IMG/VR virus record: IMGVR_UViG_3300014208_001444
Span: 1-48,057 of that record
Length of the DNA: 48,057 bases
From: a virus
Lineage: Duplodnaviria > Caudoviricetes
Direction: 5' to 3' (one strand)
The notes beneath the pieces were generated by a model. It saw only the letters and a list, made by a program, of their open reading frames with translations. It was not told the origin of the DNA and did no database searches. The position numbers and the translations under genes were made by a program. This document shows, one piece after another, positions 1 to 48,057 of this stretch. Numbering within the stretch: position 1 is the stretch's first letter; each line of letters begins with the position of its first letter.

Positions 1-213
1 ATGAGCCTTTACCGGGATTTGATAATCGAGGCCACAGGCGCGAACAAGACGGACGCCGCATACATAGAAGACATCATAAGGAATGACATATTCCATTCAA
101 CGCTGGACTGGCAGTCGCGGGCGCAGCTCACGCGCGCCGCGAAGACGGCGGCGAAGCTGCTGGCCGAATACCGGGCCATGCCCGCGCTGGCCGCCTATTT
201 CCCCCGCGCTTAA
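1..213 (+). CDS. Hypothetical protein (70 aa)
   Basis: First ORF of a closely packed plus-strand small-gene run; no motif recognised. Confidence 0.6.
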   Translation: MSLYRDLIIEATGANKTDAAYIEDIIRNDIFHSTLDWQSRAQLTRAAKTAAKLLAEYRAMPALAAYFPRA

Positions 214-223
214 GGAGGATGCT

Positions 224-562
224 ATGCAGATAACGCTCAAACTGGAAGTAAACCTCGCGATGGGCAAGGCCAAGACGTTCGGCACGAGTCTCTCCGGGTA
301 TATGCCCGCAGGAACCTATTACAAGGACCTGGTGCGGGTATTTGGCGAGCCGCAGGCGGGTCGCTCCGGGGACGGTAAGATTCAGGTGGAATGGTATGGC
401 CACATAAACGGCCAGGTTTTCACCATCTACGATTACAAGACCTCCGTTATCCCCAGTGACAACCTGGACTGGCACATCGGCAGTCACGACAAGATGATCG
501 CCGCGCTCGTCATCGCCTATTTCGTAGCGGCAAGGAAAGCGCTTAAAGGAGGTTCCAGATGA
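224..562 (+). CDS. Conserved phage-type hypothetical protein (112 aa)
   Basis: AGGAGG RBS before ATG 224, preferred over the ORF-track start 83; GTSL.GY...L...FGEP...DGK..VEW...TIYDYK...WHIG pattern resembles small phage proteins (from recall). Confidence 0.7.
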   Translation: MQITLKLEVNLAMGKAKTFGTSLSGYMPAGTYYKDLVRVFGEPQAGRSGDGKIQVEWYGHINGQVFTIYDYKTSVIPSDNLDWHIGSHDKMIAALVIAYFVAARKALKGGSR

Positions 563-768
563 AGATAGAGAAGCTATGGGTGGTGGTCAAACCCGGCCCG
601 GAGAGCGTTCTCGCGGATATCTGCTTCGAAGCCGACGCCAAGGGGCTGGCCCGGCAGTTCCGGGGCGGACTCAGAGAGGACGAGATTCACGCGCTCTTCA
701 CGGGGCGCGCCGAGGCCGAAAGAGAGGCCCGGCGGCTATTGGCGGCGGTCGCCAAGGCCGGGCTATGA
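559..768 (+). CDS. Hypothetical protein (69 aa)
   Basis: AGGAGG RBS; ATGA overlap with the upstream stop. Confidence 0.7.
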   Translation: MKIEKLWVVVKPGPESVLADICFEADAKGLARQFRGGLREDEIHALFTGRAEAEREARRLLAAVAKAGL

Positions 769-938
769 GGTTGGAACGGCGGGGCCGACATTGGGCGGTA
801 TACGCGGACGACGGAGCCCTTATCTGCCTGGCGGTCTACAAGAAGGGCGCGCAGGAGGTCCTGCGGCGGCTGGAAAAGAAGCGAAGCCGGACGGTTCCGG
901 GCCGGAACGGCGGTGTAATCAAGGAGGCATGCGAATGA
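765..938 (+). CDS. Hypothetical protein (57 aa, MRLERRGRHWAVY...)
   Basis: ATGA overlap at 765-768; 3' part of ORF 576..938. Confidence 0.6.
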   Translation: MRLERRGRHWAVYADDGALICLAVYKKGAQEVLRRLEKKRSRTVPGRNGGVIKEACE

Positions 939-1165
939 ACATCCCCAAGGATGACGCGTTGGACGCCTTGCTGACAGACCTGGTCGCGGATCAGGTCCGC
1001 CGGGCCCTGCAACTGGGCTTCCGGCGCGACGAAGTCGAAGCGGCGGTCAGAGGCGGCGTCCACCACGGCGTTTACGAGTTCAACCAGAGCCGGGCGGACG
1101 CCCGGGAGACGACAAAGGTAATCGGGGCTATGCGCCCCAGGAGGCAAAGCCATGAACGCAAATGA
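935..1165 (+). CDS. Hypothetical protein (76 aa)
   Basis: AAGGAGG RBS; ATGA overlap at 935-938. Confidence 0.55.
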   Translation: MNIPKDDALDALLTDLVADQVRRALQLGFRRDEVEAAVRGGVHHGVYEFNQSRADARETTKVIGAMRPRRQSHERK

Positions 1166-1595
1166 AGCGAAGGTGGGCGGGATGTATCTCTCCAGGACGG
1201 GTATCCCGGTTACAGTGATGGGGCCGAAAAACGGAAAAATCCTCATCAAACTGAAGACTACCGGCACGTTCACAATGGTGAACGGCGACTACGACCTAAA
1301 GCCGTATGACGAAAAGGGAATCGGCAATACCTCTAAAGTGCTCCTAAAGGTCAACGGCAAGGCCAAGACGAAGCGCGCCGGGGCGTTGTCGGCCATAATA
1401 GACCCGTTCCTCTTGGCCGGAGGCAAAACGGTGGCCGAAATAGCCGTAGAACTGGCCAAGAAGGCCGGAGAAGCGGGCAAGGGCAAGGACCTGGCCGCCA
1501 ACGTCCGTGCCCGGATGGTCAGCTATACCCGCAAGGGCTGGCAGGTGGTAAAGGACGACAAGAAGCGGGTCAAAGTCGTTCAGAAGAAGGGCTGA
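1152..1595 (+). CDS. Basic hypothetical protein, possibly DNA-binding (147 aa)
   Basis: GGAGG RBS; Lys-rich; C-terminal KTVAEIA..L segment is HTH-like; stop overlaps the recombinase start. Confidence 0.7.
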   Translation: MNANEAKVGGMYLSRTGIPVTVMGPKNGKILIKLKTTGTFTMVNGDYDLKPYDEKGIGNTSKVLLKVNGKAKTKRAGALSAIIDPFLLAGGKTVAEIAVELAKKAGEAGKGKDLAANVRARMVSYTRKGWQVVKDDKKRVKVVQKKG

Positions 1596-2485
1596 TGGCG
1601 GCTATGGACGCCCTACTGGACGAGTTCATGCGGCATCTCCGGGTGGAGCGAGGCCTGTCCCGGAATACCTGCCTGTCCTACAGGTATCAGCTGGAGAGGT
1701 ACGCCGCGTTCCTGCGTTCCGGCGGTCGGGGGCTAGCCTCGGCCGCCAGAGGCGACGTTATGGCCTACTTGGAACGCCGCAAGGGTGACGGCCTCAAGTC
1801 CGCGTCGCTGTTCATCGCCGCGCTGGCTGTGCGGCAGTTCCATCGGTATTTGACGCAGGTTGGCTATGCCGGTGCCGATCCTACCGCAGGGATGCAGCTT
1901 CCCCGGTTCAAGCAGCGAATTCCACAACCGCTGGACGCTGAGGGCATTGAAAGGCTACTTCGCCCGCCAACAGCGGCCAAATTGACGGCTTTGCGGGACC
2001 ACGCCATGTTTGAGCTGATGTATGCCACAGGAATGCGCGTTTCTGAGCTGGTCGGCCTGAAATTGGGGCAAGTGGATTTGAAAGGCGGCTGGGTGCGGGT
2101 GATGGGTAAGGGCTCCAAGGAGAGGCTGGTGCCATTCGGCCGGCGCGCCGCAGACGCGTTGAGCCGCTACCTTACCGCCCGGTCGGCTAGGTTCCCGGCG
2201 GCGCCGGATTCGATATTTCTCAACACCAAGGGCTGCGGGGCTATAACGCGGGGTGGGTTCGCTTGGAAGCTCGCTGTTTCCGCGCGCCGGGCCGGATTGT
2301 CTGGGCGGTTCACCCCCCACCAGCTACGGCACAGCTGCGCGACGCATATGCTGGAGGGCGGAGCGGATCTGCGAGTTATTCAGGAGCTACTGGGGCATTG
2401 CTCGGTGACTACGACGCAGCGATATGCCCATGTCACCGCACAACTACTTCAGGATTCTTGCCGGAAATCTCATCCGAGGTTTTAA
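1595..2485 (+). CDS. XerC/XerD-like tyrosine recombinase
   Basis: N-terminal L.VERGLSRNT core-binding domain; catalytic R (GMRVSE), K (KGSKER), HQLRH, LGH and Y (TQRYAH). Confidence 0.93.
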   Translation: MAAMDALLDEFMRHLRVERGLSRNTCLSYRYQLERYAAFLRSGGRGLASAARGDVMAYLERRKGDGLKSASLFIAALAVRQFHRYLTQVGYAGADPTAGMQLPRFKQRIPQPLDAEGIERLLRPPTAAKLTALRDHAMFELMYATGMRVSELVGLKLGQVDLKGGWVRVMGKGSKERLVPFGRRAADALSRYLTARSARFPAAPDSIFLNTKGCGAITRGGFAWKLAVSARRAGLSGRFTPHQLRHSCATHMLEGGADLRVIQELLGHCSVTTTQRYAHVTAQLLQDSCRKSHPRF

Positions 2486-2498
2486 GCGGCTTCCAGCT

Positions 2499-2693
2499 CT
2501 ATTCCTTGGTTGGTGTGTTTCCGGTTGTGCTAGTCGGCTTTTGAGGAGCGGGTTCAGAATTCGTGGGTTTTTGCGGTGTCGGGGTTATATCAGGTCTTGG
2601 CGTAGTTGGGCCTGTATTTAGTCCACCTTTTCGCTCAATCCCCTCGGTAAAACGTTTGTGGTCAGCGGTCTCTTCTTTTTTTCTTTCGGTCAT
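2499..2693 (-). CDS. Small Pro/Thr-rich peptide (64 aa)
   Basis: ATGA overlap with the stop of 2690..3334; GGAAGG RBS; internal PxPQKPT repeat. Confidence 0.55.
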   Translation of the reverse strand: MTERKKEETADHKRFTEGIERKGGLNTGPTTPRPDITPTPQKPTNSEPAPQKPTSTTGNTPTKE

Positions 2694-3334
2694 TTTGGTT
2701 CCACCTTCCCTTTAATCTTCGGAATTTCGATGGTCAGGTCATCATTTTTTCGAGCAATATAGATTGAGTCCGCTTCATAAAGTAATTTTGTGCCGGAGTT
2801 GCTGTAAACTTTAACATCCATAATAACAAGCTCTCGCCCTTTTTCTGACTCAGAGTACGCCTTAATCCATCCGTAGTAGACTAAATTCTCTTTATGGTCC
2901 CTTATGAATACCCATTCTTCACTGGCAGGCAGATTTAAGAAGAAACTCCAAACATCTTCGTCGCCAAATCGTTTTGTGGCGCGTAAAAGTTGTCCCAATC
3001 TGTTTAGGCATCGTTTGTTGTATCCGAAGGCCGATATGAATCCCAAGGTTATACCTATCAAAGATGCCCTAGCGATTTCAGTCCAGGAGATTGGTTTGCT
3101 CGCGTCGAATAATGCCTGTAGAGGCATGGCTGGCGAGGTGAATTTTACGCGGTGCAATATTTCGACAGCAAGACCATATATGGCATAACTTCCGACGGCA
3201 AAAAGGACAATCTCGATAACGTCTTCCCAGTCCTTTCTTACGGGCTTGCCTTTTAATTTTTGATAAATTTGTTGGCCAAGTATTCCTGGGATGCCAATAA
3301 AAATTATCCGTATTAGAAAATCTGAGATTTCCAT
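2690..3334 (-). CDS. Membrane protein, DUF6338-like (about 3 TM helices plus soluble C-terminal beta domain)
   Basis: Hydrophobic N-terminal helices; GDEDVW..F...WV.IRD....YYGWI..YS pattern. Confidence 0.6.
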   Translation of the reverse strand: MEISDFLIRIIFIGIPGILGQQIYQKLKGKPVRKDWEDVIEIVLFAVGSYAIYGLAVEILHRVKFTSPAMPLQALFDASKPISWTEIARASLIGITLGFISAFGYNKRCLNRLGQLLRATKRFGDEDVWSFFLNLPASEEWVFIRDHKENLVYYGWIKAYSESEKGRELVIMDVKVYSNSGTKLLYEADSIYIARKNDDLTIEIPKIKGKVEPK

Positions 3335-3343
3335 TGGTTACTC

Positions 3344-5902
3344 TTATGCGCGGATGTCAGGTGTAATGGGCACCATGATCCTGGAACGGACTTCATTATA
3401 AATATTTATGTCTATTCCCTCTGCGACTTCCAAAGAAACGATTAAGCCATAACGAATAGGATCAATTATCCTTGAGGCATCTTGGCGACAATTAACCTTA
3501 ATTTTAATATATTCACCCTCAACGATTGGCACAGCTCGTGTGCCCGTGAAAATTTCATGTTGTATGGTTCCTCTTCGTGCGGAGCGCCAATCAATGTCAG
3601 TCCTGCCTGGCACAAGAGATTCATTTTCAAGTTCAAACCATAAACTTGCATTACGATATTTTTGCGTGCTTGGGGATATCGGAGATATCCACGCTAATGT
3701 CGCAGTTAGTTTTCGCATATCTGTGCGGGAACCTAAAACAGGAGGTAGAGGCAATTTGAAGATGTGAGCTTTTTCATTAGGCAATTCGCCATAACCTATT
3801 AACGAAGCGCGTTGAGCGGTGCATTCGATGGAGCGATTTATATCGGGAATCCCATAACCGATCCAGTTGGTGATAATTTGCTGCTGGTTGCCTTCTGTGC
3901 TTAAAATTCTCATTAGAAGCTGGGCAGTCGTTTGCCATGAGCAGCCATGAACCAACATGGCCTTAACAATGGGTGCTACAAATGGAGAGTTAATGTCGAT
4001 ATCGTTAGCATCAAAAATTTGGCGCAAAACCTCGTGGTATATTCCAGCACTCCGGCTTATCAAGGCTGTAGCATTACTTGTGCCGCACATGTATGAGGAA
4101 GAGGAGAGTTGCCCAGCACCGCTTCCGGGAGAAGCTACTTTGTGTCCGGGAGCTGCGGGGACCTGAGGTAGTTCTAGATAATTTGATGTGGGAACTAAGC
4201 CATCAAAAAACTGGCGCCCACCTGAGAATATCAAATCCGGTTTAATCGAACGGCGATAACCACTACCGAAAGCGGATATTGGGCTGGGTAAGACTGTGGA
4301 TGTTTGGTATGGATTAATGCGCGATGATGATGCGATTGAAGCGGTATCACTATGGCTTGCGCCAATGGTCAACGAATTAATGCTTTCGGCTGGGGATAGT
4401 AGTTTGCGATGGTGATTTGTTCGGCATACTGCTTTTACTACCGTGGCGTCACGCTCATCGCTGGGTAGAGTCTGGAAATTTTGCATTGTCATTCCCAGGT
4501 CAATGGACTGTCCATGATTGCCGGCGCTGACTATAAAAAGCACATTGTATTTCGCGCTCAGCCAGTCAATAAGTCTTCCTAATGGACTCATTGCCTGGAA
4601 AAAGTGACGATTAGAATCCCCTATAGAAAAATTAATAAATTTGACTGTTGGTGCAGTAGGGGCCTGAGTCCCTTCGCCATCAAAAATTCGTTTTACGGCT
4701 CGATGAATAATGTCTACCGCCAAAATCTCATCAGGCATTCGCTCTTGTCGTGGAGGCCTTGGGGCCCAAGACACAGGTTTCATAACTGGATGAACATAAA
4801 TTGGCGTAGATAGTGGCGGCGCGACGTCATTGAGATCTCCATGAATAATTAGAGATGCCATTGCTGTGCCATGTATTTGTTCGGAAGCTTGGTATCCCCC
4901 AGTGAAATTGTTGGGGTCGTCAACTTGGAGTCTGTTTGCTAAAAGCTGATGATTCGTTAATGGTACACCATCTAAAAGAGCAATGACCGGGTTTCCTGCG
5001 GGCAATGGCTTGCTTGGGAATGTGTCCGTTTCTGGATTGATTTGGAATGGGGTGTCCGCACATACTTGGCCACGAGGACGGAAGAACATAATATCGTCGT
5101 GTTTCACTAACGTTACGTTAGGGTTATCTATAATCGCTTGAATTTGATTGGCAGGTAGTTCTACAAGTAAAGCATGATAATTAATCTCTTCGATATCGCT
5201 TTGGGAAAGAATCCTCCCATTCAGAGTGGCGATTTGAGAAGCTAATTCCTGTTGGCAGGATTGCCTTATTGCTGATGTCTTCCGGTACCATAACTCAATT
5301 TCAAATTTAATAGGCTGTTGTCCAAATAGCTGTAAATCTTTTCTCCAGGCATCAATAACACCTGTTTCGTTTAATCTGTCTTGGACTCCCCAAATTCGTA
5401 TATCTTTCAGGTGCTTAAATACATCCCGAAACTTGGTTAATCCTCGTTGGAATTGTAAAGTTTGATCCTGTTGATACGCACGCCATAGTGAAAGCAGCTC
5501 TGTCAGAGCTCGCTGGTTGGCCATTACAAAATATAATCGTCCATCTAATTCCCGGCCATCTGCCTGCCTATTCGTTTCATGGAAATCTGTGTCGGGTGCT
5601 ACTTCTTCTATCAGTTCCCCCATCCACTCCAGGCCAACGATCTTTTTTACGGCATTGGCTAAATTATCTATGCTCCCAACAGTTTCTATAACCAGCACTT
5701 GCTCTGGGCTTATTCCACTTGTTGCGGATTGTATCTCAATTCCTCTGGCGTTAAATGAAGCTTCGAGTTGAGCAAACTTTGGCGATAAACGAGATGATTG
5801 TTGGTCATGTGATGGGATATGGAAGCGTGGTCGTCCGCCTCCAAGACTGGATCTGCTGGCAGTTTCTGGTGTTGGAAAAAGTAATAATGGACGCTCAGGC
5901 AT
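3344..5902 (-). CDS. S8 (subtilisin-like) serine peptidase, IetS-like
   Basis: Catalytic D (LLDG), H (HGTAMAS), oxyanion N (SAGN), S (GTSNA); overlaps the AAA gene. Confidence 0.9.
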   Translation of the reverse strand: MPERPLLLFPTPETASRSSLGGGRPRFHIPSHDQQSSRLSPKFAQLEASFNARGIEIQSATSGISPEQVLVIETVGSIDNLANAVKKIVGLEWMGELIEEVAPDTDFHETNRQADGRELDGRLYFVMANQRALTELLSLWRAYQQDQTLQFQRGLTKFRDVFKHLKDIRIWGVQDRLNETGVIDAWRKDLQLFGQQPIKFEIELWYRKTSAIRQSCQQELASQIATLNGRILSQSDIEEINYHALLVELPANQIQAIIDNPNVTLVKHDDIMFFRPRGQVCADTPFQINPETDTFPSKPLPAGNPVIALLDGVPLTNHQLLANRLQVDDPNNFTGGYQASEQIHGTAMASLIIHGDLNDVAPPLSTPIYVHPVMKPVSWAPRPPRQERMPDEILAVDIIHRAVKRIFDGEGTQAPTAPTVKFINFSIGDSNRHFFQAMSPLGRLIDWLSAKYNVLFIVSAGNHGQSIDLGMTMQNFQTLPSDERDATVVKAVCRTNHHRKLLSPAESINSLTIGASHSDTASIASSSRINPYQTSTVLPSPISAFGSGYRRSIKPDLIFSGGRQFFDGLVPTSNYLELPQVPAAPGHKVASPGSGAGQLSSSSYMCGTSNATALISRSAGIYHEVLRQIFDANDIDINSPFVAPIVKAMLVHGCSWQTTAQLLMRILSTEGNQQQIITNWIGYGIPDINRSIECTAQRASLIGYGELPNEKAHIFKLPLPPVLGSRTDMRKLTATLAWISPISPSTQKYRNASLWFELENESLVPGRTDIDWRSARRGTIQHEIFTGTRAVPIVEGEYIKIKVNCRQDASRIIDPIRYGLIVSLEVAEGIDINIYNEVRSRIMVPITPDIRA

Positions 5903-6905
5903 CAGTTCCTCTGTTATTTTTTCCTATAGACTTCTGTTTTGCCCATTGATGCAACAGGGATGAAACAATTTGTTCGATGTTGGGATTCGGTTGCTTAAGC
6001 ACATATTGGCGTACTACCGAAATCCCAAATTCTTCAGCTTCTGCAAAGCTCAGGCCTAAAAAACGCTTGGCTAACGTGGATGGTGTGAAGCAAAAATTAA
6101 TTTTATGTTTATTCGAAAAATTCGTGAACCAATCAGTCAGCTGTGAGCGTGTGGGTGTCGGAAGCATGATGCGAACCTGGAATCTTCTCCAAACGGCTCT
6201 ATCTAATAATTCAGGGTGGTTTGTCGCACATATTGTTACGGCATAGCTTGGAAGTGCGTCTATTTGTAACAATAAGGTGCTCACAACACGCTTTATTTCT
6301 CCAGTCTCATGTGTGTCTCCGCGTTCTTTTCCGAGAGTTTCAAACTCGTCAAAAAAAAGCACACATTTTCGTGTCGCAGCATATTCAAACAACCTTTTCA
6401 GCCGCACTGCCGTTTCGCCCAAATATGAACCCACAATACTTTCATATCGCACAACCAATAGTGGCACCATTAATGATTCCGCAATAGCCTCCGCTAAGGA
6501 AGTCTTCCCATTGCCAGGAGGACCGACTAGGAGTAATCTATTGCGTGGCTCTAGATTGTATGAGTGCAGCAAATCGACACGCTGGTGTTCTTGGGCAATT
6601 TCCTGACACAGTTTTATGGTGTCCTGTGAAAGAATTAACTCGGTTAACTTCTTCTTGGGAATAATCTCGTGAATTAACTGGCTAGAATTCTGCGCTATTA
6701 GAGATGTCCCGTTGCCGTTTGAAGGTGATATCCTTTCCGGAGCAGATGTTTGCATATTTAGAGTCTCCACTAACTTGTCTGCCAATATGGTGTGCTGCTT
6801 CTGCCGTTCTTCTGTCACAATGGCTTCAACAACCTTTCGCAGGAGTGTTTTGTCTCCATTAATTCCAGATTGAACTAATTTGATTAATAAATCTGCACGT
6901 GCCAT
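5895..6905 (-). CDS. AAA+ ATPase, IetA-like
   Basis: Walker A GPPGNGKT, Walker B FFDEFE, SRH ATNHPELLDRAVWRRF; paired with the S8 peptidase. Confidence 0.9.
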   Translation of the reverse strand: MARADLLIKLVQSGINGDKTLLRKVVEAIVTEERQKQHTILADKLVETLNMQTSAPERISPSNGNGTSLIAQNSSQLIHEIIPKKKLTELILSQDTIKLCQEIAQEHQRVDLLHSYNLEPRNRLLLVGPPGNGKTSLAEAIAESLMVPLLVVRYESIVGSYLGETAVRLKRLFEYAATRKCVLFFDEFETLGKERGDTHETGEIKRVVSTLLLQIDALPSYAVTICATNHPELLDRAVWRRFQVRIMLPTPTRSQLTDWFTNFSNKHKINFCFTPSTLAKRFLGLSFAEAEEFGISVVRQYVLKQPNPNIEQIVSSLLHQWAKQKSIGKNNRGTDA

Positions 6906-7039
6906 CTAACTTCCTCCTAAATTTATTTCACGCTGGCGGCTTTGGAGAGGCGGGCCTCAACAAGCCGTACAACGGCCTCATAAACGGCATCGCGTTCGCC
7001 TTTTGTGCGGTAAGAGATACTCATTTAGTAGTCCGAAAT

Positions 7040-9379
7040 TTATAAAGTCAAATCTTGCCATTCGCTCCAGTCGTTCTGTTCGCATTTGCCCCAGTCGTAT
7101 ATTGTCTTGGAGTTAATCTTCCACGCGCTATTGCGTTGGATTACAATACCGCCGAAGAGCTTTTTCCCCTTGGCATTGTGCTCTTTAATATATTCGTGAA
7201 GTTTTTCAGCCTTGGCCTTGGTGTAAGTCTTCCCATCGCGATCTCCATGATCCTTGGCTTCGAAAATACCGATTTTGCCGTCTACGAAATGCACAATGTA
7301 GTCGGGGTAAAACGTGTTAGGCACATTCGCTGGGTAAAAATACTTGATGCCAAAATAATCGTGCTTATTCTCTCCGTTTTTCCACCACCAGACAATCTTG
7401 TCCGCATTTTCCTCTAGAAACTTCTCAAACTCGCGTTCAGGGCCTGACCGATCGACATTGAGATAGCATGGCTCATATACATACTTCTTGGCTTTTACCT
7501 GCTCATCGGTGTGCTGGTTATAGAAATCCTCTGGCTGAATGTCGAAATCGTCAAACTGTTCGCTGGCCTCAATGCGTTTCTGGACTTCCTTATCGCGGAC
7601 TCCCTTGAATGCGTCAATTGCCTCAGCAAGAATGGGGGCGAATACTTTGCGATTGCCGTTATGTAGAAATATTTTCTGAATCATCGTCATTTCTTCTGCC
7701 CAGTCTTTTGTGCCGAGATACTTTCTAAACCAAATATAAATTGATGTTTTAACTTTTGGCAGCGACCGCTTCACATTGCGGAACGAGCCGAGGTTGTCTT
7801 TGATAACCTGCTCGAACAACGCCTGCAGGTCGTTCCCTGCAATATTAAGACGAGCTTTTTGAGAGGAATCTATTTTTCCTTTCAGGTCGTCGAAGGTGTT
7901 CCCTTCAATTTTGGCATCGCTGATAATCTCTTGCTGATATTGTTTGAGATTCACGTCAACGCCTTTTTCCCTTAAAGTCTCCAAGTTCTTATCAAAGAAA
8001 TTCTCGTTTTTCAGCCCGAGCTTTTTGCACGCAATCTCTTCAAAGACATCATCAAAACTTGACGTGATATCCCCGTAATCAGCTCGTGCTTTGTAGTAGG
8101 AAGTAAGTGTGATTTGTTTGTAACTAGATTTGCGTACAGCTTTAAGATGCTTGATGATGTTCGGATTGTATTCTTCTTTCTTTACGATGATGCTCTGAAC
8201 GTTCGTGAAAATGAATCCCTTATTTAAGTCCTCGTGGGGATAGTGCTTCAGCTCTGGCATACGCAGAATGCGTCCGACGGTCTGAATTTCAAAGGTCTCG
8301 CTGTGAGATTCCCTGAATTTCACAAGGATATGTGCCCGAGGGCAATCCCAACCAGTGTCAATCGCTTGTTTGAATATCAGGAACTCTATTTCGTTATCCC
8401 GCTCTGCCACCCAGTCAAGCGTTTCTGACTTCCATTCCGAAAGCCATATAGCCAGCTTCCCGTTGCCATGTCCGTCCTTCCGTTCGACGATCCCTTTCTT
8501 CTCCAAGAACTGCTTAACCGCCTTAATCTTCTCATCGCCAGCCTCAGCAGTGGGAATCTGAACCAGCACAAGTGGATTGATTGGTGACTCTTCTCCTTCA
8601 AACATTTTCTTGAGTGCCAAGCGCTTTTTGTACGCGGCTTCAAGAATTACTTCCTGGGAGTCCATTTCGTTTGCACTGATATCGATGATTTTGTCATTGA
8701 TGATCAGTTCCTTTTTAATGACTCCGGCATCAATGACATCCTTGGGCTCAATAAAAACGAACCCTGCCATTCCACGGGCGATATCCCTCGGATCTGGCCT
8801 AATCTTTGGCGTAGCGCTCATTTCAAGGACAACGTCAGCACAAATCTCCTCGCGCAGTTCGTTTGTCCGTTCAGCTGTTGCGCCGATATGGCTTTCATCT
8901 ATAATCAGAATAATCTTGCGCTGTTCCCTGGTCTTTGCCAGGACATCTCGAAAGTTAAGTTTTTCCCCGTCTTTCATTAAGATGTTCTTCCAATCCTTAG
9001 TTTCGCGATCCTTGCTCCTGAGCTTTTCCCAGTTGACGACCACGACCTCATTTTTTATGATTCGCTCCCGAGACCCATTGAATTCCTCCTCAACTAGCGA
9101 TACGCGAGGAGAGCCAGTAAATATTTTCTCAAGGCTGTGCTTGCTCTGCAGGTGAAGGTCTCCCTTACCAACAGAAACCCAAACAAAACACATGTCAACT
9201 TCTGGCAATTCTTTAATTAAATTCTCAATGAACTTGGCAGTCATAACGGTTTTACCGCTGCCTGTAGGGGCTTGAAATATACAAACTTTTTTCTGGCCAT
9301 CTTTGCCGAGTAGCCCCTTAATGGTATCAACCAATCGCTCTACGGCGATTTCTTGGTATCGTTTCAAATTAATATCCAT
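7040..9379 (-). CDS. res: Type III restriction enzyme Res subunit (SF2 helicase plus PD-(D/E)xK nuclease)
   Basis: QAPTGSGKT, DESH, GWDCPR, QTVGRILR, FYPDYI...FEAK; follows mod. Confidence 0.88.
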   Translation of the reverse strand: MDINLKRYQEIAVERLVDTIKGLLGKDGQKKVCIFQAPTGSGKTVMTAKFIENLIKELPEVDMCFVWVSVGKGDLHLQSKHSLEKIFTGSPRVSLVEEEFNGSRERIIKNEVVVVNWEKLRSKDRETKDWKNILMKDGEKLNFRDVLAKTREQRKIILIIDESHIGATAERTNELREEICADVVLEMSATPKIRPDPRDIARGMAGFVFIEPKDVIDAGVIKKELIINDKIIDISANEMDSQEVILEAAYKKRLALKKMFEGEESPINPLVLVQIPTAEAGDEKIKAVKQFLEKKGIVERKDGHGNGKLAIWLSEWKSETLDWVAERDNEIEFLIFKQAIDTGWDCPRAHILVKFRESHSETFEIQTVGRILRMPELKHYPHEDLNKGFIFTNVQSIIVKKEEYNPNIIKHLKAVRKSSYKQITLTSYYKARADYGDITSSFDDVFEEIACKKLGLKNENFFDKNLETLREKGVDVNLKQYQQEIISDAKIEGNTFDDLKGKIDSSQKARLNIAGNDLQALFEQVIKDNLGSFRNVKRSLPKVKTSIYIWFRKYLGTKDWAEEMTMIQKIFLHNGNRKVFAPILAEAIDAFKGVRDKEVQKRIEASEQFDDFDIQPEDFYNQHTDEQVKAKKYVYEPCYLNVDRSGPEREFEKFLEENADKIVWWWKNGENKHDYFGIKYFYPANVPNTFYPDYIVHFVDGKIGIFEAKDHGDRDGKTYTKAKAEKLHEYIKEHNAKGKKLFGGIVIQRNSAWKINSKTIYDWGKCEQNDWSEWQDLTL

Positions 9380-11135
9380 AGATACCCTCATATATATCCA
9401 AAATCTTCTGCGGTATCGGTTCTAGTGTGATATCATCCCATCCGTCGAAATCGTGCCGGTTTAAGCCAAATGCATCAAGCGTAAAGCAATAGAGAATTTT
9501 CTTGCCGGTCATTTTGTCTAAATCTTTCTTAAGATCCTTTAGCCCCTTGCGATTCATGGAATAATAAATAGCTAAAACCTGCCCCGATTGTTCAAAAATG
9601 CGATAGTCTTCCGTCGCTGTATTCTCATTGAAAATATTTTCTCGCAGACAAAGCATCTCGGTGCATTCACGAGTGATACGAACTTTGAGGTTGTCCCCCG
9701 TAATGGATTTTTTCACAAAAGATGTTTTGAAGTATTTGAGATTTCCTGGCAACTTGCGAACACCATTGGCATTGTCCTTGAAGCCTTTAATGACTTTGCA
9801 TAGCCTTGGATAAGTTACTCGCTGACAAATTCCATATTCTTCCATCTCTTTATCACTGAGTCCTTTATTCCTGAGGTCGTCCTCTAAACCGTTCAATTCA
9901 TTGTTTGTGCATAAAATAAATTTTCTATGCCCACCGTCTTCTTTGTTGAGCTCGAGAACGGCATGCCCTGTGGTTCCAGACCCAGCGAAAAAGTCTAGCA
10001 CCACGGAATCTTTTTTATTTTTCAAAGTGATTTTTAATGTGTCCAATACTGCGTAAAGTGATTTTGGGAAATCAAAACCTTTCGCCTTCCCTAAAATAAT
10101 CTCCAGCAATTTGGTTCCATGTGTGGCAGCATCATAGCGCGGATTATCCCACACTGTTTTCGGACGTAATCCTGTTTTGATTCTATCCTTAATTTTAACG
10201 CTATAAGAACCTGCACGATTTTTATCAATCTTGATGTCGCCTTGAGCGATCAGGTTGGTTAAAGAAGGAATTGTTTGGCGCCAAACTCGCTTTTCCCCTT
10301 TTGTGTCTATTGGTAATATCTCAATCCCGCCACTTATTTTTTTTGTTGAAACGGTGCCGGTCTTTTCGCTGTAGTAGATGGGATAATATGAGTTCGGCCG
10401 TTCTTTGGGAGTTGAAAATCCCCCTGTTCTGAGAAAATCTCGCCACTTATAGCGTGAAATTTCATCTTCAAATTTATATTCCGCTATATCGTCCTCATCC
10501 AATTCGAACAACTCGATGTTGGCATGAGAAATATTCTTGGCATAGAAAAAGTAATATTCATGGCATGTCGCAAAAAATTGATCCGTTGTCCGCCCTGATT
10601 TCTTATTTAGTACGACTACAGTCGCCATTCTGTTGTTTTCGCCAAAAATCTCATCCATCAGCATCCCTAACTGGAACACTTCATAATCATCGATTGTAAC
10701 AACAATAATCCCATCGTCTGTTAAAAGCTGTTTGGCTAATCGTAACCGCTTCTGCATAAAAGTTAGCCATTTGCTGTGCCTATAAGCGTCATCGCGGTCA
10801 ATATAACAGTTATTGTATTTCCAGGTTTTATTCCCTGTGTTGTAAGGCGGATCAATATAGATCAAATCAACTTTGCCCCGGTGGGTGTAATTCAAGACCG
10901 ATAGGGCGTGATAGTTGTCACCCTCAATCAAAATATTGCTTGGTGCAGAAGGGTCGCTTATGATTTCTTTGCCCTTAATTTCTTTTAACACCGGCAAAGC
11001 ATCCTCAGATTCTTTTTCGAATTCCTCTTTAGTGCGTTCCTCGTCCCAAATCAGTCCATACTTTTTGCGAGACTCGAGTTTTTGGATCACGCTCAGGAGA
11101 TCTTCCTTGGATAATTCTGAATAATCTTTTGCCAT
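9369..11135 (-). CDS. mod: Type III R-M Mod subunit (beta-class amino-methyltransferase)
   Basis: NILIEGDN, IYIDPPYN, then FPKS and DFFAGSGTTG; start placed at MAKDY (11135). Confidence 0.9.
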   Translation of the reverse strand: MAKDYSELSKEDLLSVIQKLESRKKYGLIWDEERTKEEFEKESEDALPVLKEIKGKEIISDPSAPSNILIEGDNYHALSVLNYTHRGKVDLIYIDPPYNTGNKTWKYNNCYIDRDDAYRHSKWLTFMQKRLRLAKQLLTDDGIIVVTIDDYEVFQLGMLMDEIFGENNRMATVVVLNKKSGRTTDQFFATCHEYYFFYAKNISHANIELFELDEDDIAEYKFEDEISRYKWRDFLRTGGFSTPKERPNSYYPIYYSEKTGTVSTKKISGGIEILPIDTKGEKRVWRQTIPSLTNLIAQGDIKIDKNRAGSYSVKIKDRIKTGLRPKTVWDNPRYDAATHGTKLLEIILGKAKGFDFPKSLYAVLDTLKITLKNKKDSVVLDFFAGSGTTGHAVLELNKEDGGHRKFILCTNNELNGLEDDLRNKGLSDKEMEEYGICQRVTYPRLCKVIKGFKDNANGVRKLPGNLKYFKTSFVKKSITGDNLKVRITRECTEMLCLRENIFNENTATEDYRIFEQSGQVLAIYYSMNRKGLKDLKKDLDKMTGKKILYCFTLDAFGLNRHDFDGWDDITLEPIPQKILDIYEGIYGY

Positions 11136-11315
11136 AGCTCGCGCTCGCGGTTTTATGCGACGCTTTTCCCCTCTAATTACTTTGCGTTTATTTAATAATA
11201 TCATTTTATTGCTGTCCCCTTGGTAAGAAATTCAGGCGCAAAACGACATATTCTCCCCATGTAATGTTGCCTGTATGTCAGACATTACCTTCATTATGGA
11301 CGTAAGTGCAAGTCG

Positions 11316-11918
11316 TCAAAAATTGAAACGTATACCACAAGAGAATTGTCGGCTGCCGGTCCAGGTCGCTCCGGCAATACCTACAATTTCTATATTTCTG
11401 AATGGCGTAAAATCATCTATGTGACGAGATATCCCTATGCCTATAAATTTTGGCGATATGCCTGTTGTCATGCTGTACCGCCTCCAATAAAACCATTTCA
11501 GGTCAATCACCGGTAGAACCTTACCTGAGTAAACCATCCCCCCGCCCAGACGCGCCGTAAACCCCCAGTCCTTGACCGCGATCTCCGGCAGTTTCTCTGA
11601 CGCATTTTCTTTCGTTACGAGCTCGATATGCCCTTCCGGCGGAAGATACCGCTCCCGGTATTCAACCCGTGCTGGGCCGGTGCGCCATTTCTCTATTATG
11701 CGGTCACGGTACACCGTGACTGTCTGCTTTGTGTCCGGCGGCAATCCCTCTGTTTTGGTTGCCAGTTCTTGCGCATGGGATTGCTCGCGCCGGAGTCTCC
11801 AGAACATAAAGACGAACAGGATCGCCAAAATGACGAAAGCCGCGTCCTTGGGCCGCCGTACTAAGAATAGTGCGGCGGTTTTAACGACTCCATATAGTGT
11901 TTTAATCGCTTGAGCCAT
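11316..11918 (-). CDS. Putative spanin-like lysis protein (N-terminal TM helix, C-terminal amphipathic beta strands ending in Phe)
   Basis: Directly after holin and endolysin; GGAGGGG RBS before ATG 11918; TM AFVILAILFVFMFW; ends GIRFNF. Confidence 0.5.
   Translation of the reverse strand: MAQAIKTLYGVVKTAALFLVRRPKDAAFVILAILFVFMFWRLRREQSHAQELATKTEGLPPDTKQTVTVYRDRIIEKWRTGPARVEYRERYLPPEGHIELVTKENASEKLPEIAVKDWGFTARLGGGMVYSGKVLPVIDLKWFYWRRYSMTTGISPKFIGIGISRHIDDFTPFRNIEIVGIAGATWTGSRQFSCGIRFNF
11806..11837 (-). promoter_or_regulatory. Bipartite motif TTCGTCATTTTGG-N10-CGTCTTTAT, copy 3 (putative phage-sigma promoter)
   Basis: 22 bases identical to copies at 43137..43168 and 46198..46229, with the same spacer length. 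Confidence 0.55.
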
Positions 11919-12237
11919 TTTCGTCCCCTCCATGTGAGTCTCCCGAAGGACCGTGCCCGTTTCCATTGCCGTTCCCGTTCTTGACTCGCTCGTAGGTCTT
12001 GGTCAGCACATAGCCGGTGAAGATGACCGAAACCACGCCGCCGGTCACGGTGACCACGGTGGTGATGGCGTCCGGATGGTAAAGCACCGTCCAGACGCAG
12101 ATCCAGACGTAAAGCGCCATGTAAACCCAGTTCCACAGGGCGCGAAGCGACTTGATGTCGCGCATCAGGTTCTTGGCGAAGTCGCTGTTCGCCGTTTTCC
12201 TGGCTAATTTCAGCGTGAGCCGCCTTATCCTGTCCAT
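11902..12237 (-). CDS. Putative holin (111 aa, 2 TM helices)
   Basis: TAATG overlap with the endolysin stop; basic N-terminus, two hydrophobic segments, hydrophilic tail. Confidence 0.65.
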   Translation of the reverse strand: MDRIRRLTLKLARKTANSDFAKNLMRDIKSLRALWNWVYMALYVWICVWTVLYHPDAITTVVTVTGGVVSVIFTGYVLTKTYERVKNGNGNGNGHGPSGDSHGGDENGSSD

Positions 12238-12812
12238 TAGAGTTCGCTCCTGAAAAGTGTCATGTCCCAGCATTTGCCCGGGCAGCTCTTCTGGCGCGGC
12301 AGCCCGAGTTTGTCGAATACCTCGCGGTGGCCGATGACGTGGCTGGCGGGTATCCGGAACGCCTCCATAAACGACCGGGTAAGCCGCAGGTTGAAGTCCC
12401 ACATCGCGGGATTGGGAGGGCCCTTGTCGAAATCTCCCACGCAGCAGAAGCCCAGGTATTCTGTGTTGAACTGGTCGGATGCGTCCTTGACCCCGGCATG
12501 CGCGCCGATCATGGTCAGCGACCTGCCCCAGCTGAACACCGGCTGCCCGTTCACAAATTCAGTCCCGCCGTGGTAGCCCACAGCCTTCCAGGGCTTCTGG
12601 AACACCTTGCCTTGGTTCGCTTTCAACCGCCTCTCGAATTCCTCGGCGGAGACGGTGTTGTAATCCACGCGGTAGGAGGTGTGGTATTTAACTATGCCGT
12701 CCCAGTCCCGCGCCTGGCCGTCCGGCCCGGCGGAATGGTGCCATACGATACCCTTCCACGGTCGGGCGCTCAAAGTGTCTATTTCTATACCCAGTCGCGT
12801 TTTTATCGTCAT
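12237..12812 (-). CDS. Endolysin, N-acetylmuramoyl-L-alanine amidase (Amidase_2/PGRP-like)
   Basis: IVWHHSA, VGYH, GAHAG, VIGHRE, KSCPG motifs; GGAGGAG RBS before ATG 12812. Confidence 0.88.
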   Translation of the reverse strand: MTIKTRLGIEIDTLSARPWKGIVWHHSAGPDGQARDWDGIVKYHTSYRVDYNTVSAEEFERRLKANQGKVFQKPWKAVGYHGGTEFVNGQPVFSWGRSLTMIGAHAGVKDASDQFNTEYLGFCCVGDFDKGPPNPAMWDFNLRLTRSFMEAFRIPASHVIGHREVFDKLGLPRQKSCPGKCWDMTLFRSEL

Positions 12813-15214
12813 ATCTCCTCCATCTCGCAGTCTATGGTGTGCCCCGAGTCCTTCACGACGTCCGTATACGGGAAAGGTAGTGCCTCTATCTTCCACGCCG
12901 CGTCGAATAAATCCCTCGGCCTGTATTTCGGCTCCGGCCAGAACGTTATGACCGGGTTGTCCGTAAAAATCTTCTCCAGCGCGTCCTTGTCCAGCTGCTC
13001 GATAAGTGAGACCGTCCATCTGGCCGAGTATTTATTCTTCCCTCTGAATGAGATCAGTTTCCCCCCCAGCGTCCGGAACTCTCCGGAGGCGGTTAGCATG
13101 CGCCTGGGCTCGTACTTGTCGAAGCCGGGCAGAACGGCCAGCAGCCGGCCGCAGTAGACCTCGCCGATTTTCTTGTTCTGGTTTGCTGTCTTGGTCGTCC
13201 GGGCCTCTATCTGTATTACGGGCGTGGATTGCGGCGTGAACGGGATTATGACATCGTCGTCCATTATCTCTCCGTCAAACAGCGTGGTTCCGCCCACGAA
13301 CACGCGCAGGCTTTTCAGGTTCGTGTTCCGCAGTATGACCGCGTCCACGTTCCGCAGTTCGTTCCCTCCGGACGGGCCGAGAAACGTCAACTGCAGCGTG
13401 ACCGGAGAGGCATCGGAGGCATTGAGCGACGCCCACTGGCTGGCCGCGTCTCCGTCCGCCAGCTTTTTTGTGTTCGCGGTTTCAACAAGCCCTTCCTCGC
13501 TCGATGTCACCATGACAAGGCCGGGTCCCGCCTCATCCAATGACAGAATAATCGGCAGATCGTCATCGACCGCCGCCATTGCCGAGGTGAAATCGAACGA
13601 ATTAAGCGTCGGCCCCGGGCTGGCTTTTATGAACTCAAGCTGTGTCTCGAAGATATAAGAAGCCGGAAGCGACAGCAGCCCCGTTTCCTTGGAACCAGCG
13701 GTTGCTGTGGCCACGGGATCGCCGAACGATTTGGTCTGTATGTCGGCAATCGTGTCGCCGGACCGGACGCGCACGTTTATCCTGCTGCCCGGCGCGGGCA
13801 GTGTCCGGTCCAGCGTAAAGCCGGTCACGTTGTGCTTTTGCTGAAACGTGTGCCTGAGCGTAACATGTCCGGAATCGGCCTCCACCGCAGTACCGGCCAG
13901 CTTGAAGTAGTCGAACCGGAACTTGGACGCGAACATCTGATCGGAGTTGCCTATGTCCAGGAATTTACTGCCCGAAAGCGTCCTTACGACCGGCGAATCC
14001 GTGGTCTGCATGACCACCTGCGCCGGGTCGTCATTCTTGATGAGCTTAAAGCTGACCGTGCCCAGCGGCCCCTGCGTGACGTAGAGCGTGAACGCCATGC
14101 TTATCGTGTTCACCGGGAACAGCAGTGTGGGTGAAGCGCGGTTAAACGCTACCCAGGCCGAGCCGTTCCATGTCCATTCCTGACCGCCTGCAGCCACCAC
14201 GACCGGAGTGAAATAAACGGTACTGTTCCCCGGCGAAGTCGAGACAAGCAGTTCCCATAGCAGGATGGCGTTCTTGTTCGCTATTGGAAGCGTTGCCGGG
14301 ATCGGGTTCGCCTGCAGGATGCCGAACCCCCACTTTGCCGAGCTGGGCGTCGCCGCCGCGCCGTAGCGGTTGAACAGGAACCGTGTCTCGCACTCCATAG
14401 AATTGAGCGCCGAGTTGCGCACGGTCTCGATGTTCTTGGGGCTGGTCTCCGAGGGATAGTCAAACTCCAGGTATCCGCCCGTTTCCGGCGGGTCCGCGCT
14501 GCCGGGCGGAGAAGTCCCCCATACCTGGAAGTGGAAATCTATTAGGTCCTTGAGGTCCATCCCCACCAGCTCCCAGATATAATTCCAGGTACCGGTGCCG
14601 GTGTGGTAATACCCGGGCCGGCCGGAGCTGTAAGGGCTCAACGGGCTGCTCATCTGAGCGCCCCACTGGATGACGTTCGGATAGGTGTGCGACGCCCAGG
14701 TGGCGCGCAGGACGATGGCGTAAGGGATATTCGCCTGCAGTGCGACCGGAGTCGAGAAAGTGAATGTCACCGCGCCCTCGGTGGTCGGCACGCTGGAAGC
14801 TGCCACCGGCTGCGAGGTGCCTAGAATGGTGGACGTGGGAAGGGAATAGGCTGTGGCGGTCCGTATCTCGATAAGCAGGTTCTCGCCGGAGATGAATGTG
14901 CCGAACCGCCTCAACGGCAGCGTCACCTTGGTCACGTTCTTGGCTCGCGCGTAATAGAACGCCTGTGAATTCGAGATGCCGTTTATCTCGAAAAAGCGGT
15001 TCAACGCTGCGATATTGAAAAGTTGTTCAAAGGCCGTCACGCCTTGCGGCACTTCCTTCCAAAGCGGGTCCTTCACGCCGTCGTTGAAATCATCGGCTAT
15101 GGTAATAGGATACGTCATCCCCAGCTTAACGGGCATGCTGGAAACGTCTATATTGGCGTTCTCTACATTGGCCTGAAACTGGCTCGCGCTGCTGAATATC
15201 CGTTTAACCGCCAT
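12809..15214 (-). CDS. Tail protein with beta-sandwich/carbohydrate-binding-like domains and a possible C-terminal Dit-like region
   Basis: 801 aa, beta-rich, in the tail module; discoidin-like LADGDAASQW segment. Confidence 0.6.
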   Translation of the reverse strand: MAVKRIFSSASQFQANVENANIDVSSMPVKLGMTYPITIADDFNDGVKDPLWKEVPQGVTAFEQLFNIAALNRFFEINGISNSQAFYYARAKNVTKVTLPLRRFGTFISGENLLIEIRTATAYSLPTSTILGTSQPVAASSVPTTEGAVTFTFSTPVALQANIPYAIVLRATWASHTYPNVIQWGAQMSSPLSPYSSGRPGYYHTGTGTWNYIWELVGMDLKDLIDFHFQVWGTSPPGSADPPETGGYLEFDYPSETSPKNIETVRNSALNSMECETRFLFNRYGAAATPSSAKWGFGILQANPIPATLPIANKNAILLWELLVSTSPGNSTVYFTPVVVAAGGQEWTWNGSAWVAFNRASPTLLFPVNTISMAFTLYVTQGPLGTVSFKLIKNDDPAQVVMQTTDSPVVRTLSGSKFLDIGNSDQMFASKFRFDYFKLAGTAVEADSGHVTLRHTFQQKHNVTGFTLDRTLPAPGSRINVRVRSGDTIADIQTKSFGDPVATATAGSKETGLLSLPASYIFETQLEFIKASPGPTLNSFDFTSAMAAVDDDLPIILSLDEAGPGLVMVTSSEEGLVETANTKKLADGDAASQWASLNASDASPVTLQLTFLGPSGGNELRNVDAVILRNTNLKSLRVFVGGTTLFDGEIMDDDVIIPFTPQSTPVIQIEARTTKTANQNKKIGEVYCGRLLAVLPGFDKYEPRRMLTASGEFRTLGGKLISFRGKNKYSARWTVSLIEQLDKDALEKIFTDNPVITFWPEPKYRPRDLFDAAWKIEALPFPYTDVVKDSGHTIDCEMEEI

Positions 15215-15215
15215 T

Positions 15216-17945
15216 TTATATCTCCTGCAGGTCCAGCTCTGTCCTGAAATTCATCAAATCATGCGCTATTCCGAGCACCCGCGCGTCATACGCCGAGCCT
15301 ATGCTGCGCGGCTGCTGCACGCTGAACGTCACCCGGTCACCGAGCTCAAGCTCCGGCATGAACCGCGCGGTCACCGTCGCCCGGCGCTTGGGTTCCTTGT
15401 AGCGGCCGAAATACCGCTTGGCCATTACGGTTGCCAGGTCCACATCGGTTTGAAATACAAGGCTGCCGCCGCCTACCGACAATGGCCTTACGCCGAACCG
15501 CTGCATAGAGGTCGGTGCGGTTTCGCCTTCGGTTGCGGAATCGGCGGTCTTCACGAACTGTCCAAACGTGGCGCGCACGCTGTTATAAACCCGGTCCCAG
15601 CCGGGCGAGACGCTCAGAACCTTTTCAATATTCGTGTCATTCAGCGTCAGTACCGGCGACGCGGCGGCTGATTTGTTCCTGAAAAATAACTTTCCGTCGC
15701 CGTCCAGGCCTATCTCGAAATCGGCGAGCTTGGCCAGCTCCTTGATTACTTCCAGTACGGACCGGCTGGCGTAATTAACCATAGAGATAAGTACGTTCCG
15801 CGTGGTCAGTGTTATAACACTGAGCCTTTGGATCGGAGGAATAACGCCGGACGTATTCATGAGCGATATAAACGCCATCTTCGCGGGCATCGGGAACCCC
15901 TGTGAGACCGCAAACTCGTCGGAGATTATCGTGTCATTGGGCCCTATCGCTCTGTGGAAGCTGAATCCGGACTGGCTGTTGGCCCCGGCCGCAGTGAACC
16001 GCTGAACGCCGCCGTTATTGTTCTCGGTGACCGCTTTCCATGTATCCCATGAAACCGTCCCGGTGCCGCCGTCTATCAGCGGCGACTCCGCGATAGCGGG
16101 CAGCCAGAGCCGCTTAACGGCGTACGGCGCGCTTTCCAGCGTGTCGGTAAGGACTATCCTGAACTTGACGTATCTCGGCGACTGCACATTCGTCCAACTG
16201 CCGATGTTCCCGCCGTTAGATACCGCCGTCTCGGCCGAGTAACTATAATCGTCCGCGCTCCATGAATGGTAAAACTGCGCGCCCGAAGCCAAACCCTGCA
16301 ACTCCGCAAAGAATGCCCCCAGCGTGTTTATAAGCGAGAACGTGGTCAGCCCGGCCAGTTGCACGCCGTAATCGACCTTCAATGTCAGCTGCCCGGTCGC
16401 TGGCGACGCGCTCACGCCGTTATAGCGTATGTAATCGATATGGAACGTATTACTACCGCTGGACTGCAGTCTTACGCCGGATGTCCCGCTTGGGAACGCG
16501 CCCAATGTGCCTGATAAGACTTGCGCGCCGTCAACGAACAGCGCCCAGGTTCCCGCTGACACGCTGGTGATCGTAAGCGCGAGCCGGAACGTGTGGAACT
16601 GCGTCAGATTAACGTTGTAATTCGCGCTGGTCGTCGCTGTCCGCACCCGGACTTGGTTGAGGTTCAGGAATTCTATCTGTGCGCCCAGAAACGGAGATTG
16701 GCCGACCATAGTGCCGATTGTCACCGTGCCGCTTATGGAGCTGAACCGAATTCGCGTGCAGACGCAGCGCGACAGGCTGAACTCCTCTGCGGAGTTCTGC
16801 AGGACGTAATCCGATCCCCCGCCATGTGTTACGGTCCTGACGCTGCCTGACAGGCTTGTGGTCGTGCCGGATGGGACGAACTCGAACCACGGGAACGTGT
16901 AATTGCCCTCAACGGTGTTCTTCTCCTGGGCGGGCTCGTAATCGGCTTCGTACTGTGACGTCCATTGCGGGTGGATGCCGTTAGCTACGCGGTAGAAATT
17001 TATCCGGCTGACGTTTAACGCCGCCTGCCACTTGGAAACGGCGTCATAGGCGTCTATGGTCAACTGCCCGTCGCCTTCAGGCGGTTCGGTTTCGGGAGTT
17101 ATAACGGCACGGCGGAGGCTATACGGCAGAAAATCGCCAATGCATGTGTGCAGTAGTTCCCGCTGGGCCGCCGGCTCGAAATTGACGGTTTCTACGGACA
17201 GCTTTTGAACCTGCGGGACGGTATTCAGCAGATCATTCACAACGTCGTGTATCTGCCTGTCCCGCTTCCAGACTATGTAATCGGCCCGGACCTCCGCCCC
17301 GGACGCGGGCTGGATGGCGTCAAAGGTTATCTTCGCCTTCTTCTGCGGGTCGTTAAGATTTAACGCGCTCCATCTGGTGCCGGGCCGCAACGCCTCGCCG
17401 CCGACCCGGACCGCGTTAACCGACCCGACAGGCGTCTGCGCAAGCTCAAAATCGGATTTAACACCGTCGCCGATGCCGAGCAACTCGTTCGTCACCTGTA
17501 TGGCGGCGGCGTTCGCGTCTGCGCTTTCAAGCAGCTGATCCATAGACTGGATGTCCAGTTGGACGGCGGGTGTGTCCGAATCCTCGATAATATCTTCAAC
17601 CACTCCGGTAAAGGCCGGGAAGATTTCTTCCGCGCCTGCCGCTTTAAGGCCCAGTGAAATTCTTATTTTGGAATGAAACCTTAAAAATCCCAGAAACCGG
17701 CTGTCCCACTGTCTGGCCGTATTGTCGGCCTCCATTCGTATATTGGACGCTTTGAATTCGTTCAGCGCGTCGGTGTCCAACTTCCAGGACAGCCGGTCAA
17801 GCCGGATTATCTCGCTCGTGATATCAATCGGCGACGCTTCCCACCCCGACCCGTCGGCCAGCCTGCGGAAAAGCTCAATCTTGCGGACCGGATACATCAG
17901 GTTCGAAGCCTGTGCCGCCTTGAAATTGAGTGAAACCGCCTTCAT
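15216..17945 (-). CDS. Tail tip/hub (Tal-like) protein with inserted lectin-like domain
   Basis: Follows the tape measure gene; C-terminal LFFR...N.V.....S.QRFG....LELGDRV pattern typical of tail hub proteins. Confidence 0.65.
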   Translation of the reverse strand: MKAVSLNFKAAQASNLMYPVRKIELFRRLADGSGWEASPIDITSEIIRLDRLSWKLDTDALNEFKASNIRMEADNTARQWDSRFLGFLRFHSKIRISLGLKAAGAEEIFPAFTGVVEDIIEDSDTPAVQLDIQSMDQLLESADANAAAIQVTNELLGIGDGVKSDFELAQTPVGSVNAVRVGGEALRPGTRWSALNLNDPQKKAKITFDAIQPASGAEVRADYIVWKRDRQIHDVVNDLLNTVPQVQKLSVETVNFEPAAQRELLHTCIGDFLPYSLRRAVITPETEPPEGDGQLTIDAYDAVSKWQAALNVSRINFYRVANGIHPQWTSQYEADYEPAQEKNTVEGNYTFPWFEFVPSGTTTSLSGSVRTVTHGGGSDYVLQNSAEEFSLSRCVCTRIRFSSISGTVTIGTMVGQSPFLGAQIEFLNLNQVRVRTATTSANYNVNLTQFHTFRLALTITSVSAGTWALFVDGAQVLSGTLGAFPSGTSGVRLQSSGSNTFHIDYIRYNGVSASPATGQLTLKVDYGVQLAGLTTFSLINTLGAFFAELQGLASGAQFYHSWSADDYSYSAETAVSNGGNIGSWTNVQSPRYVKFRIVLTDTLESAPYAVKRLWLPAIAESPLIDGGTGTVSWDTWKAVTENNNGGVQRFTAAGANSQSGFSFHRAIGPNDTIISDEFAVSQGFPMPAKMAFISLMNTSGVIPPIQRLSVITLTTRNVLISMVNYASRSVLEVIKELAKLADFEIGLDGDGKLFFRNKSAAASPVLTLNDTNIEKVLSVSPGWDRVYNSVRATFGQFVKTADSATEGETAPTSMQRFGVRPLSVGGGSLVFQTDVDLATVMAKRYFGRYKEPKRRATVTARFMPELELGDRVTFSVQQPRSIGSAYDARVLGIAHDLMNFRTELDLQEI

Positions 17946-19894
17946 ACCGATTCCCTCGATAGCCTGCCCTGCCTGGCCAGGATGGATTTAACCAGCTCCG
18001 CGCCCTCGGCCGCGCCCGAGCGTGTAACCTCCGACATGCGCCGCATTAATTGCCGGACCTGTTCATCGTTCGCGCCGCTGAGATTGATAGTGTTATGCTG
18101 TATGACTGAGACGCTTACGCCGCCGCCAAAATCCCCCAACTGGTTAAGCGGGATGACCGCCTCCGGCCCGTTTTCCGCGATGGTAGCCAGGACAGGCTTG
18201 TTGACGATAGCGCCTTCAGCGAACCCAAAAATCTTCTTCAAGCCTTTAGATATCGACGGCGCGACAGCCATAAAACCGGCTGCTAAAAGTCCTCCCCCCA
18301 TTCCGCCGACTGCGCCTCCTCCGGATGAGGCTGCGGAGTTCGCCAGCGCCCTCTCTACAGCTACGCGGGTGAATGTCTCAATTGCGGTTCGTAAGACCGT
18401 ATTCATTACGGACTTCCAGGCTTCTTCGAAACTCTTACCCTCCATTATCATGTCCGCAACCGCGCCCGAGAACGAGGAGGCGAACGAATCCGCTACCGCT
18501 TTCTGCGTGTCGCGTACGACCATGAGGTCGGCGTTTATGGCATCCCGTGCCTTTTGGGATTCCGCTATCGAGATGGCCGACGCGTTCAGCCGGGCCGCCA
18601 TAAGCTCGTCCTCGGTTATCAGGCCTTTGCTACGCAGATCCTCGAACATCTGAAACCGCTGGGTTTTCTCCTGCTCGATGAGCAGTAATCTGGATTCAAG
18701 GTTCCGGCCTTCGCTGTCGAGCCGTTCAGCCTCGAGCTGGGTGAGCTTGTCATACGCATCCTGACCCTGCCGCTTCTTTTCGTCAGACTCTTTTTGGGAT
18801 TCTTCGATTGATTTCTGGGTTACCCTGGTTTTAATTTCGACTTCCTGCGTTATAAGTCCCTGGCGTTCGTTGGCGTATCGCCGCTGGACTTCCGCCGCCT
18901 GCTCTGACGACGCTTCCTCTATGGCCTGCATTTTGACGTTGGCGTCCTGGACTATTTCCGGCAGGCGGTCGAAATGCCCTTTGAAGATCGCGCCCCAGCC
19001 GCGCGCGGTCTGCTCGATAATGACCATAGCCTTGGCTCCCCAGTTGGCTATGACCACGCCGAGCACTTCAAAGAACTGCGACCCTTTCAGGATCGCTTCC
19101 AGAAAGACCTTAAAAACTGGCAATACCCCGGCTCCCACTATTTCCTTAAAATCGTCCAGGCGGTTTCGCAAAGAAGCCAGTTGCATGGCAAAGCCGGACT
19201 CTTTTTCTGCCGCGCCCATAAACTTCTTGGAGAGCGCGTCGATTACTTCCTGTGAGGTGTTAGCGTCCCCGATAAACGCGCCGAACTCTGTTTTAAGCGC
19301 GCGCATCCGGCTGGCGTCGCCGTTCAGGATGGGCCCAAGCAGCTCAAGTATGTGGTTTAGGTCTTTACCGGACGCGGAAGCCAGGCCGAATGCCAGCTTG
19401 GTCCCCTGCATGGCCTGCCCGGCGTCGCCGGTCACTCTGGTCAGCCGGCCCAGCGCCTCATAGGTCTGGGTGTCAGAGAATCTGGTTAATGCCTGCTGCT
19501 CCTGCGCGAACGCGGTGATGCGCTCTTTTTCCTTGCCGAATGATCCGCCGGTCGATTCAACGGCAAATTGCAGTCTCCGCAACGCCTCTTCCTCGCTTAT
19601 GGCCGCTTCAGCGCTGGCATTAAAGAATGCCGCCAGGCCCGCGACCGTGGCAAACCCGGCCAGCTGGTTCATAAGCTGACCGGCCGCGCCCTGAACAGCG
19701 GTCATTGATTGAGCCGTCGCGTTTACTTTAGGTGGGAGCGCCGTGAATGCCTTATCGGCCCGGCTGGTGGACTTCTCTATCACGCCCGCGAATGTGTCGG
19801 AGCGCTGGGCGGCGTCCAGCAATTGCTGTGACAGCCGCTGAATGGCGGGCGAGGCCTGGTCAATGGCCTCGAATATTATCTCGAAGCCAGCCAT
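17942..19894 (-). CDS. Tail tape measure protein
   Basis: AIDQAS N-terminus, helical Ala-rich body, C-terminal FAEGAIV.KP...AENGPEAVIPL. Confidence 0.9.
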   Translation of the reverse strand: MAGFEIIFEAIDQASPAIQRLSQQLLDAAQRSDTFAGVIEKSTSRADKAFTALPPKVNATAQSMTAVQGAAGQLMNQLAGFATVAGLAAFFNASAEAAISEEEALRRLQFAVESTGGSFGKEKERITAFAQEQQALTRFSDTQTYEALGRLTRVTGDAGQAMQGTKLAFGLASASGKDLNHILELLGPILNGDASRMRALKTEFGAFIGDANTSQEVIDALSKKFMGAAEKESGFAMQLASLRNRLDDFKEIVGAGVLPVFKVFLEAILKGSQFFEVLGVVIANWGAKAMVIIEQTARGWGAIFKGHFDRLPEIVQDANVKMQAIEEASSEQAAEVQRRYANERQGLITQEVEIKTRVTQKSIEESQKESDEKKRQGQDAYDKLTQLEAERLDSEGRNLESRLLLIEQEKTQRFQMFEDLRSKGLITEDELMAARLNASAISIAESQKARDAINADLMVVRDTQKAVADSFASSFSGAVADMIMEGKSFEEAWKSVMNTVLRTAIETFTRVAVERALANSAASSGGGAVGGMGGGLLAAGFMAVAPSISKGLKKIFGFAEGAIVNKPVLATIAENGPEAVIPLNQLGDFGGGVSVSVIQHNTINLSGANDEQVRQLMRRMSEVTRSGAAEGAELVKSILARQGRLSRESV

Positions 19895-19897
19895 AAC

Positions 19898-20275
19898 TTA
19901 AGCCTCCTTGGTTATGGAATCCAGCGTGAAATTGATTATCTCGACGTAAAGCCCGACCGCGAGCGGGTACTCTGACAGGATATCGTCCACCGGGACAGCG
20001 GCTTTATCCTCATCGCCGACGCAGATCTTCGGCGCGAGCACGCCGCATAACAGCACGCGCCGGAATTGCGGCAGTCTGGGATTGGCTATCAGCTCGTTCA
20101 TGCGCTTGGCCAGCGCGTCTTTGCCCTGCCGGGCCAGGCTCCAGAAATCGGAGGTTTCATCGCCCAGAAACAGCAGCGGCACCCGGCGTATCCTGAACGC
20201 CAGGCCGCAGACCTCAACGTTCTTTTCTTTTTTGAGCTTGTCTTTAAGCTCAGCCGCTGAAACAGGTGCGTTCAT
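19898..20275 (-). CDS. Tail assembly chaperone (putative)
   Basis: Position between tail tube and tape measure genes. Confidence 0.6.
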   Translation of the reverse strand: MNAPVSAAELKDKLKKEKNVEVCGLAFRIRRVPLLFLGDETSDFWSLARQGKDALAKRMNELIANPRLPQFRRVLLCGVLAPKICVGDEDKAAVPVDDILSEYPLAVGLYVEIINFTLDSITKEA

Positions 20276-20277
20276 GG

Positions 20278-21240
20278 TTAATACCCCGTTATCCCGTTCG
20301 TGAGGATAGCCTGCAGGCTGTAACCCAAAACCGGGTCCAGCTCGGCTTTATATGCGACAGCCGCGCCCAGCAAGCCTTCCAGCGCGCCGAACGCGTAAGC
20401 CGTGTACTTGGCTTTCGGGACGCTCAGCTGCAGCATGTTCTTGAACGCGTCCTCGATGATGTCGCCGGTCAGTGTGATATCCACGGCCTGCGGCAGGTTA
20501 TCCAGGAATTTCTGGCGGTTGGTTTCGGTCTCGAAGAAAATCTCGTAGCCGCCCTCTATGGCGAACCGCCCGGTCGAGATGATGTCCCGCGCGTCCCTGG
20601 ACTGGCTGAGCGTGCGCTGCGGCGCGGACGCGTTGTCTATGCTCAGGTGCCAGCTTTTAACATCCTGGCTCAATACCCCGTCCAGTTTTATCTCGGTCTG
20701 GAAGAACATGAACGGCTTCGGCGCGCCGAACGCGGCAGTGAACGCGGAGGCCGATTCCTCGGTCTTGAACAGGAGCTCGGCCGCAGCCTGCGCTTTGCCG
20801 TCAACCGCGCCGGTTAACGACAGTTTTTTGACGACTGTCAGCGGATAGCGCTTTACTCCCACGCCCCGGTCGACGAAATACGTGAATGACGGGAACTGCG
20901 TCCGGTTGTCCGGTTTGAACGTATGCCGGAACACGGTGGGCGAATTGCCCGCGTCCGGCTGCGCCGTGGTCGTCTTGCCGAGGCAGCCGAGCAGCAGATC
21001 GCCGATTGTCTCGGCCTCGAGATCTATCGCCGGCAGAGTCCCGCTCCCCTCGCGCACGCCCGGCGCAGACGGGAACGCTTCCTTGGACGCGCGCAGCTTG
21101 TCATCGGCTATCAGCAGCGACGCGTAGTTCAGGGCGGCTTCCGCGCCGACCGCCAGGAATTTCTGTGGCGCGGCCTCGGCCATTCCCCGGCTGGCCTCTT
21201 TTTTGAATCCGTATTTCTGGCTTTCTGTGGCAAACGGCAT
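20278..21240 (-). CDS. Major tail (tube) protein
   Basis: 320 aa; KE...G, HTF.P, PSFT..VDRG pattern; canonical position. Confidence 0.8.
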   Translation of the reverse strand: MPFATESQKYGFKKEASRGMAEAAPQKFLAVGAEAALNYASLLIADDKLRASKEAFPSAPGVREGSGTLPAIDLEAETIGDLLLGCLGKTTTAQPDAGNSPTVFRHTFKPDNRTQFPSFTYFVDRGVGVKRYPLTVVKKLSLTGAVDGKAQAAAELLFKTEESASAFTAAFGAPKPFMFFQTEIKLDGVLSQDVKSWHLSIDNASAPQRTLSQSRDARDIISTGRFAIEGGYEIFFETETNRQKFLDNLPQAVDITLTGDIIEDAFKNMLQLSVPKAKYTAYAFGALEGLLGAAVAYKAELDPVLGYSLQAILTNGITGY

Positions 21241-21255
21241 ATTTCCCCTCCTGCG

Positions 21256-21747
21256 TTATTTGCGAGTCGTGGTTTCCACTGTGAACAGGACCGCGCTTGC
21301 TGTCAGATTTGCGTTGATGGTCGCCACCAAGTTGTCTTCCGGCGGTTCCCATTCGATGGTGGTCATTCTCGCTTTAAGCACTTGTCCGTTGGTTATAGTG
21401 AATTCGCCCAGCTTCACGTTGTCTATCAATAATTCGCCGATTAGCTCTGTTTCCAGAGTCCGGAGCAGTAAAATACGTTCATTGGGGCTGAATGCCTTCA
21501 CATAAACAATCCTGAAGTTGTATGTGATCTTGTAGGTCTCCGCCGTGGTAATGCACTCAAGCGTAGTCGACGGACTGGGCTTTACGAACACTGCCGGGAT
21601 GTTGTCCGCCAGATTTTCCAGCGCCGGGTAAAACTCGAGCGCGCCGAATGAGACGACCTTAAGCGACATAGGCCCGGACAGCTCCCGCTCAATTATTTCG
21701 ACTATGCGGTTGGCTATCACGGCTGCGTGGAGACGAGGCGCGGGCAT
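21256..21747 (-). CDS. Tail terminator/completion protein (putative)
   Basis: GGAGG RBS, TAATG overlap at 21747; position before the tail tube gene. Confidence 0.6.
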   Translation of the reverse strand: MPAPRLHAAVIANRIVEIIERELSGPMSLKVVSFGALEFYPALENLADNIPAVFVKPSPSTTLECITTAETYKITYNFRIVYVKAFSPNERILLLRTLETELIGELLIDNVKLGEFTITNGQVLKARMTTIEWEPPEDNLVATINANLTASAVLFTVETTTRK

Positions 21748-22226
21748 TATATACCTCCCTCGGCTTTCAACGCCTCGGTCAGCCTGTTCTGGAAGATGAG
21801 CTGGATGCGCGGCGTGGCCACCGCGAGCGCGGGCTTGAGATACGGCTGCGCCCTGAATCCGCGCCGTTTGATAGCACGGGCCACGACAAACGCGAGCCGT
21901 TCGTCGCCCAGTTTGCGCCGCGCCCATGTTTTAAGATCGCCGGACGGCGGCGGGAACCAGCCGGGCTGCCTGCCCTCCTCCACAACCGACGCGTAAGGCA
22001 GGCCGGAACCCACTTCTGCGGTTATCTTCCCGCCACCCTCGGCCACGTTCTGCGCTATGGAAACGCGCAGCAGCCCACGGAACACCGGCGCGTTCAGTTT
22101 CGCCAGGCTTTGCAGTAAAATAGCGGATTCGCGCATGGCCGAGACCACGGCGGTTCTTAACCGCTGTGGCAGCCTGGCCAGCGCGTTGACTGTGCCGTCT
22201 TTGTCCTTGATGGTTATCCGCAGCAT
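21747..22226 (-). CDS. HK97 gp10-like neck/tail completion protein
   Basis: AK.NAPV..G.LR.SI, YA..VEEG, AQPYLKPAL. Confidence 0.82.
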   Translation of the reverse strand: MLRITIKDKDGTVNALARLPQRLRTAVVSAMRESAILLQSLAKLNAPVFRGLLRVSIAQNVAEGGGKITAEVGSGLPYASVVEEGRQPGWFPPPSGDLKTWARRKLGDERLAFVVARAIKRRGFRAQPYLKPALAVATPRIQLIFQNRLTEALKAEGGI

Positions 22227-22546
22227 TTCTTTGACTCCAGGACGGCCTCTACATGATGGCCGTAGAAATTCTTGACCTCGGTGACCGCGAAAACCTCGCC
22301 GTCCGACTCGCGGATGACCTCGTAGTTCTCTTTCAGCTCAGCGGGATTCAGGAACAGCCGGAATGACCGCTTGGGCGTCTGGCCGGTCACATTACGGCTC
22401 ATGCTCGTGCCGGCCGGTACGAACCGCGCTTTTATACCGGTCAATAGCACCTGGTATTCAAAGACAGGCGTTTTCGAGCCGGTAACGAACGTCTGAACCG
22501 GCTTGCGGATGGTTATCAGATTGTTAAGCAGCCGCTTTTCCATCAT
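22214..22546 (-). CDS. Head closure protein (putative)
   Basis: Position after the adaptor; beta-rich, 110 aa; ATGA overlap. Confidence 0.6.
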   Translation of the reverse strand: MMEKRLLNNLITIRKPVQTFVTGSKTPVFEYQVLLTGIKARFVPAGTSMSRNVTGQTPKRSFRLFLNPAELKENYEVIRESDGEVFAVTEVKNFYGHHVEAVLESKKCCG

Positions 22547-23127
22547 ACGGTGTATATCCTGTATTTCCGGCCCAGCGCGTCCCATGCCCTATCCAATTCG
22601 TCGTTCAGTTTCTTGAAAGACCGGGTCTGCGAGAAATCGCCTATATGCTCGCTGTCCACCAGCGGCTCGAACCGGGCCGACAGCGCGGTCTTAGCCGCCA
22701 GGATGCTCGCTATCTTGCGGACCAGCGCCGGGACTTTCGAATAGCCCTGCACGCCTTTGACGGTTATGCTGCCGGCCGCCCACCTGGTCTTGAGCCGTAT
22801 TATGCCGGTACGCAGGCTCGCCGAGTATTCCTGCGGCGGGATCACCGCGCCGTCTATCTCGACCGACAGCACCTCAATAAGCGGGAACGCGTCCAAGAAC
22901 ACCGAGTCGCCGCCATCCCCCTCCACGGTTTCCTCGAACTGCTTGGCGCAGAACACCATGCCGGTGCGCCGGTCTATCTCTTCTGAAGCGGCGTCTATCC
23001 AGTCCGGCAATACGGTCTCGGGTGGCACTTCACCGCCCGTCATGGCCGACACCAGTTCCGCCGTGGTGTAAACAGAAGGAGCCACACCCATTACCTGTCT
23101 TGATAACATAGAGGACAGGACGGCCAT
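22543..23127 (-). CDS. Head-tail adaptor (gp6/gp15-like)
   Basis: YTTAE.V, I.AAS..ID..T, GY..VP..V..IA, SE.IGDFS. Confidence 0.78.
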   Translation of the reverse strand: MAVLSSMLSRQVMGVAPSVYTTAELVSAMTGGEVPPETVLPDWIDAASEEIDRRTGMVFCAKQFEETVEGDGGDSVFLDAFPLIEVLSVEIDGAVIPPQEYSASLRTGIIRLKTRWAAGSITVKGVQGYSKVPALVRKIASILAAKTALSARFEPLVDSEHIGDFSQTRSFKKLNDELDRAWDALGRKYRIYTV

Positions 23128-23131
23128 AAAA

Positions 23132-23452
23132 TCACCCCGCGTTTTTCAGCCGTTTGTCGTACTCGGCCAGTTTCCGCCTCAGCTTGTCGGCCAGCTCGGT
23201 TATGGCCGCCGAGTTGGCCTTACGGATGGATTCCCTGCAGTCCAGCGACAACTCGCAGATGCCCGCGAAATATTCGAATGCCGCCAACGCCTCGTTAAGC
23301 CGCGCGTAGTTGTTCTTCAGGTTCTTTATGAACCTGGCGCGCTTGGCCTCGGCCGGAGCCATCGGGCGGCTGTCGCTCGCGAACACGATAGCCCTCGGCG
23401 CGTGGCCGGGCGGCTGCGTGTGCAGGACCGTAAGATCGCGCTCCTCGGCCAT
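23132..23452 (-). CDS. Hypothetical protein (106 aa)
   Basis: GGAGG RBS; abuts the upstream stop. Confidence 0.6.
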   Translation of the reverse strand: MAEERDLTVLHTQPPGHAPRAIVFASDSRPMAPAEAKRARFIKNLKNNYARLNEALAAFEYFAGICELSLDCRESIRKANSAAITELADKLRRKLAEYDKRLKNAG

Positions 23453-24784
23453 TTACCGGCCTCCCGTGCCGTCGCCGGTCCCGGCCGTCTTGCCGGCCGA
23501 TGTGTCCAGAACGGGGATATTCGAGGTGCCGTCGGTCCAGTACGTGGTCGAGTCCTCGGTTTCTATTTTATATGCGAACGTTTGCCCGTCCTGCGGGTAC
23601 GGAACGTCCGCGCCGGGCCTGCGATTCGACACATTGGCTGCGCTGTCATCAAAGCTGACGCGGCCTGTTCCCTTGGGTATCAGCGTCGAATTTACTTTTA
23701 ACGCCTGCGCAGGGTCGAAATTCGCGCCGGGCGAGCGGAACACGCTGTAGCCGTTGGCGTTCGGGTCTGACACCGCGTCCCACCCTATGCTTACCTTGTT
23801 GCTTGAAACATCGGTTGTCAGGTTCTGCGGGACGGTCGGGATAAGCTCGACGAACGCCAGATGCGGGTTGGCGGTCATTACTTCGCTCGACAGATTCGAG
23901 GCATTGCCCTGGTCGTCGCAGGCGAACAGGTAATATGTGAAATCCTTGCCGTTGTCGGAGTCGGAGGTCGACTGGTCCTGGTGCGAGGTGACGGTCGAGA
24001 GTATCGCCGCGCTGACGGTGGCCACGCCGGACGCGGCCAGCACGTTCGACTTGGTGGGCGCCGAGACCGGCGCGTTGCCGGGCACCCGGTAAAGCTCGTA
24101 GTGGTCGAGGTCCTGCAGCACCGCCTGATAGCGCATTATTATCCGGCTTCCTGCGGTGAACCCGCCGGACAGTTCGGTCAGCACGCCGGTGTCCAGGGTG
24201 AGATTGTAATGCGTGCTCAGGGTCTTTGCGGTCAATGTCGCGGCTTTGACGTTCGCGCCGGACGCGTGCGGATAAAACAGGCCGTCGACCAGCGTGATAT
24301 CGCCGGTGGAGGCATTGACGGATTTGACCTCGCCGTATTCCTCCTTGTTGCTCACGCCGTCGTCTATGACTATCTTCGCGCCAGCGAGGACATCACCGGG
24401 AACCGGCGTGCCTATGTTTATAACACGCTGGCCGTGGATAGCGGACGCGGTCAGCGTCTTGATGTTGCCGGACACGCTCGCGCGCTCGTAAACTGTGAAC
24501 GCGCCGGGCACGATCGGATCGAACTGCGTTTCATGCGCTGCGCCCGCCGAGCCGTCGGCCGTGTCCGGGGTGCCGTCCGGGTTTTTCAGGAGCTCGCCCG
24601 AGATAAACTCGTTTTTGGTCGGGGCCGTCCAGTTCAACGTTATCCGCGTCTTGCCTTTCGGCGTGCCGCCGTCAATGAACTGGGAAGCCTGTATGAGCCC
24701 CAGTAAAGCGGGTTCGGGCGACAGTATGTCAGCCGCCAGATTACCTATGATCTGCTGAGATAGCTGCGATTCAAGTATTGCCAT
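23453..24784 (-). CDS. Virion structural protein with fibronectin type III-like domains
   Basis: L.WTAP, YELYR, PQNL......V.IGWD...GYSVFRS, Y.Y.I motifs. Confidence 0.65.
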   Translation of the reverse strand: MAILESQLSQQIIGNLAADILSPEPALLGLIQASQFIDGGTPKGKTRITLNWTAPTKNEFISGELLKNPDGTPDTADGSAGAAHETQFDPIVPGAFTVYERASVSGNIKTLTASAIHGQRVINIGTPVPGDVLAGAKIVIDDGVSNKEEYGEVKSVNASTGDITLVDGLFYPHASGANVKAATLTAKTLSTHYNLTLDTGVLTELSGGFTAGSRIIMRYQAVLQDLDHYELYRVPGNAPVSAPTKSNVLAASGVATVSAAILSTVTSHQDQSTSDSDNGKDFTYYLFACDDQGNASNLSSEVMTANPHLAFVELIPTVPQNLTTDVSSNKVSIGWDAVSDPNANGYSVFRSPGANFDPAQALKVNSTLIPKGTGRVSFDDSAANVSNRRPGADVPYPQDGQTFAYKIETEDSTTYWTDGTSNIPVLDTSAGKTAGTGDGTGGR

Positions 24785-24809
24785 GATTGCTCTCCTGGTT
24801 TTCTAAGTT

Positions 24810-26555
24810 TTATGCGTTCCCTGACTGCGTTCCGCCCGAGTAGCCGCTAAAGCCGACATTTCCCGCTATAGTGACCGCCGTGGTTGACGCGCCAGCGTCG
24901 ATATTGCCCAAGGCCGCCGCAATGTAGCCTGTATTGCCGATTACCGCCACGCGTCCCGAACTTGTGGCCGAACAGGCTATGGCCGTGGCAGAACCGACGC
25001 CGCTGCGCTGCATATAGTTCCCGGCGATGGAAACCTGGCAGTCGGTGCCGCTGACACTGATGATCGCGCCGCTGCAAACCGTGACCTCGAAGCGGTTGTT
25101 GCAGATGGCCATCGGCATATTGTCGCCGCCGGACCTGCGGACTATATAGGTCCCGCTGACCGAACAGACGAACTGGCAGTTGAATACCGCGCATGAACCC
25201 AGGCTGATGCCGGTGCCGAAGCCGTAACCGTTGAAAATAAACTCGCAGTTCCGGGCGGTTGATTTGGAGCCTTCCAGCCGTACGATGACGTCGCGTGCGG
25301 CGTTGTTTGTCAGCCGTATGGAGTCCAGCACGCAGTATGAGCCGTTCAGACGGATGTCCTCCGAGACATAGGCTGCCCGGCTTGAGGCAAGCGGATCTAT
25401 CGTAAGGTCCCGGACGGTTACGCTGTTTGAGTGAGCGCCGCCGGTATATCCGTCTATCATGTAGTATGCCGCGCTTGAGGTGGCGGCGCGGATGGTCGTC
25501 GCGGTTTTGCCCTGCCCCTGCAGCGTGACGTTGTCGTCAATGAGAAGCGAAGTATTTATAATATAGACGCCTTCACGCAACAACACCCGTCCGCCGCCTG
25601 CCGCAGCGGCAGTATTCAGCGCGGCCTGGATATTGGCGGTATCGGTAGCGGCCACGCCTGTCGGCGCGGCTACTACAACCGTTGCATAGCCGCCTCCACC
25701 GGACGCGGGTGGCGTGGCGGGTTCCCATTGTATGTTTGCGGCGCTGTATTTCAGAATCTGCCCGTCCGTAGGTGGCAATGGCGAAACCGGGGTGTTGTGC
25801 AGCTTTTCAACAGCCGGGTTCGGGTAAGTGCCGCTTAAATCCCCGCCAGCCGCTCCGCTCGGAGTCCTGGCATTGCTGTTCCTAGAGTCGTTGTCTCCGA
25901 CCGCTATCGGGTTCGCGGCCACCGCTGGCGCGACCGAGAGCTTCGTGATGCCTTTAACCGAATCTGAAGCGTCTGACGGGCCTGCGGCTCCAGCCGCGTT
26001 TATTGTAACGTCACCCTCTCCGTCCGCCGGGGTAATGGTGATATTGTTGCCCGCTATTATCTTGGAAACCGAGGTCTTAGCGGTGTTGTCGGCCGGGACT
26101 GATATCCCGGTATTCACGGCGACACTGCCGTCGTCGGTATAAGTGGATGAGGACTCTCCGGACACGGAAGCCAGGAATTTCTGCTGGCCGGAAGCTGTCG
26201 ATTTATAAATCTTGTAGCCCGACGCCCCTTTCGAGGTCTCCCACTGGAGGATTACTGGGACCGGTGAGGCCGGCTGCGTTATCTGCGCCTCCGTGGCCGC
26301 CGGGATCTTGTTCTCGGTCGTCTCCCCGGATGCGTTGAACGCCGTTATCTTGTAGAAATAGTTCGCGCTGCCGGACAGGTTCGCGCCGGCCGACCCGCTG
26401 CCCAGGCTGGTCGCCAGCGTTCTGGGCGGGCGGAGCCGCGCCTGCTGGACGTGCTGGTCAATCGACTCCAGATTGGAATTCGCGCCCTGGCCCCAGTTAA
26501 GGTCGCCGGTGTCGCGCTTTGAAAGCCTGAGTTTATCCGTGAAAGTTTCAGCCAT
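24810..26555 (-). CDS. Fibre/spike protein with C-terminal pectate-lyase-like beta-helix
   Basis: N-terminal T..L.L.K...GD..WG...N.N...ID fibre anchor; DTANIQAALN...GGGRVLL.EGVY beta-helix cap; Gly/Asn-rich repeats. Confidence 0.75.
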   Translation of the reverse strand: MAETFTDKLRLSKRDTGDLNWGQGANSNLESIDQHVQQARLRPPRTLATSLGSGSAGANLSGSANYFYKITAFNASGETTENKIPAATEAQITQPASPVPVILQWETSKGASGYKIYKSTASGQQKFLASVSGESSSTYTDDGSVAVNTGISVPADNTAKTSVSKIIAGNNITITPADGEGDVTINAAGAAGPSDASDSVKGITKLSVAPAVAANPIAVGDNDSRNSNARTPSGAAGGDLSGTYPNPAVEKLHNTPVSPLPPTDGQILKYSAANIQWEPATPPASGGGGYATVVVAAPTGVAATDTANIQAALNTAAAAGGGRVLLREGVYIINTSLLIDDNVTLQGQGKTATTIRAATSSAAYYMIDGYTGGAHSNSVTVRDLTIDPLASSRAAYVSEDIRLNGSYCVLDSIRLTNNAARDVIVRLEGSKSTARNCEFIFNGYGFGTGISLGSCAVFNCQFVCSVSGTYIVRRSGGDNMPMAICNNRFEVTVCSGAIISVSGTDCQVSIAGNYMQRSGVGSATAIACSATSSGRVAVIGNTGYIAAALGNIDAGASTTAVTIAGNVGFSGYSGGTQSGNA

Positions 26556-26567
26556 ATACCGTCATCC

Positions 26568-26993
26568 TTAAAATCCGTACGCCTCCGACCCGAACGGCGC
26601 TTCCCCGAAGCCTCTTAACGGCGCGCCCCATGGCCTGGCGTTGTACGGCATCAAATCGAACCCGCAGGCGTCCGGCTGGCCGTATTGGCCTATGTCGAAC
26701 GGACCGTCGCCCCAGCCGGATTCCTCTACGGCGACCAGCAGATAAAAGCGTTCGGGGCCCGCGTCCGGTTCGTGGTCGTCGTACTGGAACGTCCCGGGGC
26801 CGAGAACCGATTCTTCCGCTATCCTGCGGCCCAGCTCGTCACGGACTGACGACTTATAGAGCCGGAATCCCTTGAGCCTGCGGTTTAGCCGCAGATCCAC
26901 CGGGTAATCCGACCAGGCCAGCCTGATAAAACCCGGTTCGACAGCCGCCACCCTGAAATTGGGCGGCGGAGGCAGAGGAAACGGCCCGGCCAT
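26568..26993 (-). CDS. FN3-like small structural protein with Gly/aromatic C-terminal repeats
   Basis: P.PP.NF......I.L.W...GFRLY...YYLLVAV-like pattern; GxxPFG/YG repeats. Confidence 0.55.
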   Translation of the reverse strand: MAGPFPLPPPPNFRVAAVEPGFIRLAWSDYPVDLRLNRRLKGFRLYKSSVRDELGRRIAEESVLGPGTFQYDDHEPDAGPERFYLLVAVEESGWGDGPFDIGQYGQPDACGFDLMPYNARPWGAPLRGFGEAPFGSEAYGF

Positions 26994-26997
26994 CGTG

Positions 26998-27192
26998 CTA
27001 CCTCCGTTTTTTGTCCGGATGCTCCGGCTTTATCTCTTCGTAACCGGTTTTGAGCAGCCGGTCGCGCGTCTCGGGCTGGCGCACCTCGCACAGCCCGTCC
27101 ACTACCTTGATTAGGCCCTCGCTGTACGAGGACTCGAAGATCGGGTAGTCTCTGGAGCCGAACGGCGGATGAAGCTTTTTGAGTCTGAACAT
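26998..27192 (-). CDS. Small hypothetical protein downstream of the capsid gene
   Basis: GGAGG RBS; tight operon packing. Confidence 0.6.
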   Translation of the reverse strand: MFRLKKLHPPFGSRDYPIFESSYSEGLIKVVDGLCEVRQPETRDRLLKTGYEEIKPEHPDKKRR

Positions 27193-27202
27193 CGCGCCTC
27201 CC

Positions 27203-28105
27203 TTACAGCGTCACGCCAGCCAGCCGGGACGCCTTGATGTCGTTGGCCAGTACGAGCGCGACGTCCTCCAGGATGTCGAATTCGCTGCCCTGCGACGATT
27301 TCTGCGCCAGCCGGACCATCTTAAGAGGCGTCAGCTCGCCTATCCAGATCGCGCTGGTGTCCAGCACAAAGATATCCGAGCAGGCGTTGGAAGTGCCCTG
27401 CGTCTGCGCGTCCGACACCCAGATGGACCGGAAGATCGGGATGCCGTTGTAGACCTGCACCCGGAACCCGCCTTTGACCTCGACGGTGTCCACGAACCGC
27501 TGCTGCGCCTGCAACAGCGCGTTCAGCTTGCGGTTGGACTTCTTCGACATGATGAGCATGTTCGGATTGCCCCGGTTGAGGTCGATGGCCTGGTCCAGCA
27601 GGTCAAGGCTCAAGGGCGCGCCGTTCGCGCCCGCGACCGCCACCTGCCCGGCCGGGATGAGTTTCCGCAGGCCGTTGAACTGCTTGGGATTGGCCGTGGC
27701 GTCGCCGTTTACGAGCGCGTTCTCTTCCGAGTCGCGCACGTTCTGTAGGCCGTTCTCCACTTCCTCGGCCTCGACGTCCAGCATTGATTTCCCCACCGCC
27801 TGCAGTTTCCGCGTGACTTTTCTGCGGTCCAGGATGGTCGCGTACGGGAACGACTTCTGGGCCACGCTGCCCTGCGTTTCGGTCGGTTCCTCGGTGTCGT
27901 TCACGAACCCCGCGCCCGCGCCGCGCGACGTGCGCTGGTTAAGCACCCAGGCCGAGCCGGAACCCGGTTTCCTCGGCAGGTTCATTCGCAGAGGGTTGTT
28001 TACCTCTATGAGCTCCTGCAGGACGCGGTCGACAAGCGGCTGCTGCATCGCGCCGCCAGCCCCGGCCATATCCAAAGCCTTCTTCAACTGTTCAAGATCG
28101 TTCAT
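27203..28105 (-). CDS. Major capsid protein (HK97 fold)
   Basis: 300 aa after the protease; NGDA.....FNGL..L, YNGIPI motifs; AGGAGG RBS. Confidence 0.9.
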   Translation of the reverse strand: MNDLEQLKKALDMAGAGGAMQQPLVDRVLQELIEVNNPLRMNLPRKPGSGSAWVLNQRTSRGAGAGFVNDTEEPTETQGSVAQKSFPYATILDRRKVTRKLQAVGKSMLDVEAEEVENGLQNVRDSEENALVNGDATANPKQFNGLRKLIPAGQVAVAGANGAPLSLDLLDQAIDLNRGNPNMLIMSKKSNRKLNALLQAQQRFVDTVEVKGGFRVQVYNGIPIFRSIWVSDAQTQGTSNACSDIFVLDTSAIWIGELTPLKMVRLAQKSSQGSEFDILEDVALVLANDIKASRLAGVTL

Positions 28106-28128
28106 TTCTTCGGTTCCTCCTGTGATGG

Positions 28129-28647
28129 TTACTGCTTCTGCATGGCCAGCGCCACCTTGAGTTTCTTTTCAGGCGACAGGCTGTCGAATTCCTTTTTGAC
28201 CCCGTCCGTTTCCGGCGCGGGTTCGATAATTCCTTTGCGCGCGGTCGGGATGGACTTTATGGCGGCTTCCACCTGCCTGGCCACCTCGCCCGCGATTATC
28301 TTCCCCAGTTCGGCTTTGCTCACGCCTTTCGGGGCTGCCGGTGCCGGTTGCGGGGCGCTCATAACCGCGTTCATGAGCATGGCTTTCACCTGTTCGGCGA
28401 TCGGAGCGGCCTGCCCACCCATCGCCGCTATCTTGTCCAACAGCGCCATTACCGGAGACAGCGCACCCATGTTGGGCGGCGGCGCGGCTTTCTGCGTTTC
28501 TGCGGCCTGCGGCGGGGTTTCCGGCTCGGCAGGCGGCGCGGCCGCTTCGGGCGGTTTCGGCTCCTCCGGTTTGGACGGCTCCTGAGCCGCCGGTTGTCCG
28601 TCTTCCTTCTGGCGGATCTGCTCTATCGTGATTTCATCGTCTGACAT
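28129..28647 (-). CDS. Nested in-frame scaffold protein (172 aa, MSDDEIT...)
   Basis: Internal AGGAGGAG RBS 5 nt before in-frame ATG 28647, just after the protease domain. Confidence 0.6.
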   Translation of the reverse strand: MSDDEITIEQIRQKEDGQPAAQEPSKPEEPKPPEAAAPPAEPETPPQAAETQKAAPPPNMGALSPVMALLDKIAAMGGQAAPIAEQVKAMLMNAVMSAPQPAPAAPKGVSKAELGKIIAGEVARQVEAAIKSIPTARKGIIEPAPETDGVKKEFDSLSPEKKLKVALAMQKQ

Positions 28648-29184
28648 GTTATCTCCTCCTTCGGATTCTTCGGCTGTGTGTCTGAGGGCTTTTGCTATAT
28701 ACCAACCGATCGCGCGTGCCTCTGGGTTTGCCGGGACCGACACCAGCGAGACTTCCACCAGCGTCATGCGCAGGATGACGTTCACCGTCCGCTCCAGTTC
28801 GGGCATGAACTTGCGTTCGCGCTCGAGTACCTGTCCGCGTATGGAAAACTTATTAAGCACGCCCTCTTTTATCTTCTGGATTATTTCCGGCTCGGTCTGT
28901 GAGATGAGCGCGTCTATGAGCAGGCCGTGCTGGTCGAATTGGACCTTGGTCACCTTGCCGATAGGCAGCTTCAAATCGTGGTTCAGGAGCACGGTCGAGT
29001 TCTGCAGTAAATCCAGCGAGGAACCCTGCAAAGCTTCTTCGGTTATGATGTCGCCCTGTAAATCCAGGTCGCTGGTCGCGGCGTAGCCGACAATGTGAAA
29101 CTCGCCGTTTTCCTCGACAGCCTTGATGAGCTGGATAGGGAACGTGAACGGGACTTTCCGCTGTGGAGTCGTTTTCGTTTCCAT
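28129..29184 (-). CDS. HK97-family prohead protease fused to C-terminal scaffold
   Basis: GYA.T..DLQGD, LLNH...PIG, FSIRG, EVSLVSVPANP; Pro/Ala/Glu-rich tail. Confidence 0.9.
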   Translation of the reverse strand: METKTTPQRKVPFTFPIQLIKAVEENGEFHIVGYAATSDLDLQGDIITEEALQGSSLDLLQNSTVLLNHDLKLPIGKVTKVQFDQHGLLIDALISQTEPEIIQKIKEGVLNKFSIRGQVLERERKFMPELERTVNVILRMTLVEVSLVSVPANPEARAIGWYIAKALRHTAEESEGGDNMSDDEITIEQIRQKEDGQPAAQEPSKPEEPKPPEAAAPPAEPETPPQAAETQKAAPPPNMGALSPVMALLDKIAAMGGQAAPIAEQVKAMLMNAVMSAPQPAPAAPKGVSKAELGKIIAGEVARQVEAAIKSIPTARKGIIEPAPETDGVKKEFDSLSPEKKLKVALAMQKQ

Positions 29185-29196
29185 GTTCTCCGCGAT

Positions 29197-29237
29197 AAAA
29201 AAAAGCGCTGCCGCCCGGTTAAGGGCTGACAGCGCTT
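29197..29237 (-). terminator. Intrinsic terminator immediately upstream of the protease gene
   Basis: AAGCGCTGTCAGCCC-TTAACC-GGGCGGCAGCGC followed by T8 on the minus strand. Confidence 0.7.
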
Positions 29238-29273
29238 CGAATGTGCTCGGCCGCGCTTGCTACACGTTGATTG

Positions 29274-29453
29274 TTAGTCCGCCGTGAGGCGGCTCAAATC
29301 CTTCCCTAAAAACGTTTCCTGCTTCCTGACCCGCATGATCTGTCCTTTGCTGAAGTGCAGTTCCACCAATCCGTAGAACTCACCTTTCTGCAGGGCGATA
29401 ATGAACTTCAAAAGCTCATCGTCAGCCTGGCCGGTTCCCTGCGGTTTCGTCAT
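29274..29453 (-). CDS. DUF2292/YezD-like small protein (start may be 29489)
   Basis: FYG.VEL.F..GQI..V.K.ET pattern; ATG 29453 lies 7 nt after a predicted -10, suggesting a leaderless mRNA. Confidence 0.6.
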   Translation of the reverse strand: MTKPQGTGQADDELLKFIIALQKGEFYGLVELHFSKGQIMRVRKQETFLGKDLSRLTAD

Positions 29454-29459
29454 GGTCAT

Positions 29460-29508
29460 ATTATGGCGCATCAAATCATCCTTGTCCATTAACAGTTCAA
29501 ACTGATTA
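29460..29508 (-). promoter_or_regulatory. Putative late promoter 2: CAGTT-TG-AACTG palindrome plus TGGACA-N17-CATAAT
   Basis: 26-bp exact repeat (29483..29508 = 37099..37124); sigma70-like spacing. Confidence 0.7.
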
Positions 29509-31914
29509 TTTACCGTCGGGCGCGGGCTGGATTGAGGCAGTCAGCGTCTTCTCTGAGTACAGGTCGCCGGGTTTGAGCTCGTAGTTAGAGACCAGCAACT
29601 CATACTTCGTCCGTGAGCCCAGCTGGTGCATACCGGTCCACAGCGTCTTCACGCGGTAGGTGTTAAACTCCTTAAACACCTTCTCTTTTTCAAGTTCGTA
29701 GCTCAACAGAAATTTCCCCTTGATTGTCCGCAGTGCGGGCAGGAGGCTCTCCTCCTGAAAGAACTTGGAGCCGTGCCGGCCCGCTTCCTTCGGCCAGTGC
29801 AGCGGATATGGCGGGTCGAGGTAGAACAAGGTGTCCTTCGAATCGTATTCCTTCACCGCGTCTTGCCAGTCCCATGAGTGCAGCAATACGCCCTTGAGGC
29901 GTTCCTGTATCTCCGGGAGGCGCTCGGCCAGGTGGATTTTCGCGCCCTCGCCGGAACTGCCGTGCCGCCTGACGCCTTCCCGTGCGTCCGCGCGGCCCCA
30001 GTACGTCGCCTTGTTGAGATAGGCGAACCGGTAGAACTTTTCACGCGCCGTTTCCGGCCGCCACTCGTAGAGCTTCTTGACCAGCGCGCGACTGATTATC
30101 CAGTCTCGCTTCTTAAGCCATTCCCAATCTGCGGTGGTCATGCCTTTTATAAACCGGTATGAGGCGATGATATCCGAATTGACGTCGTTTATGATCTCGA
30201 GGTCCGACCGCTTCTTGTGGAACAAGACCTGCGCCCCGCCGCAGAATGCCTCAACGTAGTTCTTGTGTTCCGGCAGGAAGCCGACCAGCTTCTTGCATAG
30301 GCGGAGTTTCCCGCCCGGGCTCTTGAACGCGCCCCGGATTTTCTCCAGCCTCGCCTCGTCTTCCAGGTGCGGCAGAAGTTCCGGCTCCTCCAATTCGCAG
30401 CCCTCCGGCGCGATTTCCAGCTCCTTGCCGATGTATAGGTCCACTTTCTGCAGCGGGAAATTGGAGACCAGTATCTCGGTCACCCATTCCTGGTTGCCGC
30501 CCGGCCCGCGCATCTGGTTGCGCCGCCGAACCTTGTAGACGTTATAGCCCTTGAAAGAATCGGCCTGCTCCACCGGGTATGACACTATCCATTTCGCTTT
30601 CAGCGACTTGATGGCGCGCTTAAACTCGGCGTCGTCGAAGCCGAAGTCGAATAGGTTGAACTTACCGGGATATGGCGGGTCCATGTAGAAGAACGTGTCC
30701 TGCCCGTCGTAGTCCTTGAGAATGTCGCGGTAGTCCTTGTTATGAACGGCGGCATTTTTAAGCCGGGCTTGCGCCCGCTCTATATTGGCCGGGAAGTCTA
30801 TCCGGACACCGGCGTTGGCGTGATTAAATGATCCGCCCCGCATTTTGCCGTAGGACGACCTGGTCAGGTAGAACGATTTATAAAACCGGTCGCGGTCGGT
30901 GGCGGGCTTCAGCTCTTTCAGACGCTCGTGCGTTTTCTGGTGGATCACCCAGTCGCGCTTGGCCAGCGCCGATCTGTCATCGGGAGAATGGTCGCGTATA
31001 AACTTATGCATGAACGCTATCTCGGCGTCGCGGTCGTTTAGCACTTCCTGCGGCGACGGGTCCTTGGCGTATAAAACCGCCGCGCCCCCGGCGAACGGCT
31101 CGACATAGGTTTTATGATACGGGATATAAGAAGCTATCTTGTGGGCCAGGAAGCGTTTCCCGCCGTAGGAGCCGAACGCCTGCCGTACGCCCTTCATATA
31201 CTCGGTGACGAAATGCCAGATGTCCGTTTCCCGGAGCAGACCGGCGGCGCGCGCGGTTTTGAGCGTCTCCCCGACCGTCATAACGGGCTTTGAGCCCGGC
31301 ACGCTCGTTATGTCCAGCCCGGCGGCCGACAGCGCGAAGTTGCCATCGTCGCGCCTGCACAGGATAAGGCTTTCGCACTCCACGTCCAGTATATCGCCCG
31401 GCTCGGGCCACGGGCCCGCACCGGCGGCATGGCCGATCTCCAGCCACAGCTTGCCGTTTAGGGATCGTATGGGCTCCGGCGCGGCTTTCATGTTCTGGTA
31501 ATCCAAACCGAAGTAAACGTCGCGCGTTTCCGGCAGGTAGCCGTCCTCCACGCGCGTTACGATGGCCCGCATGACGAACGAGCGCGGCTTATCCGCCGCC
31601 GCGAGCGGGTCATCGGGCGTGTCCGGATCGTTCATTTCCGTGTGCCTGCGGGTCTCCGCGTCCAGTGCGTCGTTGAGCGTATGGGCGAACCCGCGCAGCG
31701 CCATCTCGGCGCACACCTCGGCGTGCAGGTTTAGGAGATCCGGCAGTTGCCACTCCCTGCCTCCGGTCTGGTAGACCGGGTGGCCCGCGCGTTTCATGGC
31801 CCACGCACTGTGCAGGATGAAATCCATAGACAGCAGCTCCTGTGCCGCCAAATCGGCCGGAGCCGTGTTGAACAGCTCGCCGAACTCGGCTAAGTCGCTT
31901 TTTAGAACGTTCAT
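29506..31914 (-). CDS. Tandem two-domain Dam/D12-class DNA adenine methyltransferase with ~240-aa N-terminal extension
   Basis: Two sets of GGK...YVE.F.GG..V...ND...DPPY; ATGA overlap with the portal stop at 31911-31914. Confidence 0.88.
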   Translation of the reverse strand: MNVLKSDLAEFGELFNTAPADLAAQELLSMDFILHSAWAMKRAGHPVYQTGGREWQLPDLLNLHAEVCAEMALRGFAHTLNDALDAETRRHTEMNDPDTPDDPLAAADKPRSFVMRAIVTRVEDGYLPETRDVYFGLDYQNMKAAPEPIRSLNGKLWLEIGHAAGAGPWPEPGDILDVECESLILCRRDDGNFALSAAGLDITSVPGSKPVMTVGETLKTARAAGLLRETDIWHFVTEYMKGVRQAFGSYGGKRFLAHKIASYIPYHKTYVEPFAGGAAVLYAKDPSPQEVLNDRDAEIAFMHKFIRDHSPDDRSALAKRDWVIHQKTHERLKELKPATDRDRFYKSFYLTRSSYGKMRGGSFNHANAGVRIDFPANIERAQARLKNAAVHNKDYRDILKDYDGQDTFFYMDPPYPGKFNLFDFGFDDAEFKRAIKSLKAKWIVSYPVEQADSFKGYNVYKVRRRNQMRGPGGNQEWVTEILVSNFPLQKVDLYIGKELEIAPEGCELEEPELLPHLEDEARLEKIRGAFKSPGGKLRLCKKLVGFLPEHKNYVEAFCGGAQVLFHKKRSDLEIINDVNSDIIASYRFIKGMTTADWEWLKKRDWIISRALVKKLYEWRPETAREKFYRFAYLNKATYWGRADAREGVRRHGSSGEGAKIHLAERLPEIQERLKGVLLHSWDWQDAVKEYDSKDTLFYLDPPYPLHWPKEAGRHGSKFFQEESLLPALRTIKGKFLLSYELEKEKVFKEFNTYRVKTLWTGMHQLGSRTKYELLVSNYELKPGDLYSEKTLTASIQPAPDGK

Positions 31915-33992
31915 TTTTCCTCCAGTATTGTAATCCACGTGCATCTGCAGTTCGGATGCGCGGGCAAGACGTCTGACGCCTCGTCTATCTCCATGATTTT
32001 ACCGAGCTTGTCACCGGGCGCGGACTCGGCCGCGTCCACGCAGTCCGGACACGCGTCCGGAGACAGAAGCCACTGCACGCGCTCCACCGAGCCCTGCCGT
32101 AGCGCGTCCAGATTCCCTTCGTTGTATGCGCGGTTGGCTTCGGTGCGGGCGATAATCTCGGCCGCGTCGGCCCGACCGAGTTTGCGGACACCGCCGGCCC
32201 GGATCACGTTGCCGTCCGCGTCCAGAACGGGTTTCACGTTTATGGAAGCCATCGTGTCCAGTTGGCTATCCACCCGCGCCATCAGCTGCGGAATGGTTTC
32301 GCTGGCCGCGATTCCCTCTATGAGCGCCTGCCGCAGGCCAGCCTGTATGGCCTGGGAGACGTGCCCGGCCAAGGCGACGGAGCTGGCTTTGATCTTCTCC
32401 TGCAGTGCGCGGCTCAAATCGTCAACGTCCTCTATTCCGGCCCGCCGCGACGATAATTGCAGTCCTTTGCGCGCCGCCTCCAGAGAGAAGCGTTCCACGA
32501 TGCGGGCTATTTTGTTGCTATCCACTTCTTCCAGCAGGACCTCGATATCGTCCAGCTGCTTGGCGGCCTCCGGGGCGGCCGCCTGCCGGAACGCCAGGCC
32601 GCCGCAGACGCTGAACGAGGTAACGAACGGCAGTTTTACGGCTTTGACCTTTGGCAGGATCGCCTCGCGGTTCAAATGCGGCAGTTTTTCCGCGACAGCG
32701 GACTTTATATCGCGGAACAGCCGCGCAAGAGCGTCCGCGAACCTGTTCTCTATGGCGACGACCTCGCGGGTGGCGTTTACGATGGTTTCCTGCGGGCCGA
32801 GCGATTTCTGTATATCCGGCATGCGCGGCGCGACCAGTCTGCGGACCTCCTCGGGTGTGAACACGCCGTTCTGCAGGTAGATGCCGAATATCTCAGCCTG
32901 GTCTTTCTCGTCTATCGCGCGCTTGCTGAACTGGAACGACCAGTCCGTTATGCCGAAGCCCTGCCGGACTATATGCTTGTTGAGCTTCTCGGCCACGCGC
33001 ATCTGGAACGGCAGAATGGTTTCCTCGTAAAAGGTCTGGGTCTGGTGGTCGCCGGTGCCCGCGCCGATGTTCCCGGTTTCTATGATGGACACTTTGCTGG
33101 GCGGTACGCCGTAGACCGCCAGTATCTCGTTGCGGGTGAACTCGCGGAGCTGCAGGAACTCCATGTCCTTCTGGTTCACGCCGACTTGCTTAAACTCTAT
33201 GTCGCCCTCAAGCACGAGGTCCGCGTGCGCGAGTTCCGGGTTCTTGGCGCGGACGTTCAGGTATGCGCGGTTGCGCTCCACCTGCTCCGGGGTGGCGTCC
33301 TTCATGATGAACGCGCCGCGTATCTTCGCGCCGTTCACGAAAAAAGCGCGGTTATAGACCTGCGCGAATTTATCGACCGCGATCGGCAGAATAAGCGAAG
33401 CCAGCGGGGAAAGGCCGTACAGGGTAGCCCCCTTGGTTCCCAGTTTGAAGTGGATTACTTCTCTGGTCTCGAATCCGACCTTTCCCTCCTGGCTCCGCGA
33501 ATATCTCGGCGACTGGACGTAGCCCAGTATCGCGCCGTGCTCGTCCGCCCGCACGCTCATGGTGGTCGCGTCCAGGTTCCAGATCTCGCGCGGCTTGCCG
33601 TCCGCGCCGTAGACCACCTCCACAAACGCGTTGCCGAACACATAGACGTCGCGCGTTATGTCGTCCAGTATCTCCAGGAGCGTGTCGTTCGGATTGCAGT
33701 TGGCGAAGAAGTCCTGCAGAGCCTCGGCGCTCTTGGGGTCCGCGCCCGGCTTGGCCGGTGTCAGCGTGTAGCCGCGCGCCGTGACCGCCTTGCAGATGAC
33801 GCCGACCACCGCGCGCACCCATGACGTCTGCTCGTACATCCGGTTGAATATCTCGAAGTCGATGTCCGGCAGTATTCCCTCTTCCAGCGAAACGCCGGGG
33901 ACATGTGAGATGATCTGCTTTGCCGCTTTTTCTATCTCGTCGCGTATGACCGAGCCGAACAGCATTTTGACAACTGAAGACCCTATGCTCAT
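31911..33992 (-). CDS. HK97-family portal protein fused to a C-terminal MuF (Mu gpF/SPP1 gp7-like) domain
   Basis: GNAFVE, EVIHF...YGLSPL, KDMEF, YGVPP; then IARTE.NRAYN.G...C..C...PAHPNCRC. Confidence 0.9.
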   Translation of the reverse strand: MSIGSSVVKMLFGSVIRDEIEKAAKQIISHVPGVSLEEGILPDIDFEIFNRMYEQTSWVRAVVGVICKAVTARGYTLTPAKPGADPKSAEALQDFFANCNPNDTLLEILDDITRDVYVFGNAFVEVVYGADGKPREIWNLDATTMSVRADEHGAILGYVQSPRYSRSQEGKVGFETREVIHFKLGTKGATLYGLSPLASLILPIAVDKFAQVYNRAFFVNGAKIRGAFIMKDATPEQVERNRAYLNVRAKNPELAHADLVLEGDIEFKQVGVNQKDMEFLQLREFTRNEILAVYGVPPSKVSIIETGNIGAGTGDHQTQTFYEETILPFQMRVAEKLNKHIVRQGFGITDWSFQFSKRAIDEKDQAEIFGIYLQNGVFTPEEVRRLVAPRMPDIQKSLGPQETIVNATREVVAIENRFADALARLFRDIKSAVAEKLPHLNREAILPKVKAVKLPFVTSFSVCGGLAFRQAAAPEAAKQLDDIEVLLEEVDSNKIARIVERFSLEAARKGLQLSSRRAGIEDVDDLSRALQEKIKASSVALAGHVSQAIQAGLRQALIEGIAASETIPQLMARVDSQLDTMASINVKPVLDADGNVIRAGGVRKLGRADAAEIIARTEANRAYNEGNLDALRQGSVERVQWLLSPDACPDCVDAAESAPGDKLGKIMEIDEASDVLPAHPNCRCTWITILEEK

Positions 33993-34732
33993 AAAATTAC
34001 TCCTTGCTGAAAATCAGCGGGGTTTCGGAACCGCCCCGAACCCTTGAGATTGGGTATCTCACGGCTCTCTCTTGAGCCCTCCCCCGCGTCTATCCACCAT
34101 TTAAGGTCGCCGCTCTTGGGGTAGGCCGTCCGCCAGTTAAACGGCGACTCCCTGAGCAACGCCTTCCTGAGCTTGTGGGAACACATGAACTTGCAGTAGC
34201 GGAACTGGTAGCCCGATATCTTCATGAGCCCCATTTTCCGCGTAAATTTATTCTCCCGGGTACCGTAACGGGTTATCAGCAGCCGGGGATGGACCACCTC
34301 GCCTTCCGCCGTCCGGTAGAACTGGCTCTTGATGAACCCGCCGTAGAGCCAGCTCGCGGACTGGTACACATAACCCGGCTTGCCCCTGAGGCCGTCAGCC
34401 CAACTGAACAGAACTTTAACGTTCGGAAAGTCCTGCTGTATCCACTCCGCGCACATTTTAAGGAACCGGCTCTCGGTGTTGCGCGGCATCTCGTCCAGGA
34501 CGCAGAACCTGTTTAATTCCAGATAGTCATTCACGCCGAGAGACGGGAATAATCTGCGTATGGTGTGCATCGGCCTTGTGCCGAATCCCCATAACGCCAC
34601 GCCCACCAGCTTGCCGCCGTTGAACAGGCCGTAAGTCGCCTTCGTGATGGGCGGGCAGATGACGGCGTAATGATGGTCCGCCACGAACTGTTTGCCTGTC
34701 GCGTTGTCTACGGGCCTGACGCTTAAATCCAT
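33989..34732 (-). CDS. mom: Mom-family (GNAT-like) adenine hypermodification enzyme
   Basis: HHY, G.LVGVA.WG, LELNRF...PRNTESRFL, SWAD...G..G.VYQ.A.W.Y.G, YPK; AGGAG RBS before ATG 34732. Confidence 0.78.
   Translation of the reverse strand: MDLSVRPVDNATGKQFVADHHYAVICPPITKATYGLFNGGKLVGVALWGFGTRPMHTIRRLFPSLGVNDYLELNRFCVLDEMPRNTESRFLKMCAEWIQQDFPNVKVLFSWADGLRGKPGYVYQSASWLYGGFIKSQFYRTAEGEVVHPRLLITRYGTRENKFTRKMGLMKISGYQFRYCKFMCSHKLRKALLRESPFNWRTAYPKSGDLKWWIDAGEGSRESREIPNLKGSGRFRNPADFQQGVIL
34016..34087 (-). ncRNA. tRNA-Gly(CCC)-like cloverleaf embedded in the 3' end of mom
   Basis: GCGGGGG AG GGCTC-AAGAGA-GAGCC G TGAGA-TACCCAA-TCTCA AGGG TTCGG-GGCGGTT-CCGAA ACCCCGC T; near-canonical arm lengths, non-canonical D and T loops. 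Confidence 0.65.
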
Positions 34733-34742
34733 GTCATCGCTC

Positions 34743-36098
34743 CTATTCGTCCAAATCATCCGAGAACGATATCCTCGGTTCCATGCGCTGCGCCTGCACA
34801 CCCTGCAGCGCCAGCCAGAGCGCGTCCAGCATATCGTCCGAACTGTGCGGGAAGTGCAGCAGCTCTTCCTCCATCTCCGGCATGGTTTCGCGCGGCAGGG
34901 TGATGACGCCGTTCTCGAACAGCGGGGCGAGGCCGCGCAGGCGCGCGTGCTTGTCGCCCTGGGTGCTTATGGCCTTTATCGGCAGCATCTTGGTCTCAGG
35001 GTCCGTGCGCAGCGATTCGATGAATGCGCTCTGATACCCGTTCGACTCTATGCTAATAAGCCGAGGATGCCTGTGCCGGTGCAGACGCTTGACCGCCTTC
35101 AGCTGCTCATTGAACGGGATGCGGCCGCGATACGCCTCTATAATGAAAGAATCCCCGGCCTTGTTGACTCCGATTACGCAGTACGCGAACCGGGAGTTGG
35201 ACTCGCGTCGGCCAATGGCGAGGTCCACGCCCGCGAATACTGTAAGATCGTCTGGCAGTCTGTCATATCTGCCCGATTCCAGCCACGCCAGCTTGAAATC
35301 CGCACCCTCCTGGCCTGACGGGTCGTTCAGGTACAGGCAGTTATAGGAGGCCGCGCCCAACTGGGCCCGCTGAAGGGCCAGCTTCTCCGCGCTGAATTTC
35401 TCCGGGAACAGGATGTGCTTCTTCCCCGCCTCGTCATTCCATTCGGCGGCAAGGTTTATGACTTTCCAGTTGCCGTAGCCAGGGTCGTTCTTCAGGAAAC
35501 CCGCGATATCGTCCGTGTGCCAGCGGGTCATGACCACCACTATCTGCCCGTCGTTATCGAGCCTCGGCAGCAGGTCGCGTTGAAACCAGCGGATTACCTT
35601 CTGCCGCTGATGCGGAGTCATGGTGTTGCGGTTTGAGCACGGATCGTCTATGACTATAAGATTCGGATGCTGGCTGACCACCGTGCCCAGGACAGATGCC
35701 ACCGCTATGGACGGCTCCTTGCGGATCTCCGTGCGTGGAATCTGAACGCGTTCCTCCGTCCAGGTGTCAGCCGTCAGGTCCCAATGGCCGTATCGGTCGC
35801 GGAACCGCTCGTTCTGCGTCAGGTGGCCTTTGATCTCCCGCATGAAGCCTTTGGCGTTGTCTAAAATCTCGTTCACCAGCAGAATCCGCATGTTATGGTC
35901 CTCGGCCAGCCGGAACAGCGGGTAGGCTATTGTGCAGGCCGTGGTCTTCAAGTGTCCGACCGGAGCGAGCAGCAGGATAAACTGCTCCCGCAGCAGCGTG
36001 TCGAACCACGAAAGGTGCAGCTCGGTCAATTGGCTGTAGCCCAGGACGTCCTTGGCGAAGAAAAACAGCTCTTCCAGTCGCTGCGCGTGGGGCTTCAT
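34743..36098 (-). CDS. terL: Terminase large subunit
   Basis: APVGHLKT Walker A, LIVIDD Walker B, MTRWH..D, GVDLA, DDMLDA nuclease residues. Confidence 0.92.
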   Translation of the reverse strand: MKPHAQRLEELFFFAKDVLGYSQLTELHLSWFDTLLREQFILLLAPVGHLKTTACTIAYPLFRLAEDHNMRILLVNEILDNAKGFMREIKGHLTQNERFRDRYGHWDLTADTWTEERVQIPRTEIRKEPSIAVASVLGTVVSQHPNLIVIDDPCSNRNTMTPHQRQKVIRWFQRDLLPRLDNDGQIVVVMTRWHTDDIAGFLKNDPGYGNWKVINLAAEWNDEAGKKHILFPEKFSAEKLALQRAQLGAASYNCLYLNDPSGQEGADFKLAWLESGRYDRLPDDLTVFAGVDLAIGRRESNSRFAYCVIGVNKAGDSFIIEAYRGRIPFNEQLKAVKRLHRHRHPRLISIESNGYQSAFIESLRTDPETKMLPIKAISTQGDKHARLRGLAPLFENGVITLPRETMPEMEEELLHFPHSSDDMLDALWLALQGVQAQRMEPRISFSDDLDE

Positions 36099-36308
36099 AG
36101 GGCTTCCTGTTCCGTACGAAAAAAATAGGGCTTTGTGCGAAGAACGGGCGAGGCGATTCCCCGAAGGGTGTTTCGTACAAGTAAAAATAGCCTGAACCGC
36201 TTTTCAGCGTGCGAAATAAAAGCGTAGGGGGAGCATGCGCGCTTTGGGCCGGTATTTTTACGCAAATTCTCCGGGGCCGTCCGGAGCGCGGTTCTCCGTC
36301 GGGGAAAC

Positions 36309-36337
36309 ACTGAACATAATGGCGCATTATGTTCAGT
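36309..36337. other. Symmetric dif/loxP-like site: ACTGAACATAA-TGGCGCA-TTATGTTCAGT
   Basis: Perfect 11-bp inverted arms matching the E. coli XerD arm TTATGTTAAAT at 9/11; 7-bp asymmetric centre. Confidence 0.55.
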
Positions 36338-36347
36338 GAATCGCGCG

Positions 36348-36896
36348 CTACTTGGAGTCATTCCCGCCCTCCTTCCGCGCTTCGCCCGCGCTCTCCGGCT
36401 TACCGGTCGCTTCCGCTTCGCATGGGATAACGGGAGTTTCCTCCTGCCTGACTTCGGGTATCAATCCGCCGAGCCGTTTCTGCAGGAACTTCTGAACGGT
36501 GATTTTCACTTCCTCCGAAGACTCCAGAACCTTCTCCGGCATCGGCCCCCTGCCTGCCAGTCCGCCGAACTGGCCTTGCCGGTCGAACAGCTCACCTATG
36601 ACGATGATGAGGTCTTTCACCGAGGCCTCCGGCAATTTGCGCTTGATTTCCTTGAGTGCGGCGAAGATGATATCCCAGGATTCACGGGTCAGCCGGCCTT
36701 TCAATCTATCGGCCACCGGGTTCTTGCAGACGCCATCCGCGATAAATTTGCTGGCGTTATCCAGCCAGTATTTGACCGTGCTCTTCTCCACGCCTATTTC
36801 CCGCGCGATAGAGCTGAGCCGCCCGCCCGCCTCGAACTTGGCTATGGCGCTCATGATGACTTCTTTGGAGTGTTTCTGCGGGCCTTTCCGTTTCAT
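36348..36896 (-). CDS. Terminase small subunit (putative; N-terminal HTH)
   Basis: LSSIAREIGVEKSTVKYW HTH; upstream of terL. Confidence 0.65.
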   Translation of the reverse strand: MKRKGPQKHSKEVIMSAIAKFEAGGRLSSIAREIGVEKSTVKYWLDNASKFIADGVCKNPVADRLKGRLTRESWDIIFAALKEIKRKLPEASVKDLIIVIGELFDRQGQFGGLAGRGPMPEKVLESSEEVKITVQKFLQKRLGGLIPEVRQEETPVIPCEAEATGKPESAGEARKEGGNDSK

Positions 36897-37105
36897 TCAG
36901 TGTCCTCCCATCCCGACTTCATCTTCTTTCGGAACCTGCGCTGGTACGCACACAGGTCCTTCGTTCGCTTGAGCCTATGGCACCGCTCGTGATACCTCTG
37001 GTTCGCATAAAGCGGCTGGAACCCTTTCCCGCAAACCTTGCATTTCCTGTGTCTGAAAATCCGCTTATGCATAATATTCTGGCCTTCAAAAACGCCGCTG
37101 TCCAT
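36893..37105 (-). CDS. Small basic Cys/His zinc-finger-like protein (start uncertain)
   Basis: CKVCGKGF......YHERC; ATGA overlap with terS. Confidence 0.5.
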   Translation of the reverse strand: MDSGVFEGQNIMHKRIFRHRKCKVCGKGFQPLYANQRYHERCHRLKRTKDLCAYQRRFRKKMKSGWEDTE

Positions 37106-37124
37106 TAACAGTTCAAACTGATTA
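37076..37124 (-). promoter_or_regulatory. Putative late promoter 1: CAGTT-TG-AACTG palindrome plus TGGACA-N17-CAGAAT
   Basis: Second copy of the 26-bp repeat, upstream of the packaging genes. Confidence 0.7.
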
Positions 37125-37207
37125 CTTCTCGTCGGATTTCGTGTCGATTGCACAGCTCGCGCCGTCCGCTTTGTGAATTGGAAGTTTCCATGCCATCGCG
37201 TTGCCTT

Positions 37208-37558
37208 TCATAAGGGGCGGCCCTGCACACGGCCCTTGGTAATCACGCGCACGCTTATATCGCTGACAAGTTTCGGTAAGGCGTCTTGGAGAGTTTCAAG
37301 AACGTCATCGGCCCAAAAGTCCCGAAACGATTGTTCGGAGAGCATTCTTCGGATACCATCCCGGACCATGCGCTGAAATTCCTTGGTGCGGATAAATTCT
37401 TTGATATGTTTTTCCACAGCGTCATTGAGGGTGTCGAATCCAAGGTTCTTGATCAATGCCTTGCCGAACATATAGGCGGTGTCATAAGAGAAGCTGTCTA
37501 GGACACATTCTTTATCTTCATCGCGCTTTTCTTGTTTTGCCTGCGTCATTGTTTTCAT
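37208..37558 (-). CDS. Hypothetical protein (116 aa)
   Basis: GAGGAGG RBS before ATG 37558. Confidence 0.55.
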   Translation of the reverse strand: MKTMTQAKQEKRDEDKECVLDSFSYDTAYMFGKALIKNLGFDTLNDAVEKHIKEFIRTKEFQRMVRDGIRRMLSEQSFRDFWADDVLETLQDALPKLVSDISVRVITKGRVQGRPL

Positions 37559-37562
37559 CGTT

Positions 37563-37943
37563 TTATTCCTCCTCAATGGCATCATGCCCTTCGACATGGT
37601 GTTCTCCTTTTGTGTCCACAATAATTGGTTGTTGGTCGTGTTTGTGTATTCTGTAAATGCCGCGCAGAACATGCTCCCACACCTCCGCCTGCGGCCAGAC
37701 CGTGAATGTTTTCCTGCGCCGCACCGCGACCGCGCCGGAAGTCACCTGGATAAACCGCACTTCCCCAGGCTGCCGGATGGCGACAATATCAAACGCGCCG
37801 AACAGATCCCGCGCGCAGAATACTACGCCTCGGCCCGGCAGCCAGCCGGGTTTGCCGAAGGTCCGTTCTACCAGATAGCCCTGGCTTTTGAGGTAATCCG
37901 CGACCTTCTTTTCGTGAACATTTCCCTTGGCCCTGTTATTCAT
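37563..37943 (-). CDS. Hjc-like PD-(D/E)xK nuclease / putative Holliday junction resolvase
   Basis: KG...E......L...GY.V, FDIVAI, FIQVT; GGAGG RBS. Confidence 0.7.
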   Translation of the reverse strand: MNNRAKGNVHEKKVADYLKSQGYLVERTFGKPGWLPGRGVVFCARDLFGAFDIVAIRQPGEVRFIQVTSGAVAVRRRKTFTVWPQAEVWEHVLRGIYRIHKHDQQPIIVDTKGEHHVEGHDAIEEE

Positions 37944-37953
37944 CGTTCCTCCC

Positions 37954-38054
37954 GTGCGGACACAGCGGACGTAGTCGCTGTATATCCCCGTCACGCGCGT
38001 GCGCGCGCACACGCGTAACGGGTTAACCGGAAGCTGCGCCCGCAACGTCCGCAC
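37954..38054. repeat. 21-bp imperfect inverted repeats with GCGGAC iterons flanking a 26-nt alternating purine-pyrimidine tract; candidate replication origin
   Basis: GTGCGGACACAGCGGACGTAG (37954..37974) vs reverse complement of 38034..38054 GTGCGGACGTTGCGGGCGCAG; just downstream of the primase gene. Confidence 0.5.
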
Positions 38055-38085
38055 TTTTCAAAAAGCCCTGAAAAAACAAGCGTTT

Positions 38086-40143
38086 TCATAGTATCGTCTC
38101 CTGAACCGTCTTTCCCTTGAGCCCGATACCCCGAAACGCGCGGGTGCCCTTATGTCCTGATCTGCGCCTGATAAATCCGCGTTTATCAAGATCATCGGAG
38201 AACCGCCGCTTTGTCCCCGCGTATTCACCAGATTTCTCGGTCCATAGCTGCCATGAGGCGAAAAGCTCATCCGTAGTCCCCTCGGCGTTAACGTCCTGGA
38301 TGCATTCATCCTCAATCCACCGGCCTAGCGCGTCCTCGGATTCGAGATACTCTTCCGTGGCCGAAACCACGCTGGCGGGCGGCTTGAGTCCCGTTTTCTG
38401 CCATTCCAGGCAGCCGTCCAGCATCCAGCGCAGTATGCCGTCCTTCTCGGCCAGCAGTTGGTCTGAGAGCGTTTGGTCGCGCTTCTCCGGCGGTATGGTG
38501 ACGGTGAACGGTACCAGATGCAGTCTGCGCCGCATCGCCTCGTCCACATCGCGTATGGCGGGTTTGTTGTTGCCGGCGACGATGAGCTTAAACTGCGGCC
38601 TATACTCGAAGAAGTCCTGCCGCATGAACCTGGCGGAGATTTTATCGCCGCCGGTAAGCGACTTTATCTTGGTCTCGGCCCACCGCTTCCCCTTTTCGAC
38701 TTCAATGGACGTCACGAGCCTTGCCCCGCGTAACCCGGCCAGATCGGTCGGGTGCTTCTCGTTTTTGTTCTCCAGGAATGTGTCTATTGGCGCGTTTACG
38801 GCGTAATCGCCCATAACGGACGACAGCGTGTTCAAGAAGACCGATTTGCCGTTCGCCCCGGTGCCGTAAAGAAAAAATAGCGCGTGCTCCGTGGTGACGC
38901 CGGTCAGCGCGTAGCCCGCCATGCGCGCGAGATATCGCTGGAGTTCCTCGTCCCCGCCGGTGATGTCGCCCAGGAATTTCAGCCAGGTCGGCGCAGTGCC
39001 TTGCGGCGTGGCGGCTGCTATCTTCGTCATGTAATCCGACCGCGCGTGCGGTTTCAGCTCGCCCGTTCGCAGGTTTACGCCGGAGCCGAACGCGTTGAGC
39101 TGCCATTGGTCGCGGTCCCAGATATCCAGGCCAGCGGCGTGTTTACGGTCGGCCCGGGCGAGCCGCTCAACGGCGGCCACCGTGCTCGCGCTCGCAACCT
39201 TGGCCGCAATATTCGCCTTCTCGCATTTGGCTGACGACTCGCGACAGACCCGGCGTGCGAGGTCAAACGCCTTGAGCGTCGTCTCCCTGAGCCAGCGCGC
39301 GCCGTCCCAGTGGAGCCAATGTCCCCACGGGGCGACGTAACGCCAGTCGTCGGCATACTTGGAAGTGAATTTGAGAGCCAGCGCGTCGTCCGTGAAGCCG
39401 GGCGGAACCGTTACTTCTTCCTCCTCCGGCGCGGCAGGAGGATAGCGGCTTATGCTCGCGGCGATGTCGCTTACCTCTTTGTCCGGCAGCGGCGGGTCGC
39501 AGCGTTGCGTGTTTATGGCCGCGAGCGCCGCTTTTATCTCGCCGGCCGCCATGCCGCGCCTGCGCATCGTGCCCGCCAGGCTGGCGAGCGTGGAGTTTCG
39601 CGAGCCGTTCTGCAGCGCGCCGGTTAGGCTCGGCGGCTGGACGGGTTTTTTCGTGAGCGCGAGGAACTCTTCAGACATTGCAGACAGATGCTCCTCCGCG
39701 TTGTCCCATTCGTACGCCTTCCCGTCTATGGTAGACCCGGGCGCGACCACATAGCCGCCGTCCGCTTTCAGATCCACGCCCGGAAGCAGGCCGTTCCGGC
39801 TGCGCAGCCCGCCTTCGGGACAGACGTAGTAGAGATGCCAGCCGCCGCTGGGCGTCAGGACTTTAAGCGTGGTCGGCAAACCGCCGTTAATCGCGGCGGC
39901 TGATTCGCGCCCTTTCGCCCCCTTTTTGACGTCTATATCAACGGCAGCGATGCCGGACACCAATCCCGTCGCCAAGCCGATGTTCGCGTCCGGATTGCGC
40001 TCCCACCATTGCCGTATTGCCTCTTCCGATGTGGTGGCGTCCTTGAACCCGTTCTGAGTGATCGGTTTTTTGCCGTTGGGCTCCAGCGGAAAGACGGCCC
40101 AGCCCATCTCGGCCAGGCCGAGCGCCCATTTAAGCTTGCTCAT
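38086..40143 (-). CDS. Bifunctional Prim-Pol, PriCT and P4/D5-type SF3 helicase
   Basis: VFPL...K.P, ANIG.ATG, DID, TPSGG.H.YY, GGYVVAP; GSRN..L; GTGANGKS, K.LTGGD.I.ARF. Confidence 0.92.
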   Translation of the reverse strand: MSKLKWALGLAEMGWAVFPLEPNGKKPITQNGFKDATTSEEAIRQWWERNPDANIGLATGLVSGIAAVDIDVKKGAKGRESAAAINGGLPTTLKVLTPSGGWHLYYVCPEGGLRSRNGLLPGVDLKADGGYVVAPGSTIDGKAYEWDNAEEHLSAMSEEFLALTKKPVQPPSLTGALQNGSRNSTLASLAGTMRRRGMAAGEIKAALAAINTQRCDPPLPDKEVSDIAASISRYPPAAPEEEEVTVPPGFTDDALALKFTSKYADDWRYVAPWGHWLHWDGARWLRETTLKAFDLARRVCRESSAKCEKANIAAKVASASTVAAVERLARADRKHAAGLDIWDRDQWQLNAFGSGVNLRTGELKPHARSDYMTKIAAATPQGTAPTWLKFLGDITGGDEELQRYLARMAGYALTGVTTEHALFFLYGTGANGKSVFLNTLSSVMGDYAVNAPIDTFLENKNEKHPTDLAGLRGARLVTSIEVEKGKRWAETKIKSLTGGDKISARFMRQDFFEYRPQFKLIVAGNNKPAIRDVDEAMRRRLHLVPFTVTIPPEKRDQTLSDQLLAEKDGILRWMLDGCLEWQKTGLKPPASVVSATEEYLESEDALGRWIEDECIQDVNAEGTTDELFASWQLWTEKSGEYAGTKRRFSDDLDKRGFIRRRSGHKGTRAFRGIGLKGKTVQETIL

Positions 40144-40161
40144 GGTCGTACCTCGCGCCGT

Positions 40162-40749
40162 TTAGAACGGGATATCTTCGTCGTTGGCCGGTTCCGCGTG
40201 TTCCTGCGGAGGCTGTTTGTGCTTGAGTAGTTCTCTCGCGTCCTTGAAGCCGTCTTTCCTAGGCGGCGGAACCGCAGACGGTTCCGGATGGCGCTCGGTA
40301 TAAACCTCTTCGATGACGTTCTTCTCATTCGTGTAAGTCTTCCCGTTGACGACCTTGTCATAGGTCGATACGCCCAGGAGCGCGCGGAACTGCCGCCCCT
40401 GGAAGTCGGACTCATCGAACGAGAACTCGCCTTCATATTGCATACCGACGGCATGGAGGAAGTGGACCGCCATGCCATGCCCCGGATTCGGCTTCTCTCC
40501 GTTGCCGCGCGGAATCCAGACCACGTTATGCCACACGCGCTTGCCGAAATGCGCGCCCTTGTCGGCTATCTCGCAGACCAGTTTGGTTCTGGGCGTGCCC
40601 AGGTTCTTTCCGCTTTGGGTCACTTCCCCGTCCGAATGGTCGGCCACCTGCAGCGTGTAGATGCCGCGCGGAGCCGGCTGGAACTTCGCCTGGCCGCTCT
40701 GCCGGGGACTGTCCGCCCCGGCGTCGCCTCTGTAATTTATTCTCGCCAT
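40162..40749 (-). CDS. DUF669-like single-stranded DNA-binding protein (putative)
   Basis: P.P.G.Y...V, acidic DEDIPF C-terminus; follows the Sak4-like ATPase. Confidence 0.7.
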   Translation of the reverse strand: MARINYRGDAGADSPRQSGQAKFQPAPRGIYTLQVADHSDGEVTQSGKNLGTPRTKLVCEIADKGAHFGKRVWHNVVWIPRGNGEKPNPGHGMAVHFLHAVGMQYEGEFSFDESDFQGRQFRALLGVSTYDKVVNGKTYTNEKNVIEEVYTERHPEPSAVPPPRKDGFKDARELLKHKQPPQEHAEPANDEDIPF

Positions 40750-40751
40750 GA

Positions 40752-41486
40752 TTATTTGCCCCCCTTGGACTTGGAGTCGGACTGGAACAATTCCGCGAAC
40801 GCGGAGTACGGGTTCTCGCGCGGCAGCTCGATGGTCTTATCCTCGAGCTCCGGTATGCGGCTCCCCCAGATCCCCAGACTTCCACCCTGGAAGCTGAGGA
40901 AGTATTTTGTTTGCGCGCCCACCTGCTTCTTGAAGCTGTTCCCGATTGCGTCCGCGTTGGCCGCTATGAAACCGGCTCCTTTGCCGCTCACGTTTATCCC
41001 GGCCGGGATTATGATGGACCCGCTCGCGTCGACTTTGGGGTCTTTTGTGTGGGCGATGAGGATGACGAATTTCCCGCTGGACTTCAGGTAGTGAATGAGG
41101 CTTTCAAGCTTCTTGCGCAGGTCGGCCCACAGCGACCACCCGTCTACGCCCGCTTTCCGGTCGGTCATGGACGTAAGCCCGGCGGCGCGTGCTATCTCGT
41201 CCTCGAACCAGTCCGACAGAACGTCTATGCTGTCCACCACGATGGTTTTGACGCTCGGCTCGGCTATGAGCAGTTTCAGCGCGTCCCGGAACTCGACCAG
41301 GCTCTTGATTTCGTGCACGCGGCCGTCTATCCGGTCGCCGCCGCCCGGCTCCAGCTCCAGGACGTAGCTGCCCGGCCAGGACGCTGCGAGCGTTGTTTTG
41401 CCGCTCTTCGGCATTCCGACCAGTATCATTAACCCGTCATTCGGCAGCCCCTGCTTAGGAGCCGGTCTTGTCGTTATCAGCTTCAT
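40752..41486 (-). CDS. AAA_24/Sak4-like recombination ATPase
   Basis: GMPKSGKTT, TIVVDSI, ILIAH. Confidence 0.82.
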   Translation of the reverse strand: MKLITTRPAPKQGLPNDGLMILVGMPKSGKTTLAASWPGSYVLELEPGGGDRIDGRVHEIKSLVEFRDALKLLIAEPSVKTIVVDSIDVLSDWFEDEIARAAGLTSMTDRKAGVDGWSLWADLRKKLESLIHYLKSSGKFVILIAHTKDPKVDASGSIIIPAGINVSGKGAGFIAANADAIGNSFKKQVGAQTKYFLSFQGGSLGIWGSRIPELEDKTIELPRENPYSAFAELFQSDSKSKGGK

Positions 41487-41511
41487 GTTTTCCTCCGTTT
41501 AGGTTTTATGT

Positions 41512-42291
41512 TTACCACTCAACAAAATGCGGTTTCGCCAGCGACTCCTTGAGCGTTTTGGCGGCAAGGAATGCGGCGAACGACTCTTGCAGACTCGCCA
41601 CCTCTTTGGCCTCGAATTCTATGGGGAGCTTCTTACCGAAGCGGACTATGAACGCCTCCGCGCAGTCGGCGCCAAACGTCTCTTTGAACGCCTGCGCGTA
41701 AGCCGCGACCTGTAGTGCGTACTCGTCGTATATGCCGGAACTTGTCTTCCAGTCCAATAGGACGAGTTTGCCGTTGCGGACTCCGAGCGCGTCCAGGCTG
41801 CCGCCGTAGCCGTACTGGGTGGACGCGACCTTGGTGTCGCCCATGACCAGCTGGATGCCCATCTTGCCCCACCAATCCTTGAATGCCTTTACGGGGCCCT
41901 CGATGGCGGCCGGCAGCGACTCCGGCTCTTTGCCGTGGATAATGAGGTCTATGAATGCGTGCGCCTGGCTGCCGAGGTCGGCAGCCTCGTCTTTCAGCTT
42001 GTCGGGCCGCCGCTTCGCGTCCTCCAATACAGCCTGGACCCACGCCTTGTTGATGACGAGCCGGGCAGATTGCCGCCCGTCCAGCCGTTCCATAAGGGCG
42101 TTTTCCACCATGCCGAGCGCTTCCCGCTTGGCCCAGGGCACCAGCGCGGGCTTGTTGATGACGGACAGCATCCCGGTCACGCCGGGGTAGCGGGTGGTTC
42201 TGCCGTCAATCGTTACGTCGTAGAAGTGTGATCTTCGCTCTACCGCGAGGTCGACTTTATACAACGGTGCCGGAATATCAATGGTTTCCAT
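41512..42291 (-). CDS. PD-(D/E)xK exonuclease (Cas4/RecB-like phage nuclease)
   Basis: PGVT..L, G...H, YGGSLD, LDWKTS, LQVAAY. Confidence 0.82.
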   Translation of the reverse strand: METIDIPAPLYKVDLAVERRSHFYDVTIDGRTTRYPGVTGMLSVINKPALVPWAKREALGMVENALMERLDGRQSARLVINKAWVQAVLEDAKRRPDKLKDEAADLGSQAHAFIDLIIHGKEPESLPAAIEGPVKAFKDWWGKMGIQLVMGDTKVASTQYGYGGSLDALGVRNGKLVLLDWKTSSGIYDEYALQVAAYAQAFKETFGADCAEAFIVRFGKKLPIEFEAKEVASLQESFAAFLAAKTLKESLAKPHFVEW

Positions 42292-42315
42292 GTTTTTTGA
42301 CTCCTTTTTTGGGTT

Positions 42316-42822
42316 TTACCGGGACAGTCCGCTGTCCGCGTGTGTTTTGCGCCAGTCGCTTATCCAATCGCCGATTTCGTTCCACTTGCTGCCGAGCGCG
42401 GTTTTGATGTCCATGCGCTCCTGGGATGCTTCCAGAATCCTGCCGTTGCTGACTTTAAGCTGCTTGGGGACTGCTATCTCGCCTTTGAGGAACTTCTTGC
42501 CGAGGTCGGTGACTTGGTATATGCCTTGATGCCAATGTTCGGGGTCTTGTTCCAGCAGGTGCCAGTACTTGAGGTCGCCCAGGCGGGCGTAGCGGGTGGT
42601 GAATCCCGCGTTTCGGATATCCTTGGAGAACACGACGTCGCGAAGGAATTCTGATTTGATGTGGCTCTTGGAGTCGGCGCGGTCAGCCCGCCATTCCACC
42701 GTCGAGTCCTTCGACAGCTTAACAGCGGCGATGAACAGCAGGGCCATGAAGCGGTCGAGCGATTTTACTCCGGCTTTCAGCTTCCGTCCGCAGGTCGGGC
42801 AGATTTCGGATTCGCAGCTCAT
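42316..42822 (-). CDS. Hypothetical protein with CPTC motif and winged-helix-like region
   Basis: ATGA overlap; LKYW.L.E...G.YQVT.LG..FL.G pattern. Confidence 0.6.
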   Translation of the reverse strand: MSCESEICPTCGRKLKAGVKSLDRFMALLFIAAVKLSKDSTVEWRADRADSKSHIKSEFLRDVVFSKDIRNAGFTTRYARLGDLKYWHLLEQDPEHWHQGIYQVTDLGKKFLKGEIAVPKQLKVSNGRILEASQERMDIKTALGSKWNEIGDWISDWRKTHADSGLSR

Positions 42823-43121
42823 GACCGGCCTCCCTTCGGAAGCCGGTCCACACGGAAGCCGTTCTCGCCGTACTGTTTTATCAGGAAGCCGGACATCAGC
42901 TTCGCCAGGTGCTCGCCGCACTCGGTCCCGCCCTCTACGAGGCAGGCCGGGCGTTTCGGGTCCAGTTTGTAGTCCGTTTCCAGCTTGAGCCTGGCGCGGC
43001 CGTAGATGAGCTCGGTTTCTTTGACCGCCAGTGTAAGGATTGCCTGCAGGATGTCCCCGTTCGCCCGTCCCTTGGGTACGGAGAACTTGTAGATCGTCGC
43101 GGATGCCGTAGTCTTCGTCAT
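42819..43121 (-). CDS. Hypothetical protein (100 aa)
   Basis: GGAGG RBS before ATG 43121; first gene after the sigma-type promoter motif. Confidence 0.65.
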   Translation of the reverse strand: MTKTTASATIYKFSVPKGRANGDILQAILTLAVKETELIYGRARLKLETDYKLDPKRPACLVEGGTECGEHLAKLMSGFLIKQYGENGFRVDRLPKGGRS

Positions 43122-43136
43122 ATTCGCCTCCGCAGG

Positions 43137-43168
43137 ATAAAGACGAACGAGAAGCCCAAAATGACGAA
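43137..43168 (-). promoter_or_regulatory. Bipartite motif copy 1 (putative phage-sigma promoter for replication genes)
   Basis: TTCGTCATTTTGG-GCTTCTCGTT-CGTCTTTAT directly upstream of an RBS. Confidence 0.7.
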
Positions 43169-43170
43169 AA

Positions 43171-43698
43171 CTATTTTTCATGGCCCAGCCCCAGCTCGGC
43201 CAGCGAGGCCTTTAGCTTGCCTATCCAGTAATTAACCGTCATCCGGGGCTTGCCGAGCCGCGCCGCCAGACGGACCTGGCTGCCACCCTCCTCCATGAGC
43301 AGGGTCCATAGCTCGCGCAGCTCTGGCGATAGGGTTTCCAGCGCGAGTCTTATGGCCGCAGTTGATTCCGGGCGGTCGCCCGGGTGCGGAGTGATATCTT
43401 CCCAGGAGAACCTTTCCCCGTTCTTATCGGTGACCTCCATGGGCCGGAACAGCGCCTCGCCGGCCTTCCATCTGCGGATGTAGTCGTGCGCGGTATTAAA
43501 CAAGCACTTGGCGAGAAACGCCTTTCGATCCCTCAACTCCCGCCGCTTGCCGCTTTTCAGGGCCGATACTTTCCTGAACAGCTCGGCTTCCAGGTCATTC
43601 CACTCCGGGAAGCCGGCGAACGAGCGCGCGATGCCCCTCGCCAGCTCCACCTCCCAATCCTCTATCGGACATGCGTGAGCCTTCCCTTTAACGGACAT
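43171..43698 (-). CDS. ECF-like sigma-70 family factor
   Basis: Region 2-like DL...L....AFL...N...DYIRR; region 4 AL..LSPE.R......G.SQ..LA.RLG.P..TV. Confidence 0.75.
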   Translation of the reverse strand: MSVKGKAHACPIEDWEVELARGIARSFAGFPEWNDLEAELFRKVSALKSGKRRELRDRKAFLAKCLFNTAHDYIRRWKAGEALFRPMEVTDKNGERFSWEDITPHPGDRPESTAAIRLALETLSPELRELWTLLMEEGGSQVRLAARLGKPRMTVNYWIGKLKASLAELGLGHEK

Positions 43699-43860
43699 GA
43701 GCCGCCTCCTCGCGTTAAGGGATGCGTTCGCGCGAGAACAGCGGCTCCAATAAAAAAGAGCCCAGTCGCTAAAAACGGGAACGCATCCCGAGTTTAACGA
43801 CCAGGCTCAAGCGAGGCGCTGGCCCTCATGGGGCTCTGGCCTGCTAAGGCGGCTCTTTTA
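43699..43860 (-). promoter_or_regulatory. Structured attenuator-like leader: anti-terminator, Com-type site, terminator and RBS-occluding hairpin
   Basis: Terminator stem 43752..43808 with T6; hairpin 43699..43747 covers GAGGAGG; GAGCCCCATGAGGGCC at 43836..43821. Confidence 0.65.
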
Positions 43861-43927
43861 AGGTCGCCGGATCACACAGCCTTGGCTGCGGGTCCGAAGT
43901 AATTTTCTACGAATTTTGTTTTCAATG

Positions 43928-45127
43928 CTAACAACGAAATTTCTTTTCCTTCCCATTCACGCAGTCATAATATGTTCCTCGGTAATCAAGAATCCGAAGA
44001 AGTAATCGATTAATAAGGTCTGTCAGCCTTAAATAATGTGGGAATGATGACCTGCGATAACCACCTCGAAGTGTTCCAGAATGGACCACTTTATTTCGTA
44101 ACGCAATGAACTTAAATTTTCGTCTCCGTAGACGGAAGTGCTGATAAAGCAATTCCAATAGTTCGCTGAAATACCAACGCTGCCTAGTTCCCGGTTTTCG
44201 TACTGGCAGGCCTTTCCAAATGCGGAAATTCTCTTTCAGAGATTCCATTGCTGTGCCTGCAAGTAAATACTTAAATTCGCTGACTGTTTCGTGTTTAGAT
44301 TTCACCTCGTATTCTATCGCGACGTGAATCTTTAATCTGCTTCTCCACCGACGATATTCCGGGTAACACTGCGACAAGAAATTGGGAATAGTCGGAGGAT
44401 TTATGTCATCGCATATTACTGGCAATGATGGAGAATAATCGAAAGTGAGGGTGTCTAGGTGGTGGCATAATACTGGATTGTGCACGGTGTCTAAAAGCTC
44501 TAGAGCTATCCAGTTGATTTTCGTTCCGGTCGCAAAAGACAGCATTTCACAGATATTTGTTGCGAATCTCTTCTCACCATCCCAGCCAAAGTTCTTTGTC
44601 GTGGTAAATTCAAGTGTGGATGTGACCTCGATGCCTCGCTCTTTTCTAAGGCGTGTTCGAATTGTGTCATAGTCGGTTAAATGCCGTATTGTAATATTGT
44701 GCGAGCCCACACGTGTGCAGAAGTGGTCACGACTGCCTCCGCCATTGGCTGCGCGTGTAAAGTTAATCCCGTGAAATATAAAATTTGTTAAAAAGAAACG
44801 AATAATAAATGGCCCGGGAGGAATTGTATTGTTTTGCAGCTCTAAATGTGAAGCAACAAACCCCAATTTAGTGAAAGACTTGCGCCCAATACTTCCCCCC
44901 ACATGATTCAGTGTAATGCGTAGATTGCTGAAGGCGTATCCCCCCGCTAATTTGCCTGATAATGTGAACCCTGGTGTTTCCACCGCTATTCCATGGTTGC
45001 CAGTAAATGCACAGCGTCCAGATATCTCTCCATCTGAATTCTGATAAATACGGAATCGACAATTCACACTTAGATTATTCGGACCGGAAATGATTCCTCG
45101 TCCTGAATATCGTCTAAACATGGTCAT
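43928..45127 (-). CDS. ApeA-like HEPN-domain protein (putative antiphage RNase)
   Basis: Beta-rich N-terminus with LSFA.G, C-terminal RNKVVH (RxxxxH) and L.IL.Y.G; AT-rich; GGAGG RBS before ATG 45127. Confidence 0.65.
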   Translation of the reverse strand: MTMFRRYSGRGIISGPNNLSVNCRFRIYQNSDGEISGRCAFTGNHGIAVETPGFTLSGKLAGGYAFSNLRITLNHVGGSIGRKSFTKLGFVASHLELQNNTIPPGPFIIRFFLTNFIFHGINFTRAANGGGSRDHFCTRVGSHNITIRHLTDYDTIRTRLRKERGIEVTSTLEFTTTKNFGWDGEKRFATNICEMLSFATGTKINWIALELLDTVHNPVLCHHLDTLTFDYSPSLPVICDDINPPTIPNFLSQCYPEYRRWRSRLKIHVAIEYEVKSKHETVSEFKYLLAGTAMESLKENFRIWKGLPVRKPGTRQRWYFSELLELLYQHFRLRRRKFKFIALRNKVVHSGTLRGGYRRSSFPHYLRLTDLINRLLLRILDYRGTYYDCVNGKEKKFRC

Positions 45128-45128
45128 A

Positions 45129-45302
45129 TTATTCCTCCGGTGCCTCTGTTTTTTTAAGGCGCGACGACCCAATTACGGCCTCAAATTCGTGGCCGCAGTG
45201 TTTGCATTTTACTTCCATATCGCAAGTGCGGACTTTCGCGACCTTGTGCCCGCACTTCGGGCACGCAACCCAGGTGTTCCTCTTCGTGGTGACTTCGTCC
45301 AT
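45129..45302 (-). CDS. Com-like zinc-ribbon protein (57 aa; absent from the ORF track)
   Basis: MDEVTTKRNTWVACPKCGHKVAKVRTCDMEVKCKHCGHEFEAVIGSSRLKKTEAPEE; AGGGGG RBS; fills the gap between repressor and HEPN genes. Confidence 0.7.
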   Translation of the reverse strand: MDEVTTKRNTWVACPKCGHKVAKVRTCDMEVKCKHCGHEFEAVIGSSRLKKTEAPEE

Positions 45303-45315
45303 AATGCCCCCTAAA

Positions 45316-45957
45316 TTATGCTCGTCTTAAATTCTTCGCCTTCCGAATTAACAGCGTCATCCTGCCCACTATGCGGAAGTCGGAATCCTCCGGAGTAACG
45401 ACAATCGGTTCCATATTGTCGTTCTCCGGGATTAGCAGATGATTCCCTTTGGAATCCCGGCCGTATTTCTTTAACGTCGCCCCGCCTTCGTAGATGGCGA
45501 CTACGATATCGCCAGGATCAGCAGTCGTCTGCTGTTTGGCTATCACGTAATCGCCCGAGTATATTCCGGCTTTCACCATGCTGTCACCTTTTACTGGAAA
45601 CATGCAAAACTCTCCTGCGCCGGTTAAAGACTTTGAAAGCCAGTGGACCTCATCCGTGTCGTCTGATAGTGTCTTTGGACTACCCAAGGGGACCGTTGCC
45701 AGGCACTCTGGAATCGGTGTAAGGGCCGCCCACTCCGGTCGCACCATCCCGGAGGTAGGCTTCAGACTGCGGAACTTCCGTTTCTCCTTTTTAAGGAAGC
45801 CTTTTTTTACCAAGGCGTCTATATGCCCGGACACTCCTTTGATGGAGGCGAAGCCGAAATGGGTTCCTATCTCCCTAAAAGTAGGCGCTGCCCCGGTTTT
45901 CTGGATGGTATGCGTGATAAAATCCAGCACCTGCTGCTGTTTTTTTGTCAGTTCCAT
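45316..45957 (-). CDS. LexA-like repressor (wHTH plus S24 peptidase)
   Basis: LTKKQ..VL.FI......G..PT.REI...FG, GDSM (Ser), TLKK (Lys). Confidence 0.9.
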   Translation of the reverse strand: MELTKKQQQVLDFITHTIQKTGAAPTFREIGTHFGFASIKGVSGHIDALVKKGFLKKEKRKFRSLKPTSGMVRPEWAALTPIPECLATVPLGSPKTLSDDTDEVHWLSKSLTGAGEFCMFPVKGDSMVKAGIYSGDYVIAKQQTTADPGDIVVAIYEGGATLKKYGRDSKGNHLLIPENDNMEPIVVTPEDSDFRIVGRMTLLIRKAKNLRRA

Positions 45958-46014
45958 TATCGCGTCTCCCGAGTGGTTTTGGAAAGGTTCTTGCTGCGAC
46001 TAGCCCCGAATCAA

Positions 46015-46044
46015 ATAATAGTAAACAAATGTTCACTATGTCAA
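46015..46044 (-). promoter_or_regulatory. Repressor promoter TTGACA-N18-TATTAT overlapped by a palindromic operator
   Basis: ATAGTAAACA-AA-TGTTCACTAT (46018..46039, arms match 9/10) containing GAAC-N4-GTTT, similar to the GAAC-N4-GTTC SOS box. Confidence 0.7.
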
Positions 46045-46197
46045 ATCTTACCTGCTTTTTCGCTGGAAAATAGATGACAAAGCGGCCTCCCTGAGCGGGC
46101 TCAAATTCACTTATTCGAAACTCTTTCTGCGAATAAACGGTAGGAAACTGCTGAACAGTATAACCATTCATTTCCACGCATGTCAAATTTTTCCTCG

Positions 46198-46229
46198 TTC
46201 GTCATTTTGGCCGCCTCAATCGTCTTTAT
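46198..46229 (+). promoter_or_regulatory. Bipartite motif copy 2 (putative phage-sigma promoter for the recombinase operon)
   Basis: TTCGTCATTTTGG-CCGCCTCAAT-CGTCTTTAT then GAGG RBS and ATG 46243. Confidence 0.7.
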
Positions 46230-46242
46230 TGGCGAGGCGATT

Positions 46243-46422
46243 ATGACCGATATCCGAATAAAAATCATAGAAGAAATGACTCCCGACGAGAGGTTTAGGC
46301 GCGTTGTGGAGATCCTGACGGCAGCGTCACTACGGCTTTTGAAAAAGCAGAAAGAGGCGCAGTTGCCTGATGCCGAGCGAATCAAAAAGCCCTTGATTAT
46401 CGACGAGAAAGAAGGTAAGTGA
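46243..46422 (+). CDS. Small protein upstream of the integrase (candidate recombination directionality factor)
   Basis: 59 aa; RBS; 6 nt before the recombinase start. Function inferred from position only. Confidence 0.5.
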   Translation: MTDIRIKIIEEMTPDERFRRVVEILTAASLRLLKKQKEAQLPDAERIKKPLIIDEKEGK

Positions 46423-46428
46423 TCATAT

Positions 46429-48057
46429 ATGGCTAACAGAAGAATAGACCCACCGCCGGAGCCGGAAAAGCCCAAGATCCTGTCCTGCGCCATTTACACG
46501 CGCAAATCCACGGACGAAAACCTTAACACGAACTTCAACTCGCTGGACTCCCAGAGGGAATACTGCCAGGCGTTCATAAAGAGCCGGGAGCCGGAGGGCT
46601 GGAGTGTGTGTCTTGAAGAATACAGCGACCCCGGTTTTACTGGCGGCAACATGGACCGCCCTGCGCTAAAGAGGCTTATCTCCGATGCCCGGCAGGGAAA
46701 GTTTCATGTGGTCGTCTGTTATAAATACGACCGGCTCAGCCGCAACACGCGGGATTTCCTTCATATCCTCGATACTTTTGAGAAGAACGGCGTGGCATTC
46801 GTATCCGTAACACAGCCGATAGACACCACCTCTTCGGTCGGCAGGCTGATGCGGTCCATCCTGATGGACTTTGCCCAGTTCGAGCGTGAGATGATAAGCG
46901 AACGGACGCGCGACAAGATGGCGGCTATGGCTAGGAAAGGGAAATGGGTCGGCGGCCATCCTATCATCGGCTACGAGTATGACAAGAAGAATAAGATTCT
47001 CCTGGTCAATCCAGATGAAGCGAAGCTTGTGCGTGAAATCTTCGACACCTACATCCGGACGACGTCCCTGCTGGCCACAGCAAAGTGGGCGACCGACAAG
47101 GGTTACACCATGAAAGGCTGGACTACGGAAAAAGGCCAGCAGCGCGGCGGCCGTACATTCAACAAGGCGAATCTGAGCTACCTCATAAACAATCCTGTTT
47201 TTACCGGCAAGATCGCTTATAAGCGGGAAATTTTTAAGGGAGAGCATCCGGCCATCATCCCGGACGATGTCTTCGAACAGGCGCACAGAATCCTCCGGGC
47301 CAACTGGAAAGGAAAATCGCATAAACATTTCGAGGACCGGAAGCACAACTATCTCCTGGGCGGCCTTGTCCGGTGCGCGTTCTGTAATTCTACGATGACG
47401 CCGACAACCAGCCGCCCCCGGAAGGGCGAGCGGTATTTCTACTATCACTGCATCTCGGTCAACAAGATGGACAGGACCGCTTGTGATGTCAGACGGGTCC
47501 CAGCCAAGGCGCTTGAGGGCTTTGTGCTGAAACGGCTGGAATTGCTGAGTAAGAGCAAGGATGTCGTGGAAACCGTCATTAAAGGCACGATTGACGACTC
47601 TGACCGGGTCCTGCCGGGCAAGCGCGACGAGAAAAGCCGCTTAAGCGCGGAATTAGGCCGGGTGGAGGGCGATGTCAGGAACCTTGTGAACGTTCTGGCG
47701 CAGGAGGGCGCGGATTCCCCCCGCTACAGGGTAATTATGGACAGGCTGGACGAATCACAGGCCAAAAAGGATGCGGTGCGGACCAGGCTGTTCGCCCTGG
47801 ACAAAGAAATCATGGAATACGAGGGCCGGGAGGTGGATGCGGAGATCGTCCGGCAAAATCTTGAGCATTTCCTGCGGCTTTTCGGGCAATGCAGCTATGA
47901 TGAGCAGAAAGAGCTCCTGAAGCTCCTTATACGCGACGTCTACTACGACGGCAAGAATTCGCGCGTTAAAATAGCACTGAGGCCGGTTTCCGGGGCTTGG
48001 GGCGATGTGGCCCACTTGGAAGGATTGTTCGATGACAGTCAAAAATGGGGTGGCTGA
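46429..48057 (+). CDS. Large serine recombinase (integrase)
   Basis: YTRKS catalytic Ser, DRLSR, FAQFERE.I.ER, recombinase domain, CAFC...YYHC...C zinc ribbon, coiled coil. Confidence 0.95.
   Translation: MANRRIDPPPEPEKPKILSCAIYTRKSTDENLNTNFNSLDSQREYCQAFIKSREPEGWSVCLEEYSDPGFTGGNMDRPALKRLISDARQGKFHVVVCYKYDRLSRNTRDFLHILDTFEKNGVAFVSVTQPIDTTSSVGRLMRSILMDFAQFEREMISERTRDKMAAMARKGKWVGGHPIIGYEYDKKNKILLVNPDEAKLVREIFDTYIRTTSLLATAKWATDKGYTMKGWTTEKGQQRGGRTFNKANLSYLINNPVFTGKIAYKREIFKGEHPAIIPDDVFEQAHRILRANWKGKSHKHFEDRKHNYLLGGLVRCAFCNSTMTPTTSRPRKGERYFYYHCISVNKMDRTACDVRRVPAKALEGFVLKRLELLSKSKDVVETVIKGTIDDSDRVLPGKRDEKSRLSAELGRVEGDVRNLVNVLAQEGADSPRYRVIMDRLDESQAKKDAVRTRLFALDKEIMEYEGREVDAEIVRQNLEHFLRLFGQCSYDEQKELLKLLIRDVYYDGKNSRVKIALRPVSGAWGDVAHLEGLFDDSQKWGG
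48046..48057 (-). other. Probable 3' end of a tRNA-His gene (candidate att site)
   Basis: Reverse complement TCAGCCACCCCA resembles the tRNA-His acceptor end (E. coli ...TAGCCACCCCA); only 12 nt are visible. Confidence 0.45.

Follow-up and report, generated by a model that had tools for sequence, protein, structure and literature searches.

The closest described counterpart of the locus studied here is the Mom protein of phage Mu, whose glycine donor is Gly-tRNA-Gly and which needs the terminal ribo-A of that tRNA (PMC13219725, Silva et al. 2026); a first-pass annotation of the present DNA had named this donor correctly. Mu Mom accepts all E. coli tRNA-Gly isoacceptors and rejects Gly-tRNA-Ala, so it reads the body of the tRNA (PMC13219725). 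EF-Tu is in large excess over aminoacyl-tRNA-dependent transferases, and how these compete with it is described as an open question (PMC4810233); late expression is the only mitigation of this competition offered in PMC13219725, and its main text contains no mention of a tRNA-like or cloverleaf RNA. The identity elements of bacterial tRNA-Gly are U73, G1-C72, C2-G71, C35 and C36 (PMC9976931). Staphylococcal donor tRNAs escape EF-Tu through the absence of G49.U65 and G51-C63 (PMC12256121). The allo-tRNAs and 8/4 tRNAs (Mukai et al., PMC5389517) are non-canonical tRNAs of bacteria and phages, some of which have a T-stem bulge and some of which are charged but unused in translation. A literature search, with subscription journals largely outside its scope and one supplement of PMC13219725 not covered, found no publication on a mom-linked tRNA.

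The window is the whole stretch of DNA that was analysed, the 48,057 nucleotides of a Caudoviricetes record (IMGVR_UViG_3300014208_001444). It contains a prophage late region in which mom sits between the terminase (terL) and portal genes (Table 1). The mom ORF is a profile match to PF25680 (E 6e-42, 144 bits against a cut-off of 27.1), and its product matches PHROG 1384 and the Mu Mom structure 8BV8 (E 6e-18). Mu Mom is also the top Foldseek match of the predicted structure (E 2.6e-16, TM 0.68/0.75), which has the same fold. The AlphaFold mean pLDDT is at least 90 in every block of residues 1-210 and 75, 58, 49 and 49 in the tail; the model is thus of a GNAT/Mom core folded to about residue 215, followed by a low-confidence tail which is encoded by the RNA element described below. 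Six of the nine Mu residues checked are retained (H58, Y59, R111, S124, D149 and Y159): the Mu-essential R111, S124 and D149 correspond to R75, S88 and D113, and H21, Y22 and Y123 are also present. R151, W48 and W181 are not retained; the Mu-essential R151 aligns with L115, and an Arg which is invariant in the Mom alignment (R116) lies one residue further on. This Mom is predicted to be a glycine-to-DNA transferase with intact catalytic residues, three of the nine checked being different.

Table 1. Features of the mom locus, with positions in the 48,057-nt window
Feature	Position	Strand	Remarks
tRNA-Gly-like RNA, G1 to discriminator U73, 72 nt	34016..34087	-	CCA not encoded in this copy
Acceptor stem, 5' strand	34081..34087	-	G1, C2, G3 identity bases; G7 mismatched with A66
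D arm	34063..34078	-	5-bp stem including C14-G21; loop A18 (34070), G19 (34069)
Anticodon arm	34045..34061	-	anticodon CCC 34054-34052; A33 replaces U33; U32-A38 can pair
T arm	34024..34040	-	U49-A65, U50-A64, C51-G63; loop G54 G55 C56 G57 G58 U59 U60
Acceptor stem, 3' strand	34017..34023	-	A66 at 34023, C72 at 34017
mom gene	33989..34732	-	247 aa from ATG at 34732; ORF finder start is GTG at 34801
Terminase large subunit	34743..36098	-	upstream neighbour, same strand
Portal protein fused to Mu gpF-like domain	31911..33992	-	downstream neighbour; start overlaps mom stop (ATGA)
Shine-Dalgarno-like AAGGAG of portal gene	34000..34005	-	starts 11 nt after U73; from sequence

The closest named proteins to this Mom are from Elusimicrobia genomes. 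The host genome has one mom copy, three ordinary tRNA-Gly genes, a gene for the GlyRS alpha subunit and two PF01743 (PolyA_pol/CCA-type) nucleotidyltransferase genes; only 13 of the 45 host tRNAs called by ARAGORN have CCA at the 3' end. A scan for promoters and terminators found no consensus site beside the RNA element, and hence no sign of a separate promoter. Between the portal and prohead protease genes (29506-31944, minus strand) lies a gene whose 812-aa product has two adenine methyltransferase domains of the Dam type, so the head operon holds a second DNA-modifying gene besides mom. At the right edge of the window (45316-48057) genes for a LexA-like repressor and a large serine recombinase adjoin a tRNA-His (G000:C10:63611), which is likely to be the prophage attachment site.

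The in-frame codons 216-239 of mom form a cloverleaf on the same strand. Its acceptor stem has six Watson-Crick pairs and the G7.A66 mismatch, and it has a D arm (GGCUC/GAGCC), an anticodon arm (UGAGA/UCUCA with the loop UACCCAA), a 4-nt variable loop, a T arm (UUCGG/CCGAA with the loop GGCGGUU) and a discriminator U. Its position, every stem, the anticodon, the loop sizes and the discriminator agree with the first-pass annotation, as do its place within the 3' end of a Mom gene and the full set of bacterial GlyRS identity elements (G1-C72, C2-G71, G3-C70, C35, C36 and U73). The minimum free energy fold of the element is the cloverleaf (-32.5 kcal/mol, z -2.75), and none of 200 shuffles is equally stable. 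A finder blind to the anticodon returned it as the sole match scoring at least 17.5 on both strands of the window. ARAGORN called no tRNA in the window, and Rfam gave no tRNA match there at E up to 10, three matches at E about 1-9 being due to chance. With a lowered threshold ARAGORN calls near-identical relatives (e.g. L001, L008) tRNA-Gly(CCC).

Canonical bacterial tRNA-Gly (Rfam tRNA) has the same arm lengths and spacing, the same identity bases and G19-C56; the element differs from it in A8, C14-G21, A18, A33, G54, G55, G58, C51-G63 and G7.A66. Five of these bases (A8, A18, A33, G54, G55) stand in place of the elongator bases U8, G18, U33 and T54-Psi55, whereas U8, U33 and TTC are each present in all 32 parsed host tRNAs. 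The earlier statement that the D-loop GG, U33 and the T-loop TTC are missing is right as to A33, A18 for G18 and G55 for U55, and wrong as to G19 and C56, which are both present. With 55 nt of flank on each side the acceptor stem of this copy is predicted to be open (pair probability about 0); its predicted closure is 0.58 after removal of the 5' leader and 0.99 for the element alone, and among 66 relatives it is predicted closed in flank context in only 39. An acceptor stem that is open in the mRNA could make RNase P slower, or could act as a switch. A small hairpin predicted over the acceptor 3' end (34006-34018, minus strand) abuts the portal Shine-Dalgarno sequence and competes with the acceptor stem.

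Close relatives of this Mom were gathered both by whole protein and by a core-only alignment without the tail. The cloverleaf is found in 142 of 149 such loci (at least 49% identity; duplicates included, two of them being this locus), 141 by the strict finder and L134 by a relaxed one. Of the seven loci without a match, three have 0-2 nt of flank, L017/L147 have a gene truncated at residue 171, and L027/L107, which are one contig, combine a close Mom core with a 110-nt flank that contains no RNA. The covariation alignment holds 67 distinct copies of equal length, L091 (other frame and length) and L134 being left out. The bases pair in 95.4% of its 1474 cells, and compensatory changes on both strands are seen for 12 of the 22 pairs, with all four helices represented; none of 500 shuffles reaches any of these measures, slid structures pair in 31-49%, and RNAalifold gives the same fold. 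Positions 18 and 55 are A18.G55 in 58 copies and G18.U55 in nine, with no exception; positions 54 and 58 are G54.G58 in 60 and U54.A58 in six, and G19-C56 is present in all 67. On a quick tree of the protein cores (66 rows) the 18/55 switch makes seven changes, at least two of which are forced by well-supported branches. Since D- and T-loop bases are exchanged in pairs, the RNA probably retains its L shape, and since positions 18 and 55 change together across homologues, the elbow is re-coded rather than lost.

There is also a difference between the bases read by GlyRS and those used in decoding. G1-C72, C2-G71 and C36 are present in all 67 close copies, C35 in 66 and U73 in 65, and G7.A66 is found in 64 and C51-G63 in 67; U8 and G51-C63 are found in none, G49.U65 in one, a TTC loop in four and U33 in 29. 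CCA is encoded in 40 of the 67, so its absence, put forward earlier, is true of this copy but is not a general trait. Looking at the codons, Pro is encoded in frame by CCC in all 64 cases where it falls at the anticodon and by CCA in 40 of 41 after U73, against a core background of 218 CCC and 78 CCA among 731 Pro codons; these tallies come from related copies and are counts, not probabilities. Among 120 proteins the residue at the anticodon codon is P in 112, T in three and A in two (three unparsed), and the anticodon variants among close copies are ACC, TCC and one CTC. As Pro frees the third codon base and a Gly anticodon frees the first, the fixation of CCC indicates that the RNA, not the protein, fixes these letters. 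Mean column conservation is 0.86 inside the element, 0.64 in the 15 nt before it and 0.40 beyond CCA. The element is always in frame 0 in this clade, and the peptide motif AGEGSRES...FRHPAP is conserved in nearly all of the 120 homologues. The first-pass annotation had named the lack of such a fold at related mom genes as refuting its idea; a cloverleaf that is conserved, covaries and carries NCC and U73 is in fact present there. These alignments show selection at the RNA level on a cloverleaf which travels with mom genes. One copy (L094:2640-2714) has the anticodon CTC and no CCA and is probably decayed, and in L054 the RNA is retained though the mom frame has an upstream stop.

In distant Mom proteins the tail resembled a translation of this RNA in other frames. 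The strict finder misses this clade because of a T-stem bulge and short D arms, and a widened finder and a second RNA model (R2) were used; R2 also scores ordinary tRNAs at 28-36 bits, and only matches above 40 bits were counted and then parsed. In 80 viral loci of this clade, all 36 matches of the anticodon-blind finder that score at least 17 have xCC in the loop. A looser finder applied to loci L150-L339 gave 49 matches with NCC and 10 without in the 400 nt that follow the core, against five with NCC and 46 without elsewhere. R2 finds the RNA in 67 of the 80 loci. Every one of these copies has G1-C72/C2-G71, U73 and an anticodon loop with CC; the 3' strand of the T stem is bulged in 60, CCA is encoded in 53, and 11 are at most 71 nt long. 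They lie in the tail (31), after the stop (27), over the stop (3) or convergently on the opposite strand (6), and occur in reading frames other than the frame 0 of the close clade. The proposal that RNA and enzyme share a transcript is borne out here, but does not extend to the six convergent copies. In the third Mom clade the RNA is absent from 77 of 80 loci, and the three loci that have it all have A73, which is the discriminator of the archaeal/eukaryal Gly type (PMC9976931). Proteins labelled 'archaeon' share 78-80% identity with the Mom proteins encoded at L042 and L043, a hint that the discriminator base may follow the GlyRS type of the host. A73 copies are L042:807-881, L043:2613-2687, L091:644-717, L260:2233-2307, L261:2203-2277 and L334:1424-1498. 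Tandem or double copies at one mom locus are seen at L221:2286-2423, L651:2156-2296 and L198 (745-821 and 2198-2274), and a related Gly-type RNA lies about 700 nt after the mom stop in distant loci L150 (3358-3430) and L151/L152/L154 (3378-3454). A ParB-N domain gene is just upstream of mom or the RNA in L651 (891-1502), L655 (1373-1894) and L565 (582-1547), with terminase genes next in L651.

The RNA was also searched for without reference to Mom, using a pattern of the bulged T arm and acceptor 3' end only, with no anticodon; this gave 120 viral stretches, about 1300 being estimated for IMG/VR. A Mom profile match is present on the same strand in 112 of the 120. In the long-flank subset Mom is found in 75 of 80, 73 of these matches being at E 1e-15 or better, and weaker Mom matches may lean on tail residues contained in the search profiles. 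The five long-flank misses comprise two with less than 90 nt upstream, one convergent on a GNAT gene, one by glycosyltransferase and terminase genes and one degenerate. By our own tally the RNA is upstream of the Mom core in 29 of the 120. The 103 distinct copies that could be parsed include 99 with NCC (TCC 58, ACC 37, CCC 3, GCC 1) and 42 with a D region of at most 14 nt. Here too the elbow bases go together, D-loop GG with U55 and AG with G55 (42/8/8/56, Fisher p 5e-15, relatedness ignored). A pattern of the close clade with the anticodon left blank gave 71 of 71 matches in Mom tails, all CCC, a result that is partly circular as the pattern was drawn from that clade.

In GTDB genomes 44 of 80 long-flank matches close a cloverleaf, 30 beside Mom and 14 not; the latter are one chance match, three with short upstream flanks and about ten with full flanks and no mom within 1.5 kb. 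NCC is present in 65 of 69 GTDB cloverleaves overall. Neighbours of the mom-less copies have no common partner by Pfam or NCBIfam. Across 61 related genomes, the five strong RNA matches correspond to the five mom copies over the Pfam cut-off. The family is carried by prophages of many phyla. On these counts the RNA family is real and widespread. The chromosomal-looking, bulged Gly-type RNAs with no mom within 1.5 kb are those of L539, L601, L546, L562, L583, L553, L572 and L590 (about 1450-1578 in each). That of L590 lies in a glycosyltransferase cluster; the ORF downstream of it has no Pfam or NCBIfam match and may resemble the FemAB-type transferases.

The staphylococcal non-proteinogenic tRNA-Gly (NP1, NP2 and NEW, used by FemXAB; PMC12256121, PMC4574755, PMC3239215) likewise keeps its Gly identity and has lost G49.U65 and G51-C63, and the predicted EF-Tu affinity is -9.8 for the phage element versus -9.5 for a staphylococcal donor (PMC3239215). 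In both cases the client is an aminoacyl-tRNA-dependent GNAT-type transferase. The phage RNA, in contrast, is phage-encoded, tied to its client gene and often inside the client's frame, and its target is DNA, not peptidoglycan. G19-C56 is kept in it and 18.55 is re-coded; positions 18 and 19 of the staphylococcal RNAs are U18/C18 and U19, and these RNAs have a UCC anticodon in a chromosomal tRNA operon, against CCC in a prophage late operon for the present element. Only the phage family of the two has the 7.66 mismatch or T-stem bulge, D-armless forms and TCC/ACC/CCC anticodons. The RNA probably works like the staphylococcal non-proteinogenic tRNA-Gly, but it lies outside that group and is no ordinary tRNA. 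Membership of the allo-tRNAs or 8/4 tRNAs was rejected: these have an 8/4 or 9/3 branch and are of Ser, Ala, His, Cys or Sec type, whereas in the phage family the branch is 7/5, the variable loop is short, the identity is that of Gly and the RNA is linked to mom.

We propose, with a probability of roughly 0.7, that the 72-nt element is a processed, GlyRS-charged, EF-Tu-avoiding private glycine donor for Mom. After its transcription as part of the late terL-mom-portal message, host RNase P and a 3' nuclease would release it, and a host enzyme would add its CCA (many relatives encode CCA). Maturation by RNase P and RNase Z is textbook knowledge. The heterotetramer-type GlyRS of the host would charge the RNA through G1-C72, C2-G71, C35, C36 and U73. 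C51-G63 and G7.A66, or the T-stem bulge in distant relatives, would weaken EF-Tu binding, and the loss of U8, U33 and sometimes the D arm would make it unfit for decoding, so that the charged RNA stays free. Mom could then move the glycyl group to adenine N6 of phage DNA, which by the chemistry of Mu Mom would rearrange to 6-NcmdA and protect against restriction. In the in-frame copies excision would remove the mom stop codon, one transcript yielding either Mom or the carrier, and would leave a stop-less mom message and a portal message with its Shine-Dalgarno sequence intact.

A T-stem model of EF-Tu binding (PMC3239215) gives -9.8 kcal/mol for the element, a mean of -9.77 for 66 scorable close copies and -11.0 for each host tRNA-Gly, a modest difference of 1.2 kcal/mol in a model that does not extend to mismatches and bulges. 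The acceptor/T helix, which in a canonical elongator tRNA runs unbroken for 12 bp, is distorted in two ways, by G7.A66 in the close clade and by the T-stem bulge in the distant one, which are found in one and none of the 32 parsed host tRNAs, respectively; we infer that both block EF-Tu. The proposed avoidance of the ribosome is supported at the sequence level, by the loss of G49.U65 and G51-C63, the weaker predicted EF-Tu binding and the distorted helix. Mu Mom uses host tRNA-Gly, and neither a search of the final 327 nt of the Mu record nor the RNA model revealed a cloverleaf. As the RNA is missing from Mu and most of the third clade it is an accessory and no universal part of Mom, and as Mu works with host tRNA-Gly the carrier is likely to be a supply booster rather than an obligate part.

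The same data were set against other readings. The RNA could be a cis-acting tRNA mimic in the mRNA, either a processing signal at which RNase P/Z separates mom from portal or a site whose binding by GlyRS or Mom adjusts mom expression, and never become a free donor. It does lie inside or right beside mom, upstream of it in 29 of the 120 RNA-first loci, and in this window it ends 11 nt before the portal Shine-Dalgarno sequence, with alternative folds competing with the acceptor stem in context. However, its position varies freely: copies occur in three frames of the tail, downstream of the stop codon, ahead of the start codon and, in 6 of 67 cases, on the other strand. There are tandem copies as well (L221, L651), CCA and U73 are retained, and a signal acting purely in the mRNA would have no need of the two distinct distortions of the EF-Tu face; we regard this reading as unlikely. 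It is quite unlikely that the RNA is a phage tRNA-Gly for translation, or a decoy which replaces host tRNA-Gly or shields it from anti-phage nucleases or acetyltransferases, with only an indirect gain for Mom. That ARAGORN calls the relatives L033, L055 and L086 tRNA-Gly, that GenBank does the same for the B2_17 copy and that about ten copies have no nearby mom would fit such a role, but a translating tRNA is hard to reconcile with U8 in 0/67, U33 in 29/67 and TTC in 4/67, with a D region of at most 14 nt in 42/103 and the anticodon ACC in 37/103 RNA-first copies, with the lack of a T-stem bulge in 32 host tRNAs, or with the link to mom in 112/120.

The cloverleaf might also be a by-product, in which a conserved protein tail or a tRNA left over from integration folds by chance. 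The constant frame 0 of the close clade and the peptide motif in nearly all of the 120 homologues are what a protein tail would give, but compensatory and tertiary covariation, fixed synonymous positions, copies in other frames and in non-coding DNA, and the low confidence of the predicted tail speak against it, and the likely attachment tRNA is the tRNA-His at the right edge of the window. We consider a chance origin very improbable and have rejected both forms of it, as they are contradicted by the covariation and the non-coding copies.

If the glycine-carrier reading is correct, the family offers a direct answer to the competition with EF-Tu for DNA hypermodification, namely a carrier of its own which GlyRS accepts and EF-Tu likely rejects. 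The family mostly escapes standard tRNA finders. Among its features are non-mitochondrial tRNA-like RNAs that lack a D arm, an elbow with re-coded contacts, and a complete tRNA that overlaps a frame coding for protein. Its members provide naturally occurring cases in which EF-Tu antideterminants can be tested, and might become tools for labelling DNA in a tRNA-dependent way. A wider proposal, which we hold tentatively and would rather doubt than endorse, is that many Mom enzymes form two-part systems with a minimal tRNA of their own, as small as a 68-mer with no D arm, which host GlyRS recharges in a cycle apart from translation, that excision of the RNA from the enzyme's frame couples their levels, that the discriminator follows the host synthetase, and that the same design serves other chromosomal aminoacyl-transferases. 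With such two-part protein-RNA systems, nature would already have an orthogonal aminoacyl carrier by which amino acids can be written onto DNA.

Two cultured phages make the carrier hypothesis testable. In Psychrobacter phage vB_PmaS_Y8A (Y8A; OQ059336) the stop of a mom gene is closely followed by a tandem pair of unannotated copies with no D arm, at about 7786-7853 and 7858-7926, and Salinibacter phage B2_17 has a bulged copy, annotated in GenBank as tRNA-Gly, 33 nt after a Mom-family gene. Starting from Mom, the RNA was found at one of 14 cultured-phage loci. With flanks of 1.2-2.5 kb, or to the end of the record, the RNA model found no RNA at the mom genes of Mu, Melnitz, Y8A (its second), Edwardsiella, Riggi, SWEP2, pAEv1818, Maureen, Porphyromonas, Darwin, DSL-LC03, P12002L and S-SSM7. 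The protein of Arthrobacter phage SWEP2 (ON528933) which is labelled 'endolysin' (L653:1168-2034) belongs to the Mom family (PF25680, E 8e-56).
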